Shown here: in pieces, positions 1-64,000 of the stretch
How the letters are laid out: each line of letters opens with the position of its first letter
How positions within the stretch are numbered: the first letter of the stretch is position 1
Source of the DNA: an uncultured Thermoplasmata archaeon
GTDB taxonomy: Archaea; Thermoplasmatota; Thermoplasmata; RBG-16-68-12
DNA: 64,000 nt
Direction: 5' to 3'
Assembly (NCBI GenBank): GCA_963768855.1
Contig: CAVYJM010000006.1
Coordinates: 32,001-96,000 of the forward strand
Notes under the pieces: generated by a model
The model's database searches: none
Seen by the model: only the letters and a program-made list of their open reading frames with translations
Told to the model about the DNA's origin: nothing
Made by a program: the position numbers and the translations under genes

Positions 1-18
1 GGTTGGGATCGCAGCCGG

Positions 19-117
19 CGTCATCCCGGAACCGCCAGAGGCGGTATCCGGGATCGTTACAAGCGCCGGCATGTGTTACGATCCCGGATAAGCGCTAAAG
101 CGCTTTCCGGGATGACG
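19..117. repeat. REP-like palindromic element, family B (GTCATCCCGG...CCGGGATGAC)
   Basis: Terminal inverted repeats cgtcatcccgga / tccgggatgacg enclosing two internal hairpins; related copies at 2011, 27848, 32097 and 50233. Confidence 0.85.
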
Positions 118-144
118 CAAACAGGTGCAATCGGGATCGCGAAA

Positions 145-442
145 ATGGACCGGGCCACAATCGTCGAGCGCATCAAGTCCAAGGAGGCGGCCATCCGCAA
201 GGAAGGCGCCACGCACCTCTATTTGTTCGGCTCGCGTGCGCGCGGGGACAATAAGCCAACCAGCGATTTGGATGTGCTATGTGGATTACGATTCATCAGG
301 CAAGTTTAGCATCCTTGATCTAGTCGGCATAAAGCTGTTGTTGGAGGATGAACTTAGCCTAGACGTTCATATCACCACAAAAAATAGCCTGCATCCGAAG
401 TTAAAAAACGATATAGAGGCGCAATCCATTTGCGTGTTTTGA
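145..442 (+). CDS. MNT (minimal nucleotidyltransferase) antitoxin, apparent +1 frameshift near 277
   Basis: MDRATIV...LFGSRARGDNKPTSDLDV has the GSx10DxD motif. It continues in the next frame as YVDYD...SLHPKLKNDIEAQSICVF. Removing one base (c277) restores a ~98 aa MNT. Confidence 0.85.
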
Positions 443-790
443 ATGCAACGTGATATCAGTGTCGTCCTTGGGGAAATCGTTGAAGCTATCGATATTGCAA
501 TCTCTATCTGTTCGAAGCTGAATTTAGATCAGTTCCGCAGTAGCAAAGTTGAAAAGCTGGCAGTCCAAAGAACGATTGAAATAATTTCCGAAGCTGCACG
601 GCATCTTCCCCAGGAAGAGCTGGAAAAATATCCAACTGTTCCTTGGCGGCAGGTGAAGGCCATGGGCAACGTTTTGCGTCACGAATACCATCATTTGAAC
701 GACAAGATTATCTGGGATGTAGTCCGCGACGAGCTGCCAGACCTGATAGCAAAAATTCTGGAAGGAAACCCGCAGCTTCGAGAGGGCTGA
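443..790 (+). CDS. HEPN (DUF86) toxin of an MNT-HEPN toxin-antitoxin pair
   Basis: AVQRTIEIISEAARHLP...PWRQVKAMGNVLRHEY...IIWDVV is a DUF86 signature; directly abuts the MNT stop codon. Confidence 0.9.
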   Translation: MQRDISVVLGEIVEAIDIAISICSKLNLDQFRSSKVEKLAVQRTIEIISEAARHLPQEELEKYPTVPWRQVKAMGNVLRHEYHHLNDKIIWDVVRDELPDLIAKILEGNPQLREG

Positions 791-794
791 GGCG

Positions 795-1988
795 ATGGCT
801 AGGCCGCTCGACGCAAATATCGTGACCGCGCAGGCCGATGGCGGGCGCATCGCCGCAAACATCCTGGGCTTCGCGCGGGTGCTGCGCTCGGCCGGGATGC
901 CAATCGGCACGCAAAAGGCGCTTGAGGCCGTGGATGCGGTGGTCGCGGCCGGCCTCACCGACCCGAAGATCTTCTACTGGACTTTGCACGCCGTTTTCGT
1001 GAGCCGTCCCAACGAACGCGAGATCTTCAACCAAGCCTTCCACCTGATCTGGCGCGATCCGGGCTACATCCAGCAGCTTCTGTCGGTGATGGTGCCGAAT
1101 TTGCGCAATTCGGGCGCGCCGCGTGACGCCATGGCGCGGCGGCTGGCGGACAGCCTGTTCCTCCGCCAGGGGGCCGAGCACGCCGTCGAGCGCGATGAAA
1201 TGCAGATCGATGCGAGCGGCTCGGCAAGCGAGCTTGAGGTGCTCGCCTCGAAGGACTTCGAGCAGATGACCGCGGATGAGCTTCGGCTTGCCCGTGCCGC
1301 CATGGCGGATTTGGCGCAGCGTCTCGCCAAGCGCAACACGCGCCGGTTCTCGCTGGGCGGCACCGGCGGCGGAAGGCGGCTGGACCTGCGGCGCATGTTG
1401 CGGCAGGCCGGCTCGCGCGGCCCGGAGGCCATGCTGCCCCTGTTCAAGGAACGGCAGCGGCGCGCGCCCCCGCTCGTGGTGATGTGCGATATCTCCGGCT
1501 CGATGGACAGCTACGCCCGCGTGTTCCTGCATTTTCTCTACGCGCTTATCAACGGCGGCGAGCGCGTGCACGCCTTCCTGTTCGGAACGCGGCTCACCAA
1601 CGTGACGCGCATCTTGCGCGACCGCGATCCCGACACCGCGATGGCCAAGGCGACCGGCACGGTTCACGACTGGTCCGGCGGCACGCGCATCGGCGAAAGC
1701 CTCCACACCTTCAACAAAATCTGGGCGCGGCGGGTGCTCGGACAGAACGCCACCGTGCTGCTGTTCACCGATGGCCTCGACCGCTCCGGCGGCGAAGGCA
1801 TTTCGCGCGAGGCCCGGCGGCTCAGCGCTTCCTGCCGGCGCCTCATCTGGGTCAATCCGCTGTTGCGCTACGACGGCTACGCGCCGTTGGCCGCCGGCGC
1901 CGCCGAACTCGACCGCTATGTGAGCGAGATGCGTCCCTGCCACAATTTGAAGAGCGTCGCGGGCCTTGCCGCCGCCCTGGCCGGTTAA
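795..1988 (+). CDS. VWA domain protein, CoxE-like
   Basis: LVVMCDISGSMDSY (DxSxS MIDAS motif), FLFGTRLTNVT, DWSGGTRIG, LFTDG and LIWVNPLLRYDGYAP match the CoxE family. Confidence 0.88.
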   Translation: MARPLDANIVTAQADGGRIAANILGFARVLRSAGMPIGTQKALEAVDAVVAAGLTDPKIFYWTLHAVFVSRPNEREIFNQAFHLIWRDPGYIQQLLSVMVPNLRNSGAPRDAMARRLADSLFLRQGAEHAVERDEMQIDASGSASELEVLASKDFEQMTADELRLARAAMADLAQRLAKRNTRRFSLGGTGGGRRLDLRRMLRQAGSRGPEAMLPLFKERQRRAPPLVVMCDISGSMDSYARVFLHFLYALINGGERVHAFLFGTRLTNVTRILRDRDPDTAMAKATGTVHDWSGGTRIGESLHTFNKIWARRVLGQNATVLLFTDGLDRSGGEGISREARRLSASCRRLIWVNPLLRYDGYAPLAAGAAELDRYVSEMRPCHNLKSVAGLAAALAG

Positions 1989-2010
1989 GGGATCGAGACC
2001 AATCCGCATC

Positions 2011-2116
2011 GTCATCCCGGAAACGCCGAAGGCGCTATCCGGGATCTTTAAAGCGGCGCTTTTTGCGATCCGCGTCTGCGCACCAGCATTTCATGCTGCA
2101 ACGCGCACGGGATGAC
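2011..2116. repeat. REP-like palindromic element, family B
   Basis: gtcatcccgg...cgggatgac termini with internal hairpins, just downstream of the VWA gene. Confidence 0.8.
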
Positions 2117-2227
2117 ACCGGCGGATCGGCGCCCGCGCCTGCAAATGGCTTATCGCCTCTCCCTCTGAGTAATAATTAGCGCCAGATGCCGGGCATTTGA
2201 GCCGTCGCGTTAGCGGATATCTTAGGC

Positions 2228-2256
2228 TTGACCACTCATTATGCTCGCGGATTAAT
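2228..2256 (+). promoter_or_regulatory. Possible sigma70-type promoter for the PAS gene
   Basis: TTGACC (2228-2233), 17 nt spacer, ATTAAT (2251-2256); 27 nt upstream of the ATG at 2284. Confidence 0.4.
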
Positions 2257-2283
2257 CTTCCGGCACCAAGCAAGACGGCCAAG

Positions 2284-3534
2284 ATGAAAATGGCGGCAAT
2301 TCAAGGCGATGACAGCACTGTCCTGGACAAGGAAGTTCCATTTCGATTTGGCGAGCTGTTCTTTTCGAGGACGGACGAAAGAGGGCGTATACTTTCCGGC
2401 AATAGTGTCTTTCAAAAGATAAGCCATTACTCCTGGGACGAATTAATCGATAAGCCGCATAACATCATCCGGCATCCGGACATGCCGAGAGCGGTCTTCT
2501 GGCTTTTGTGGGACACCATTAAGCGAGGCGAGCCCATAGGCGCCTACGTCAAGAATAGAGCGAAGGACGGCCGGTATTATTGGGTTTTCGCTATCGTGAC
2601 CCCGGACGAAGGCGGTTATCTTTCGGTCCGCCTGAAACCCAGCAGTCCAGTGTTTGAGCTTGTCGAGCAGGAATACCGGGCGCTTGCCGAAGCGGAAGCC
2701 GGCGGGCAGCTCAAGCCCGCGGCCAGCGGGAAGATTTTGCTCGACAGGATCGTTCAACTTGGCTTCCGCGATTATGCCGCGTTTATGTCAGCCGCGCTGG
2801 CACAGGAAATTCAGGCGCGCGACCGGCACCTCGATAGAGTGCCCGATCCGGCAATCCCCCGCTTCGAAGCGCTCGGAAGCGCGGCGCAGAACTTATTGAA
2901 ACAAGCGGAAATTATATCCGATAACTACGCCATGAGCCGGTATATTCCGCTGAACCTTCGCGTTCAGGCGGCCCAGCTCGGAGAGACGGCCGCCACTATC
3001 GGCGTTATTTCCGTTAATTACAGTATTATCTCTGCCGAAATAAAGACCTTGATGGATGAGCTTGTGGCTTCGGCGCAGAAGGTGGCGGATGCCGTTAGCA
3101 AGGGGCTGTTTCTGTTCTGTACCGCGCGGTTGCAACAGGAAACCGTGGGGTTTTTCCGGGCAGAGTCGTCGTCTGGCGGCGAGACTTTTCAAAATGAAAT
3201 GGTTCATCTTGAGCGGCAATGCAAAGCCTATTCGCAAAGTGCGGCCGATGGACTTCGCATCATGGCCGAGCAGTCTGAACGTTTCCATCAATCCTGCGCT
3301 GAAATGCAAAAGCTGGCCGCCGGTTTGGAGGTCACGCGGGTCATGGCGAACATAGAAAGCGCCCGGCTGAGTGCGGCTCACGGTGGTTTGAACGCCTTAT
3401 CGGCCAGCCTTGCACAATTCCAGGCGTCGATATCGAGCGGCTTGAGCGAGATCGCCAGCCAGAGCCGGTTTATCCAGGTAAATACTCAAAAGCTCATCGA
3501 TTTCGCAGGGCACGGAGATTGTGGCGCGGACTGA
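2284..3534 (+). CDS. Soluble Aer-like PAS sensor with a degenerate chemoreceptor-like helical C-terminus
   Basis: N-terminal FFSRTDERGRI...HNIIRHPDMPRAVFWLLWDTI...YVKNRAKDGRYYWV is an Aer-type (FAD) PAS domain. No transmembrane segment. LNLRVQAAQLGETAATIGVIS resembles a decayed MCP hairpin tip. Confidence 0.8.
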   Translation: MKMAAIQGDDSTVLDKEVPFRFGELFFSRTDERGRILSGNSVFQKISHYSWDELIDKPHNIIRHPDMPRAVFWLLWDTIKRGEPIGAYVKNRAKDGRYYWVFAIVTPDEGGYLSVRLKPSSPVFELVEQEYRALAEAEAGGQLKPAASGKILLDRIVQLGFRDYAAFMSAALAQEIQARDRHLDRVPDPAIPRFEALGSAAQNLLKQAEIISDNYAMSRYIPLNLRVQAAQLGETAATIGVISVNYSIISAEIKTLMDELVASAQKVADAVSKGLFLFCTARLQQETVGFFRAESSSGGETFQNEMVHLERQCKAYSQSAADGLRIMAEQSERFHQSCAEMQKLAAGLEVTRVMANIESARLSAAHGGLNALSASLAQFQASISSGLSEIASQSRFIQVNTQKLIDFAGHGDCGAD

Positions 3535-3585
3535 GCGGTAATCGGTGCATTACGCCAAATCCCGGTTGAATGGTTCGGCAAAAGA

Positions 3586-3725
3586 CCCCCTCACTCTGTC
3601 TCTCTCCCCGCCAGCTCGCAAAGGCGAGCTGGCATCTCAGCGTGGCCGCATCCGCAAGCGGATGCGGCTGGGAGAGAGGACCCCAGAATATCCGCAGCGG
3701 ACAATTCTGGCGTCCCTTCTCCGTC
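3586..3725. repeat. REP-like palindromic element, family A (CCCTCACCC/CCCTCTCCC), with nested hairpin cassette
   Basis: ccccctcactctgtctctctcccc...ggagagagg; loop holds gccagctcgc-aaag-gcgagctggc and gccgcatccgc-aa-gcggatgcggc. Confidence 0.8.
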
Positions 3726-3844
3726 CGCATCCTCAAGCGGGCGATACTAGAGAGGAGCTCGCCAGGCGACTGCTGGAGGGCGGTGCGTTTTGCGAACCAT
3801 TCAACCGGGATCTGGCAATTGGCGCCAATAGCCTTGATCTTGCG

Positions 3845-4927
3845 TCAGAATAGCTCGATGTCCGCACTTGATGTGCTCTTCGACGCCGTCAGGCCCTCAA
3901 GCTGCATCGCGGCCGCGAAACGGTCGCGCATTTCGCCCAGGGAGAAGGTGCCCGCCACCTCGCGAAGGAGGCCATCCCCCGCCTGCGAAGCGGCAGATCC
4001 AGCCGGGGACGGCATCCGCGACGCGATCGAAGCGGAGGAGTGCCCGAGGACGGCAAGGGCTCCGTTAACGTTTTGGATGCGCTGCATCACCCTGTCCTGG
4101 AACTGCATGCCGACGATGGCGCCGCTGACCGCTTGCTCCATTTCTTGCGAGGAGTTTGCGGTCTTGTTCAAGGCGTCCGCGATGGTCGCATTTTGATCCA
4201 CAAGGCAGCTCATCATGGCCTTGATGCGGGCTTGCGCGTTCACGTTCTCCTCCGACATCTCGATCGTCGAGATCTCCTTGAGAAGATTGCCGCCGCGCTG
4301 GACCCCGTCGGATACGGTTAGAATCTGCTTCTTCACCGTGTCCGAGAGTGTGTTGACCGCGCCGGCCAGATCGCCGATCTCGGTCGCCACCACGGCAAAG
4401 CCGCGGCCCGCGGCGCCTGCGCGTGCCGCTTCGATTTTCGCGTTGAGAGAAAGCAACTTCGTCTGCTTGTTGATTCTTTCGATTTGGGTGATCGAAGCGT
4501 GCATGGACCTGATCTCGGCCTGCACATCTCCCAGCGCATGGCTCATGGCGACGCTGCGGGTGGTAAGCTGGTTGATCTTTTCCACGAGTTCCGTGAGCGT
4601 TTGGGACAGGCTGGCCGAAAGGTCCGCGAGGGGAATGCTTTCGCCGTCGAGTTCGATCTTTTGAACGGACGACATCAACCCTTGCACCGTTTCGGTCTGC
4701 GCCCGTGCCGCCGCGGCCATATTTTGAAACTTGGCGGCAAGCTCGTGGATGTGCGTCTCTATGTCATGCGAGGTAAGGGTGAGTTCGCCAGACAGCGTTT
4801 CGATAGCCCTGCTCTGTGCGATGGCAAGTCCAGCACAATCGGGGGTGAGAGCATCCGGCACGGAAATACTTTGTGAAAGGCCGCCTCTGTCCGCCTTCCC
4901 AAACACATTTTTCAGCATTGCATTCAT
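3845..4927 (-). CDS. Cytoplasmic methyl-accepting chemotaxis protein with no obvious sensor domain
   Basis: QTKLLSLNAKIEAARAGAAGRGFAVVATEIGDLA is the MCP signalling tip; no hydrophobic transmembrane stretch; C-terminal region MQFQDRVMQRIQNV. Confidence 0.9.
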   Translation of the reverse strand: MNAMLKNVFGKADRGGLSQSISVPDALTPDCAGLAIAQSRAIETLSGELTLTSHDIETHIHELAAKFQNMAAAARAQTETVQGLMSSVQKIELDGESIPLADLSASLSQTLTELVEKINQLTTRSVAMSHALGDVQAEIRSMHASITQIERINKQTKLLSLNAKIEAARAGAAGRGFAVVATEIGDLAGAVNTLSDTVKKQILTVSDGVQRGGNLLKEISTIEMSEENVNAQARIKAMMSCLVDQNATIADALNKTANSSQEMEQAVSGAIVGMQFQDRVMQRIQNVNGALAVLGHSSASIASRMPSPAGSAASQAGDGLLREVAGTFSLGEMRDRFAAAMQLEGLTASKSTSSADIELF

Positions 4928-4954
4928 TGGCGGCTTCTTCTTTTCGTTTGACTA

Positions 4955-4990
4955 AGCGCACATTCGCTGGCTGCCCGGCGAATGTGCGCT
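4955..4990. other. 13-bp stem hairpin between cheB and the sensorless MCP
   Basis: agcgcacattcgc ... gcgaatgtgcgct, ~30 nt upstream of the MCP start; possible terminator, processing site or operator. Confidence 0.45.
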
Positions 4991-5112
4991 CAAAATCCTA
5001 TGTTTTCGCAAAGTTTTTCTCCTAAAACCGGCGGCCATCCCGTTTTCACGGGGACAGGCTTTTGGGGAAACTCTGCTTGGGAAGGGAGGTTTTTGGCGTC
5101 CCTTCCCGCCGG

Positions 5113-6183
5113 TTAAATCCGGGTCGCCCGCTTGCCGCCATCCGCGGTAAGGTTCAAGATTTCCTGAGCCATTTTGGTAAGTGGCACCTCGGCTTCGACC
5201 GCGCCAAGCTCCTGCGCCGCCTTCGGCATGCCGTAGACCACGCAGCTGGGTTCATCCTGGCCGAGTGTGTGGGCGCCGCTCTTGCGCATGGCGAGCAGGC
5301 CGCCGGCGCCGTCCTTGCCCATTCCGGTCAAGATGACGCCAATGGCGTTCTTTCCGGCCGATTCCGCCGCCGAGTGAAACAGCACGTCGACCGAAGGGCA
5401 ATGGCCGCTCACACGCTCGGTCCCTTTCACGGTGCAAACATAGTTTGCGCCGGAGCGGCCGAGGCGAAGATGCTTGTCTCCCGGGGCGATGTAGGCATGA
5501 CCCGGCAACACCCGCTCCCCGTCCCGGGCTTCCGAGACCCGGATCGCCGCCGTATTGTCCAGCCGCCGGGCGAAGCTTGCCGTGAATTGCTCCGGCATAT
5601 GCTGTGTAACGAGGATCGCGGGGCTGTCCGAAGGCATATGAAGGATCACTTCGTTGAGGGCTTCCACGCCGCCAGTGGAAGCGCCGATCACGATCACCTT
5701 CTCGGTCGAGGAATAACTGGGAGGCCGTTTTGCCATGGCGCCTCCTTCCGCCGGTAGCTGAGCCCGCCTGTGCACATGCGCATGGGCGGCGGACTTCACC
5801 TTTGCGACAATTTCCGCCTGCTTTGCCAGTAAGCCGGACTGCAAGTTTATCGCTGGCTTGGCGATGAAATCCACGGCGCCTAGTTCGAGCGCCCGCAGCG
5901 TGGCCTCCGCGCCTTCCTGGGTCAGCGAGGAAATCATGACCACGGGCATCGGGCGCAGCGCCATGAGCTTTTCGAGAAAGGAAATACCGTCCATGCGCGG
6001 CATCTCGATGTCGAGGGTGAGCACGTCCGGGTTCAGCTGCTTGATCTTATCGCGCGCGACGATCGGGTCGGGGACCGCGCCCACAACCTCGATTTCGGGG
6101 TCGGAGGACAGCATGCTGCTGATCAGCTCCCGCATCAGGGCGGAATTGTCGGCTATGAGAACGCGGATTGGCTTCTGACTCAC
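5113..6183 (-). CDS. cheB: Chemotaxis response regulator protein-glutamate methylesterase
   Basis: Receiver domain (VLTLDIEMP) plus methylesterase triad GASTGG, QHM, PSVDVLF. GTG start at 6183 inferred from homology and an upstream GAGG. Confidence 0.96.
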   Translation of the reverse strand: MSQKPIRVLIADNSALMRELISSMLSSDPEIEVVGAVPDPIVARDKIKQLNPDVLTLDIEMPRMDGISFLEKLMALRPMPVVMISSLTQEGAEATLRALELGAVDFIAKPAINLQSGLLAKQAEIVAKVKSAAHAHVHRRAQLPAEGGAMAKRPPSYSSTEKVIVIGASTGGVEALNEVILHMPSDSPAILVTQHMPEQFTASFARRLDNTAAIRVSEARDGERVLPGHAYIAPGDKHLRLGRSGANYVCTVKGTERVSGHCPSVDVLFHSAAESAGKNAIGVILTGMGKDGAGGLLAMRKSGAHTLGQDEPSCVVYGMPKAAQELGAVEAEVPLTKMAQEILNLTADGGKRATRI

Positions 6184-6193
6184 TTGGTGACCC

Positions 6194-6835
6194 TCAATCG
6201 AAAAGCTGAATGGAGCCTTCTTCCGGCACCGCCCGCAGTGATGCCTGGTACCGGCGCTCCTCCTCCTCGGCGCGCTTTTCACTCGCCCCAATGAGAAATA
6301 ACCGCCTAACCTTACCGCTAGCTGGGTGATAATGGATGCGGCGGCCATACCCGCCGCCAAGATCGGCGGCGACGACCCGCAAGCCCTCGTTGGCCAGGTA
6401 GCGCAGAACGAAATCGCTGTTCTTCTTGCCAATCATGGCCGGTCCCTGGGTAAAGTTGGCGCCGCCGAAGAGCTTGATCTCCAGACGCGAACGCGGACAA
6501 CCCATGCCCAGAACCGAGTTGATTAGCATTTCCATCGCGAAATTGCCGTAGAGCGTCGCGGAGCTGCACGGGTTGGTGTTCGACAGGCCGGTCTCGCTTT
6601 CGGGCAGCATGAAATGGTTCATGCCTCCCACCCCTGTGAAGGGGTCCCGGACACAGGCGGCGATGCAGGAGCCGAGGATGGTGACGATCGTTTCCTTGGG
6701 ATCGTCCGTCGTATGGGTTTCGCCCGGCAGCAGGCGGGTCATGAAGTCGCCGGTTTCCTTGTTGTAAAGTCGCCGCGACAGGGCAGCCGGTCCGAGTTCG
6801 TGCGGCAATACCGCTTTTCTGCGGAGCGATGTCAT
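6194..6835 (-). CDS. cheD: Chemoreceptor glutamine deamidase
   Basis: TILGSCIAAC and GGMNHFMLP catalytic motifs; KLFGGA; ATG overlaps the cheR stop (ATGA). Confidence 0.93.
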   Translation of the reverse strand: MTSLRRKAVLPHELGPAALSRRLYNKETGDFMTRLLPGETHTTDDPKETIVTILGSCIAACVRDPFTGVGGMNHFMLPESETGLSNTNPCSSATLYGNFAMEMLINSVLGMGCPRSRLEIKLFGGANFTQGPAMIGKKNSDFVLRYLANEGLRVVAADLGGGYGRRIHYHPASGKVRRLFLIGASEKRAEEEERRYQASLRAVPEEGSIQLFD

Positions 6836-7710
6836 GCGCCGGTCTTCCGATAGATGGTGTGCCCGCTCAGCTGGAAGCGGTGGTATTGATCGAGAAGCGA
6901 TTCGGAGTGGCCCACATAGAGCCAGCCGCCGCTCTTGAGCATTGAATGAAGGCGTTCGATGAGCTTGGCCTTCGTGTCGGCGTCGAAGTAGATCATCACG
7001 TTCCGGCAGAAGATCGCGTCGAACGGCCCCTTCATCGGCCACGATCCAAGCAGATTGAGCTGCTTGAACGTGACCAGGGCCTGAACGGCCGGTGCGAGGC
7101 GGACGCCGCCGGCGCTGGATTCGAAGCTGGACTCGCGCATCGCTGCCGGCACTTCTCCAAGCCCGGAAGACGGATATTGGCCCGTCATGGCCTTATGCAG
7201 CACCGAAGTGTCGAGATCGGTGGCAAGCACCCGGAAATCCCACTCGCGGCCGGCTTCCCGCCGGGAGGCCATGGCCGTCATCGCGATGGAGTATGGCTCC
7301 TCTCCGGTGGAGCATGCCGCGGACCAAATCCTGACACGCGGCTTTTCCGCCCGCGCGGTTTTCCAGATGTCCGCAAGCACGGTCTTCTGAAGGTGCTCGA
7401 AATGATGGGACTCGCGGAAGAATTTCGTGAGGTTGGTGGTGATGGCGTTGATCAAGGAGCCGATTTCATCCGCTCCCGAAGCGTCGTTCAGCAACGCGCA
7501 ATATTCACGGAAGGAGCCAAGCCGCAAGGCGCGCAGGCGCCTCGTAAGCCGCGAGTAAACCATGTGGCGCTTGTGCGGGCCAAGGACGATGCCGCTGCGC
7601 TCGTAAACGAGTGCGGCTATGATCTTGAACTCCGCTTCGCTGAACGGAAACTCAAGGTCGCCGCTGGGGTCTGGCGTAGAGGCTTGCAGGGACATGGACG
7701 TCACACTCAT
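6832..7710 (-). CDS. cheR: Chemotaxis protein methyltransferase
   Basis: NAITTNLTKFFRESHHF, RIWSAACSTGEEPYSIAM, ATDLD, DAIFCRNVMIYFD. Confidence 0.97.
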   Translation of the reverse strand: MSVTSMSLQASTPDPSGDLEFPFSEAEFKIIAALVYERSGIVLGPHKRHMVYSRLTRRLRALRLGSFREYCALLNDASGADEIGSLINAITTNLTKFFRESHHFEHLQKTVLADIWKTARAEKPRVRIWSAACSTGEEPYSIAMTAMASRREAGREWDFRVLATDLDTSVLHKAMTGQYPSSGLGEVPAAMRESSFESSAGGVRLAPAVQALVTFKQLNLLGSWPMKGPFDAIFCRNVMIYFDADTKAKLIERLHSMLKSGGWLYVGHSESLLDQYHRFQLSGHTIYRKTGA

Positions 7711-7782
7711 CGCAGGGGAAGAGGAGAAACTTTCGTTTCCCCGAACAGGCATCTATCCGATCTGGACGGGAGCGGCTTAAGA

Positions 7783-7925
7783 CCCCCTCACCCTGTCCCT
7801 CTCCCCGTTGGGGCGAGGGGACGCCAGAATGGTCCTCTCACCTTGGATGAAGGGCCGCAGCCTGACTCCCTCTCCCATCCATATCCGCTAGCGGATATGG
7901 ATGGGAGAGGGCTGGGGTGAGGGGG
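7783..7925. repeat. REP-like palindromic element, family A
   Basis: ccccctcaccctgtccctctcccc...gggagagggctggggtgaggggg, containing a perfect internal palindrome cccatccatatccgc/gcggatatggatggg; lies between the MCP and cheR. Confidence 0.9.
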
Positions 7926-7958
7926 ACTTCCCGCGATTCCAGAAGCTCTGGACAAACT

Positions 7959-10387
7959 CTAAAACTCCTTCCAGTCGTGTTCCGGCTCGCCCTTCGCTAC
8001 GAAGGCGGCTGCCGGGACGGCCATGCCATTGCGGCCGCTCGAAGTGCGCCCTCCGTTGGACTTGGGAGCCGCCGCGGCGATGGGCTTCCTGGCCTGGGCG
8101 CCTTGAGCCGGGCGCTTGGCCGGCGCGGGCTTCTCCGCGGAGGCCGCTTCCTCGTCGATCTCGAAGGCGGACATCTTCTCGTACATGCCCTGCGCTTCGT
8201 CCTGGAGGGTCCGGCTCGCGGCAGCGCTTTCCTCGACAAGGGCGCCGTTCTGCTGCGTCATCTGATCCATCTGCGTAACGGCTCTGTTGATCTCCTCAAC
8301 GCCGGCCGCTTGCTCTTTGCTTGCCGCCGCGATCTCCGCCACGATGTCGGCGACGCGGTTGATGGAGGTGACGATCTCGCCAAGCGAGGACGCCGGCATT
8401 ACCGACGAGCTTGACGCCTTCCTTGACCTGGCGTCCGCTCTCGCCGATCAAGCCCTTGATGTCTTTCGCCGCAACCGAGGTCCGCTGTGCGAGCGAGCGC
8501 ACTTCGGAGGCAACCACGGTGAAGCCCTTGCCGGCATCGCCCGCTCGCGCCGCTTCGACCGCGGCGTTGAGCGCCAGGAGGTTCGTCTGGAAGGCGATCT
8601 CGTCGATCACGCTGATGATCTCCGAAATCTTGTCGGAGGACCGCTCGATGCGCTCCATCGCTTCCACGGCTCTGCTGACGACCGAGCCGCCGTCCGTCGC
8701 AACGGAGCGGGCGTTGACGGCAAGCTGATTGGCCTGCTGCGCATTGTCGGCGTTCTGCTTCACGGTGGCGGCCATCTCCTCCATGGACGCGGCGGTTTCC
8801 TCCAGGTTGGAGGCTTGCTGCTCGGTCCTCTGGGCGAGGTCGTTGGTCCCGCTTGCAATTTCGGCGGCGGCTGAGGACACGGTCGCCGAGGACTGCATCA
8901 TCATTCCAACCACGCCCGACATCGTATCGAGAAGGCCGTTCACGCCGGTGCACAGTTTCTCGATGTCGCCTGTCTTGCCCTCCATCGGGATGCGCTGGGT
9001 GAGGTTGTTTTGCTGTGCCGCTTCGACTGCCTCCTGGGTCTGCTGCACCGCCTGCTGCAGCTCTGCCTGTGCCCGCAGCTCGGCTTCCTTCTGCACCGTG
9101 ATGTCGGTCGCGTATTTGATGACCTTATAGGGGGTGCCATTTACATCGAAGATCGGGTTATAGCTCGCCTGCAGCCATACCTCGCGGCCTCCCTTGGCGA
9201 TACGCTTGTATTGGCCCGCATCGAACTCGCCGCGCCCGAGCTTGTCCCAGAACTGGCGATATTCGGGCGAGTTCCTGAAGGAATGCCTCCGCGAACATGC
9301 TATGGTGCTTGCCCTTGATCTCATTCAAGGAATAGCCCATGGCGCTGAGGAAATTCTCGTTCGCGGTAATAATGGTGCCGTCGAGCTTGAATTCGATGAC
9401 CGCCTGCGTCCTGTGGATCGCGTCGATCTCGCCCTTCGCCTTGACGTTCGCTTCCTCAAGCTCAAGCTCGGCCAGCTTCTGCGCTGTGATGTCGGTCGCG
9501 TACTTGATGACCTTGTAAGGCTTGCCGTTTCCATCGAAGATGGGATTGTAGCTCGCCTGAAGCCAAACCTCGCGGCCGCCCCTGGCGATGCGCTTGTATT
9601 GGCCGGCATCGAACTCGCCGCGGCCGAGCTTGTCCCAGAACATGCGGTATTCGGGCGAATTCCTGAAGGAAGGCTCCACGAACATGCTGTGGTGCTGACC
9701 ACCGATCTCGTTCAGGGTGTATCCCAGGGAATGGAGGAAATTCTCGTTCGCTGTAATAATGGTGCCGTCGAGCTTGAACTCGATGACGGCTTGCGCCCTG
9801 TCGATGGCGTCGATCACGCCCTTGGCATTGGTGGTGAGTTCGCGCAGCTCGGTGACATCGTGCCACTCGAAAACGTTGCCGTTATAGACGCCGTTCGCGT
9901 CGTAGGTCGCGCTCGCGCAAAGAGCGAAGGTCAGCGGACCCAAATGAATGTCGGCGCGGTGCGGGAGGTTGGAGGGATCGGCAAGAATTCGGCGCTGCTT
10001 GGAAGGGTCTTTGTGGAAGACATCGATGCAGACGCCGATCAAATTATCGGGGTCGAAATCCCGGGTCAGCTTCTGGAAATGCTCGCGGTGCTTTTTCAAA
10101 AGGGCCGTGGCTGCCTCGTTTGCATAGGTGATCTTGAGGTCCCGGTCGATTAGCATGGTCGGGCTCGACGCGACATCGAGGGCCCTGCGCAGCTGCTCGT
10201 TGAACTGGCGCGTTTTGGCGTCCGCCGAGCCGTTTTGTGCGGCCTTTGCCGCGGGCTTGCGCACTGGAGCTTTCGCCGGGCTGCCTTGCGCGGCCTTTGC
10301 CGCGGGTTTGCGCACTGGAGCGTCTGGCGAGCCGGTTTGCGCGGCCTTGGTCTGTGGCTTGCGCGCTTTTGGTGCAGATTGAGACAT
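7959..10387 (-). CDS. Cytoplasmic multi-PAS chemoreceptor (Aer2-like haem PAS + two PAS/PAC + HAMP-like region + MA domain + C-terminal pentapeptide); two apparent +1 frameshifts (~9286, ~8391)
   Basis: ORFs 9158-10387, 8296-9324 and 7959-8399 join into one MCP. Motifs: IDVFHKDP...EWHDVT; two near-identical [17 protein letters not shown]...YNPIFD PAS repeats; [18 protein letters not shown]; ends DWKEF. Confidence 0.92.
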
Positions 10388-10490
10388 GTTCGGTCCTTTG
10401 TTTCTTTAGCGCTAGGTTTTCGGAGTACTGCGGTACAATTATCAGGTGTCAGGTCTTGTCTTTGTTGTTCTGAAGGATGTCAGACCGCAG

Positions 10491-11039
10491 TCATGCAGCT
10501 TGCTGCACCTCGCTCAACTGCGAGGCAGACTCGCCGCGCCCGCGCGCAAGCAACTCATCGAGGGCCAGGATCACCACCATGGTTTCGTTGACGGGGATGA
10601 TGCCCGAGAGGAAATCCGCCGAATGGCCGCATTCGGCCTCGGGAACGGGGCAGATCTGGCTGCTGTCGATGGTGAGGATGTCCGACACCGCATCGACCAG
10701 GAGGCCCGCCATGCGGTCCTGCGCGGCCACGATGATGATGGCGTGCGAGCGGGAGGCCTCGGTGAGCCCCATGCCGAACCGGCAGCGCAGATCGTAGACC
10801 GGGACGATGATCCCGCGCAGGTTCATCACGCCCAGGATGTAGTCCGGCTGGTTCGGCAGCGGCGTCGTGTCCGTCCACCCTTTGATTTCGCGGACGGCCA
10901 TGATGTCGATGGCGTAACCTTCTTCGCCGATCTTGAAACTGATGAACTGCTTGATGCCGCCGTTTTTTGCTGTAACCAGCCCTGCTGGCGGCGCTTCCGC
11001 GGATTGAACCGCTAGAGTTGTTGTCATTGCTGTCTCCAT
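10491..11039 (-). CDS. cheW: Chemotaxis coupling protein
   Basis: FISFKIGEEGYAIDIMAVREI, ILGVMNLRGIIVPVYDLRCRF, GLLVDAVSDIL. Confidence 0.95.
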   Translation of the reverse strand: METAMTTTLAVQSAEAPPAGLVTAKNGGIKQFISFKIGEEGYAIDIMAVREIKGWTDTTPLPNQPDYILGVMNLRGIIVPVYDLRCRFGMGLTEASRSHAIIIVAAQDRMAGLLVDAVSDILTIDSSQICPVPEAECGHSADFLSGIIPVNETMVVILALDELLARGRGESASQLSEVQQAA

Positions 11040-11049
11040 CCGGGATTAA

Positions 11050-13200
11050 TTAGGCTGACGCGTGGACTTCCTCTGCCGTGGGTGCACGCGCTCTTTTTGA
11101 ATAGCTTCTGGACTTGCCTGGCATCGGCCCGTCATCCGCCGGCGCGGCGGCTTCGGGCACGGGCTCGCACACGGTTTCCTCCGCCCACTGCCGCTCCGGC
11201 AGTCTGCAAAGCCCGTCAAGATCGAGTATGAGCGCCACCCGGCCATCGCCCAGGATGGTTGCGCCCGAGATGCCGCGGACGGCATCGAAGTTTTCCAAGA
11301 GGCTTTTGACCACGACTTGCTGCTGGCCGATCAGTTCGTCGACGACGAGCCCCGCCTTGGAGCCGTTCTCGCTTTCGATGACCACCACCAGGGCTTTCCA
11401 CGGGTCGGGAACCTTGCCCTGAACATTCAGGACGCGATGCAGCGAAATGAGGCGGATGTATTCGCCGCGGATCGCCGCGACCTTGGTTCCGCCCGAAAGG
11501 GTGCGGACCTGGTTCTTGTCGGGGCGGATGCTCTCAACGATGCTGCTGAGGGGAAGGATATATTTCTCCTCGCCGGCCGCGACGAGCATCCCGTCCAGCA
11601 CCGCCAGCGTGAGCGGGATCACCAGCGTGAAGCGCGTGCCTTTTCCGGGCGCCGTTTGGATTTGGATGCGGCCGCCGATATTGGTGATGTTGCGCCGGAC
11701 GACATCCATGCCGACGCCGCGCCCAGAGATTTCGGTGACCTTTTCCGCCGTCGAAAAGCCTGGAGCGAAAAGCAGATTGTAAACTTCGTCGTCGCTGAGC
11801 TTCTGGTCCTCGCGGACGATGCCCTTGGCGATGGCGCTCCTGAGCACCTTCGCGCGGTCGATGCCCGCGCCGTCGTCGGCGATGGTGATGAGGATATTGC
11901 TGGCGCGCTGCGACGCGGAAAGCTCGATGGTCGCTTCCTCGGGCTTGCCGGCGGCGCGCCTTACCTCATCGTCCTCGATGCCATGGTCGATGGCATTACG
12001 GATCATGTGCGTAATAGGGTCCGCAAGCTCCTCGATGACGGTCTTGTCCACCTCGGTTTGATCGCCGGAGGTGACGAGCCGCACTTTCTTGCCAAGCTTC
12101 GATGAAATATCGCGGACCAGCCGCGGCATGCGCGCGAACACGGAGCGGACCGGCTGCATGCGGATCGCCATCACGCATTCCTGCAATTGCCTGGTCTGGG
12201 CCGCCAGCTCCTCGCTGCCCTTGCTCCATTGATGACGCTGCCCGCCGCCGCTCTCGGAGAGTTGCTGCGCGAGCATGGCTTGCGTGATGACGAGTTCGCC
12301 AACCATGTTCACGAGCCGGTCGACGCGCGCCAAATCGACCCTGATGGATGTCGAGCCCTTGGACGCGGGGATGCCGCCGCCATGCAGATCGGGGTTGGCA
12401 GGGTCTGGCGCGGCTGCCCCTTTCTCGTGCCCGCTTGCGGCTTCGTGCTTGACGCCCGCCTCTTCTATTTGGAGGAGGCATTCCTCATCGACGAACTCAA
12501 ATACCTCGGCCACGGCGGATTTGGGTGCCTTCGTGGTGAGGTGAAAGACGAAAGACAGGTAAGCGGCCTCGGGATCGAGATGGGTCAAGTCGGGCAATTT
12601 GGATGTGTCGCATTCGACCTGCAGCTTGCCCAAGTGCTTGAGCTCCCGGATGAGCAAAAGCGGCTCGTTTGCGTGGCGGAAAAGCTCGCGGTGCGGCTCG
12701 AAGACGATCCGGTAGGTATGAGTGCGTTCCGCGGCTTCGCGATGAGCCTTCGCCGGAGCGCTTCCGGCCGGCGTCTCCGGCGTGCCAAGCAGCTCATGAA
12801 GCTCCGACATGACGCTGTCGCCGAAATCGGAAGGCAGGGCGCGCGAGGACCGCGCGGCGTCCACCAGCTCCGCCAAAAGGTCCGCGCCGCGCACGACCGC
12901 ACTGAAAACCTGCGCGTTCCGCTGAATGCGATTGCTGCGCAGCCGGTCCAGCAACGCCTCGAAGACATGCGCGAACTTTACAAGCTGGGTGAAATTGAAT
13001 GCCGCGGCGCCCGCCTTGATCGAATGGACCACGCGGAAAACCGCATTCAAACCCTCGCTGTCGATGTTTCCCGCCTGCAAGGAAGGCAGGCGCTCTTCGA
13101 GATCCTGCAGAAGTTCGGTGCACTCCTCGAAAAATGTCGCTTGGAAGCGCTCCGTATCGGCTAACGTCGGTGCAGTGGCGGACATGTTGGCGGCTTTCAA
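11050..13200 (-). CDS. cheA: Chemotaxis histidine kinase
   Basis: Hpt FRVVHSIK, IRVDLARVDRLVNMVGELVI, HMIRNAIDHG, DDGAG, GFSTA...SGRGVGMDVV, C-terminal CheW-like domain. Confidence 0.97.
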   Translation of the reverse strand: MKAANMSATAPTLADTERFQATFFEECTELLQDLEERLPSLQAGNIDSEGLNAVFRVVHSIKAGAAAFNFTQLVKFAHVFEALLDRLRSNRIQRNAQVFSAVVRGADLLAELVDAARSSRALPSDFGDSVMSELHELLGTPETPAGSAPAKAHREAAERTHTYRIVFEPHRELFRHANEPLLLIRELKHLGKLQVECDTSKLPDLTHLDPEAAYLSFVFHLTTKAPKSAVAEVFEFVDEECLLQIEEAGVKHEAASGHEKGAAAPDPANPDLHGGGIPASKGSTSIRVDLARVDRLVNMVGELVITQAMLAQQLSESGGGQRHQWSKGSEELAAQTRQLQECVMAIRMQPVRSVFARMPRLVRDISSKLGKKVRLVTSGDQTEVDKTVIEELADPITHMIRNAIDHGIEDDEVRRAAGKPEEATIELSASQRASNILITIADDGAGIDRAKVLRSAIAKGIVREDQKLSDDEVYNLLFAPGFSTAEKVTEISGRGVGMDVVRRNITNIGGRIQIQTAPGKGTRFTLVIPLTLAVLDGMLVAAGEEKYILPLSSIVESIRPDKNQVRTLSGGTKVAAIRGEYIRLISLHRVLNVQGKVPDPWKALVVVIESENGSKAGLVVDELIGQQQVVVKSLLENFDAVRGISGATILGDGRVALILDLDGLCRLPERQWAEETVCEPVPEAAAPADDGPMPGKSRSYSKRARAPTAEEVHASA

Positions 13201-13206
13201 TGGATT

Positions 13207-13572
13207 TTAGGGGCAGACCTTGTTGACGACCTGAAGCAGCTTGTCGGGCGCGAAAGGCTTGACGATCCAGCCGGTGGCGCCGGCCTGCTTGCCCGCCTGC
13301 TTCTTGTCGTCGCCGCCCTCGGTGGTCAGGATCAGTATCGGAATGGCTTTGAATTTCGCCTGCGCGCGGAGCTGCTTGACCAGCGTGACGCCGTCCATGT
13401 TCGGCATGTTGATGTCGGTGATGATCGCGTCGACGCTCGTCTTGCCAAGCAGGGCGAGCGCCTTGACGCCGTCCTCGGCTTCGAAGACTTCGAAGCCCGC
13501 GCCCTTCAGCGTGAAGGCAACCATGTCCCGCATGGTCTTCGAATCGTCGACGGTCAGTATCCGCTTAGCCAT
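13207..13572 (-). CDS. cheY: Single-domain chemotaxis response regulator
   Basis: ILTVDDS, ITDINMPNMDG, LILTTE, GWIVKPF; directly upstream of cheA. Confidence 0.93.
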   Translation of the reverse strand: MAKRILTVDDSKTMRDMVAFTLKGAGFEVFEAEDGVKALALLGKTSVDAIITDINMPNMDGVTLVKQLRAQAKFKAIPILILTTEGGDDKKQAGKQAGATGWIVKPFAPDKLLQVVNKVCP

Positions 13573-13873
13573 TCGCCGCTCTCCACTCGCTTAACTGGTT
13601 TGGAAGGCCGAGGCTCTCGAACGCTTCCTGCAGGGCCGGCGAAGGACTGGTAAGAATGAGCTTGCCGCCGCTGGCTAGCGCGCTTTGCGAGGCCGCAAGC
13701 AGAACTTGCACGCCCGGCGTCGATACCTGGTTGATTTTGGAGCCGTTCAGCCGCAGCACGGGGCTTTGCTCAAGGGCGCCCGCGAGGCTGTCCTGCAGTT
13801 CCTGCACATTACCGATATCCAGAATCGCCGGTAGCGTGAGCGCCTTGGCCCGCTGCCGTGGTGCCGCCTTCAT
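13565..13873 (-). CDS. STAS domain protein (CheS/anti-anti-sigma-like), first gene of the che operon
   Basis: LTLPAILDI...LRLNGSKINQVSTPGVQVLLAA...SPALQEAFESLGL is a STAS_2 pattern; overlaps the cheY start. Confidence 0.85.
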   Translation of the reverse strand: MKAAPRQRAKALTLPAILDIGNVQELQDSLAGALEQSPVLRLNGSKINQVSTPGVQVLLAASQSALASGGKLILTSPSPALQEAFESLGLPNQLSEWRAANG

Positions 13874-14151
13874 GCCGAAGCCTCATTGCTTGCAATATTC
13901 CGCCAGCCGCAGGCAGATGGTATGCCATCCGCACTTGCAACCTTCAGTATATGTAGCGGGCAATGTTTAACCGCAGGTTTCGGTGGAAACTAAAGGACTT
14001 GGCATACGCACGGTTTCTCAAGCCCGGATCAAGGCACGCCAGTCAAATCAGCAAAATGTGCGAGGCGTCACGGCTTTACTTCGGAGGGGACCGTAAATAT
14101 TACTCGGCGTTAACCATTTGGCGCGGCCGAAATAGCACGCTTGGCTGGCCG

Positions 14152-14502
14152 TCAAGGCCGGGCTGGCGGCGGTGGGATATCACCGTGGCGGCGTGGAATC
14201 AGATGGACATGGGCGTGCAGGATCTTCTGCCCCGCTGCTTCGCCGATATTCGAGCCAAAATTAAATCCCGCGACGCTTGGATCGAGCCGCTCGATCTCTT
14301 GGCGGCATTGCTGGGCAATCGCGTGGATGGCCTCTCGTTCTTCTTCGCTGGCCGCGAAAATATCGGTGACATGCCGCTTGGGGATTATGAGAGTGTGGAG
14401 CGGCTTAATGGGAAACTTGTCGCGAACCGCAAACGCCAGCCGGTTTTCCGCGATAACTGTTAGCGCCCGGAAGTCGCAGAATGTGCAATCACGCTGGGGC
14501 AT
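14152..14502 (-). CDS. HIT family nucleotide hydrolase
   Basis: CTFC N-terminus, PIKPLHTLIIPKRH, GFNFGSNIGEAAGQKILHAHVHLIPR (HxHxH triad). Confidence 0.92.
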   Translation of the reverse strand: MPQRDCTFCDFRALTVIAENRLAFAVRDKFPIKPLHTLIIPKRHVTDIFAASEEEREAIHAIAQQCRQEIERLDPSVAGFNFGSNIGEAAGQKILHAHVHLIPRRHGDIPPPPARP

Positions 14503-14733
14503 CTTGGCTGCTCCCTATCTCCAAAAGCCGGCAGCGGCGCCAGGCCGCTGAAATGAGAATTACTCAAACCGTGCCGGTCTGTATAGAGGTAGGCGATATT
14601 GAAGGGTGTGGGGCGCATGTTTGGAAGGATGCTCGCCGTATGCGCGGCGCTGTTTTTCGGGCTCGGCCCGGCGTAGCCCGGCCGGGTGGCGCTCGTCATC
14701 GGCCAGAACGCCGCCTATTGCCGCGGCGCAAAT

Positions 14734-15081
14734 TTAGCAATCGTTGGCTGCGAGTTCTGCGCGGCAGGCCTCGTAGAGTAATGGCAGGTCGTGCCTGACC
14801 ACGTGCCAAAGCACATCGTAGGCAACGCGTTCGTAATCGTGCCGGATGATGTTGCCGATACCTGCCACTTTCGGCCAGGGGATTTGCGGGTGGCGCTGCT
14901 TGAGACCGGCGTCGAGATGGCGGCTTGCTTCGGAAATAATCTCGATACCGCGTTCAACCAGCCAGCGTTTGCGCATATCGGTTGCGAAGGCTTGGAGAGT
15001 AACCTCAGCCATTTCGCCATCGATGAGCTCGATAGCGTCCACGATATCGGCCAAGCGAAGATTTTGAGACCGTTCGCCCAT
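14734..15081 (-). CDS. HEPN (DUF86) toxin
   Basis: VERGIEIISEASRHL...IPWPKVAGIGNIIRHDY...LWHVV; start overlaps the MNT stop (TGATG). Confidence 0.9.
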   Translation of the reverse strand: MGERSQNLRLADIVDAIELIDGEMAEVTLQAFATDMRKRWLVERGIEIISEASRHLDAGLKQRHPQIPWPKVAGIGNIIRHDYERVAYDVLWHVVRHDLPLLYEACRAELAANDC

Positions 15082-15374
15082 CAGAATATCTGGAGGGCCG
15101 AGGCTTCTATACGCTGTTTCAGCCGCGGATGCAGGCTGCGGCGCGTCATGATATCGGTTTTGCAACCCAGAAAACGCGCCGCGGCGGCCTTAACGTCCAT
15201 CAATTGAAAGAGCCCAAGAGACCCTTCCGGATGATCGAAAAACAGGTCCACGTCCGAGTCCTCGCGGGCCTCGCCGCGCACCGTGGAGCCGAACAGGTAC
15301 AGATGCTCGACGCCCAGCTGTTTAAGGTCGGGCTCGTGCTGCTTCAATCGTGAAATGACTTCGTCGCGCGTCAT
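15081..15374 (-). CDS. MNT antitoxin
   Basis: MTRDEVISRL...LFGSTVRGEAREDSDVDL (GSx10DxD)...SLHPRLKQRIEASALQIF. Confidence 0.92.
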   Translation of the reverse strand: MTRDEVISRLKQHEPDLKQLGVEHLYLFGSTVRGEAREDSDVDLFFDHPEGSLGLFQLMDVKAAAARFLGCKTDIMTRRSLHPRLKQRIEASALQIF

Positions 15375-15406
15375 GACTAACTTTAGCATGATCGCGGGCC
15401 GTTTTG

Positions 15407-16607
15407 CTACGGGGCGGATGCGCCGGCTTCGGCGAGCGCCGCGAAGCCGCGTTCGAGGTCGCGCTTCAGGTCTCCCACGTCCTCCAGGCCGATGTGCAGG
15501 CGCAGCGCGGGGCCTTCCGCCTTCCAAGCGGTGGCGGTGCGCGCGGCGGTGCAGTCGAACGGCACGATAAGGCTCTCGAACCCGCCCCAGGAATAGCCCA
15601 TGCCGAAGATTTCGAGCGCGTTCAGCATGCGCTGGACGGCCTGCTTCGAGCACGGCCTCAGGATGATCGAGAACAGGCCGGCCGCGCCCTTGAAGTCGCG
15701 TTTCCAAAGCTCGTGGCCGGGAGCGCCGGGCAACGCAGGATGCAGGACTTCCGCGACCTCCGGCCGGGCGCGCAGCCACGCCGCGATATCGAGCCCCGAC
15801 CGCCAATGCCGCTCCAGGCGCACCGCCAGCGTCCGCAAGCCGCGCAGCGCCAGGAAGCAATCCTCGCCATTGGCGCACAGCCCGTATGCCTCATGCGTCG
15901 AGGCGATGGCCGCCGCGGCCGGCTCGTCGCAGATGATGGCGCCGAGCAGCGCGTCGGCGTGGCCCACGATGTATTTCGTGCACGACTGGATCGAGATGTT
16001 CACCCCGTGCTCGAAGGCCGGGAAATAAAGCGGCGTGCCCCAGGTGTTGTCGATGGCCACGGGCACGCCCTTAGCCCGGGCCGCCTTGCAGATCGCGGGG
16101 ATGTCCTGGACCTCGAAGGTTTGCGAGCCGGGCAATTCCGTGAGGACCAGCTTTGTGTTGGCGCGAAGAAGCGCGGCGATGCCAGCGCCGGCCAGCGGAT
16201 CGTAATATTCGACCTCAACGCCCATCCGCTTGAGCACGCGCCCTGCAAAGCGCCGCGTCGGATAATAGACGCTATCGGCGATCAGCATATGGCCGCCGGC
16301 TTCGGCGAAGGTCAGCAGCGTTGTCGAAATGGCGCTGAGCCCGGAGGGCGTGAGAAAGGTCCGCGCGCCCCCTTCGAGTGTTGCGAGCGCCGTTTCGAGC
16401 GCGCGCGTGGTGGGATTCGACGGGCGGCCATAGGTATACTCGACCTCGCGCGAACTCGAGCGTTTCCGCATCGGGGAACAGCACGGTCGAGCCCCGGAAC
16501 ACGGGCGTGTTGACGAACCCATGATAGGCGCTGGGCTTGCGGCCGAGCCGCGTCAGCGCTGTTTCAACATCGAAGCCGCCCGCGTCTGCCTTGTCATCGC
16601 TTCCCAT
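15407..16607 (-). CDS. metC: Cystathionine beta-lyase, apparent +1 frameshift near 16455
   Basis: VNTPVFRGSTVLF then YTYGRPSNPT, PSGLSAIS, IDNTW, QSCTKYIVGHAD (PLP lysine), MGYSWGGFESL, LRLHIGLED. Confidence 0.93.
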
Positions 16608-16806
16608 GCCCGGCCTTCCAAAAGAATCGTGTTTGCGTTGCGGTGCATGATACCGGTCTTGGATTGGCCGTGCACCCCTGCTTTCGCCTTTGCCGCGCCA
16701 GCCAGCCGGCCGGTTTCATCCACAGTTGCCGGCGATTGCCGTTTGCCGCGCCCCAGCTTGCCGCTTATGCTTGGCTTTCCCGCGGAAATAGCAGAGAGAG
16801 GGAGCG

Positions 16807-17274
16807 ATGGACCCGGACTTGGTGCGCGAGCAGGCCGAAGCCGAACGCGAAGCCTTGGCGCTGCTACGGAAAAAGCCGGCTGGGCCTGCGCCTGCAAATG
16901 CTGCCTCTATTCCGTATGCGATCCTGGCAGACGCCGTTCAAGACGCAGCGCCGCCTCCGCATGAAGAACCGGCGGCCATCCCCGCCATGACGGCGCTTCA
17001 GGCGCCTGCCGCCGCCTTGCCAGACGCGCAGCCGCCTGAGCCGCAAGCAGCGCCTGCTCCCCGGCGCGAGGGGCTTTCCATGGCGGCACGGCTTGGGCGG
17101 TTCATTTCGTTCGGCCTTGCCGGCGCAATGCTCGGCGGCGGGCTTGGCATCGTGGCGGCGAACTACATGCAGCTTCCGGCGGATTTGGCGAAGCTCGCGA
17201 TCTTCGGCCCCGCCGCAGTTCTTGCGGGGGCCTGCGCCATCGCGTCTCTCTTTGCGGAGGCGTCTTACGAATAG
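16807..17274 (+). CDS. Hypothetical membrane protein (Pro/Ala-rich N-terminus, two C-terminal transmembrane segments)
   Basis: 155 aa ORF fills the metC-gltA gap, has a GGGAG RBS, and two hydrophobic segments (FISFGLAGAMLGGGLGIVAA; LAIFGPAAVLAGACAIASLF). Confidence 0.65.
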   Translation: MDPDLVREQAEAEREALALLRKKPAGPAPANAASIPYAILADAVQDAAPPPHEEPAAIPAMTALQAPAAALPDAQPPEPQAAPAPRREGLSMAARLGRFISFGLAGAMLGGGLGIVAANYMQLPADLAKLAIFGPAAVLAGACAIASLFAEASYE

Positions 17275-17328
17275 TGGCAGGCGCGAGGATGCGGGAACCT
17301 TACACCAAGCCGCAGTATGCGTGGCTTA

Positions 17329-17483
17329 CCCCTCACCCTGTCCCTCTCCCGGCAAGCTCGCCTTGGCGAGCTTGCAACTCAACGTGGCCGCATCCGCAAG
17401 CGGATGCGGCGGGGAGAGGGGACGCCTTCTCAACGGGCACACCTTCCCCTCTCCCCTCGCGGGAGAGGGCTGGGGTGAGGGGG
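17329..17483. repeat. REP-like palindromic element, family A, with nested hairpin cassette
   Basis: cccctcaccctgtccctctccc...gggagagggctggggtgaggggg; lies between convergent genes. Confidence 0.9.
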
Positions 17484-17493
17484 CTTTTTCCTG

Positions 17494-18834
17494 CTAAGGC
17501 CGTGCGTCGAGCGGCACGTAATCGCGCAACGTCTCGCCGATATAGAGCTGGCGCGGCCGGCCGATCTTTTGCTCCGGATCGGCGATCATTTCCTTCCACT
17601 GGGCGATCCAGCCCACCGTGCGCGCGATGGCGAACAGCACCGTGAACATCGAGGTCGGGAAGCCCAGCGCCTTCAGCGTGATGCCGGAATAGAAGTCGAT
17701 GTTCGGATAGAGCTTCTTCTCGATGAAGTATTCGTCCTCAAGCGCGATGCGCTCAAGCTCCATCGCCACCTGCAGAGAGCGGGTCGTTCTTGATGCCGAC
17801 GATCTCAAGCACTTCCTTGCAGGTCTTCTGCATCACCCGCGCGCGCGGATCGTAGTTCTTGTAAACTCGGTGCCCGAAGCCGCTCAGGCGGAAGTTGTCG
17901 TTCTTGTCCTTCGCGCGCTTGATGAACTCGGGGATGCGGTCGACCGTGCCGATCTCCATCAGCATCTTGAGCGCGGCTTCGTTCGCGCCGCCGTGCGCCG
18001 GGCCCCACAGGCAGGCGATGCCGGCCGCGATGCAGGCGAACGGGTTGGCGCCGGAGGAGCCCGCCAGCCGCACCGTCGAGGTGGAGGCGTTTTGCTCGTG
18101 ATCGGCGTGCAGGATCGAAGATGCGGTCCATCGCCCGGCTCAGCACCGGGTTGACCTTATATTCCTCGCTCGGCACCGCGAACGTCATGTAGAGGAAGTT
18201 CGAGGCGTAATCGAGTTCGTTCCGCGGATAGATGAACGGCTGCCCGATGGAATATTTGTAGGCCATCGCGGCGATGGTCGGCATCTTGGCGATCATGCGG
18301 ATCGAGGCGATGTCGCGCTGCACCGGATCGGTGATGTCGATGGAGTCGTGATAGAAGGCCGACAGCGCGCCGACCGTGCCGATCATGACGGCCATCGGAT
18401 GCGCGTCGCGGCGGAACCCGGAGAAGAACCGGTTCATCTGCTCGTGCGTCATCGTGTGGTAGGTGACGCGGTTCTTGAAGTCCAGATATTGCTGCTTGCT
18501 CGGCAGGTCGCCGTACAAGCAGGATGTGGCAGGTTTCGAGGAAGTTGCCTTGCTCGGCAAGCTGCTCGATGGGGTAGCCGCGATAGAGCAGGACGCCCTT
18601 GTCGCCGTCGATGTAGGTGATGTCGGATTTGCACGCGGCCGTCGACGTGAAGCCGGGGTCGTAGGTGAACGCGCCGGATTGGCCATAGAGCTTCGATATA
18701 TCGAGGACATCGGGGCCGACGCTGCCGGAGAATACCGGAAGCTCGTACTGCTTGTTGTGCAGCGTGAGCGTCGCGGAACCGGTCTGCTTAGCCGCCTCTT
18801 GCTTATGCGACGTGTTAGGATCGATGGAGCTCAT
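17494..18834 (-). CDS. gltA: Citrate synthase (type II), three apparent +1 frameshifts (~18515, ~18119, ~17776)
   Basis: [81 protein letters not shown]. Confidence 0.96.
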
Positions 18835-18995
18835 GCCCTTCTCCTAGTGGAATGCAGAGGGCGCGGCATAGGCGCGCACACGGGCGGAAATTGACACGGC
18901 TTGTGCCAAATTTGCTAGTCCAATTTTGCAGTGCACTATAAATGTGCAACTGCACAAGTTCGTGTGCCGCCGGCCCTGGCGTGGCGTGTGGAAAT

Positions 18996-19160
18996 CCCCC
19001 CTCGCTCTGTCTCTCCCCGCGCAAGCACGCCTTGGCGTGCCTGCAACTCAACGTGTCCGCATCCGCAAGCGGTTGCCGAGAGGGTACGTGCCCTATCCGC
19101 AAGGTAGAGCGTAATTCTGGGGTTCCTTCTCCCCTTGCGGGAGAAGGACAGGATGAGGGG
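18996..19160. repeat. REP-like palindromic element, family A, degenerate, with nested hairpin cassette
   Basis: ccccctcgctctgtctctcccc...ggagaaggacaggatgagggg. Confidence 0.8.
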
Positions 19161-19202
19161 TAGGCCCCATACGATGCCTACTAAGACGCCCTATAGCCGC
19201 AA

Positions 19203-19339
19203 TATAGTTAATATTTGCATGGTAAACGCGCGCGCGGCATAATTTCCGCCGCCGTAAAGATCGTGATTTTTTCCATTTTTACCCCCAAATCTGCAATTCA
19301 GAAAATCCGGTTAAACATAGATTATTGCGCGCGTTAACT
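19203..19339 (-). repeat. ~137-bp AT-rich intergenic element, copy 3 (most diverged)
   Basis: Reverse complement shares ordered blocks with copies 1 and 2: GTTAA, TATGTTTAACCGGATT, AATTGCAGATTT, CGGCGGCGGAAATTATG, GTTTACCATGC, ATTAAC. Confidence 0.75.
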
Positions 19340-19560
19340 ATAATGCGCCATCTACGATTGCAACGTAAGCCATTGCAACTCTTGCCGTTGCTTGGCTTTG
19401 TCAGACTTTATCTCGCTCAATCAGCAACTTAGCGCAATTAAAGCTTCCGCAAGGCGCATTCGCTTATAATGCACCATGAAACAAGCCGCTTCATCCGGCG
19501 CTAAACTAATTAGATATATCCAGTAAATGCGGTTAATCGGTGCTTAAAGCGCGATGGCTC

Positions 19561-22452
19561 TCAAGCGACCAACTCGGCGAAAAGGCGCGCGGTGCTGGCG
19601 TAGGTGTCCCGCAGCCGCGCCTCCAGCCGGCTGGCATCCGGCTCGCCGGTTATTTGCAGCAGAAGGCGGGTCAAATCCTTGGGCGCGGTCTTGGGGTCGA
19701 ACCCGCCCTCGGTGCAGAGCCGCAGGATTTGCGCCACGTCCTGATAAAGCTCCACCGCGCGCAACAGCGTGTTGCCGTCGGCCCGGCTCAGAATGCCGGC
19801 GTGGATCAGGTTCCGCAGCGCCTGCGCCGTGTTCGGGCTCAAGACCGCCGGTTCGTCCGCCGCGTGCACAATCAGGAGGAACTGCGTGATGAATTCCGCG
19901 TCGATGAGCCCGCCCTTATGCGTTTTCGTCCGCCAGATGTCGGCCGTGCCCTTCTCCGGCCTCGATCCGGACCCGCATTTCGCGCACGTCGGTGGCGGTT
20001 TTGTCCCGGTCGCGCCGCATGGTGAGCACCTGATGGATATCCTCAGCCAGCCGCGCCCGCAGCGCCGCCGGTCCCGCGATCGCCCGCGCCCGGGTCAGCG
20101 CCAGATGCTCCCACGTCCAGGCTTCCTTCAGCTGATAGGCGAGGAAGCCGTCGAGGCGCACGGCCACCGGCCCGGCCTTGCCGGAGGGCCTGAGCCGCAT
20201 ATCGACCGGATAAAGCAGGCCCTCCGGCGTTGGCGCCGAGATCGCCGCGATCAGCCGCTGCGTCATCCGTGCATAATGATGCGAGGCCTGCGGCGCTGCA
20301 TCGGGCGGCGTGTCGTAGACCACGATCAAATCCAGATCGGAGGAGGCGGCCATTTCGCGCCCGCCGAGCTTGCCCATGCCGATCACCGCCGGCGCGGGAA
20401 AGCCGCCGCCATATTGCGCTTGCACCGCGTCGAGCAGGCTTTCGATCACCGCCTCCGCGACCAGCGAATAATCCTCGCCTGCCTCGGCTGGCGCGAGCTG
20501 CCGCGACAGCAGCCGCACGCCGATGGCGAAGGCTTGCTCCTGGCCCGTGATGCGCGCGCGGTCCAGCCGCTCCTCGTAGGACGCTGGCCTCGAAAATCTC
20601 ACGCCGGATCAGCGCCTTGAGATCCTCCTCGGAGGGCCTTTCGCCGATATAGCCTGGGTCGAGAATCGCGTCCATCAGGCGCCGGCGGCGGCCCAGGATG
20701 TGGGCGAGCCGGGGCGCGGACCCCATGATTTGAGCGATGAGCCGCAAAAGATGCGGATTGGCCCGCAGCATGGAAAACAGCTGCAAGGCGCTGGGCGCCT
20801 CTTTCAAGAAGGCGTCGAAGGTTCCCAACGCCAGGTCCGGGTCGCTGGTATCGCCGAGCGCTTCCAGGAGCGCGGGCGTGAACTCGGTGAGGATCTCCCG
20901 CGCGCGCTCGCTTCGCATCGCTTTGTAGCGGCCGTAATGCCAGCCTTTCACGGTGGCGATGGCCGTGGACGGGCTCTTGAAGCCGAGCTTCTCCAGCGTA
21001 TCCACGGTTCCCGGATCGTCGGCATCGCCGGTGAAGGCGAGATTGCCCGCGACGCGCTGGGGCGTCAGCTCGGGCGTGCTCTCGAACAGCGCGGCGTAAT
21101 GCGCCTCCACGTTCTGCATATGCCAGCGCAGTTCGCTCTTGAAGCGGTCCAGGCTCGCATAGCCGGCAAAGCGGGCGAATTTGGCCAGCTCCTCTTCGCT
21201 CGCGGGAAGCGTATGCGTCTGCTGGTCCGCCATCATTTGCAGACGGTGCTCCAAGCGCCGCAAATAGCGGTAGGCGGCCGAAAGATCGTCGCGGACGGGC
21301 GCGCCGATCCAGTCGAATTTCGCAAGCAGCGTCAGCCCGGTAAGCGTCTCCCGCGCGCGCAGCGCGGGCTGCCGGCCTCCAGCGATAAGCTGCTGGGATT
21401 GCACGAAAAACTCAATCTCGCGGATGCCGCCCCGCCCTAGCTTCAGATTATGCCCGGCAATCGCGATCCGCTGATGCCCCTTGGCGGCATGGATCTGGCG
21501 CTTCATCGCGTGAATGTCGGAGATGGCGTTAAAGTCGAGGTATTTCCGCCAGATATAGGGCTCAAGCGCCTTGAGAAACGCATTCCCTGCCGCGATGTCG
21601 CCGGCCACCGGGCGCGCCTTGACAAGCGCCGCGCGCTCCCAATTCTGGCCCAGGCTTTCGTAATAGCGGAAGGCGGCTTCGGTCGAGATCGCTGCCTGCG
21701 TCGAGCCTGGATCGGGGCGCAGCCGCAGATCGGTGCGGAAGACATAGCCGTCAGCCGTGCGCTCCTGCAGGATGTGGACGAGATCGCGGGTGAGTTGAAC
21801 GAAAAACGTGGCGGGTTCGGTACCTGGGCCAAGCGGCGCGCAGTCGCGGCAGTAAAAGACGATCAGGTCGATGTCGCTCGAATAATTGAGTTCATGCGCG
21901 CCGTATTTGCCCATGCCGAGGATGACAAGGCCGCTGCCTTTCTCGGGATTTGCGGGATCGCGAGGCACATATTTCCCCGCACGCGCGGCCCGGCGCAGCA
22001 GAAAGCGGATGGCAGCGCCCACGAACAGATCGGCGGCTTCGCTCAGCCTGCGCGTGACCTCGTCCACGGTCCAAATGCCGGCCAGGTCGGCGAATGCGAT
22101 CAGAAAGGCGATTTCCGTCTTGCCTTGCCTCAAGATGCGCATGATATCGCGCTGCGCCTCCGCCGCCGCGGCTTCGCGGCTGGTGCGCGACAGGATTTCG
22201 TCGAAATGGGTTTCCGGGGCCGTGTAGAGCGTTGAGGTGAGGAGCAGCGGAGACTTTTCCGCCAAGCCCGCGAGGTAGGAAGAGCCCGCGAAGACGCCGC
22301 CCAGAAAAGCTGGCAATGCGGTCCGGGAATGCTGGCAGCGGCGGCTTCAGGGCAGCGCAAACCCGTTCGAGCCAGCGGCGGCCGTTGCCGGATTCATCGG
22401 CGGCGGGCCCTTCGATCAGGCGTCCGGAAAAGGGACCCGAGCTAATCGGCAT
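19561..22452 (-). CDS. glnE: Bifunctional glutamine synthetase adenylyltransferase, at least three apparent frameshifts (~22320, ~20580, ~19957)
   Basis: GMGKYGAHELNYSSDIDL, FRTDLRLRPDP, NWERAALVKAR, KLGRGGIREIEF, GMGKLGGREMAASSDLDL, VDMRLRPSG, WTWEHLALTRAR. Confidence 0.95.
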
Positions 22453-23917
22453 GGCTAAGCACGGGTTGAAGCTGGACGCTGGTTGCCGCGCCTTCAGCCG
22501 GCAGGTTTTTCTTGAGCGAGAGGCGGACTTTAAGGCCCGGCCGGTTATCCTCAAGCGAGATCGAGCCGCCATGCAGCCGGGCAACCGCGGCCACCAGGCT
22601 AAGCCCTAAGCCGCTGCCCGGAATGGAGCGGCTGGGCTGGAGGCGCACAAAGCGTTGCAGGACGCGCTCCCGGTCGCTCTGCGGAATGCCGGGACCCCGG
22701 TCGGCGATCGCAATGTCCACGGTATCTCCCTTGTCCTCAAGGCCGATATCCACTGTGAGCGGCGAGCCGCCCTGCTGGATCGCGGCCTCCGCGAGCGGAC
22801 CCGCATATTTGATCGCATTGTCCAGGAGGTTGGCCAGCGCTTGCCCGATCAGGTTCTTTTCGCCGCACATCATAACATCGCCCACGCAAGAAAGCCGCAA
22901 GGCAAGCCCGCGCTCCTCGGCGGCAGGCTCGTATAGCTCGGCTACATCGCGGGTCAACGTACAGACATTGAGTGGTCCGAAGCTTTCGGAGCGCGAGCCG
23001 GCCTCCAGGCGCGCGATGCTCAGGAGCGAGTCGAAGGTCTGGATCAGCGCGTCCGCCTCCTCGATGACCGAGCCCAGGGCCTCGGCCAGATTTTCCGGCG
23101 AGCGGCTCGTTTGCAGCGCGCGCTCCGCCCGCGTGCGCAACCGGTGCAGCGGCGTTTTGAGGTCGTGCGCGATATTGTCCGAAACGTCCTTGAGCCCGGT
23201 CATGAGGTCCTGGATGCGGTCGAGCATGGCATTCAGGTTGCGGGCCTGGCGGTCGAACTCGTCGTTCCGGCCCGTAACCGGAATGCGCTGGGCCATATTG
23301 CCTTGCATGATGGCCCGCGCCGTATTCGAGGCCGCATCCACGCGCCCCAAAATCCTGCGGCTCACCATGACGCCCCCGGCAATCCCAATGACAACAATGA
23401 ACGCATAGCCCAAGAAAAAGGCCTGCCGGAGCACGCGCTTGAGCGCCTCCTGGCTTTCGATATTCCGCGCAACGATCAAGTGCAGATCGCCCGGGAGCCG
23501 GGCAACGAGCCCCCAAGCCTCGCTTAACTGGCCGTCATCGCGCTTGCGGTAGACGAACTGCGCGGCGTCCTGGGTATTCCAGAGGTCCGTTGCCACCATG
23601 TCGAGATTGCCCGCAAGCCGTCTGCGGTCGCTGCCGGTGAGAAGGTAAAGCGCGTTGCTCGATGAGGCCGAACGCTCGGAAATCGCTGCCACGAGAGATG
23701 GCACCCCGCCCTCCCGGTAGCGCGTTGCTAGAGCCTCGAAATCGGCCTGCACCGCCGCTTCCGCCTCGTGGCTGAGAAAGCCCTGCATTTCGTGGTTGAC
23801 GTAAATGAAGGTGCCGGCGACTGCCGCGCAAAATAGCGAGATGTAGATGGCAAAAAGCCGGAACGGCGTTGCGAAGACAACGCGCGGAACGAGCTTTTCG
23901 AGTTTAATTGCGGTCAT
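22442..23917 (-). CDS. HAMP-domain sensor histidine kinase
   Basis: Two transmembrane segments, HAMP domain, IAHDLKTPL H-box, NLLDNAIKY, DRGPGI, GSGLGLSLV. Confidence 0.95.
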   Translation of the reverse strand: MTAIKLEKLVPRVVFATPFRLFAIYISLFCAAVAGTFIYVNHEMQGFLSHEAEAAVQADFEALATRYREGGVPSLVAAISERSASSSNALYLLTGSDRRRLAGNLDMVATDLWNTQDAAQFVYRKRDDGQLSEAWGLVARLPGDLHLIVARNIESQEALKRVLRQAFFLGYAFIVVIGIAGGVMVSRRILGRVDAASNTARAIMQGNMAQRIPVTGRNDEFDRQARNLNAMLDRIQDLMTGLKDVSDNIAHDLKTPLHRLRTRAERALQTSRSPENLAEALGSVIEEADALIQTFDSLLSIARLEAGSRSESFGPLNVCTLTRDVAELYEPAAEERGLALRLSCVGDVMMCGEKNLIGQALANLLDNAIKYAGPLAEAAIQQGGSPLTVDIGLEDKGDTVDIAIADRGPGIPQSDRERVLQRFVRLQPSRSIPGSGLGLSLVAAVARLHGGSISLEDNRPGLKVRLSLKKNLPAEGAATSVQLQPVLSHAD

Positions 23918-24584
23918 TGCGGATCATGTAGCCCGCCCCGCGCACCGTTTCCAGCAGCGGTTTGTCCTGCCCCTTGTCGATCTTGCTGCGTAGCCTGGAG
24001 ATATGAACGTCGATCACATTGGTCTGCGGATCGAAGTGGTAGTCCCAAACGTTTTCGAGGAGCATCGTTCGCGTGACCACTTGGCCTGCGTGCCGCATGA
24101 GGTATTCGAGGAGGCGGTATTCGCGCGGCTGCAGCAGGATCGTTTCGCCGCCGCGCGTGACTTTGTGCGACAGCCGGTCCAGGACGAGATCGCCCACGGC
24201 GTAGGTCGTGACCGCGCCCTCGGAAGGCCCGCGCCGCGTCAAGGCTTCAACCCGCGCCACCAATTCCACGAGGGAATAAGGCTTGGGCAAGTAGTCGTCG
24301 CCGCCGGCGCGCAGCCCCTTGACCCGGTCGTCGACCGCGCCGAGAGCGCTCAGAATCAGCACGGGCGTGCGGTCGCCGCGCGCCCTGAGCCGCTCAACCA
24401 GCGTCAAACCGTCGAGCTTGGGGAGCATGCGGTCGACGATCAGCACTCCGAAGGTTTGGGTGCTCGCGAGTTCGAAGCCCGCTTCGCCGTCGCTTGCGAT
24501 CTCTGTCTGATAGCCGGCCTCGCCGAGCGCTTTTGCAAGGAAATCGGCCGCCGTGCGGTCGTCTTCAACGATCAAAACTCGCAT
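23904..24584 (-). CDS. OmpR-family response regulator
   Basis: VLIVEDD, IVDRMLP, GGDDYLPKP, TNVIDVHISRLRSKID, TVRGAGY. Confidence 0.96.
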   Translation of the reverse strand: MRVLIVEDDRTAADFLAKALGEAGYQTEIASDGEAGFELASTQTFGVLIVDRMLPKLDGLTLVERLRARGDRTPVLILSALGAVDDRVKGLRAGGDDYLPKPYSLVELVARVEALTRRGPSEGAVTTYAVGDLVLDRLSHKVTRGGETILLQPREYRLLEYLMRHAGQVVTRTMLLENVWDYHFDPQTNVIDVHISRLRSKIDKGQDKPLLETVRGAGYMIRNDRN

Positions 24585-24635
24585 TTTGGCACCCTTGGCG
24601 AGAGTGGGAATGTACCCTTAAGAAATAGGCTGAGG

Positions 24636-24670
24636 AAAAAGGGAAGACGAGGGGGAGCCCCCTCGTCTTC
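24636..24670 (-). terminator. Rho-independent terminator after degP
   Basis: Stem gaagacgagggg / cccctcgtcttc followed on the minus strand by cc-ttttt. Confidence 0.75.
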
Positions 24671-24680
24671 TGGTTGGAAT

Positions 24681-26231
24681 TTAGTGCTTGCCGTTATCTT
24701 TGTCTTTATCTTTGTCATCGCCGCCGCGGCTGGGCTTCGGATCCAGCGGAAGCGCCAGGAAGCGGGATTGCTTGTCGCGGCCGCGGATCTGCAGGAGCAC
24801 CACACGCTTGCCCTTCTCACGGGCGTCGCGGATGCCGGCGCTCACATCCTCCACGGTCGAAACCGCCTTGCTGTTAAGCTCAAGGATGATATCGCCGCGC
24901 TTGATGCCTTGATCGGCGGCCTTCGAGTTCGGATCGACAGCCGCTACCGCAACGCCTTCCTTCGACTTGCTGCCTGGCAGGTCGGGCGCGGGGACGAGCG
25001 TCAGGCCAAGGTCTTCGACTTCCTTGCCGGCGTCTTCATCGTTGCCGCCGCCCATGAAGGCAACCTTCTCGGTATCCGGATACTCGCCGAGCAGCACGTT
25101 GACGTCGCGCTCAGCGCCATTGCGGAAGATGTGCAGATGAGCGTCGGTGCCTGGGCTCAGCGCCGCGATCGTCCGGGCAAGCTCGCGGGAGTTGGAGACG
25201 GGCTTGCCGTTGACCTGCAGGATGACGTCCTGCATCTTGAGTTCGGACTTGGACGCGGGGCCATCGGCCAAGATCTTCGCGATGAGAGCGCCCTTCCCGT
25301 CCTTCAGGCCAAGCCCTTCGGCGAGGTTATCGTCGACATTCTGAATCTGAACGCCGAGCCAGCCGCTGCTGACCTTGCCCTTGTCCTTGAGCTTCTGCAC
25401 GACGTCGCGCGCCGTGGCCGAGGGGATCGCGAACGCGATGCCGACGCTGCCGCCGCTTGGGCTATAAATCGCGGTGTTCACGCCAATGACCTTGCCGTCG
25501 AGATTGACGGAGGGGCCGCCGGAATTTCCGCGGTTCACAGCTGCGTCGATCTGCAGGAAGTCGTAGGGGCCGGAGCCGATGTCGCGGCCCTGGGCCGAGA
25601 CGATGCCGGCCGTAACCGTGCCACCGAGGCCGAACGGATTGCCGACGGCCAGGACCCAGTCGCCAACGCGCGGTGTGGAATCGGCGAATTCAAGGTAATG
25701 ATCGAACTTCTTTTTGCTCTCGATCTTCAGGAGAGCGATATCGGTGCGGGCATCGCTGCCGACGACCTTGGCCTTGTACTTCTCTTCGTTCTCGAAGGTG
25801 ATCTCGATTTCGTCGGCCTTCTCGGCGACGTGATGGTTCGTCACCACATAGCCGTCCGCGGAGATAAGGAAGCCCGAGCCCTGTGCGCGCATTGGATGCC
25901 GCTCGGGCTGATTGCGCTTGAACTGGTCGAAGAAGTCGCGGAAATCCTGCGGCAAATCCGGTATCGGCACATCCTTGCCTGAAGTTTCGCCCACCGTGCC
26001 GGCGGACTTCACGTTGACGCTGACGACGGCGGGCCGGACTTTGTCGGCCAGATCGGCGAAGCTCGGCGGGCGCTGATCCTGCGCGGCGGCGGCGGTTACG
26101 AACGCGGTTTGCGGGATTACCGCCAGGAGGGTGGCGCCCAGCAGGCCCGCCCCCGCAATCGCACTCAGCGGCCTCAGCCGCCGGCGCGAGAAGAAATTGC
26201 CCGTATCGTCGTGGATTTGTCCGGACGCCAT
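24681..26231 (-). CDS. degP: Do/DegP family periplasmic serine protease with two PDZ domains
   Basis: GSGFLI, VTNHHV (His), TDIALLK (Asp), GNSGGP (Ser), two PDZ domains, N-terminal signal. Confidence 0.93.
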   Translation of the reverse strand: MASGQIHDDTGNFFSRRRLRPLSAIAGAGLLGATLLAVIPQTAFVTAAAAQDQRPPSFADLADKVRPAVVSVNVKSAGTVGETSGKDVPIPDLPQDFRDFFDQFKRNQPERHPMRAQGSGFLISADGYVVTNHHVAEKADEIEITFENEEKYKAKVVGSDARTDIALLKIESKKKFDHYLEFADSTPRVGDWVLAVGNPFGLGGTVTAGIVSAQGRDIGSGPYDFLQIDAAVNRGNSGGPSVNLDGKVIGVNTAIYSPSGGSVGIAFAIPSATARDVVQKLKDKGKVSSGWLGVQIQNVDDNLAEGLGLKDGKGALIAKILADGPASKSELKMQDVILQVNGKPVSNSRELARTIAALSPGTDAHLHIFRNGAERDVNVLLGEYPDTEKVAFMGGGNDEDAGKEVEDLGLTLVPAPDLPGSKSKEGVAVAAVDPNSKAADQGIKRGDIILELNSKAVSTVEDVSAGIRDAREKGKRVVLLQIRGRDKQSRFLALPLDPKPSRGGDDKDKDKDNGKH

Positions 26232-26707
26232 TGGCTTCCCACTCCCCTGTGTAATTAATCGTCAAGTTGATATAGGCGTCCTTAGGTTACAAGCCGCTTG
26301 CCGCTAGATTAAAAAGTGTTAAGGCGGGCGGGCGTCCTGAAAAATCCAGCAAGGAATAATCGCGCCGCTCACAGCAGCGCGCAGGCCGGACATGGCGTGA
26401 ACCATGTGGCAAAGGGGCAATTCGTGGCATCGGGTGTGCAGTAAGCTCAGGCTTGGCAGTCTTGCTGCTTCCAAGGTCTTGAATTCAAAACGAAAGGCGT
26501 TGCTGAAACTCACCCTGGCAAACGAGTGTTCCTAAAACGATTGTGCGCCTTGAGTAACATAAGTGCATCAATCCACGCACAAGATGTCATATTAAGATCA
26601 CAATTCAACTCATGGATGTTGACGCTTGTCTTTTTGCACTCTCAAAATAGGGGCGCAATGTTGCGTCCAAGTTTGGCGTCTTGAGGCGTAGCCAAGAAGG
26701 AGTTGGA

Positions 26708-27820
26708 ATGAAGTTACGTCCGATCAATTTTCTAATAGCGATATTCGCTGTTTTTGTTTCAGTAATTGCAACGGCCTATGGGGCAAGCAAGTCCTGGCAC
26801 CCGGAATCGGTCGCGGCGCGGGAAATGGAGCTTGCCAAAGAGTTCGAGGGAAAGGGCCTGAAGCTAGGCTCGCCGGTCTTCGTCCGCGTGTACAAGCAGA
26901 CTTCCGAGATGGAGCTTTGGGTCCAGCAGGGGCCGCGCTACGTACTTTTCAAGGTCTACAGAATCTGCCGCTGGTCCGGTGGCTTAGGCCCGAAATTCTA
27001 CGAGGGCGACAGGCAGTCGCCTGAGGGGCTTTACCGGATCACAACGTCCGATCTCATCGTGAACCGGCGCTGGGACCGGGCGATGAACATCAATTATCCG
27101 AATACTTTCGACCAGATGAACGGCAGGTCCGGCTCCAGCATCCTCATTCATGGCGGCTGCGGCTCCATTGGCTGCTTTGCGATCCAAAACGAAAATGTGG
27201 AGGAGGTTTACGGGGCGGTGCGCGCCGCGCTGCGCTATGGCCAAAGCTATGTGCCGGTGCTGGCTTTGCCATTCCGTTACTCCGCCATGGCGCCAGAGCG
27301 GGAAGACACGCTGCACATGAGCGAGTTCTGGACCGATTTGCGGCGCGCGGATCTGCTCTTCGAAAGGGATAAGCTTCCGCCCGCCGCCTGGATTTGCGAC
27401 GGCCGCTATTATTTCGCCGACCGGCGCGGCGACAGGCGCCGCCATGCGGTGCACCTGCCGGGCTGCAGGCCGCTCGACAATTCCACCGGCATGCGGGATG
27501 CCAAGAACCGTCCCGAGCCGGAAAAGCCCGTTGTGGATGCCTCCGCGGAGGACACGCAAAAGGCGGACGGCGCGCGGCAAGCCGTGGAGAGCCTCCAAAA
27601 GGCGGTTGAGAATGAACCGCAGGCTGGCAAGCGGAAAAGCATGCCTGCCGGGCTGACGCACGCCGCGCTCAAGGCCCCGGCCGCCTGCCCCCGGAAATAT
27701 CCCCGCTGCCGCTTCTTCGTCGGGGCGGAGCCGAAGCGGGCGCGATCCGCGAGCAGGAAAAGCAACGTCCTCCACGTGAAGCACCACCCCGGCCGGGCCG
27801 GCAAGTTCAGGCGGCTATAG
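26708..27820 (+). CDS. L,D-transpeptidase family (YafK/DpaA-like) protein
   Basis: Signal peptide, FVRVYKQTSEMELW, GPKFYEGDRQSPEGLY, NINYPNTFD, ILIHGGCGSIGC (HxxxxSxGC). Confidence 0.88.
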   Translation: MKLRPINFLIAIFAVFVSVIATAYGASKSWHPESVAAREMELAKEFEGKGLKLGSPVFVRVYKQTSEMELWVQQGPRYVLFKVYRICRWSGGLGPKFYEGDRQSPEGLYRITTSDLIVNRRWDRAMNINYPNTFDQMNGRSGSSILIHGGCGSIGCFAIQNENVEEVYGAVRAALRYGQSYVPVLALPFRYSAMAPEREDTLHMSEFWTDLRRADLLFERDKLPPAAWICDGRYYFADRRGDRRRHAVHLPGCRPLDNSTGMRDAKNRPEPEKPVVDASAEDTQKADGARQAVESLQKAVENEPQAGKRKSMPAGLTHAALKAPAACPRKYPRCRFFVGAEPKRARSASRKSNVLHVKHHPGRAGKFRRL

Positions 27821-27847
27821 CCCCTGATCGCTTCGCCATCCGGTGGC

Positions 27848-27887
27848 CGTCATCGCGGATAACGCCTCCGGCGTTTCCGGGATGACG
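27848..27887. repeat. Short family B REP hairpin between convergent genes
   Basis: cgtcatcgcgga-taacgcc-tcc-ggcgtt-tccgggatgacg. Confidence 0.7.
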
Positions 27888-27921
27888 TTGCAGACCGCGG
27901 GATTTCGGAAGGCACTCCAAT

Positions 27922-28635
27922 TCAGGCGACGCGCCAAAGCTTCGCGGCGTGGAGCATGAAGAGCTTGGGCTCCGATTTGTGCAGCGAGCGGATGGCTTTG
28001 GAACGGCATGAGAGCCCGCCGGCATAGGCGCCGAAGGCTGGCATGATGAGCAGATCCTCCGAAACGCAGAAGCAAGGGCCGGAAAAGCGGTAGCCGCCTG
28101 CCGGCACGCTGGCCTTCGGATGGAGATGGCCCACAATCTGCGGGGTTGCGCGGGCGGCGGCCGGTTCGTGGCGCAGGATCGCGCCGCCAATCTCAATTTC
28201 GGTGCGGGTTTCGCCGCCGCAAAACGCAGGCGTTTCCGGATCGTGATTGCCGCCAAGCCATATCCATTCGTCAACGGATGCGCAAAGCGAGGATAGCTCG
28301 TCCTTATCCGCGGCCGCCATGCGCTCGCCCGCGAAGCAGTCGTCGAAGCTGTCGCCAAGGCAGATAACGCGCTCCGGCCGGTAGGCTTCGAGGACGCGTT
28401 TCAGCCGGTGGAGCGTATCGCGGCTGTCGAGCGCCGGCAGGAGGCGGCCCTTGGACGCGGCGCGCGATCCCTTTTCGAGATGGAGATCCGCAATGATGAG
28501 CGTGTCCCGCGCGCGCATATAGGCGGCGCCGGATGCGTCGAGCGTAAGGGCCAGCCCCGCGAACTCGATCTGAATTGCAGGCTTGCCGGTACCCGGCACC
28601 TGCCCCGGCAGCGCGTCTGTTCCTTGCGATCTCAT
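27922..28635 (-). CDS. pdeM: Ligase-associated DNA damage response metallophosphoesterase
   Basis: ADLHLEKGS, LGDSFD, GNHD, RHEP, GHLHP, MPAFGAYAGGL. Confidence 0.85.
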   Translation of the reverse strand: MRSQGTDALPGQVPGTGKPAIQIEFAGLALTLDASGAAYMRARDTLIIADLHLEKGSRAASKGRLLPALDSRDTLHRLKRVLEAYRPERVICLGDSFDDCFAGERMAAADKDELSSLCASVDEWIWLGGNHDPETPAFCGGETRTEIEIGGAILRHEPAAARATPQIVGHLHPKASVPAGGYRFSGPCFCVSEDLLIMPAFGAYAGGLSCRSKAIRSLHKSEPKLFMLHAAKLWRVA

Positions 28636-28664
28636 GCCAAATCCGCTTGATTGCTTCACGAAGT

Positions 28665-28773
28665 CCCCCCTCATCCTGTCCTTCTCCCCGAGGGGAGAAG
28701 GAACCCTCGAACTGTCCGCAGAGGATGTTCTAGGGTCCTCTCTCCCCTTGGGGAGAGAGACAGAGTGAGGGGG
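28665..28773. repeat. REP-like palindromic element, family A
   Basis: ccccctcatcctgtccttctcccc...ggggagagagacagagtgaggggg; between ispE and pdeM. Confidence 0.88.
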
Positions 28774-28844
28774 TCTTTCGCCGAAGCCATGAAGCAATCA
28801 ACCGGTTTTGTCATCGCTCCTTTTCGCGTCTCTTCAAAGGCACA

Positions 28845-29753
28845 TCAGGATAGTGTCACCGGCATCACCCACCAGCCGGAATGCTCGCGGCCAACGGCTT
28901 CGGCGGCCAATTTCGCGGCCTCCTGCGTAGGAAACAGGCCAAAGCAGGTCGGGCCGCTGCCGGAAAGCCGGGCGAGCAGGCAGCCCTCTTGCCGCCGGAT
29001 TGCTTCGAGCGCGCGCTCGACGGCGGGCTCGATTGCCACGGCGGGCGGCTCCAGGTCGTTGCGGCCATGCATGAGCGAGGCCGCGGCCTTTTCAGGGCTC
29101 GAAAAGTCCGCCCCGGGGAGCGGGGATGCCGGAATTTCGTCCGGCCGGTATGGGGCCGCGTTCAGACGTTTGAAAACCTCGGCCGTGGAGACCTTTATTC
29201 GCGGATTGACGAGAATTGCAGGGAGCGCTGTCACATTCGCGGCAGGGGTAACGCGCTCGCCGAGGCCGCGCATCCATGCGGCGCGGTTATAAAGGCAGAC
29301 CGGAACGTCCGCGCCGATGGCGGCGGCCTTCTCGATAAAGCTCTCCGCGCAGGCCGGATCGCCGTAAGCGCGCAGCAAAATCCGCAATGCGGCAGCGGCG
29401 TCCGAAGATCCGCCGCCCAACCCCGCCGCGACGGGGATGTGCTTGTCGAGGCGGAAATCGCCGTGAATTTCGCGGCCAAGCCAGCCCGAGACCGCGCGCT
29501 TGGCCTTCAGAATAAGGTTTTCGCCATCGACGGCTCCCGCAAAGGGGCCTTCCATGCTGAGGTGGTCGTCCGGCGCTGGCGTGAAGCTCAGCTCGTCGCA
29601 AAGGTCCGCGAACACGACCAGGCTATCCAGCTCGTGATAGCCGTCGGCCCGCTTGCCCAAGACATGGAGGGTGAGATTGACCTTGGCGCGGGCTTGCTCG
29701 CGGATGATAGCCGGAAGCGCGCCGTCATGCGCTGTTGCTGAAGGATGAGTCAT
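28845..29753 (-). CDS. ispE: 4-(cytidine 5'-diphospho)-2-C-methyl-D-erythritol kinase
   Basis: AKVNLTLHVLGKRADGYHELDS, KHIPVAAGLGGGSSDAAA, IGADVP, RLSGSGPTCF. Confidence 0.96.
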   Translation of the reverse strand: MTHPSATAHDGALPAIIREQARAKVNLTLHVLGKRADGYHELDSLVVFADLCDELSFTPAPDDHLSMEGPFAGAVDGENLILKAKRAVSGWLGREIHGDFRLDKHIPVAAGLGGGSSDAAAALRILLRAYGDPACAESFIEKAAAIGADVPVCLYNRAAWMRGLGERVTPAANVTALPAILVNPRIKVSTAEVFKRLNAAPYRPDEIPASPLPGADFSSPEKAAASLMHGRNDLEPPAVAIEPAVERALEAIRRQEGCLLARLSGSGPTCFGLFPTQEAAKLAAEAVGREHSGWWVMPVTLS

Positions 29754-29787
29754 AATCGAACCGTTTTGCCCCTCATGAGCGGCATTA

Positions 29788-29885
29788 CCCCTCACCCTGT
29801 CCCCTCTCCCAATGGGAGAGGGGACGCCTTCCCAACGGCTGCGAGCGAGCCCCCTCTCCCATGGGGAGAGGGGCAGGGTGAGGGG
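29788..29885. repeat. REP-like palindromic element, family A
   Basis: cccctcaccctgtcccctctccc...ggggagaggggcagggtgagggg. Confidence 0.9.
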
Positions 29886-29992
29886 TAACGCGCGTTGTGC
29901 GGATCACCGGCCTTGGGTACTAGACGGCGAAAGCGAATTTGTCGATGCTTCCGCCGCAAATCTAAAAGGCTGTTGCCCTTTGGGCGGGGCCT

Positions 29993-31825
29993 TTAGGGGG
30001 TCTTCGTCTCGGGCTGCGCCGCGGGAGCGGCAGGGGCAGCGGGCTGCTCCGCCGGAGGCTGTTTTTCCAGCTCCGCGCGCGGGCCGGCCTCATCCGCCAG
30101 CCCGGCCTCGATCTTTTTCTTGATCTTCGCCGCGTCCTCGGGCTCCGGGTTCAAGCTCAGCGCCTGCGTCCATTGAAACTTTGCCTCAAGCTTCCGGCCG
30201 AGCCGCCAATAAACGTCGCCCAAGTGATCGTTCAAAGTCGGGTCCTCGGGGCGCAGCTCGACTGCCTTATCGAGATGCTTGACCGCCTGCTGGTAATCCT
30301 TCTGGAGATAGTAAGCCCAGCCCAGGCTATCGATGATGTAGCCATCGTTGGGCCTGAGCTTGACCGCCTTTTTGATGAGATCGAAAGCTTCCGGGATATT
30401 CATATTCTGATCGAGCCATGAATAGCCGAGATAGTTCAGTACGGCGCCCTGCTCCGGATCGAGTTCAATCGCCTTCTTGAAGTCGGGCTCCGCTTTCGGC
30501 CACTGCTTCGTGCGCTCCAAGGCAATCGCGCGCGAATAGAACAATTGCCAGTCCTTCTTCTCCGGAGTGCCGATAAGCTTTATCGCCCGGTCGTAGTATG
30601 GAATGGCGCCCTCGTAGTTCTTGCGCGTGCTCTCGATTGCGGCAGCCGTCTGCAAAAGTTGCAGATTTTCCTTTTGCTTTTCCAGCAGGGCTGCCAGCAG
30701 GGCGGACGCCTCGGGGGCCTTTTGCATCGAGTTTAGATAGAGCGCCTTACGCATTTGGGCATTGACCCAGAATGGCGACGGCTCCTGGATCTTGTCGAGG
30801 ACGGTAATCGCCTTTGCATAGTGCTCGACATTTCCATAAAGCTCGGCGAGCTCCAGCTTGGCAATGTCCGACTCGGGGTTCAGCAGGAGTGCCAGGCGAA
30901 AATAGACCTGTGCTGCGTCGACGCCGTTGTTGGCGGCGGCCACCTGTCCGATGCCGAGGAACGATTCCGCGAGCCCCTCTTCGGCATTCGAAACCATGAG
31001 CTTTGGCGTCTTGCCGGCCTTGAGCTCCTCCAGCAGCACCTTGCCCAGCGGCGTCTCTTGGGCTCCGGATTCCTGCAGGACAGCTAGCGCCTGCTCCCGG
31101 TCGCCCGACACGGCAAGATGCCGGGAAAACGCTTCGGCGATGCGTAAGTTCGGCGCCTTTTTGTCGTGGACGGACCGGTAGGCTTCCTCGCCCTGCGCCC
31201 AACTTTTGGCGACGTCCGCCATGAACGCCCGTTGAACCGTCTCAAAATGGACGGCCCAAGCAGTTTTGGGCGCAGCCTGCAGCGCGGCGATTGCCCGGTC
31301 CGCATGCCCAAGCGCAACGCCAGTCCACGCGCGCGACAGCCTTATCGTCGGATCTTCCGCCGTGGCGGCGTGTTGCGCGATTTTGAAGTGCTCGTCCGCC
31401 GTCTGGAAATCCTGGTGCTTGTAAGCATCGACGCCTAAAAAGATATGGGCGATGGAATTGTCCGGCTGCCGCCTGACCAAGCGCTGCGCCAGGCTTTTCG
31501 CTTCGGCGTAATTGCCGGACGCAAGCTCAAGCTGGAAAGCTTCGTCGAGAATGTCTTGGTTGCCGGGGTCCTTGGCGAGGGCGCGCCGGTAATAAAGCGC
31601 GGCGTTATCGCTGTCGCGTGTCGCTCGCGCCAGATGGCCCGCGAGGTAGCTGCCAAGCAGCGAGGTGCCGTCGAGGGTTTCGACTTGAGGAACTGGCCTG
31701 CTCTTGGCGCGGAGCGCTTGTGCCGTTGGCGCCGGTCCCGTCATAAGGAGAGCGAGTGCGATCAGGGGCACGGCCTTCTTCAGGGGGGAAAGACGGAAGG
31801 CTGGTGCTGTTACCATGTGGAGCAT
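29993..31825 (-). CDS. Tetratricopeptide repeat protein
   Basis: Signal-like N-terminus, multiple TPRs, LNYLGYSWLD, IIDSLGWAYY, HLGDVYWRLGRKLEAKFQW; usual position upstream of ispE. Confidence 0.92.
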   Translation of the reverse strand: MLHMVTAPAFRLSPLKKAVPLIALALLMTGPAPTAQALRAKSRPVPQVETLDGTSLLGSYLAGHLARATRDSDNAALYYRRALAKDPGNQDILDEAFQLELASGNYAEAKSLAQRLVRRQPDNSIAHIFLGVDAYKHQDFQTADEHFKIAQHAATAEDPTIRLSRAWTGVALGHADRAIAALQAAPKTAWAVHFETVQRAFMADVAKSWAQGEEAYRSVHDKKAPNLRIAEAFSRHLAVSGDREQALAVLQESGAQETPLGKVLLEELKAGKTPKLMVSNAEEGLAESFLGIGQVAAANNGVDAAQVYFRLALLLNPESDIAKLELAELYGNVEHYAKAITVLDKIQEPSPFWVNAQMRKALYLNSMQKAPEASALLAALLEKQKENLQLLQTAAAIESTRKNYEGAIPYYDRAIKLIGTPEKKDWQLFYSRAIALERTKQWPKAEPDFKKAIELDPEQGAVLNYLGYSWLDQNMNIPEAFDLIKKAVKLRPNDGYIIDSLGWAYYLQKDYQQAVKHLDKAVELRPEDPTLNDHLGDVYWRLGRKLEAKFQWTQALSLNPEPEDAAKIKKKIEAGLADEAGPRAELEKQPPAEQPAAPAAPAAQPETKTP

Positions 31826-32096
31826 TTAGGGGGTCTGCCCTTTCGAATCTTCAATATTTGCAGCGCCGCCGCATTTAAGCTGGCCGAATTTGGCGCATGA
31901 GATAGGCGATTGCCGCCAGAGTGTCAAAAGTGAATAGGACGCCCGGCGCCGCCTGAACCTCCGGCAACATATAACAGCTTTTCCGCGCGGCATACGCCAA
32001 TTCACACAATCCAGCTACAATGGGACGAAATCGCGGCCAGTATCTTCAAGTCTCCCCGGCCGGCTTATGCGAAATCTGGCCGATGGCTCGCCGCTT

Positions 32097-32193
32097 GTCA
32101 TCCCGGAACGGCTCTTGCGCCGTATCCGGGACCTTGAAGGGCGCCTGCTTTCGTCACAATCCCGGATAAAGCCGCTGGCGTTTCGGGGATGAC
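32097..32193. repeat. REP-like palindromic element, family B
   Basis: gtcatcccgga...tccgggac...cccgga...ggggatgac. Confidence 0.82.
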
Positions 32194-32311
32194 GGCTGCG
32201 AAACGCTCAACTGGCATTCGGATTATGCGGCTCACAGAGCTGTCATGGAACACGGAGACAAACCGCTTGTTCGTCACCTGAGCTAAGTCCGACAAGGAGA
32301 GGAGTACGGCC

Positions 32312-32656
32312 ATGAGTTTTCTATATGCCCAGGGCGATTTGCTGATCGAACGTGTCGCCGACATCCCTGTATCCGGCGTTCCCATGGAGCCGGGGCCTGA
32401 CGGCGCCGCCGTTCTGCTGGAAGGCGAGACGACCGGACACCGGCACGCGATCTACGACCGCGTGACCATGTTCCGGGACGACGCGCTCGCGCACGACATT
32501 CCGAACGGTCTCTATGTTGGCCACGTCCGGGTGGACGGCCCTTGTGCACGGATTCAGCACGACGAGCACGATGCCATCACCGTGCCAAAGGGGATCTATC
32601 GCATTCGCCGCCAACGTGAGCTTGAGCCTAAAGATGCACGGATCGTTGCAGACTAA
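32312..32656 (+). CDS. Small conserved hypothetical protein with QGD / GETTGHRH / HDEH / RQRE motifs
   Basis: Strong RBS (AAGGAGAGGAG); YAQGDLLI...LLEGETTGHRHAI...IQHDEHDAITVPKGIYRIRRQRELEP...VAD. Confidence 0.85.
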   Translation: MSFLYAQGDLLIERVADIPVSGVPMEPGPDGAAVLLEGETTGHRHAIYDRVTMFRDDALAHDIPNGLYVGHVRVDGPCARIQHDEHDAITVPKGIYRIRRQRELEPKDARIVAD

Positions 32657-33758
32657 GCTCAGGCGCCTGTCCCCGGAGCAACTGGCGTGCATCGCGGATC
32701 ACCGGAAGCGGTGGGTCCAAATCAGGACCTCCACGGCGCCAGCGAACCGGGAGGAGGCGGAGCGCGGCATCGCCGCCGCCTACGGCGCGGCGGGCTGGCC
32801 AGAGCCCAGGCAGATCGTCTGGTGCTCAAGCCCGATGCAAATGGCGGCGCTCTGGGCGAAAACCCCGCACGAGCGTTCAGGCGCCAATCTTAAAGCCGCC
32901 ATCGCGGACCAGGTCCGCAACCGGGCGTCTTTCGCCATTCAGCGCCGCGTCAGCGGCAGCGTGCTCGTAACCGTCGAAGAGCAGAGCGCGCAGGCGGGGG
33001 ACGAGACGCTTGGCGATAGCGTCCGGGACGCAGTCTTGCGGGCTTCCCAGGCCATCCGTTCCGCGGCGCCCCACAAGCGGCCGTGGCTGTTTTGGCTGAG
33101 CAGGCGGCGTCCCTGGCTGCAATTGGAGGATGCCGGCTACGCTCCGCGCAGCCATGGCTGGCTTGAGCGGCACGACTATTTCCGCTCTGTGTGCGGGTTG
33201 ACAAGCGAGACGGAGCCGCTCGCGGGCCTTCTGCTCATCGCCGCCCACGCGGATTGGATTATTCCGCACAAGCACATTTGCTGGGTATCCGAGCCCCCGC
33301 AAATCCTCAATACGGACGAGCGGGGCCGGCTTCATGGCGCTTCCGGGCCCGCCCTCCAATACCGCGACGGGTGGACCATTTACGCGTGGAAGGGCGTGGA
33401 GGTGCCCTCGCGCGTGATCGAGCGGCCCGGGCAGATCACCGCCGCCGATATCGACAGGGCCGTGGACATCCATGTCCGCCGCTGCATGATCGAGCGGATG
33501 ACGCCGGAGCGGTTTATCGCGACCGGGGCCGCTTTCCGGATCTCGGAGGACGACACCGGAATCCTCTGGGAGAAGCGATGGCACGATGGCGACGCTTGGG
33601 CCGCCATAGAGGTCGTCAACGGCACCCCGGAACCCGATGGCACCCATAAGCGGTACTTCCTCCAGGTGCCGCCCAATATGCTGACCGCCCGCTCCGCCGT
33701 CGCCTGGACCTACGGGCTCACCGCGCGGCAATACCGGGGCCTGCTGATGCGCACCTGA
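32634..33758 (+). CDS. DUF6745-like domain protein
   Basis: TAPANREEAE...YGAAGWPEPRQIVWCSSP; WIIPHKHICWVSEPP...GRLHGASGPALQYRDGWTIYAWKGVEVP; VNGTPEPDGTHKRYFLQVPP...AVAWTYGL. Family name recalled from memory, not searched. Confidence 0.78.
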   Translation: MHGSLQTKLRRLSPEQLACIADHRKRWVQIRTSTAPANREEAERGIAAAYGAAGWPEPRQIVWCSSPMQMAALWAKTPHERSGANLKAAIADQVRNRASFAIQRRVSGSVLVTVEEQSAQAGDETLGDSVRDAVLRASQAIRSAAPHKRPWLFWLSRRRPWLQLEDAGYAPRSHGWLERHDYFRSVCGLTSETEPLAGLLLIAAHADWIIPHKHICWVSEPPQILNTDERGRLHGASGPALQYRDGWTIYAWKGVEVPSRVIERPGQITAADIDRAVDIHVRRCMIERMTPERFIATGAAFRISEDDTGILWEKRWHDGDAWAAIEVVNGTPEPDGTHKRYFLQVPPNMLTARSAVAWTYGLTARQYRGLLMRT

Positions 33759-33778
33759 TGCGGAGCGGCACCGCATCC

Positions 33779-34207
33779 TTAAGAGAGGTCGATGGCGAAG
33801 CGCTTAAGGTCCTTCAGCGCCACGATCTCCAGCGCGCTTTCATGGGTTGCCGCCAGCACCACCTTCGGGGCCATGCCGGCCTCGAAGGCTTGCCGCCATC
33901 GCGCCGCGCACAGGCACCAGCGGCCGCCAGGCTTCAGGCCGGGAAAATCGAATTCCGGCATGGGGGTGGAAAGGTCGTTTCCGGCTTTCTTGGAAAACTC
34001 CAGAAACTCGGCGGTCATGACCGCGCAGACGGTGTGCGAGCCCAAATCTTCCGGCCCGGTATTGCAGCATCCGTCACGGAAAAAACCTGTCACGGGCGAA
34101 TCGGAGCAGGTTTGCAGCGGCTCCCCGAACACATTCTTTTGGGGCGCGGGCTCATTTTCTAGCATGTCACGCAAGGCGTTTGGCTCCAGCTTTTTCATTT
34201 CTTGCAA
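33779..34207 (-). CDS. DUF2237 family protein
   Basis: NVFGEPLQTCS..PVTGFFRDGCC.TGPEDLGSHTVCA...NDLSTP..FPGLKPGGRWCLCAARW. Confidence 0.9.
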   Translation of the reverse strand: MQEMKKLEPNALRDMLENEPAPQKNVFGEPLQTCSDSPVTGFFRDGCCNTGPEDLGSHTVCAVMTAEFLEFSKKAGNDLSTPMPEFDFPGLKPGGRWCLCAARWRQAFEAGMAPKVVLAATHESALEIVALKDLKRFAIDLS

Positions 34208-34513
34208 TAAGAGTGCCGGAATTTGCAGCGCCGGTCGAGAGCTTCCGCACGGCCTGCTTAAGCGCGCCTGACCGGGCGCCGCGGTCGCATCGGCCCGGCG
34301 AAACCGGGGCTGGGCCGGCTTTTCCTGCCGGGAGGGCGGGAAAGCTCTTGTTAACGTACTTTGCTAGCATTTTGCCGCGTTCCGCGCCGCTTTTCGATAT
34401 TGAACTAATTTAGCAGATGCGCTTTGAGAAAACGTTAAGAGCGCAGTTCTGGCGCAAGTGTTTGATTTAAAGCGGCAAAATTTGCGAACGAAACGCCCCT
34501 AAACTGGACTTTC

Positions 34514-34650
34514 GGTTAATTCAGAAGTTGCGCGTATATTTAAACGGATTCTGAAATCGTAGAATTCGACCAGAAACACGAAAAGATTCGCAAAAACACG
34601 GCGGCGGAAAATATGAGTAACCGCGGTTAACCACGCCCGCATTAATCATG
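34514..34650 (+). repeat. ~137-bp AT-rich intergenic element, copy 1
   Basis: Manual alignment to the reverse complement of 55054-55189 gives 109/137 identities, including exact 19-bp (tatatttaaacggattctg) and 17-bp (gaaaagattcgcaaaaa) blocks. Confidence 0.9.
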
Positions 34651-34692
34651 CTGCGCCCGTAGGGAAGCTTCATTATTTGTTAATGCTTTTAA

Positions 34693-34977
34693 TTAGTCGC
34701 CAGAACTGTCCTCAAACTCTTCGTCAACGATCTCGCCGATGCCGAGGCTCCAGCCTTCGTATCCGGGCAGTGCGCGCGCTTCGGCCAAGGGGGACGGCGA
34801 AGGGATAGGGAGGCCCGCATCCAGAGCCGCATCGATCCACGCCGCCGCCGCTTCCTTCGCGGCCTCCATGGCTTCGTCCAGGGTATCGCCAGCCGAGAAG
34901 CAGCCCGGCAGATCGGGCACGGTGACGCCGAACGCCGCGTGCTCCGAGCCTTCTTCGATCAGGACGGGGTAACGCAT
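34693..34977 (-). CDS. hicB: HicB family antitoxin, orphan and lacking a C-terminal DNA-binding domain
   Basis: MRYPVLIE...FGVTVPDLPGCFSAGDTLDEAMEAAKEA...GLPIPSPS; no hicA adjacent. Confidence 0.85.
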   Translation of the reverse strand: MRYPVLIEEGSEHAAFGVTVPDLPGCFSAGDTLDEAMEAAKEAAAAWIDAALDAGLPIPSPSPLAEARALPGYEGWSLGIGEIVDEEFEDSSGD

Positions 34978-35005
34978 CATAGACCTGCCTGTTTGCGGAT
35001 CGCCG

Positions 35006-35356
35006 CTATGGTTCTTGATCGTTCGAAGCTATTGCCGCTTCGACTGCCGCCTTCAAAACCGGAATATCGTCCTGAACGATATTCCAAACAATCTGATTGT
35101 TTACAGTGTCGTATCCGTGACGGAGCCGATTTCCAATATCGGCAACATGACGCCAGGGAATTCCGGCATGCTTTTGCTTGAACTCCTCAGGCAGATGGCG
35201 GGATGTCTCGCTTATGATCTCCAGGCATCTTCGATGCCAAGCCGGAGAAACTTGTTCGCGACGAATTGCTCCCAGGTGAGGTCCCCGGTGTGCTGTTGAA
35301 GATAGCCGATCGCTTCAAGGATGTGCTCCAGCGCGGCCGTTCAGCGTCGCGCGCAT
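35006..35356 (-). pseudogene. HEPN (DUF86) toxin with two frameshifts (missed by the ORF track)
   Basis: Manual reverse-strand reading: MRATLNGR/LEHILEAIGYLQQHTGDLTWEQFVANKFLRLGIE/(R)CLEIISETSRHLPEEFKQKHAGIPWRHVADIGNRLRHGYDTVNNQIVWNIVQDDIPVLKAAVEAAIASNDQEP*. Confidence 0.85.
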
Positions 35357-35650
35357 CAGAAGACCGCAATTCGTCGTCCGCCATACGCCGGCGGAATTTT
35401 TCCGGCGTCGAGGAGCGAAGCACGACCTGCGTTTCTATTCCGATGGCGTCCTCAATGAGAAGGGCAACACCGGGAAGATTGATGAGGGAAAAGCGGCTTT
35501 CGGATCGACATCGATGAGCACGTCCAAATCGCAATCCGGCCGCTCGTCACCGCGCGCCCGGGAGCCGTAGATCGCCAGGCGCAAAACGCCCTCGGCGCGG
35601 ATCGCGCTCTCGTTCTCCCTAATCTTGGCCAGGATTTGCTCGCGGGTCAT
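35354..35650 (-). pseudogene. MNT antitoxin with two frameshifts
   Basis: MTREQILAKIRENESAIRAEGVLRLAIYGSRARGDERPDCDLDV (GSx10DxD) / SRFSLINLPGVALLIEDAIGIETQVV...DDELR/(V)F*; TGATG overlap into the HEPN gene. Confidence 0.85.
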
Positions 35651-35867
35651 GGCTGCATATTAGCTCTGTTCGTTTGTTGCGTCACCTGCCGTGGCGACGG
35701 CTCCAGCCGCCGGGTGAAATACCGCGGCATTCGAGCCGACCTGCCTCGCCAAGCTCGTCCACCATCCCGTTGAAGGTCTTGCTGGACAACGGCGTCAGAT
35801 CATCCCGCGAGGCTCAGTCTTCAAAAAACCAATTGCAGGCCGCTCGACACTACTGCTAAACAGTAGT

Positions 35868-36158
35868 ATGATCGATGACGATTTCGAATGGCATGCGGCA
35901 AAGGCCCGCAAGAATTACCGGGACCATGGCGTCACATTCGACACGGCAGAGAGAGCCTTTTCCGATCCGTTCGCGATTGCCATCATCGACGAGCGCGAGG
36001 ACTATGGTGAGGAGCGGTACAATTTGCTTGGCATGGTTGAAGGCCAGCTCCTGAACGTCACTTACACCGAACGCTCAGGCCGTTACCGCTTGATTTCGGC
36101 GCGCCGCGCCACCAAGAAGGAGAAAGATGACTATTTCACGCAGAACGCGCAAAGCTGA
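35868..36158 (+). CDS. brnT: BrnT family toxin
   Basis: FEWHAAKARKNYRDHGVTFD.A...F.DP...EDYGEERY...G...LLNVTYTER...RLISARRAT..E. Confidence 0.9.
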   Translation: MIDDDFEWHAAKARKNYRDHGVTFDTAERAFSDPFAIAIIDEREDYGEERYNLLGMVEGQLLNVTYTERSGRYRLISARRATKKEKDDYFTQNAQS

Positions 36159-36477
36159 ACCCGATCTCCGGCCCATGCGGCCGATGACAGAGGCCGAGAT
36201 CGAAGCCGCCGCCCGCGCCGATCCCGATGCGCAGCCTTGGACGGAGAAGCAGCTTGCCAAGGCCAAGCGTGTGCCGCGGGCCAAACTCATCCGCCGGGCG
36301 CTCGGATGCACGCAGGAACAGTTCGCCGCGCATTACCATATCCCGCTCGGGACGTTGAGGGATTGGGAGCAAGGCGCCGCCGAGCCGGACCAAGCTGCAA
36401 AGGCGTATCTGACCGTCATCGCCCGCGAACCCGAAATTGTACGCAAGGCGCTGGCGCAGCGGCCTGAGCCGGCGTAG
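36127..36477 (+). CDS. XRE/Cro-C1 HTH antitoxin (HigA/MqsA-like)
   Basis: MTEAEIEAAARADPDAQP N-terminus; RRALGCTQEQFA...IPLGTLRDWEQG..EPD..AKAYL.VI; overlaps brnT. Confidence 0.88.
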   Translation: MTISRRTRKAEPDLRPMRPMTEAEIEAAARADPDAQPWTEKQLAKAKRVPRAKLIRRALGCTQEQFAAHYHIPLGTLRDWEQGAAEPDQAAKAYLTVIAREPEIVRKALAQRPEPA

Positions 36478-36524
36478 CAATTCAACCGCTTGTGCACTGG
36501 CTGCCTAGATGACGGATCGCTTCT

Positions 36525-36807
36525 TCATTTCGCGGTTTTGAGCCGAGCGGCGTGATGAGCGCGAATCCGGGCGGAAACCGTCTCCACTGACAAGGCGCGG
36601 CCAGGATCGGCCTGCATTGCGTCGTACACAGGCGCCACTTCCTCGCGAAGCCATCGCTCGACAGCGCGATCGCGCTCCTGTAGCGCCCGCAGCCCAGCCC
36701 GCACGACCTCGCTCGCCGAGGCGTACTGCCCCGAACTCTACGAGCCCGTCAATGTAAGCGGCATGCTCTTCGGGCAAACTGATGGTGCGCTTTTCAATGT
36801 GGGACAA
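36525..36807 (-). CDS. ParD family (RHH) antitoxin, +1 frameshift near 36730
   Basis: AAGGAG RBS and TTG start; RTISLPEEHAAYIDGLV..G/QYASASEVVRAGLRALQERDRAVERWLREEV. Confidence 0.82.
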
Positions 36808-37028
36808 GGGCGGCTCCTTTCTTGCGATGATCGAGTATGACTCTTTCATACCGGCCGGGCAAGCAAAAGAAGCGGGGCGTTTCGCTGAGCCGTCAGTGCG
36901 TCTTAGGCGCCGGTCAGCATGCTCCGGCAGCGCTTGGCGCTGCCACAGGGCTCACACTGACGCGACGCTGGCGTTCAAGCATTTGCATCGGCCTGGTGTG
37001 TCGTCGCCAATGGCAAACGGCTTGAGAT

Positions 37029-39193
37029 TTACTCTGCCGCGCTTGCTTGCGCGTAGCCGAGATGGGCGTTGAGCTTGCGCGAGCAGATCCGCCGCCGCCT
37101 CCGCGATATTGGTGCCCGGGCCGAAGATCGCCACCGCGCCCGCCTCGTAGAGCGCGGCGTAATCGTCCGGCGGGATGACGCCGCCCACCACGATCAGGAT
37201 ATCCGGCCGGCCCTGTTCCGCCAGCTCGGCCTTAAGCTCCGGCACGAGCGTCAGATGCCCCGCGGCCAGCGACGACACGCCAATCATATGCACGTCGTTC
37301 TCGACCGCCTGCCGCGCCACCTCGGCGGGCGTCGCGAACAGCGCGCCGATATCCACGTCGAAGCCCAGATCGGCAAACGCGGACGCGATCACCTTCTGCC
37401 CCCGGTCGTGCCCATCCTGGCCGACCTTGGCGACGAGAATGCGCGGGCGGCGGCCGTCGTTCTTCTCGAAGTCCTCGCACAGGGCGATGACGCGCCGCAC
37501 CTTTTCGTCCATCTGCCCGATCTCCTGGCGGTAAACCCCCGAAATGGCCCGCGTCTCGGCGCGATGGCGGCCGTAGACCTTTTCGAGCGCGCTGGAAATT
37601 TCGCCGACGGTCGCCTTGGCGCGGGCGGCATTCACCGAAAGCTCCAGCAGGTTGCCGCCGCCGGCGCGCCGCATTGGTGAGCGCGGTAAGCGCCGCCTCC
37701 ACCGCCGCCGGGTCGCGCTCGGCCCTGAGCCGCTCCAGCTTCTCGATCTGGCGCGCGCGCACCGCCGAATTGTCGACCTTCAGCACCTCGACCGGCGCTT
37801 CGTCGTTCACCTGATATTTGTTGACGCCGACAATCGTTTGCTTGCCGCCGTCGATCCGCGCCTGCGTGCGCGCGGCGGCTTCCTCGATGCGCAGCTTCGG
37901 CAGGCCCTGCCCGATGGCCTTCGCCATGCCGCCGAGCTTTTCGACCTCCTGGATGTGCTCCCAAGCCTTCTTGGCCAGCTCGTAGGTCAGGCGCTCGACA
38001 TAATAGCTGCCGCCCCACGGGTCGATGACGCGCGTGGTGCCGGTTTCGTATTCGATGAACAGCTGCGTGTTGCGCGCGATGCGGGCGGAGAAGTCGGTCG
38101 GCAGGGCCAGCGCCTCGTCGAGTGCGTTGGTGTGCAGCGATTGCGTGCCGCCATGGGTCGCGGCGAAGGCTTCCACGCAGGTGCGCATGACATTGTTGTA
38201 TACGTCCTGCGCGGTCAGCGACCAGCCGCTGGTCTGGCAATGCGCGCGCAGGCTCATCGACTTCGGATTTTTCGCGCCGAGGTCCCGCATGAGCCGCGCC
38301 CAGAGCGCGCGCGCGGCCCGCATCTTGGCGACTTCCATGAAGTAGTTCATGCCAATCGCCCAGAAGAACGAGAGGCGCGGCGCGAACGCGTCGATATCGA
38401 GGCCCGCCGCCATGCCGGAGCGCACATATTCGACGCCGTCCGCCAGCGTGTAGGCCAGCTCCAGGTCGGCGGTGGCACCCGCTTCCTGCATGTGGTAGCC
38501 GGAGATCGAGATCGAGTTGAACTTCGGCATCTTCTGGCTCGTATAGGCGAAGATGTCGGAGATGATGCGCATCGAGGGTTCGGGCGGATAGATGTAGGTG
38601 TTCCGCACCATGAACTCTTTCAGGATGTCGTTCTGGATCGTCCCCGAAAGCTGCGCGGGCGCAACGCCCTGCTCCTCGCCGGCCACGATGAACAGCGCCA
38701 GGATCGGCAGCACCGCGCCGTTCATGGTCATGGACACGCTCATGTCGGATAGCGGGATGCTATCGAACAAGGTGCGCATATCGTAGATGGAGTCGATGGC
38801 CACGCCCGCCATGCCGACGTCGCCGCGCACGCGGGGGTGGTCGCTGTCGTAGCCGCGGTGCGTGGCGAGATCGAAGGCGACCGAAAGCCCCTTCTGGCCC
38901 GCCGCGAGATTGCGCCGGTAGAAGGCGTTCGAATCCTCCGCCGTGGAGAAGCCCGCATATTGCCGGACGGTCCAGGGCTGCTGGACGTACATGGTGGGGT
39001 ACGGCCCGCGCAGGAACGGCGGCAGGCCGGGATAGGTGTTCAGGAAATCGAGGCCCTCGGCATCGCTTGGGCCATATGCCGGCTTCAGCGCGATCCCCTC
39101 CGGCGTTTCGGCCGCGAAACCAGCCGCTTCCGCCGCAAGCGACGGCGCCTGCCACTCAACCTTCGAAAAATCCGGCAGTGGAGTATTCGTCAT
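37029..39193 (-). CDS. mutB: Methylmalonyl-CoA mutase large (catalytic) subunit, apparent +1 frameshifts (~37668, ~37079)
   Basis: [74 protein letters not shown] (DxHxxG B12 motif). Confidence 0.96.
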
Positions 39194-39235
39194 CTTATGC
39201 CCTCCGCCGTTAGCGGCACCATACAGCGCGCATTA

Positions 39236-39397
39236 CCCCTCACCCTGTCCTTCTCCCAATGGGAGAGATCGCCCTAGCAACGGCTGCAACTGAGCCCTCT
39301 CCGCATCCGCATGCGAATGCGAATGCGGAGACAGAACGCTCTAACAACGGGCACAACGGAGCCCCCTCTCCCATGGGGAGAGGGTAATGCGGGTGAG
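39236..39397. repeat. REP-like palindromic element, family A, expanded
   Basis: cccctcaccctgtccttctccc...ggggagagggtaatgcgggtgag, with internal ctccgcatccgcatgcgaatgcgaatgcggag; between mutA and mutB. Confidence 0.82.
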
Positions 39398-39427
39398 CAT
39401 GGCGCTCATCCTTCGGCAAAAATCGTA

Positions 39428-41435
39428 CTAGCAGCATCCGCATCCGCAATCGTGGCTATGGGAGTGCATGTGAACCTCGAAGCCTTCCTCGGCTTCCTCT
39501 TCCTCGGCGGCGGCGGCGAGTTCTTCCACTTTCAAGGCGGCCTGCACCTCCTCCAGAATGGCGAGCGCGTTGCAGCCTTCGTGAATGAGGCGGTCGATCG
39601 CTATGGCGTCGGCCGGCTCGATCGTGTCCAAGAGCGAGGCCGGGCCGGCCAGATAGACCGCGACCGCTCCGGCCTTTTTCAGCGCCGAAGCCGCGCCCGG
39701 CATGGACGCATAGACCTTGTTGGATGAGCACAGGCAGGCAACCGGCGCCGGGCTTCGCTTGAAGGCCGCCGCGAGGGCTTCCACGCTCTCGAACCCCTGG
39801 TCCGGAACGATCGCCTCGATGCCGCCCACGGCGAAGAAGCTTTGCACCCAATTCGCGCGCGCCCGGTAGTCGTCCGCCTTGCCGAGCAGCGCCAGGAAGA
39901 TAGGCGGCCTGGACCCGATCATCTCAAGGGCGATGTCGGCACGCCAGCGGAGGTTTTCGAAAGGCTCGGCATCGCGCATTGTTGCGTAAAGCGCGGGCGC
40001 AACGATGCTCGCGACACGGCGGGAGGCCATGCGCAATTCGCGAAGGCTGGCGCCCGCCCGGGCCGCCTCGATCAGGGCGGCAAAGCGCTCGCCCTTGCCC
40101 GCCGCGGGCAACGCCGGCACTTTCCCGGCAAAGGGATGGCTGATTTCATCGTCCGGGCTTGCCACGATGTCCGGGAGCGGCGCCTTTTCCGAAGCATTCG
40201 GGAAAACCGAGACGCCGGTGATCTTGTCCGCGCGGCAGGCCACGGCACGTTCGCGCTCGCTGGCCTTGCGCCGCAGCTCGTCCTCGACGAAACCGCATTC
40301 AATCGCCGCCGCGAGCCCGCCCTTGGCTTCCACCCGGCGGAACAGCGCCCACGCGGAGGCGGCGAGCCCGTTCGTCAGCGCTTCGAGATAGGCCGAGCCG
40401 GCGGCGGCATCGGCGACGGCGGACAGATAGCTTTCCTCTTGCAGAATGAGGCTTGTATTCCGTGCGAGCCGCCGCGGCAAAGCCGCCTCGCCGCCGCTTG
40501 CGCTGTCGAAGGGCAGAATCTCCACGCCGGTTGCGCCGCCAATCGCCGCGCCGAACGCCGCCGCGGTTCCGCGCAGCAAATTCACATGGCTGTCGTAGGC
40601 CGTCTGAATGCGCTCCGGCATTCTGGCAAGCAGCAGCAAATTGGCTTGCGGCTTCTCTCCCGCGGCCTCAAGCGCGCGCGCCCAGAGCAGGCGCAGGCTG
40701 CGGAATTTTGCGATGGTGAGGAAGATGTCCGCCGAGGCGGTCAGCGAAAAGCCGATGCAGCCGGCGCTTGCGGCAAGCGGCATGCCCGCCTCCGCCAGCG
40801 CGCGCCAATAGCTGACGCCAGCGGCCAGCGTGAAGGCCAGCTCCTCGGTGGCGGAGCCGCCGGCGCCGTCCCAGGCGCGGCCGCTCGCGAGGAACGGAAC
40901 GAAGGACGGGAAGCGCTCCCGGATATGGAAAGCGGCGTCCACGTAATCGGCGAAGAGCGCGGCCTGTTGCGCCGGCCGCTCGCCGCTCACCGCAAAGGCC
41001 GTCAGCGGATCGAAGCCGGCCGAGCCTTCGATGCCGCTCTTTTCGTTCGCCGCGAGCACCAGGGCGGCATCCGCGAGCAGCCGATCCTGGCGCCAGGATG
41101 TAAGGCACATCCGAGCCAAGCAGATATTTGAGAGCCGTCGCAGTCTCGGCGTCCAAGCCCGCATCGAAATCGATGGATAGCGCGCCATCGCCGTGGAGGG
41201 CGTCAGCGAGTTGCGCTTCAGAGCTGGTAAGCGGCTGCACCGCGTACCAGCCCCGCGAACCGAAAAGCGGCGGCCTTGACTGGGCCTGCGTGTAGAGCGG
41301 CTCGGTTGTGAGCCCCTCGTGCAGTTCGGTTCGCAGCGTATCGAACGGTGCTTTGGCCAATGCCTTGTCTACAAGAGCAAGCCATTCGGCCTCTGAGGCT
41401 TGGGGAAAGCCGGCGGAAAGTGAAAAGTGATCCAT
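39428..41435 (-). CDS. mutA: Methylmalonyl-CoA mutase small (beta) subunit, apparent +1 frameshift near 41078
   Basis: FPQASEAEWLALV, GGSATEELAF, IAKFRSLRLLW, NLLRGTAAAFGAAIGGA, RLARNTSLILQEESYL..VADAAAGS, ITGVSVFPN, ACLCSS; upstream of mutB. Confidence 0.9.
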
Positions 41436-41708
41436 GGTGCAAACGATACCTGAGCGGACGGAAGGCGTCCACAACCGGGCCGATGTTTGAAGCGTGTAGT
41501 GGCCTCACTCTTACCGTGACTGCAATAGCCGCGCTACAGTTTTTGCTGCCGCGCGGTTCAGTTATGCCGGCGGCCGAACAAAACACCGGGCTAGGGCGTA
41601 GGGTTCTAATCGCTTGATGTAGTAAGCTAATTTATACGGAAAGGCCACGGAACCATGTACCGTCTCGAACCTTTCTCATCCGCGTCGATAAAGTGTAGCG
41701 AGGACGAA

Positions 41709-42035
41709 ATGGGTCTCTTGGACGGTCTGATCGGAGGCGCGGTGGGCGCCGAAATGATATCCGTTGTCAACGGCTTGATCGAAAAGCACGGCGGCGTTAA
41801 AGGTCTAGTCGCGCAATTCCAGCAACAGGGCCTTGGTCCAACCATACAATCCTGGGTTGGAAACGGCGAAAACCTGCCGATTTCGCCAGAACAGGTGCAT
41901 CAGGCCCTGGGCTCCGATACGGTGCAGCAGCTCGCCGCGAAGCTCGGGATACCGCCCAGCGAACTGGCGGCGAAACTGTCGCAGGTCCTGCCGCAGGCGG
42001 TTGACAAAATGACACCGAATGGAGCGGCTTCATAA
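41709..42035 (+). CDS. YidB family protein
   Basis: MGLLDGLIGG...GGVKGLVAQFQQQGLG..IQSWVGNGENLPISPEQV...LSQVLPQAVDKMTPNG. Confidence 0.88.
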   Translation: MGLLDGLIGGAVGAEMISVVNGLIEKHGGVKGLVAQFQQQGLGPTIQSWVGNGENLPISPEQVHQALGSDTVQQLAAKLGIPPSELAAKLSQVLPQAVDKMTPNGAAS

Positions 42036-42084
42036 GCCCCCTGCCCGGCGATGCCGCCCACGCCGCGAAATAGGCCGGTGCGCT

Positions 42085-42370
42085 CTATGTACGGAACGGC
42101 TTCCGGCGCCCGTCCCGGACGTGAAGGATCGGCACTTCCTCGCCCGCGATGCGATAGAAGGCGATGTAGGGCGTGCGAGAAATTGGCATACGCCGGACGC
42201 CCGCAGCATTGAGGCGGCGCCCCATTCGCGGGTGCTCGCTCAACTTCTCGATGGATGTAACGATCAGGGACAGCACCGCCTGCGCGGCGGAGGGGTTCTC
42301 ATTTCGAATGTAGGCCGCAATGGCGTGCAAATCGCGGGTGGCGCGAGGCGCCAAAATCACTTTTGGCCAT
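42085..42370 (-). CDS. RelE/ParE family toxin, orphan, +1 in an A-run near the start
   Basis: MAK/VILAPRATRDLHAIAAYIRNENPSAA...IEKLSEHPRMGR...PYIAFYRI...ILHVRDGRR. Confidence 0.85.
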
Positions 42371-42604
42371 CCTATTTATAGAGCCATGAACGAGAAAATC
42401 GCAAACATCCTGAAGCAGGTGTGGGAGTTCCCGTTTGACACTTGAAGCGCGGCCGGCTTTCTTGATCGCCGTCGCCCTCCGCCAAAGCCCCGCCACAGTT
42501 CTCGTGCCTATGCCGTTTTGCCGCCAGCGCGCGGCGTCCCCTCAAGCTGTTGTTGAAACCCTGGCGGCTTCCTTTATAACGCCTCGAAACCCGAGCGCCC
42601 AATA

Positions 42605-45600
42605 ATGCCCAGACGCACAGACATTGACTCCATCCTCATCATAGGGGCTGGCCCGATCGTGATCGGCCAGGCCTGCGAATTCGATTATTCCGGCACGCAA
42701 GCGTGCAAGGCTCTCAAGGCCGAGGGATACCGGATCGTTTTGATCAATTCCAATCCGGCGACGATCATGACCGACCCGGATCTGGCGGACTCGACCTATA
42801 TCGAGCCGATCACGCCGGAAATCGTCGCCAAGGTCATCGAGCGCGAGCGCGCGGCCTTCCCCAACGAGCGCATGGCGCTCTTGCCCACGATGGGCGGGCA
42901 GACCGCGCTCAACACCTCGCTCAAGCTGTTCCATAACGGCACGCTGGAACGTTTCGGCGTCGAGATGATCGGCGCGAAGGCGCACGCCATCGACAAGGCC
43001 GAGGACCGGCTGCTGTTCCGCGAGGCGATGACCAAGATCGGGCTTGCGACGCCGCGCTCGAAGCTTGCGCACAATCTTGTGGAGGCGCAGGAAGCGCTCG
43101 AATATGTGCAACTGCCAGCGATTATCCGGCCGTCCTTTACGCTTGGCGGCACCGGCGGCGGCATCGCCTACAATCGCGAAGAATATATGCACATTGCCGA
43201 GCGCGGCCTCGAAGCCTCGCCCACGACGCAGATTCTGATCGAGGAATCCGTCATCGGCTGGAAAGAATACGAGATGGAGGTTGTCCGCGACACGAAGGAC
43301 AACTGCATCATCGTCTGCTCCATCGAGAACGTCGACCCGATGGGCGTGCATACCGGCGACAGCATCACCGTCGCGCCGGCGCTGACGCTCACCGACCGCG
43401 AATACCAGCTGATGCGCAACGCCTCCATCGCGGTGCTGCGCGAGATCGGCGTGGAGACCGGCGGCTCGAACGTGCAATTCGCGGTGAACCCGAAGGACGG
43501 CAAGCTCGTCGTCATCGAGATGAACCCGCGCGTGTCGCGCTCGTCGGCCCTGGCTTCGAAAGCGACGGGTTTCCCCATCGCCAAGGTGGCGGCCAAGCTC
43601 GCCGTCGGCTACACGCTCGACGAACTCGACAACGACATCACCAAAGGCGCGACGCCCGCGTCCTTCGAGCCCACCATCGACTATGTGGTGACGAAGATCC
43701 CGCGCTTCGCCTTCGAGAAGTTCCCCGGCGCGCCGGTAACGCTGACCACCTCCATGAAATCGGTCGGCGAGGTGATGGCGATTGGCCGCACCTTCGAGGA
43801 AAGCCTGCAGAAAGCGCTGCGCTCGATGGAGACGGGGCTCACGGGGCTCGACGATTATGTGCTGGAAGGGCTCGGCCAGGGCGACGACAAGAACGTGATC
43901 CGTGCCGCGCTCGGCACGCCGTCGCCGGACCGGATTTTGAAGGTGGCCCAGGCGCTGCGGCTCGGCTTCGATCATCGAGCAGATCTATTCCTTCTGCCAC
44001 ATCGATCCGTGGTTCGTCTCGCGGCTGCAGGTCATCGTCGATGCCGAGGCGAAAGTCCGCGCGCATGGCCTCCCGGACACGGAGCGGGCATTCCGCGGGC
44101 TGAAGTCCATGGGCTTCTCGGATGCGAGGCTCGCCACGCTTAGCGGTCTCACCGAAGCCGAAGCGAGGACGAAGCGCCAGAGCCTCGGCGTGCTCCCGGT
44201 CTATAAGCGCATCGATACCTGCGCCGCGGAGTTCCCGTCGCCCACGGCCTATATGTACTCGACTTACGAAGAGCCGCTGGGCGGCAAGGTGAACTGCGAA
44301 GCCAATCCGAGCGACCGCGAAAAGATCGTCATCCTGGGCAGCGGCCCCAACCGCATCGGGCAGGGCATCGAGTTCGATTATTGCTGTTGCCACGCCGCCT
44401 TCTCGCTGTCGAAAGCCGGCTACGAGACCATCATGGTCAACTGCAACCCCGAGACGGTCTCAACGGATTACGACACATCCGACCGGCTTTATTTCGAGCC
44501 GCTGACGTCCGAGGACGTGCTTGCCATCATCGACAAGGAAAGCGCGAACGGCAAGCTCAAGGGCGTAATCGTGCAATTCGGCGGCCAGACGCCGCTCAAG
44601 CTCGCGCAGACGCTCGATGCTCACAACGTGCCCATTCTCGGCACCTCTCCGGACGCCATCGACCTCGCCGAGGACCGGGACCGCTTCAAAGTGCTGGTCG
44701 ACAAGCTCAAACTCCGGCAGCCGAAAAACGGCATCGCCTATTCCATCGAGCAGGCGCTTCTCGCCAGCGAGGAGATCGGCTTCCCAATCGTGGTCAGGCC
44801 CTCCTACGTGCTTGGCGGCCGGGCCATGGCGATCATCCCCGATCAGGCCACGCTGAAGGACTATTTCGACACGACGCTCGCGGCGTTCGTGCCGCAGGAT
44901 CTCCAGCACCGCTTCGCGGGCAACAGGCGCGCGCAGGTCAACGCCGTGCTGGCCAAGAACGCGCTGCTGCTGGATTCCTACGTTCGCGATGCCATCGAAG
45001 CCGACGTGGACGCCATTTGCGACGGCAAGGATGTCTTTATCGCCGGCGTGATGGAGCATATCGAGGAGGCGGGCGTCCATTCGGGCGACAGCGCCTGCTC
45101 GCTTCCGCCTCACTCTCTCTGCGCGGAAACCCTGGCCTTGCTGGAGCGTCAGACCGCTGAAATCGCGCGCGCCCTCAACGTCGTCGGCCTGATGAACGTG
45201 CAATACGCGATCAAGGGCAAGGACGTATACGTGCTGGAGGTCAATCCGCGCGCCAGCCGCACGGTGCCCTTCGTGGCCAAGGTCATCGGCCATCCGGTGG
45301 CGTCCATCGCCGCGCGGGTCATGGCCGGCGAGAAGCTTGCGAGCTTCAACCTGACACGGCGCACGCCCCAGCACGTCGGGGTCAAGGAAGCCGTTTTCCC
45401 GTTCGAGCGCTTTCCCGAGATCGATCCCGTTCTCGGCCCCGAGATGCGGTCGACCGGCGAGGTCATGGGCATCGACCGCAGCTTCGATTTGGCCTTCGCG
45501 AAGAGCCAGCTTGCGAGCGGCAGCCGGCTGCCCACATCGGGAACCTTGTTCGTTTCGGTGAAAGAGGCCGACAAGCCCCGGATCGTCGAGCAGATAAGGG

Positions 45601-45932
45601 ATCTGGCGAGCTTCGGTTTCAAGATACTTGCGACGCGCGGCACCGTTCGTTACCTTGAAGCGAATGGTATTGCATGCACCAAGGTGAACAAGGTGCTTGA
45701 GGGACGGCCCAACATCGTCGACTCCATGAAAAATCGCGAAGTAGATCTCGTTTTCAACACGACTGAAGGCGCGAAGGCGCTCGCCGACAGCTCGACGATC
45801 CGGCGCGCGGCGCTGATCTACAAGATTCCGTACTACACAACGATCGCAGGCGCGCTCGCGGCCACCGAAGCCATCAAAGCAATGCGCGCAGGCATCCTTG
45901 AAGTTCAGCCCCTGCAGAAATATATCGCCTAA
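42605..45932 (+). CDS. carB: Carbamoyl-phosphate synthase large subunit, apparent +1 frameshift near 43976
   Basis: [77 protein letters not shown] domain. Confidence 0.97.
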
Positions 45933-46040
45933 AATCTGCGTGCCGGTGCCGGATTCGGCCCCAGGCGCGTAATGCTATTGCGACTTTCGCCAAAAACGCT
46001 TTGTCGAGTCCAGGACGTTATCTGGATCAGGGAGATTTGT

Positions 46041-46521
46041 ATGACCGAGAAAGTGCCGATGACCGCTCAGGGGCATGCAGCGCTTGAGGCCGAGCTTAAA
46101 AGGCTAAGATCGGTCGAGCGCCCGCTCATCATCAAGGCGATCGCGGAGGCCCGGTCCCATGGCGATCTTTCCGAGAACGCCGAGTACCATGCCGCCAAGG
46201 AAGCCCAGGGCATGAACGAGGCGAAAGTCGCGGATTTGGAGGACAAGCTCTCGCGGGCAGAGGTCATCGATATCTCCAAGCTGTCCGGCGACACCGTGAA
46301 GTTCGGCGCCACCGTGACGCTCGTGGACGAGGACACCGAAGAGAAGGTGAAGTACCAGATCGTCGGCGATTTCGAGGCCGATGTCCGGCAGGGACGGATC
46401 TCCATCGGCTCGCCGATCGCCCGCGCGCTTATCGGCAAAAAGGCCGGCGAACTCGGTCGAGGTGAACACGCCCCGCGGCGCGAGGTCCTACGAGATCTTG
46501 AAGGTCGCCTTCAAAGCTTGA
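46041..46521 (+). CDS. greA: Transcription elongation factor GreA, +1 frameshift near 46450
   Basis: [36 protein letters not shown] / [18 protein letters not shown]. Confidence 0.95.
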
Positions 46522-46550
46522 TCGGGAGGGGTGCCGCACTAACGGCGTTA

Positions 46551-46647
46551 CCCCTCACCCTGTCCCTCTCCCCATGGGAGAGGGGACGCCTTCTCAACGA
46601 TTGCGAGCGAGTTCCCTCTCCCTATGGGAGAGGGTTAGGGTGAGGGG
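46551..46647. repeat. REP-like palindromic element, family A
   Basis: cccctcaccctgtccctctcccc...gggagagggttagggtgagggg; between convergent greA and lrp. Confidence 0.9.
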
Positions 46648-46689
46648 TAACGCCCTTTGCCTATGCCTCATCCCTCTGCCCCCCCAGCT

Positions 46690-47157
46690 TTAGTCCAGCG
46701 GGGCGCCTGGCTCGTGCTTGGCGGTCTTGATCGTGATGGCCGTCTTGACCGAGTTGACGTTCGGCGCGGCCGTCAGTTCACGGATGATGAAGTTCTGAAA
46801 CGTCACGACATCGGGCGCGACGCACTTCAGCAGGAAATCGATATCCCCCGAGAGCATATGGGCCTCGCGGACGATATCCCAGTGGCGCGCCCGCGCTTCG
46901 AATGCCGAAAGGTCTGCCTCGGACTGGCTTTCGAGCTTCACATAAGCGAACGCCGTTAAGTGAAATCCTAGACGGTGCAAGTTGAACGCCGCATGATATC
47001 CGGAAATAACGCCGCAACGTTCCAACTCCCGGACGCGCCGGAGGCATGGCGGCGCGGAAAGGCCCACCCGGTTTGCAAGCTCAACGTTGGTGATGCGGCC
47101 GTTCTTTTGCAGTTCGGTCAGTATTCGCCAATCGGTTGTATCGAGTTTCGCGTTCAC
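46690..47157 (-). CDS. Lrp/AsnC family transcriptional regulator
   Basis: LDTTDWRILTELQKNGRITNVELANRVGLSAPPCLRRVRELE...SGDIDFLLK; GTG start inferred. Confidence 0.92.
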   Translation of the reverse strand: MNAKLDTTDWRILTELQKNGRITNVELANRVGLSAPPCLRRVRELERCGVISGYHAAFNLHRLGFHLTAFAYVKLESQSEADLSAFEARARHWDIVREAHMLSGDIDFLLKCVAPDVVTFQNFIIRELTAAPNVNSVKTAITIKTAKHEPGAPLD

Positions 47158-47400
47158 GTCGTTTGCTGTCCGGGTAAAGGCGCTGCTTACCATAAGGGTA
47201 AACATCTTCTAATATCCGTCTGCAGTAAAATAAAAAATGATTAAGATCAAAAAATGCAAATTATGAAGCATTGTTTCGCCAGGGCCGCAGGGCTGACGGA
47301 GCCCGCGCCTTGAAGCCGCGGCTTAAGCGCTCTTCTTGTAAAAACGGCTTGCAAGCCCACTTGTGCGGTGCAACACAGGGGACGGGGAGAAAAACGCGCC

Positions 47401-48364
<964 letters not shown>

Positions 48365-48391
48365 GCGCGTGCAATCCCGGAGGCAAAAGCC

Positions 48392-49288
48392 GTGACCTTG
48401 GACTGGGACAAGCTGCGGATTTTTCACGCCGCCGCCGAGGCGGGGAGTTTCACCCACGCGGGCGAAACGCTGAGCATCAGCCAGTCCGCGGTCAGCCGTC
48501 ATATTAGCGCGCTTGAACGGGATCTGAACGTTCCCCTGTTTCACAGGCATGCGCGCGGGCTTGTGCTGACGGAGCAGGGCGAGCTGCTTTACAGGACCGC
48601 GCAGGATGTGCTGAGCAAGCTTGCGACAGCGCAAATCCTGCTCGCCGATTCAAGGGGCAAGCCCAGCGGCGAGCTCAAAGTCACGACGACACAGGCGTTC
48701 GGAACGGGCTGGCTCGCGCCGCGCCTCAACGAGTTCATGAAGCTCTATCCGGATATCCAGCTCAACCTCCTGCTCGGCGACGAGACCCTGAGTCTCACCA
48801 TGCGCGAGGCCGATGTCGCGATCTGGTTCGGCGCTCCCACGCAGCAGGACTTGGTGCGCCGGAAGTTGTTCACCGCGCATTATCACATCTATGCTTCGAG
48901 CGAGTATGTGAAGCGGTACGGCAAGCCGAAGTCGGCCGCCGATCTCGACAAGCATCGCATCCTGACTTACGGCGGCCCAGTGCCAAGCCCGTTCAAGGAG
49001 ATGAACTGGCTTGAGACGGCAAACCGCGATGGCAAGGGGCCGCGGGAGCCCGCGCTCAGGATCAATAGCCTGGTGGCACTTCGCGAGGCGGTTGTGCACG
49101 GCATCGGCATCGCGGTCCTGCCGGACTATCTTGCCAAGGACTACCCCGGCCTTATCAACCTCCTGGAGGATATGGAAATGCCGGTATTCGACACATTTTT
49201 CGTATACCCGGAAGACTTGAAAGATACAAAGCGCGTCAATGCCTTCCGCGACTTCCTCGTCGCGAAATCGCGCGAGTGGGCGTTCTAA
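48392..49288 (+). CDS. LysR family regulator (LsrB/VtlR-like by synteny with trxB)
   Basis: LDWDKLRIFHAAAEAGSFTHA..LSISQSAVSRHISALE...FHRHARGLVLTEQGE. Confidence 0.92.
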   Translation: MTLDWDKLRIFHAAAEAGSFTHAGETLSISQSAVSRHISALERDLNVPLFHRHARGLVLTEQGELLYRTAQDVLSKLATAQILLADSRGKPSGELKVTTTQAFGTGWLAPRLNEFMKLYPDIQLNLLLGDETLSLTMREADVAIWFGAPTQQDLVRRKLFTAHYHIYASSEYVKRYGKPKSAADLDKHRILTYGGPVPSPFKEMNWLETANRDGKGPREPALRINSLVALREAVVHGIGIAVLPDYLAKDYPGLINLLEDMEMPVFDTFFVYPEDLKDTKRVNAFRDFLVAKSREWAF

Positions 49289-49579
49289 AGCAGCTTTCCA
49301 AGAACCTCGGCCGCGGACCGCCCGGCCCGTGCAGCCGCTAATTGTCTCCGCTTATAATGTGGTGCAATTGCGCAACGGGTGTGATGAATTTGAAGCAAGC
49401 TGCCGTCGCCGCCATTTTCGCGGGGCCAAAACTGTCTACAATCTATTAGTGCTGAGTGATTCGGCCGCAATTCTCATGGCCGAGAAGGATGGCGTGGTGC
49501 GTAGAGCGAGTTTCCCGAGGGGACAGGCTTAAGAGGCGCAATACGCCTCGAAGCCGATGCAGGCTTAACGAGGCGGTCC

Positions 49580-50221
49580 ATGAAGCTCTTTCAAATCATC
49601 GCAAGCGCGCAAGGCAGCCGCGCATTTTCGAACATGGGACAGGCTTTCGGCTTCACCGATGAGCTGATGGCGCAAACCGTGCGGTATTTCATCCCGCCGA
49701 TGGCGAAGGCCATCGAGAAGCGGGCGCAAACTCCAGAAGGTTTGCTGGCGGTCCTGGAGTTTTTGGGTTCGCGTCGCTACGACCGCTTTCTCGACGATCC
49801 GCGCATTTTCGGACACGCGCAGGTCTTGAAGGAAGGCGAGCGGGTGCTCGACTACCTTTTCGTGCGGGAAGCGCGCGTCAAGAAGATCATCGAGAACCGG
49901 GCCAACGTCTTGCAGATCGAGGCGGCGGCGCTGCAAAACATATTGCCCTATATCGCCGTCATGGTGATCGGCGCCATCGAGGTTAAGACCAGGCGTCCGC
50001 TTGGCGTCATCTGGCACCGCATCTCCAAGGGAGCACCCGGCGACCGCGCTCTTGCGAATCCCTATCTCGCTCTCGCGCAGCATCTCAAGAAGCAGGACCG
50101 CGAGCAGAAGGAGCAGCGGCGCCGGCGGTTCTTCTCCTTCCTTGGCGTTGGCGCTGCCCAGACGCCAGAAGTGCGGGATGAACCGGCTCTCGAAGCGCCC
50201 GGGCTTTTTCTGTCCGCCTAA
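49580..50221 (+). CDS. DUF937-like hypothetical protein
   Basis: MKLFQIIASAQG..AFSNMGQAFG...G..VLDYLF...LQNILPYIAVMVIG resembles DUF937; GAGG RBS. Confidence 0.65.
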   Translation: MKLFQIIASAQGSRAFSNMGQAFGFTDELMAQTVRYFIPPMAKAIEKRAQTPEGLLAVLEFLGSRRYDRFLDDPRIFGHAQVLKEGERVLDYLFVREARVKKIIENRANVLQIEAAALQNILPYIAVMVIGAIEVKTRRPLGVIWHRISKGAPGDRALANPYLALAQHLKKQDREQKEQRRRRFFSFLGVGAAQTPEVRDEPALEAPGLFLSA

Positions 50222-50232
50222 CACCCCGTTGG

Positions 50233-50329
50233 CGTTATCCCGTGCGCGGTGCGCCGCAGACGCGGGATCGTCGAGAACGCCGATGCCCTTTAAGATCCCG
50301 GATAGCGGCAGGCGGCTTCCGGGATGACG
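50233..50329. repeat. REP-like palindromic element, family B
   Basis: cgttatcccg...cgggatc...gatcccgga...tccgggatgacgg; between convergent genes. Confidence 0.8.
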
Positions 50330-50333
50330 GCTC

Positions 50334-51773
50334 CTATTCGGCGTAAGGATTTGCCGCGGCGGCCGGGCTCCATCGGTCGATGACATGCAAAAAGGAGCCG
50401 GTGACGTTGCCGCGGCGCAGGCCGTGCGCGGGCACAGGTTCCCGATCCGCGTTTGTCACGCTTAGCAGCTTTTCGCCTTCCTCGGCGAGCACCGAGGAAT
50501 AGTGAAACTCGTGGCCCGAAACCGTGCCGCCACGCTTCCCTAGAACGCACGAAACCAGAAGTTCCGCCCTCCGGTATCCCAAGTGAAGCTTGCGCGCCGC
50601 GAAGCTGGTCTCAAGCCGGAGAAGCCCCAGCATGGCATGCCGCTCGCCCTTCGCATCGATCAGGCCATCGCCCAGCACCATGTAGCCCCCGCACTCGCCG
50701 TGGACGGGTTTGCTTTCCGCGAATGAGCGCACGCCATTGAGGAAGTTGGTGTTCGAAGCGAGCCGCCCCGCATGAAGCTCGGGATAGCCGCCGGGTAGCC
50801 AAACCGCATCCGCCGAAGCGGACGGCGCCTTGATCCGCAAGCGGCGAGAAGGGCAGAATTCTCCGCCCCCGCCTGTCGCCAGCTTTTCAGGAGATGCGGA
50901 TAAACGAAGGAGAATGCCGCATCTTGGGCAAGCGCGACGCGCTGGCCGGGAGGGGGCGAAGTCCCCCCTCACCCCAGCCCTCTCCCCAAGGGGAGAGGGA
51001 GCCGGCTGCGGCCCTTCGTTTGATGCAGGAGGACAATTCTGGCGTTCCCTCTCCCCCTGGGGAGAAGGACAGGATGAGGGGGTCTTCAGCAACCCCTCAA
51101 TATCTACATGCGCCTCGGCCAGATCCGCCAGCGCATCGAGGCAGGCCGAAAGCCCGCTAAGCTCGCCGGCTTGAACAAGTCCCAGATGCCGCTCGGGCAG
51201 CTTGACGGCCTCATTGCGGGGAATCGCACCGAAAACCCGCATGCCGGTTTCATCGAAGCCGGCGCGTGCCAGGCGTTCGTGGCGAGGGCTGCCCACGCGA
51301 TTCAGGATAACGCCCGCGATTTCGACACCCGGCCGGAAGCCCGCGAAGCCGCGCGCAACCGCCGCCGCTGTCTGCGACTGGCCGGAAATGTCGAGTACCA
51401 GGACAACGGGCAGGCCGGCGAGTGCTGCGATATCGGCGCTCGCTCCATTCCCCCATTGCCCGGCGGAAGCAACGCTGTCGAACAGCCCCATGAGCGCTTC
51501 GATAACAATGAAGTCCGCGCCCTCGGCCTCGCCCAGGAGCGCGAGCGCGGTTTCCTGCCGCATCGCCCAGCTGTCGAGGTTATAGCTTGGACGCCCGCAA
51601 GCCGCCTCGTGAAAGGCCGGATCGATATAGTCCGGGCCGCATTTGAAAGGCTGGACGCAGAGGCCGCGGCGCTTGAGCGCCCGCAAAAGCCCGAGCGTGA
51701 CCATGGTTTTGCCCGAGCCGGAGCGCGGGGCAGCAATAAGAACGCCATGCGGCTTGCTGTGAAAAGGAAACAT
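50334..51773 (-). CDS. cobB: Cobyrinate a,c-diamide synthase; contains an in-frame REP insert and a short off-frame stretch
   Basis: APRSGSGKT, FKCGPDYIDP, IEALMGLFD, PERHLGLV, WLPGGYPELH, HGECGGYM, GHEFHYS. The ~50830-50960 segment reads correctly (GQRVALAQDAAFSFVYPH...AEILPFSPLAD) only in shifted frames; three +1 bases sum to an intact-looking ORF. Confidence 0.93.
   Translation of the reverse strand: MFPFHSKPHGVLIAAPRSGSGKTMVTLGLLRALKRRGLCVQPFKCGPDYIDPAFHEAACGRPSYNLDSWAMRQETALALLGEAEGADFIVIEALMGLFDSVASAGQWGNGASADIAALAGLPVVLVLDISGQSQTAAAVARGFAGFRPGVEIAGVILNRVGSPRHERLARAGFDETGMRVFGAIPRNEAVKLPERHLGLVQAGELSGLSACLDALADLAEAHVDIEGLLKTPSSCPSPQGERERQNCPPASNEGPQPAPSPLGERAGVRGDFAPSRPARRACPRCGILLRLSASPEKLATGGGGEFCPSRRLRIKAPSASADAVWLPGGYPELHAGRLASNTNFLNGVRSFAESKPVHGECGGYMVLGDGLIDAKGERHAMLGLLRLETSFAARKLHLGYRRAELLVSCVLGKRGGTVSGHEFHYSSVLAEEGEKLLSVTNADREPVPAHGLRRGNVTGSFLHVIDRWSPAAAANPYAE
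50963..51082. repeat. Family A REP element inside cobB (120 bp)
   Basis: Matches the intergenic copy at 7783-7925, including the internal acgccagaat.gtcct...gaagggccgcagcc segment. Confidence 0.92.
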
Positions 51774-51790
51774 TGCTCTACATAACGCCT

Positions 51791-52913
51791 ATGAGCGATA
51801 GCGGCAAACCCTCGCATTCCGAACCGGACGCAAAGCCAGGCGCAGCCCTGCGCCGCGGCTGGACGACCGGAACATGCGCTGCCGCCGCGGTGCGCGCCGC
51901 GTGCCAAGCGCTCTTTGGCGGCGGTTTTCCCGATCCAGTTGCCGTGACCCTTCCGAACGGCATGCGCCCAAGCTTCGCGCTTGGTTTGCAGGAAACAGGC
52001 GCCGGCTGGGCGCGCGCTGGCATCGTCAAGGACGCGGGCGACGACCCCGATGTGACGCATGGCGCGCTCATAGTTGCGTGCGTGTCGCGCGGGGCAGCCC
52101 GGAAGCGGCGTCACCTTCAGCGCCGGTCCGGGCGTGGGCACCGTGACGCGCGCCGGCCTTCCCATTCCGCCGGGCGAGCCCGCGATCAATCCCGTGCCGC
52201 GCGCGATGATCCGCGAAGCGGTGCGCGAGGCGGCGGAGCTGTTCGGCGAGCCTGTGGATATCGCTGTGGAAATCTCCATTCCGGGCGGAGAGAAGATCGC
52301 CGAGCGGACGCTGAACGCGCGCCTGGGCGTGATCGGCGGCCTTTCGATCCTCGGCACCACCGGCATCGTCGTCCCCTATTCCTGCGCCGCGTGGATCGAC
52401 ACCATCCATCGCGGCATCGATGTCGCGCGCGCCGCCGGGCTCACCCATATCGCCGGCGCCACGGGCGCGGCCTCGGAGGCGGCGGCCCAGCGCGAGTACG
52501 ATCTGCCGGACATCGCGCTCATCGACATGGGCGGCTTCGTTGGCGGCATGCTCAAATACCTCAAGACGCATCCGGTGCCGCGCGTCACCATCGCGGGCGG
52601 CTTCGCGAAACTATCGAAGCTCGCGGGCGGACGGCTGGATCTGCATTCGAAGCGGGGGCTCGCCGACATTCCGCTGCTTGCGGGCTGGCTGCGCGAGCTG
52701 GGCGCGGATGATGCCACGGTGCAAGAGGCTGAGAAGTCGAAAACCGCGGCTGTCATCCTTGATCTGGCTGAGCGGGCAAACCTGCCGCTGGCGGACCATG
52801 TTGCACGCTTCGCCCTGCTAGAGGCGCGGAAAGTGCTGAACAATCCCAGCATCGCCGCCGATACGCTGATCGTCTCGCGCGACGGCCGGATTATCGGCCG
52901 GGCAGGTGCTTGA
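51791..52913 (+). CDS. cbiD: Cobalt-precorrin-5B C1-methyltransferase, +1 frameshift near 52093
   Basis: LRRGWTTGTCAAAA, VKDAGDDPDVTHGA, GPGVGTVTRAGL, PAINPVPR, TLNARLGVIGGLSILGTTGIV.PYS. Confidence 0.95.
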
Positions 52914-52955
52914 GCCGGCGTTTCTCCCGTTTCCGACGGTAGAAAAAAAAACGCT

Positions 52956-53243
52956 CTACTGGGCAGCCGAAGGCTCGAAGCTGATCTTGAGGCGGCTACC
53001 GGTAGCTGCGGCGAGACGCTCCAGCGTCCGCGTAGAGGGGAGCACCCGGCCGCTCTCCAGGCGCGCAATGACCGTGCGCGAGGTCCGCATGCGGGTGGCC
53101 AGTTCCTCCTGGGTCAGGCCAGCGCGGAGGCGTGCCTCGATCATTTGACGCGCCAGCTCGAACTCGGTTTCAAGCTCGTCATAAGCCTTGGCGTAATCGT
53201 CATCCTTCAGCCATTTCTCGTGCAGCTCGCTTATCCGGGTCAT
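52956..53243 (-). CDS. XRE HTH antitoxin (HigA-like)
   Basis: YAKAYDELETEFELARQMIEARLRAGLTQEELA.RM.TS...IARLESG...STRTLERLA. Confidence 0.9.
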   Translation of the reverse strand: MTRISELHEKWLKDDDYAKAYDELETEFELARQMIEARLRAGLTQEELATRMRTSRTVIARLESGRVLPSTRTLERLAAATGSRLKISFEPSAAQ

Positions 53244-53560
53244 ATCACTCCCTTCGCCCGTTTCAGGGCAAGCTCGATCTCTTGGCGCGGCGTTTTTTGG
53301 GTTTTCTTCACGAATACCCGGACAACCACTACCCTTTTGCCTCGCGCAGTCACATAAAGCGCCCGCGCGATACCTTCTTTCCCCTTAATGCGTATTTCCC
53401 ATAACGGCCCCTCGATATGATCTATATGCGGTCCGCCTACTCGCCCCAAGCCGAGGCTCTCGATCAAGCCGGCGACGCGAACAAAATGCGCCCGCATGTC
53501 AGCTGGCAGCGCCTCTAACTCTGCATCGACGTCAGCGTCCAGGGTTTCGACGATCCACAT
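53240..53560 (-). CDS. RelE-superfamily (Gp49/DUF891, HigB-like) toxin
   Basis: MWIVETL..V.AEL.ALP...PHIDHIEGPLWEIRIKGKEGIARALY...VFVKKTQKTPRQEIELALKR; ATGA overlap with the antitoxin. Confidence 0.9.
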   Translation of the reverse strand: MWIVETLDADVDAELEALPADMRAHFVRVAGLIESLGLGRVGGPHIDHIEGPLWEIRIKGKEGIARALYVTARGKRVVVVRVFVKKTQKTPRQEIELALKRAKGVI

Positions 53561-53650
53561 GCCATCATGTAGCAAATTTGCTACCCTTTTGCAAATTGGC
53601 GATGCCGTCGCGGAGATTCGAACTCTGCTTGAGCCCGAGCCAGACGCCAT

Positions 53651-53721
53651 CTAGTAGCCCGCACCGGAAGTTCTGCCCCCTATGTTGCGGCGTGCTCAGA
53701 ACTTCCGGCCGGCTGCACTAG
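53651..53721. repeat. 71-bp imperfect inverted repeat bounded by CTAG
   Basis: ctagtagcccgcaccggaagttctg ... cagaacttccggccggctgcactag, with a 12-bp perfect core. Confidence 0.65.
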
Positions 53722-53833
53722 CCTCAATGAAAGTGGGAATAATTCTGGACACTGTCAGGCACCAAGACGGCCCACGCGTCTCCGTGGCTTCCTTCGGCTA
53801 GACTTGCGCAAGAGGTTGGCGGGCGGGCAATGA

Positions 53834-53873
53834 AAAAGGTAAACCCCTGGCGGCGCGGGGGTACCGCCAGGGG
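53834..53873 (-). terminator. Rho-independent terminator
   Basis: ccctggcgg / ccgccaggg stem followed on the minus strand by gtttacctttt; 30 nt after the stop of ORF 53904-54209. Confidence 0.6.
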
Positions 53874-53903
53874 ATGTGGCGCAATGACATTGCGCAACCT
53901 GGG

Positions 53904-54209
53904 TTATTTCTCGATATTGAACTGCGGGCGCCGGCGAACTGGAACGGCCATTTGGTCGTACCTATCGGCGAGCGCGCGTAGCAGGCGTCTGGTCTCAGGG
54001 TCCCTCACCTCCTCGGCGAAGGCGCGCGTTTGCCTGGCTGTTTCGTGGTGAATGCGGGCACTCGGGGATTCGCAGGCCGTTCCGCTCTCACAGGGCTGGA
54101 TCGCGCCGTGCTCGAAAATATGCCTGCCGATTAGCGATAGGCCCTCTTCGCAGAGCGCCACAAGGGACCATCCTTCTTTCGCCAAGCCGAAAAACTTTTG
54201 AGATGGCAT
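53904..54209 (-). CDS. Small hypothetical protein
   Basis: Followed by a terminator; C-terminal helix ETARQTRAFAEEVRDPETRRLLRALADRYDQMA resembles small alphaproteobacterial hypotheticals. Start codon uncertain. Confidence 0.45.
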   Translation of the reverse strand: MPSQKFFGLAKEGWSLVALCEEGLSLIGRHIFEHGAIQPCESGTACESPSARIHHETARQTRAFAEEVRDPETRRLLRALADRYDQMAVPVRRRPQFNIEK

Positions 54210-54600
54210 CAGACATTCCTACTAGATGCGCGCGTGAAATCGCTCGTATTGTTGACGATCATGCCACTAGGTGCGGCTGTTCCGCTTGAACAACGCAGGG
54301 TCTTGTAAGCGGCGCTTCAGCCGTTGAAGTGTACGCACCGCTTGAATTCGGCCGCCAGCAAGTCGAGCATGGCGGAGAAAGCAGCGCTTGAGCTTATGCC
54401 ACCCTCAAGTGCTTGCTCATACGCTATAATAATTGCGCTCTTGAACTCGGTCCAACGCTTCAGAGGAAGCGTCGCATTCTTGAAATTCGTCAAAAACGGC
54501 CAGGGAAATCAGCCTCTTATCGTGGCTTAACATGCTACGTACCCGCCCTTACACAACACTTACGCAAACTGTGCACTTGTATTCTGTATGCAGGTTACAT

Positions 54601-54615
54601 TTAAGGTTGCATTAA
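54601..54615. promoter_or_regulatory. CtrA-like box TTAA-N7-TTAA
   Basis: TTAA ggttgca TTAA is an exact match; a second near-match TTAA atcgaat TTTA lies at 54630-54644. Confidence 0.5.
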
Positions 54616-55053
54616 AGTCAAGAAATAAGTTAAATCGAATTTTACTAAAATAGCACGCGCGGCGGTATTCCTTAGTAAATATTTGTCAGCAGTGAAACAG
54701 GGCGTACTATATAATACGCGTTATATTGGTGTTAGTGGCTGGATTCTAAGCTTCGGTGCGGCTGCTGAACCTTCCGTTTCTTTTGTGGCTCGCTTGGATT
54801 TATTGGCTCCCGCCAGCGATACATGCGCACGATACCGAGGCCTCATGCAAGCGAACGCGCCATTGTCGCCGAAAAGGCATTTGACCTTATCTGTATGGTT
54901 AAATATCACGGAGGGGTTTGTGGCTACAACCAATCGCGGGTTGTGTTGTATTAGATGGTGCCACTTATGGGCGTAGGGACTGTTCGACCCCTCCGGGCCT
55001 GCGCAAACGCTTGGGCGCCTGACCGGGGTCTGGAAATGGACTGCTCCGGCTAT

Positions 55054-55189
55054 CATGGTTAATGCGAGCATGGTAAACGCCGGGCGGGCATATTTTCGCC
55101 GCCGCATTTTTGCGAATCTTTTCTCGTTTTTGGCCAAATTCTGCGATTCCAGAATCCGTTTAAATATATTTGCAACGGCGAAATTAACC
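55054..55189 (-). repeat. ~137-bp AT-rich intergenic element, copy 2
   Basis: Reverse complement is ~80% identical to 34514-34650 with one gap. Confidence 0.9.
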
Positions 55190-55309
55190 CTGAAACGGTG
55201 CATTCCGCGCCGCTCGCGCCCGGCGTCAAGCGCAACTTTCTGGCGCATAGTTAATGCCAAGGAGGTTTGGGGGGCGCTAAATGACAGAGGGGGCGGCGAG
55301 ATTAGCACG

Positions 55310-55411
55310 CCCCCTCACCCCAGCCCTCTCCCGCGAGGGGAGAGGGGGCGGGCTGCGGCGCTTGCGAAGGCGTCCCCTCTCCCCTCGCGGGAGAGGGACA
55401 GGGTGAGGGGG
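55310..55411. repeat. REP-like palindromic element, family A
   Basis: ccccctcaccccagccctctccc...gggagagggacagggtgaggggg. Confidence 0.9.
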
Positions 55412-55598
55412 CTTATCCCGCGCGTCAACACTCGCCCTGGCGCGAGCCGCGCGGGAAAAGCCGCAAACAACAGCTAGCCAAGCTCGAAAACCGCATGTAT
55501 ATCTGGCGGGACAATAATCTCGCATGGACCGTGCATCTCCGGGACGATGGCCCGTAGAGCCGCGCGGTCGTTGCATATTATCCGGAGTCCGACCTAAA

Positions 55599-55784
55599 AT
55601 GGCAGTCCCCAAGAGAAAAACGTCGCCCATGAAGCGCGGTTTCCGCCGTTCCGCCGACGCACTCGCCGCGCCCACCTATGTCGAGGACAAGGAGTCGGGA
55701 GAGCTGCGCCGTCCGCATCACATCGACCTCAAGTCCGGCAAGTACGGCGGGCGTCAAGTGCTGAAGCCCAAAGAGGAAATCTAG
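55599..55784 (+). CDS. rpmF: 50S ribosomal protein L32 (no zinc-binding cysteines)
   Basis: [22 protein letters not shown]....[28 protein letters not shown]. Confidence 0.97.
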
Positions 55785-55794
55785 CCGGCGGCAG

Positions 55795-55893
55795 CGTCAT
55801 TGCGAGCTTGGCGAAGCAATCCAGGAGTCACAGACGCCTGCGTGGCGCAGCCATTCCTGGACGCCCGCGGCGCTACAGCGCGTCGCGATGACG
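55795..55893. repeat. REP-like element of GTCATTGCGAG...GAAGCAATCC type
   Basis: cgtcattgcgagc..gcgaagcaatccagg ... cctggacgcc...tcgcgatgacg. Confidence 0.75.
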
Positions 55894-55949
55894 AGATCTA
55901 TATAGCCCGCGTTTTGCCCTAGCCCCGGGAGCCTCTTATCGCCTCCATC

Positions 55950-56972
55950 GAGCTGGACATACAAGCGCCCCCCGCTCCGGCGGAGAACGCCGTTGCGGTC
56001 GAGATCGGGCTGAATGCGGCCATCGTCTCCATGATCGCGGACGAGCCGCAAATCCTGACCATGCGTCCAGCTGGCGCCCGCTCCTCCAAATCGGCGCCCT
56101 CATTGCCGTTCGGGCTGTTCACGCCGCTCAAGCACCGCACACTCGAAATCGGCCTCCGCGACTGGGTGAAGGGGCAGACTGGCCTCGACCTCGGTTATGT
56201 CGAGCAGCTTTATACGTTCGGCGACCGCGGCCGGCACGCGCGGCCCGGCGACGATGGGCTGCATGTCGTCTCCATTGGCTATCTGGCCCTTACCAAGACA
56301 GAGGACGCGCCGCTTGCCAGCGGCGTCGAGTGGAGCGGCTGGTACGCGCATTTCCCATGGGAGGATTGGCGCGACGGCAAGCCGCCAATCTTGAGCGAGG
56401 AGATCGAGCCGCGCCTTGAGGAATGGGCGAGCCGGCCCGAGCCGCCGGGCACGCCGCGCCGGCCGCTGGCCCGCATGGACCGGCTGCGCATGAGTTTCGG
56501 CCATTCGGTGCCGTGGGACGACGAGCGGGTTCTGGAGCGCTATGAGCTGCTTTACGAGGCTGGGCTGCTCGCGGAGGCGGCGCGCGATGGGCGTCCTGCC
56601 GCGAAGGATTGGGCAAGTTTGCCGCCGCTTGGGCGCCCGATGATGTTCGATCACCGCCGGATTCTGGCGACCGCGATGAGCAGGCTTCGCGGTAAGCTTA
56701 AGTATCGTCCGGTGATTTTTGAACTGATGCCCGAAACCTTCACTTTATTTGACCTCCAGCGTGTGGTAGAAGCGATACTCGGAAGCTACCTCCACAAGCA
56801 AAATTTCCGCCGGCTTGTGGAAAGCGCCGGGCTCGTGGAGCCCGCGGGAGGCGTTGCAGCCCGGACAGGCGGACGGCCCGCAAGGGTATATCGATTCAGG
56901 CGCAGCGTTCTGCTGGAGCGGCCCGCGCCCGGATTCCGTGTGAAAGTTCACAATGTTGCGCGCACAACCTAA
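55950..56972 (+). CDS. NrtR-like Nudix/winged-helix regulator (start uncertain)
   Basis: EIGLNAAIV, SLPFGLF...RTLEIGLRDWV..QTGLDLGYVEQLYTFGDRGR, FDHRRILATA..RLRGKLKY, FTLFDLQ...LHKQNFRR...GGRPARVY. Confidence 0.8.
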   Translation, partial: ELDIQAPPAPAENAVAVEIGLNAAIVSMIADEPQILTMRPAGARSSKSAPSLPFGLFTPLKHRTLEIGLRDWVKGQTGLDLGYVEQLYTFGDRGRHARPGDDGLHVVSIGYLALTKTEDAPLASGVEWSGWYAHFPWEDWRDGKPPILSEEIEPRLEEWASRPEPPGTPRRPLARMDRLRMSFGHSVPWDDERVLERYELLYEAGLLAEAARDGRPAAKDWASLPPLGRPMMFDHRRILATAMSRLRGKLKYRPVIFELMPETFTLFDLQRVVEAILGSYLHKQNFRRLVESAGLVEPAGGVAARTGGRPARVYRFRRSVLLERPAPGFRVKVHNVARTT

Positions 56973-57306
56973 CCGCGTTAACCGTTGCCCTGTTAACACT
57001 ACCGATAAGAATCAACGCGTAATCCCCAGAATTGAACTTATTAACCGTTTTACAACCTTCTCAAAACCGGCGTATTTTGCTAATACTATGCCCATCAATG
57101 AGGTTAGCTTTACGCGCTCAAGTTGAGTCCATCGCTACGGCTAAGGACTGTCGCAGGTGCTATCACCTGCATAAAGATCATCATCCGGCATGGCTAGAAC
57201 TGCCCCAGGCGGGGGGGCAGATTTAATTTCGGAACCTCATGCGCGAGAGCTTCGGCGGATTGAGATGATGGCCATTGAACCAAGTGAACGAAGAGTGAGA
57301 GCGAGT

Positions 57307-57879
57307 ATGCCCGAGAAGAACAATTTAAAACAACGCTTCGGCTTCGAGACAAACGAATACGTTGTTTATCCGACGCATGGAGTGGGGCGTATCGTGGCGA
57401 TCGAGGAGCAGGAGATCGCGGGGTGCAAGCTTGAGCTTTTTGTCATTAACTTTGAAAAAGATAAAATGACTTTGCGCGTCCCGACCTCGAAGACGCAAAG
57501 CGCCGGCATGCGCAAGCTCTCCGACGAATCGATCCTCACCCGCGCCCTCGACACCCTGCGCGGCCGAGCGCGCGTTAAGCGCACGATGTGGAGCAGGCGG
57601 GCCCAGGAATATGAGGCAAAGATCAATTCAGGCGATCTTATCACCATAGCTGAGGTGGTTCGCGACCTGTACCGCTCCGACACCCAGCCCGAGCAGTCCT
57701 ATTCCGAGCGTCAGCTTTATGAGGCGGCGCTGGATCGCATGGCACGCGAAATAGCTGCTGCACAGGACGTCGACGAGTCGATTGCGGTCCAGAAGGTCGC
57801 CGAGGCCCTGACGAAGGGTGGCCGTATGCAGCGCAAGCAGGCTGAAGCTTCTGAAGGCGAGAAGAAGGCCGCAGCTTAG
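57307..57879 (+). CDS. carD: CarD/CdnL family RNA polymerase-binding regulator
   Basis: YVVYPTHGVGRI, MTLRVP, TMWSRRAQEYEAKINSGDL..IAEVVRDL, SYSERQLYEAALDR. Confidence 0.93.
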   Translation: MPEKNNLKQRFGFETNEYVVYPTHGVGRIVAIEEQEIAGCKLELFVINFEKDKMTLRVPTSKTQSAGMRKLSDESILTRALDTLRGRARVKRTMWSRRAQEYEAKINSGDLITIAEVVRDLYRSDTQPEQSYSERQLYEAALDRMAREIAAAQDVDESIAVQKVAEALTKGGRMQRKQAEASEGEKKAAA

Positions 57880-57983
57880 CCGCGGCCGCTATCCAGAAGA
57901 ATTCATCGAAAGGCAACGGGGCAGCGAGCTTCCGTTGCCTGCGGCGGGTAGTAACGTTCGCCTGAAAATGATGAGTTCGGCCC

Positions 57984-58844
57984 TTATTGCAGTGTTTCTG
58001 AGCCGTGGCTGGGGGCTGCGCGGGCTTGCGGCAAAAACTCGATTTGCTCGGGCAAGATCACCGAGATGGCCGGTCCCCTTCTTTTCTCGATCCAGCCCCG
58101 GAGGCGGAGCGGGAGTTTTGCCCAGCTCTCTGGGGCTTGTTTATCGGCGAACGGCTTCTTTGCCGCTGGCTCGATTGTGGCTGTGACGCCATATCTGTTC
58201 GAAGCACCGAAGTGCAGGGTGATGCGGCCGCCACTTTCCGTAGCGTGATCGGTTGTGCCCTCTAGGATCTGGTAAGTCTCGACCAAATTGAGAATCGCGC
58301 GGGAATCGCTCGCTTTCAGTACCTTGAAGTAGGCGAGGCCCCAATGGCCGCTGTTCCCTTGCCGCGCGGCGGCCTCGGCGGCTAGGAGTTGCCGGGCGCA
58401 GGCGTGATTGCCGGTTTGCGGGACGGTTATGGCAAAGCCAGACCTAACCAGACCCTCCTGCAGCCAAACCGGCGGCTCACCCGCGACGTAGACGTGCCCC
58501 GTGTAGATCCCATAGCGATCACGCTGCAAGCCACCAAATTTGACCTCGACTTTCCGGCCAAGGGCTGCCTGGCGCAGGTACGCCGCAGCCGCCGCGGACG
58601 GGTCGAAGCCAGCCGGAACCGGAGCGGGCACCTGGATCTCGGCTAACCGCACAAACCGGCCATCCGCAAGCCGCAGCGTTTGCGGTCCGGCCACAGCAAC
58701 GGCCGTGCTCTCGCCGCCCGATTCCAACTGACAATCCGCGGCGGAACGATTTGGGGAAAGATACTGCGCCAGCGCGCGGTTTTGCGCGCACCCCGCAGCG
58801 CTAACGATAAGAGCAAGAGCGCAAGTTAGGAGGGGGTGCGGCAA
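57984..58844 (-). CDS. Thermonuclease (SNase)-fold protein with signal peptide and extra C-terminal domain
   Basis: TLRLADGRFVRLAEI, GRKVEV....RDRYG, WLQEGLVRSGFA, LLAAEAAARQ...GHW. Confidence 0.8.
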   Translation of the reverse strand: MPHPLLTCALALIVSAAGCAQNRALAQYLSPNRSAADCQLESGGESTAVAVAGPQTLRLADGRFVRLAEIQVPAPVPAGFDPSAAAAAYLRQAALGRKVEVKFGGLQRDRYGIYTGHVYVAGEPPVWLQEGLVRSGFAITVPQTGNHACARQLLAAEAAARQGNSGHWGLAYFKVLKASDSRAILNLVETYQILEGTTDHATESGGRITLHFGASNRYGVTATIEPAAKKPFADKQAPESWAKLPLRLRGWIEKRRGPAISVILPEQIEFLPQARAAPSHGSETLQ

Positions 58845-58854
58845 GGGTATCGCG

Positions 58855-59658
58855 CTATTCGCTGGATGTGCTTCCGGTGGACTTGCCCGTGGCGCCGCGC
58901 TGCCGTTCGAACAGTTTCACCGCGAGAATCGAGAGTTCATAGAGTAGCAGCGTCGGGATGGCCAGGGCGACCATGCTCGGGACGTCCGGTGGAGCGAGAA
59001 CCGCTGCAACCACAAAAATAAGAACGATGGCGTATCGCCACTGCTCGCGCAGCCACTGCGAGGTCACCATTCCCGCGCGCGCAAGCAAGGTGAGCAGCAC
59101 CGGCAGTTGAAAGCAAAGGCCGAACGCCAGAATGAAAGTCATGGTGAGATGCAGATAATTGCCGACGTCGGGGAGTGCCTCGATCTCTATATCGCCGGTC
59201 TGCTGCATGGATAGGAAGAACCGCACGGCAAGCGGCATGACAACAAAGAACACGATCGCGCCGCCGAGCAAGAAGAGTACAGGCGAGGCAATCAAAAAGG
59301 GCAGAAAAGCCTTGCGCTCGTTCCGGTAAAGGCCAGGGGCCACGAACATGTAAATCTGGGAGGCGAGCACTGGGAAGGAGAGCGCGATCGCCCCAAAAAA
59401 GGCCACGCGCACATCGGTGACAAACTTTCCCTCCAGGGCTGTGTAGATCAGCTTTATGTGGGGGTTCTCGCCCCCTACGGCGAGCTTGTAGGGGATCAGC
59501 AGAAAATTATAAATGTGGTTGGAGAAGATGTAGCAAAAGACAAAGCCGATGCAGATCGCCGCGACGCTATAGATAAGCCTCCGCCGGAGCTCGATCAAAT
59601 GCTCAAGCAGCGGCGCCTTCGTCTGGTCGATTTCTTCTTCGGGATTTGCCACAGCCAT
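58855..59658 (-). CDS. tatC: Twin-arginine translocase subunit C
   Basis: PLLEHLIELRRRL, FVAPGLYRNERK, FGLCFQLPV, PPDVPS. Confidence 0.97.
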   Translation of the reverse strand: MAVANPEEEIDQTKAPLLEHLIELRRRLIYSVAAICIGFVFCYIFSNHIYNFLLIPYKLAVGGENPHIKLIYTALEGKFVTDVRVAFFGAIALSFPVLASQIYMFVAPGLYRNERKAFLPFLIASPVLFLLGGAIVFFVVMPLAVRFFLSMQQTGDIEIEALPDVGNYLHLTMTFILAFGLCFQLPVLLTLLARAGMVTSQWLREQWRYAIVLIFVVAAVLAPPDVPSMVALAIPTLLLYELSILAVKLFERQRGATGKSTGSTSSE

Positions 59659-59666
59659 GTCTTAGC

Positions 59667-60155
59667 TCAGGCTACTGGTGCAGCATGTTCTGTTGAGGGC
59701 CCGGCCACCGCTCCCTGCCCGGCCGAAGCAGCTATTTCTCCCGCCTTATCGCTCAGCGGGTCGAGTTCAACTGCTGCCACCGTGGCCCCTCCCAATTCCG
59801 CCGCCGGCGTGACACTAGCCTGTGCCTGCGTAACACCCGCGAACGATGGCGGCACGGAAGCTTGCGTACCCGCGGGCTGCGGCTTCGGCGCGTAGCTCTG
59901 ATTGATTGCACTATCGATGGTGGCGCGGAGCTGCGACGAAGGATTCAAAGACCGTAAGTCGTTGATATTCTTGTGCAGATCATCATAGCCTGCCTCGCGC
60001 ATCGAATCCTCGAAATGGCGGCGGAATTCATCGGCGGAGCGCCGCAGCTTGGCAGTCACCTGGCCTAGCTTATGGAGAACGGCGGGCAGTTCCTTAGGGC
60101 CGATGAAAATCAGCGCAACGACTGCTATCAGCAGAATCTCGGACCACGAGAACAT
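59667..60155 (-). CDS. tatB: Twin-arginine translocase subunit B
   Basis: MFSWSEILLIAVVALIFIGPKELP...LRRSADEFR. Confidence 0.95.
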   Translation of the reverse strand: MFSWSEILLIAVVALIFIGPKELPAVLHKLGQVTAKLRRSADEFRRHFEDSMREAGYDDLHKNINDLRSLNPSSQLRATIDSAINQSYAPKPQPAGTQASVPPSFAGVTQAQASVTPAAELGGATVAAVELDPLSDKAGEIAASAGQGAVAGPSTEHAAPVA

Positions 60156-60206
60156 TCTAAGACCGCTGCCTCATGTGAGCCCGGCGCGCAACGCACCGCG
60201 AGCTTC

Positions 60207-60476
60207 TCAAACTCTTGTTCCAGATTCCGTGTTCGCGGGCGTACCGGCCTCGGTCTTTGCCTGTTGATTGTCGAGCGGCTTTGGTGCCGTTTGGGCAGTC
60301 GAAGCCGGGACCTCGTCCTCGGCCATCCCCTTCTTGAAGGCCTTGACGCCCTTTGCCACGTCTCCCATCAGGTCCGAAACCTTGCCCTTGCCAAACAGGA
60401 GAATAATCACCAGCAAGATCAGCCCCATTTGCCAGGGGTTACCAAGCATCATCAGGTTTTGGGGCATCGTATCCAT
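60207..60476 (-). CDS. tatA: Twin-arginine translocase subunit A
   Basis: [37 protein letters not shown]; GGAG RBS before ATG 60476. Confidence 0.95.
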
Positions 60477-60644
60477 GTTTACTCCATCCGACTCGCGCTG
60501 CCGGCGGGCAGGCACGCTCATCCATCCCGGTTGCTCAGAACGTGGCCGCACGCGCGTGGCATGTCAAGCACGCCGAAGTCTATAGAGCAAACCAAGCCAG
60601 ATTTTGATCGATATTCAGAGGAATGCTTAACCGCGGCGGACGCG

Positions 60645-61475
60645 TTAACCGGCGGAAGCGGCACGCAACGGCGGGTCCGCCTCCTCTGCTTCCTCTGCTT
60701 CCTCTGCCTCTTCCGGCTCTTCGGATGCCAGCGGCTCTTCCTCCTCAGGCGCCTGCTCCCCCGAAGGGTCCTCGTCTTCTAGCGGCACCTCGTCCTCTCT
60801 CAAGATCACGGTATCGTCCGGCTCGGGAACGGCGAAACCTGGCGGCAGGTTGCTATCGAGAAGGCCGGCGCCCTTAAGCTCAGCAAGGCCGGGCAGGTCG
60901 CGGATGGAATCGAAGCCGAAATGTTCGAGGAACGCCTCGGTAGTGCCGTAGGTGACGGGCCTGCCTGGCGCCCGCCTGCGTCCGCGCAAACGCACCCAGC
61001 CGATTTCCAGAAGCACGTCGAGCGAGCCCTTGGAGGTGCTGACGCCGCGGATTTCCTCGATCTCCGCGCGCGTGACGGGCTGGTGATAGCCGATGATCGC
61101 CAGAGTTTCGAGCGCGGCCTTGGAAAGCTTCCGCTGCTCGACGGAATAGTGCTCCAGCAGGAACGACAAATCCTCGGCGGTGCGGAATGCCCACTTGCCC
61201 GCGACGTGGACTAGATTGACGCCGCGGCCTGAATAGAGGCTCTGCAGTTCGTCCAGAAGCAGCTTGACATCGTCCTTGGCGCCAAGATGCTTGGCGAGCG
61301 AAGCCTCATCGAGTGGCTCGGCCGCCGCAAAAAGCAGCGCTTCCAGGATGCGCAGTTTCTCGCGCCGGTCCGCCGACGGTAGCCGCGCGATGTTGGAAGG
61401 AAGCTGCAGCGGCAGGATGGGCGCGCGCCCGCTGCCACTTCCGCCGCCCGGTTTGTTGCCGTCCTTGCTTGCCAT
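60645..61475 (-). CDS. scpB: SMC-Scp complex subunit B
   Basis: ILEALLFAA.EPL, LSKAALETLAIIGYHQPVTRAEIEEIRGV, GRRRAPGRPVTYGTT..FL.HFG; acidic tail. Confidence 0.96.
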   Translation of the reverse strand: MASKDGNKPGGGSGSGRAPILPLQLPSNIARLPSADRREKLRILEALLFAAAEPLDEASLAKHLGAKDDVKLLLDELQSLYSGRGVNLVHVAGKWAFRTAEDLSFLLEHYSVEQRKLSKAALETLAIIGYHQPVTRAEIEEIRGVSTSKGSLDVLLEIGWVRLRGRRRAPGRPVTYGTTEAFLEHFGFDSIRDLPGLAELKGAGLLDSNLPPGFAVPEPDDTVILREDEVPLEDEDPSGEQAPEEEEPLASEEPEEAEEAEEAEEADPPLRAASAG

Positions 61476-61896
61476 GGCAAACCTTCCGATATCCCCAACT
61501 TTATCAAAGGATAATTCGCCTGATTTGCGCAGGTTGCGCAAGGGGCCGTTTTGGCCGTTGGCTGGCCGGGAACGCCCCTGGGAACAGGCTTAATTTAGCG
61601 CCAGAAGTGGTACAACCAAGCTTAGATATTGGTAGTTCTTCCACAGTGCTTGAGGCCGCATTCCATTGTTCTGTGATCGAGTTTGAGGCACTTGGGTGAA
61701 CAAATCCCTAACATTGATGCATGTATACCACTAGCGCGAGAAACTGTTCCGACGTTTCTCTGTAGGGTTGCGCGACGCTCGCGACTTTATTAGTGGTTGC
61801 GCCGTCTCTACTGTAAGCAACAGGCAAAATAAGGGTCCCTCGCCGCTCCGGGAACACCGGCAGCGAACGGTGACGTTTTTCCGAAAGACGGACAAC

Positions 61897-62882
61897 ATGC
61901 GCACCACACTCAAGTTCGCAGCGTTAGTTCTGTTGGCGAGTAGCGTAACGGCCGCGGCGGATGGCACTGGCGGCATGAAGGACCAGGCCGCCGCCACGGC
62001 AGTAAGCCCCAATTGGGACATCGCCTTTGGCGGCTACACCGCCTCGGATTACATTTTCCGCGGCATCACCCAGTCGGCGCATTGGCCGACGGTCTCCGGC
62101 TACTCCGAGCTGCGCTACAATCCGCTTAAGGATGTGCAGCTTTATGCGGGCTCTTCGACGGAAAGCATCGACTACCCGAATCGTGCGGCGGCCGAGGTCG
62201 ATTTCTACGGCGGCGTCCGGCCCACCTTCGACAAGCTCGCCCTGGATTTCGGCTTTTGGTACTATTGGTATCCCGGCGGGCGCCTGTTTAATGGGCTCGG
62301 GCCGGATGGTCCCAATCCAAATTGCACAAACGGGTTCAAGCCGTTTCAAACGAGCGCCTGCAACGTCTACGAAGCCGACCTGAGCTTCTGGGAGGTTTAC
62401 GGCAAGGCCACATACACCGTGAACGATACGGTGACGCTCGGCGCCAACGCCTATTACTCGCCGTCATGGCTCAGTGAAGGCGCGGACGGCCTGTGGGCGG
62501 CCGGCTCGGTGAAGCTCACAGCGCCTTCGGGCTGGATTCAACGGTGGTTCCTAAAGGAACGGGCGCATTTTTCCTGGGTGACGTAGGACACTACTGGTTC
62601 GGCCAGACCAACGCATTTTACGGCAATATCGATCTGCCCGATTACACCGGGTGGGATCTGGGCGTCACCTTCACCTACAAGGTGTTCAGCCTCGACTTCC
62701 GCTATTACGACACCGATCTCTCCAAAGCGGACTGCAACGTGCTGACCTCGGATCACACCGCGACGTTCAGCTCTGGCAACATCACGTCCACCAATCCGAG
62801 CGGGCTAGGCTCGAACTGGTGCGGCGCCGCTTTTGTGGTGAAGGCATCGTTCGACTTAACGGCCGAAACCAATTTGAAGTAG
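61897..62882 (+). CDS. TorF/TIGR02001-type putative outer-membrane porin, frameshift near 62530
   Basis: Signal peptide, ASDYIFRGITQS, EVDFYGGVRP, DYTGWDLGVT, SLDFRYYDTDL; beta-barrel pattern. Confidence 0.8.
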
Positions 62883-62924
62883 CAGCAGTTTGCACGCCGG
62901 CGCGGCATCGTCTGAGGCGGGCGA

Positions 62925-63605
62925 TCAACGGGTCTGCGATCGCTCGATGACCGCCCGGTATGCCTCCCGGGCTCTATTATAGCGCCCAGCCAGCTGTGCT
63001 TTCACACCATCGGGCGCTCGCTCTGGACGCCCGCAATCGAACGGCGGAGCCGGGTCGTACTCAATGCTGAGCTGGATCGCCTGGGCTACCGCCTCACCTG
63101 CTATGTCCGCCACGATGCCGAGGCCGAAGTCGATACCCGAGGTGACGCCGCCGGCGGTGGTGACGTTGCCGTCTGTGACCACGCGAGCTTTCTCGTAAGT
63201 TGCGCCCACAAGGGGAAGCAGATCGGTGTAGGCCCAATGGGTTGTCGCGCGGCGGCCCTTCAACACGCCGGCCGCACCTAGCACGAACGCCCCTGTGCAA
63301 ACCGACGTCACATACCTCGCCCCGCCAGCTTGGCGGCGCACAAAGTCAATCGTATCCATATCGGCGATGGCGCCAACAATACCGCTGCCGCCGGGAACGC
63401 AGATTAAATCCAGAGGCGGACAGGTTGCAAAGCTATGAGTTGGCAAAAGGCTTAGACCGCAGTCGCTCGGCACGGGGGCATCCGATTTGGCGACGACGTG
63501 TGTTGCGACTGACTGAGGCAACTGCGCCAAGACCTGCAACGGTCCCGTAAAGTCGAGTTGCGTCAACTCCGGGAAAATAACGAAGCCGATATTGAAGAGG
63601 GACAT
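62925..63605 (-). CDS. DJ-1/PfpI family protein (isonitrile hydratase-like)
   Basis: FPELTQLDFTGP, LICVPGG, TSVCTGAFVLG (nucleophile Cys), ATTHW, TAGGVTSGID, QLSIEYDPAPPF. Confidence 0.92.
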   Translation of the reverse strand: MSLFNIGFVIFPELTQLDFTGPLQVLAQLPQSVATHVVAKSDAPVPSDCGLSLLPTHSFATCPPLDLICVPGGSGIVGAIADMDTIDFVRRQAGGARYVTSVCTGAFVLGAAGVLKGRRATTHWAYTDLLPLVGATYEKARVVTDGNVTTAGGVTSGIDFGLGIVADIAGEAVAQAIQLSIEYDPAPPFDCGRPERAPDGVKAQLAGRYNRAREAYRAVIERSQTR

Positions 63606-63648
63606 GGCTGGCTTCCGTGGGGTTTGCCGTTAGCTGCCTGCGTGACCG

Positions 63649-64000
63649 CTAAGCCGCACTTTCTTCACGCCCGCGGTTCATCCATTTAAGGTAGAGCGGG
63701 CCGAAGGGGGTGTACTGCTTGATTTCGAGATATCCCTCGCGCGCGAGTTCCAGCGTGGCGCCGAAGCTTGAGGCCGTCACGGTCTTGCCGAGCAAGGACT
63801 GGGGGCTGTATTCCTCAAGGAACTTGTCGAGCGCGGCCCAATCGGGCTCGCCGCCAAGCAGCGACGACAGGCGCTCGCGTGCCATCTTGATGGACCAGAC
63901 CTCGCGCCCGCCCCATTTCACCTCGGTGACGGCGTTGCGCTGGCGCTGGTGGGCATAAGCCTTCAACAGATCGAAAATGCTGGCGGAATAGATGTTCGAG
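63649..64000 (-). CDS. scpA: Segregation and condensation protein A, 3' part (truncated by the window edge)
   Basis: SIFDLLKAYA.QR, WSIKMARERL, TASSFGATLELAREG.LEIKQ..PFGPLYL. Confidence 0.92.
   Translation of the reverse strand, partial: SNIYSASIFDLLKAYAHQRQRNAVTEVKWGGREVWSIKMARERLSSLLGGEPDWAALDKFLEEYSPQSLLGKTVTASSFGATLELAREGYLEIKQYTPFGPLYLKWMNRGREESAA

Follow-up and report, generated by a model that had tools for sequence, protein, structure and literature searches.

Repeats dispersed through bacterial genomes are commonly regarded as selfish DNA. BIMEs, and the RIMEs of rhizobia, are intergenic and consist of conserved boxes with variable spacers; they are GC-rich, palindromic and hairpin-forming, BIMEs bind IHF, and REP elements are tied to RAYT transposases. 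The Correia repeat enclosed elements (CREE) of Neisseria are 100-150 bp in length, carry 26-bp terminal inverted repeats with a TA duplication, and include recent copies (PMC2649163), and putative mobile promoters are defined by high similarity upstream of genes (PMC3575422). Among single promoters, the P2 promoter of Caulobacter ctrA carries an activating CtrA full motif at -39 (PMC4287350), and under the published definitions of CtrA sites TTAACCAT represents a half-site (PMC3692519). The repeat family described here shares features with each of these systems and departs from each. Half of its positions are near-invariant in dozens of old copies, and the literature that we searched holds no account of it.

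The window analysed here is a stretch of 64,000 nucleotides that carries three copies of the repeat. The unit of ~137 bp named in the original prediction is the conserved core of a larger, ~350-bp non-coding cassette, of which at least 74 copies are present in a Rhodomicrobium-related soil bacterium, uncultured Alphaproteobacteria bacterium MFD06085.bin.1.7 (a MAG of 6.3 Mb in five contigs, referred to here as G041). In that prediction copy 1 (34514-34650) agreed with the reverse complement of copy 2 at 109 of 137 positions, a figure that BLAST returns as 79.6% over 137 nt, and a third copy was proposed. Indeed, all three are recovered by an nhmmer profile built only from the copies of other genomes, from which all copies in the window and the orthologue of copy 3 in G041 were excluded: the core of copy 1 at 34508-34685 (+, E=6.9e-49), that of copy 2 at 55047-55202 (-, E=1.6e-46) and that of copy 3 at 19185-19343 (-, E=1.3e-16). 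The window holds no fourth copy, the next nhmmer match reaching only E=2.4. The doubt that copy 3 might owe its similarity to AT-richness is removed by its score of 55.1 bits, as the best of 500 shuffles of the copy 3 region, at 4.3 bits, falls far below it. Copy 3 instead represents a second subtype, of the form TTTAACCGGATTTT...GAAAAAATC, which is common, and indeed dominant, in the related genome G045.

The window itself proved to be misplaced. It corresponds to positions 32001-96000 of contig C6 (1.13 Mb) of the assembly (G000), and the first ~145.5 kb of this contig has a GC content of 0.61 vs 0.67 for the rest, together with a tetranucleotide correlation of 0.79 with every other part of the assembly, all of which correlate with one another at 0.99 or more. 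Twelve kb of the window are collinear with G041 contig C4 at 96-100% identity, and the same range of identity is seen over the whole of C6:1-145,500, which is collinear with ~790-935 kb of that contig. The foreign composition of the C6 head, together with this collinear identity, assigns the window to the G041 species, and judging from these comparisons C6 is probably a chimeric join of two organisms with the junction at ~145.5 kb. The assembly holds five full copies and one partial copy by nhmmer, all on C6 between 20.8 and 123.8 kb, and BLAST gave no meaningful match in 24 same-genus and 16 same-order genomes of the assembly. The element is missing from all 24 same-genus genomes because the C6 head is foreign to the MAG and these are therefore the wrong relatives; as the window lies in what is probably a chimeric MAG contig, any comparison with the relatives of the assembly misleads. 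The expectation of a genome-wide family thus holds for G041, where exact cores occur on all five contigs, and fails for this assembly, where the copies are confined to the foreign 145-kb segment.

The core pattern has 74 exact matches in G041, 43 forward and 31 reverse, intermixed on the five contigs, whereas the reversed control pattern has none. A chromosome-organisation site was one of three functions originally suggested; one of the parS type is not supported by this arrangement, as the G041 copies lie on both strands and on all contigs with no polarity. A degenerate-pattern scan of species-representative genomes gave ~65 loci from G041 and further loci in three Rhodomicrobium sp. MAGs, one Hyphomicrobiales MAG and two further MFD alphaproteobacterial MAGs, and overall the family is present in 12 of 61 relatives of G041, the Rhodomicrobium MAGs included. 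A first look with BLAST had returned 207-213 candidates in G041, the higher number reflecting that the two halves of the element also occur apart. Other repeats share the window. A GC-rich palindromic REP-like repeat of the CCCTCTCCCC..GGGAGAGGG type lies at ~55290-55400, downstream of copy 2, and also near 19100-19160, with dozens of copies at 85-92% identity among the matches listed in G044, G045, G062, G063 and G075, and a further dispersed repeat of ~165 bp at ~28633-28805 is found on four G041 contigs, in at least five copies that are 88-90% identical.

When ~85 copies are aligned with long flanks, conservation spans ~350 bp (about 600-700 bp in one subfamily) and resolves into a core, a variable spacer, an IHF-type box and a promoter-like module, in this order on the strand opposite to that of the original prediction. 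GTTAAC words stand at the ends of the composite and the inverted words GGTTAAT / ATTAACC at the ends of the core, such that the reported lack of terminal inverted repeats is borne out for long repeats and not for short ones. The core is ~170 bp in length, AT-rich (49% GC vs 62% for the host segment) and without a long palindrome, in keeping with its proposed separation from the GC-rich REP families. It is bounded by inverted TTAACCAT-like words; words of the ATGGTTAA type, the reverse complement of TTAACCAT, mark its bounds and two more lie inside. The core also contains two to three GANTC sites of the CcrM-type methylation motif (mean 2.5), four T-tracts within ~40 bp and invariant blocks such as AATCCGTTTAAATATA. 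Its A/T-tracts are set at roughly helical spacing, yet irregularly, at 15, 12 and 8 bp in the G041 copies, and a Fourier test for 10.5-bp phasing is uninformative because all copies share one layout.

Downstream of the core, an exact match to the IHF consensus WATCAA-N4-TTR occupies a fixed relative place in 21 of 67 copies vs 0.3% of shuffles. The promoter-like module that follows consists of TTAA-N7-NNAA, 11 nt ending in TGC, and TAnnnT, and this full architecture is seen in 40 of 67 copies vs 0.15% of shuffles, the spacing from box to -10 being 11 nt in 39 of the 40. The module was also recounted with TTAA-N7-NNAA as the only anchor, without forcing the -10. The box then falls in the expected zone in 58 of 71 copies, offsets 9-11 after it read T (0.63), G (0.80) and C (0.81), and the hexamer from offset 12 to offset 17 reads T (0.85), A (0.81), A/T, A (0.73), A/T and T (0.83). 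The high conservation of hexamer positions 1, 2 and 6, together with the TG extension, is the ground for reading this hexamer as a sigma-70 -10. If transcription begins 7 nt after the hexamer, the box would have its 5' T at about -38, the start site itself being predicted from the motif. In its second half the box is degenerate (TCAA in 14, GTAA in 10, TTAA in 5, GCAA in 5 and TAAA in 4), and the module is missing in ~18-40% of copies, copy 2 of the window among them. Integron attC sites, sigma-54 promoters and DnaA boxes were also considered as explanations of the motifs and were excluded by spacing and sequence inspection.

These words are concentrated in the elements. Within the 145-kb segment TTAAC occurs at 11.6 per kb inside the elements vs 0.49 per kb outside, a 24-fold enrichment, such that the elements make up 1.4% of the segment yet hold 24 of its 94 TTAAC words and two of its three TTAA-N7-TTAA matches, and GANTC occurs at 4.8 per kb inside vs 1.27 per kb outside. 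Of the three functions originally put forward, a multi-site protein-binding module is the best fit to this enrichment, to the clusters of GANTC, to the IHF consensus and to the putative CtrA-type promoter box. The machinery that reads GANTC is present in the carriers, as GcrA genes were found in all five carrier genomes tested. Most Alphaproteobacteria have one GcrA. The G041 genome has seven full-length GcrA-family matches (C1:50254, 106417 and 555571; C3:638788 and 931299; C4:1305027 and 1783316), two of them with an in-frame TGA, and one partial match, and the extra matches may represent paralogues from prophages or mobile elements.

Each part of this architecture can be followed in the window. 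Copy 1 is a complete composite cassette on the minus strand, conserved in the family alignment from GTTAAC (34350-34355) to ~34690, and over 361 bp it matches G041:C4:861051-861411 at 96% identity. Its AT-rich core, the right module of the composite, contains the boundary words GGTTAAT (34514-34520), TTAACCAC (34627-34634) and ATTAATCAT (34641-34649), and, along with A-tracts, GANTC sites at 34547-34551 and 34585-34589. The IHF-consensus box AATCAAACACTTG, which fits WATCAA-N4-TTR, lies at 34455-34467 on the minus strand and is followed at 34438-34407 by the promoter-like module, in which TTAA (34438-34435), N7 and TCAA (34427-34424) precede 11 nt that include TGC (34415-34413) and the -10 hexamer TAAATT (34412-34407). 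Transcription is predicted to start near 34400 and to head to lower coordinates. A gene for a HicB-like antitoxin (Pfam E=1e-27) at 34693-34980 on the minus strand directly adjoins copy 1. The core of copy 2 reads on the plus strand ~400 bp upstream of rpmF (55599-55784), the product of which, L32, is recognised by Pfam, and carries TTAACCAT at 55055-55062, TTTACCAT at 55070-55077 and GGTTAAT at 55183-55189; the DNA downstream of it shows no recognisable promoter-like module. Copy 3 is a complete cassette of the second subtype, also on the plus strand, the module of which spans 19438-19470 with TTAA (19438-19441), N7, GCAA (19449-19452), 12 nt and a perfect TATAAT (19465-19470). This module points at the 3' end of glnE (20043-22316, minus strand), with GlnE identified by Pfam.

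All 87 copies examined are intergenic, and their flanks are unrelated, as the original prediction had it for the window copies, with blastn finding no flank homology other than an unrelated GC-rich repeat. Every one of the four possible combinations of flanking-gene orientation is represented (22, 21, 17 and 15 copies), and the promoter-bearing copies face a gene start in 20 cases and a gene end in 22, counts that rest on codon-model gene calls spot-checked by Pfam. As there is no orientation bias, the cassette is not tied to the expression of a particular neighbour. Two inverted pairs of cassettes with their promoters facing inward lie 2-4 kb apart in G041 (L040:4620-7128 and L063:2323-6977), with genes for an extensin-like protein and a GST within one pair and rpsF ... 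DUF2147 within the other; a transposase was sought between the paired copies, and only ordinary genes (extensin-like protein, GST, S6, acetyl-CoA hydrolase and DUF2147) were present. The cassette stands upstream of two ribosomal-protein genes, rpsF in the paired copies and rpmF. Outside the window, cbpA-like (DnaJ + DnaJ_C) and cbpM-like (MerR_2) genes at L002:32-1182 (G000 C6:122145-123295) converge on a copy. In one subfamily a conserved gene was considered after an AGGAGG word, where a 220-aa frame runs antisense to cbpA-cbpM; the similarity stops after ~125 nt, and the frame is a GC-rich artefact and not a gene.

The conservation of the cassette does not stem from recent copying, since among 72 copies the median identity to the nearest paralogue is 0.82 and the highest is 0.89. 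Within the same 72 copies the conserved columns are 93% identical on average, whereas the variable columns, at 37.5%, are near saturation, a mosaic which implies purifying selection on roughly half of the positions of each copy. Judging from these columns, selection acts on the DNA sequence; the distance to the nearest paralogue shows that the copies are old. In the window, G063, G045 and G062 alike, a copy occupies an equivalent position upstream of rpmF, with flanking genes ~83-86% identical, and the copies at this locus have kept the spacing of their T-tracts despite sequence drift. At the DUF2237 locus, on the other hand, the element is present in the window and the G041 species and absent within 1.1 kb in G062, G063 and G045. 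The persistence of the one and the presence or absence of the other indicate that the family spread by some copy-and-paste process, long ago. At the DUF2237 locus an island from the HicB-like gene to ~36800 is, along with the cassette, missing in the three related species.

We propose that the repeat forms the core of a protein-bound promoter cassette, dispersed, non-coding and of ancient origin, that acts through its DNA; to this reading we assign a probability of about one half. The core would provide bent upstream DNA with TTAACCAT-like CtrA half-sites at its bounds. CtrA, or a like regulator, and IHF would assemble on this bent upstream core, and the assembled complex would then switch on the outward-facing sigma-70-type promoter. 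The promoter, in turn, would fire a short, poorly conserved transcript that runs into the neighbouring DNA. The identity of the bound proteins, the activity of the promoter and the benefit to the cell are inferences from the sequence. Against the model stand the absence of any bias towards gene 5' ends, the few terminator-like sites downstream, the degenerate second half-site, the copies that lack the promoter module and the irregular spacing of the A/T-tracts, and words of the TTAAC type may also belong to other regulators.

Other explanations place the function of the cassette in its products. As the promoter-like module precedes a ~75-nt stretch, often with a GC-rich stem, that ends in GTTAACAGGAGG, the cassette might be a family of structured small RNA genes, the remaining function suggested originally. 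Rfam, however, returns no match at the gathering threshold, nor one for the composite at E<=10, mutual information within the core carries subfamily signal only with no Watson-Crick covariation, and RNAalifold predicts 0 pairs in the transcribed stretch. Furthermore, a hand-proposed stem pairs in 59% of cells vs 57% in shuffles, a terminator-like site lies downstream of the promoter in only 4 of 42 copies, and the TCTG/CAGA hairpin of the original prediction is not preserved across the family, which leaves structured RNA a highly improbable account. Alternatively, the core might encode, on the strand opposite to that originally described, a family of small proteins 45-75 aa in length (MVNA..YF..FCESF..GRI.RFQNPFKY..INH.TVH). 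Of 95 copies drawn from six genomes, ~80% keep this frame open, a point that the earlier dismissal of a conserved ORF overlooked; synonymous changes are 1.85-fold overrepresented among single-base differences from the consensus, 19 of 37 variable codons vary most at the third position, and the G062 orthologue shows several synonymous changes relative to the consensus. Other frames are just as open, however (82% for the second sense frame and 64-73% for two antisense frames), probably because the strand is T-rich and A-poor. In addition, pN/pS is 0.65 vs 0.6-1.1 in control frames, a permutation test of period 3 gives p=0.06-0.09 before correction, and of 43 degenerate third positions 14 never vary and carry A or T, in a genome that is GC-rich. 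The start codon is missing in ~14% of copies, some copies have 1-nt indels or stops, and the frame is broken in three of the four rpmF-locus orthologues. Protein-level searches and models added little: 5.8 billion proteins yielded two matches, both hypothetical, Pfam gave no match and the Atlas search no usable match, the Atlas language-model recognition score is 1226 where 91% of known-family proteins reach 2300, and the AF2 model from a 48-row alignment has a pLDDT of 57 and a pTM of 0.16. The coding signal, the period-3 variability included, is thus weak and the frame is not supported as coding, and we hold a small protein to be very unlikely.

The remaining explanations operate, as does ours, on the DNA itself. 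The cassette could be an architectural or titration site, a docking place for a MucR- or H-NS-like silencer, for IHF, or for CtrA as a sink, with the promoter-like part incidental or itself only a binding site. Such a site would accord with the AT-rich core, its several A/T-tracts and many TTAAC words, with constraint at the nucleotide level, with copies spread without bias over all four gene-orientation contexts, and with the failure to find terminators or RNA structure. We nonetheless hold it to be unlikely, as the promoter-specific conservation of TAnnnT and a TG extension held at constant spacing relative to the box are hard to reconcile with a pure binding site, and the copies show no strand polarity along contigs. 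A decayed, selfish, MITE-like non-autonomous repeat without host function, the conserved blocks of which would be relics of the needs of transposition, would explain the dozens of copies at unrelated intergenic loci, the subfamily structure, the presence or absence at the DUF2237 locus between species and the short inverted words at the core ends. A dead element would decay evenly, however, and here half of the columns are 93% identical although no paralogue exceeds 89%. No real terminal repeats beyond the 7-9-bp words, no target duplications and no partner transposase were found, and one copy has stayed in place across four species, so that a purely selfish repeat seems to us rather unlikely.

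That half of the positions are near-invariant while their neighbours have been randomised argues that each copy does something at the DNA level, and the words that were kept are those of the alphaproteobacterial cell-cycle machinery, namely CtrA boxes, sites of GANTC methylation and a site for IHF. Should CtrA drive the promoter, this lineage would have brought many intergenic sites under the control of its cell cycle. One may go further and suppose that Rhodomicrobium-like budding bacteria keep by selection some 75-200 bent cassettes, scattered through the chromosome and bound by CtrA and IHF, that fire short non-coding transcripts once per cell cycle and either buffer or absorb the master regulator genome-wide or mark, in a timed manner, the boundaries between chromosome domains; this is a speculation that we hold to be unlikely, and if true it would represent a repeat family domesticated into a cell-cycle circuit. 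The family provides a ready-made set of sites for ChIP, transcription start site mapping and reporter assays.

Returning to the described systems, the cassette is like BIMEs and RIMEs in its intergenic position and its modular conserved boxes with variable spacers, and unlike them in being AT-rich, not palindromic and without an associated transposase. With putative mobile promoters it shares homologous promoter-bearing DNA beside unrelated genes, both within a genome and across related genera (PMC3575422), although it is old and mosaic, faces gene ends in half of its copies and has a large conserved upstream core. As in the full-motif CtrA promoters of Caulobacter (PMC4287350), a TTAA-N7-TTAA-like box with its 5' base near -38/-39 is held at a fixed distance from a sigma-70 -10, with GANTC sites and more TTAA half-sites nearby; known CtrA promoters, however, are single-copy and stand before specific genes, whereas the cassette has been copied dozens of times with no preference for gene orientation, its second half-site is degenerate and CtrA binding is here putative. 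In our best reading, the closest known kind is that of the Correia-type regulatory repeats. The cassette departs from CREE in its ~350-bp modular build, in having only 7-9-bp inverted words with no detectable duplication, in having no copy above 89% identity and in its CtrA-type boxes. Both nonetheless are short, non-coding, multi-copy intergenic repeats (PMC2649163) in which an IHF site is combined with promoter sequences, and both may be present in one genome and absent from a related one; by this analogy the cassette may, as CREE can, influence neighbouring genes.
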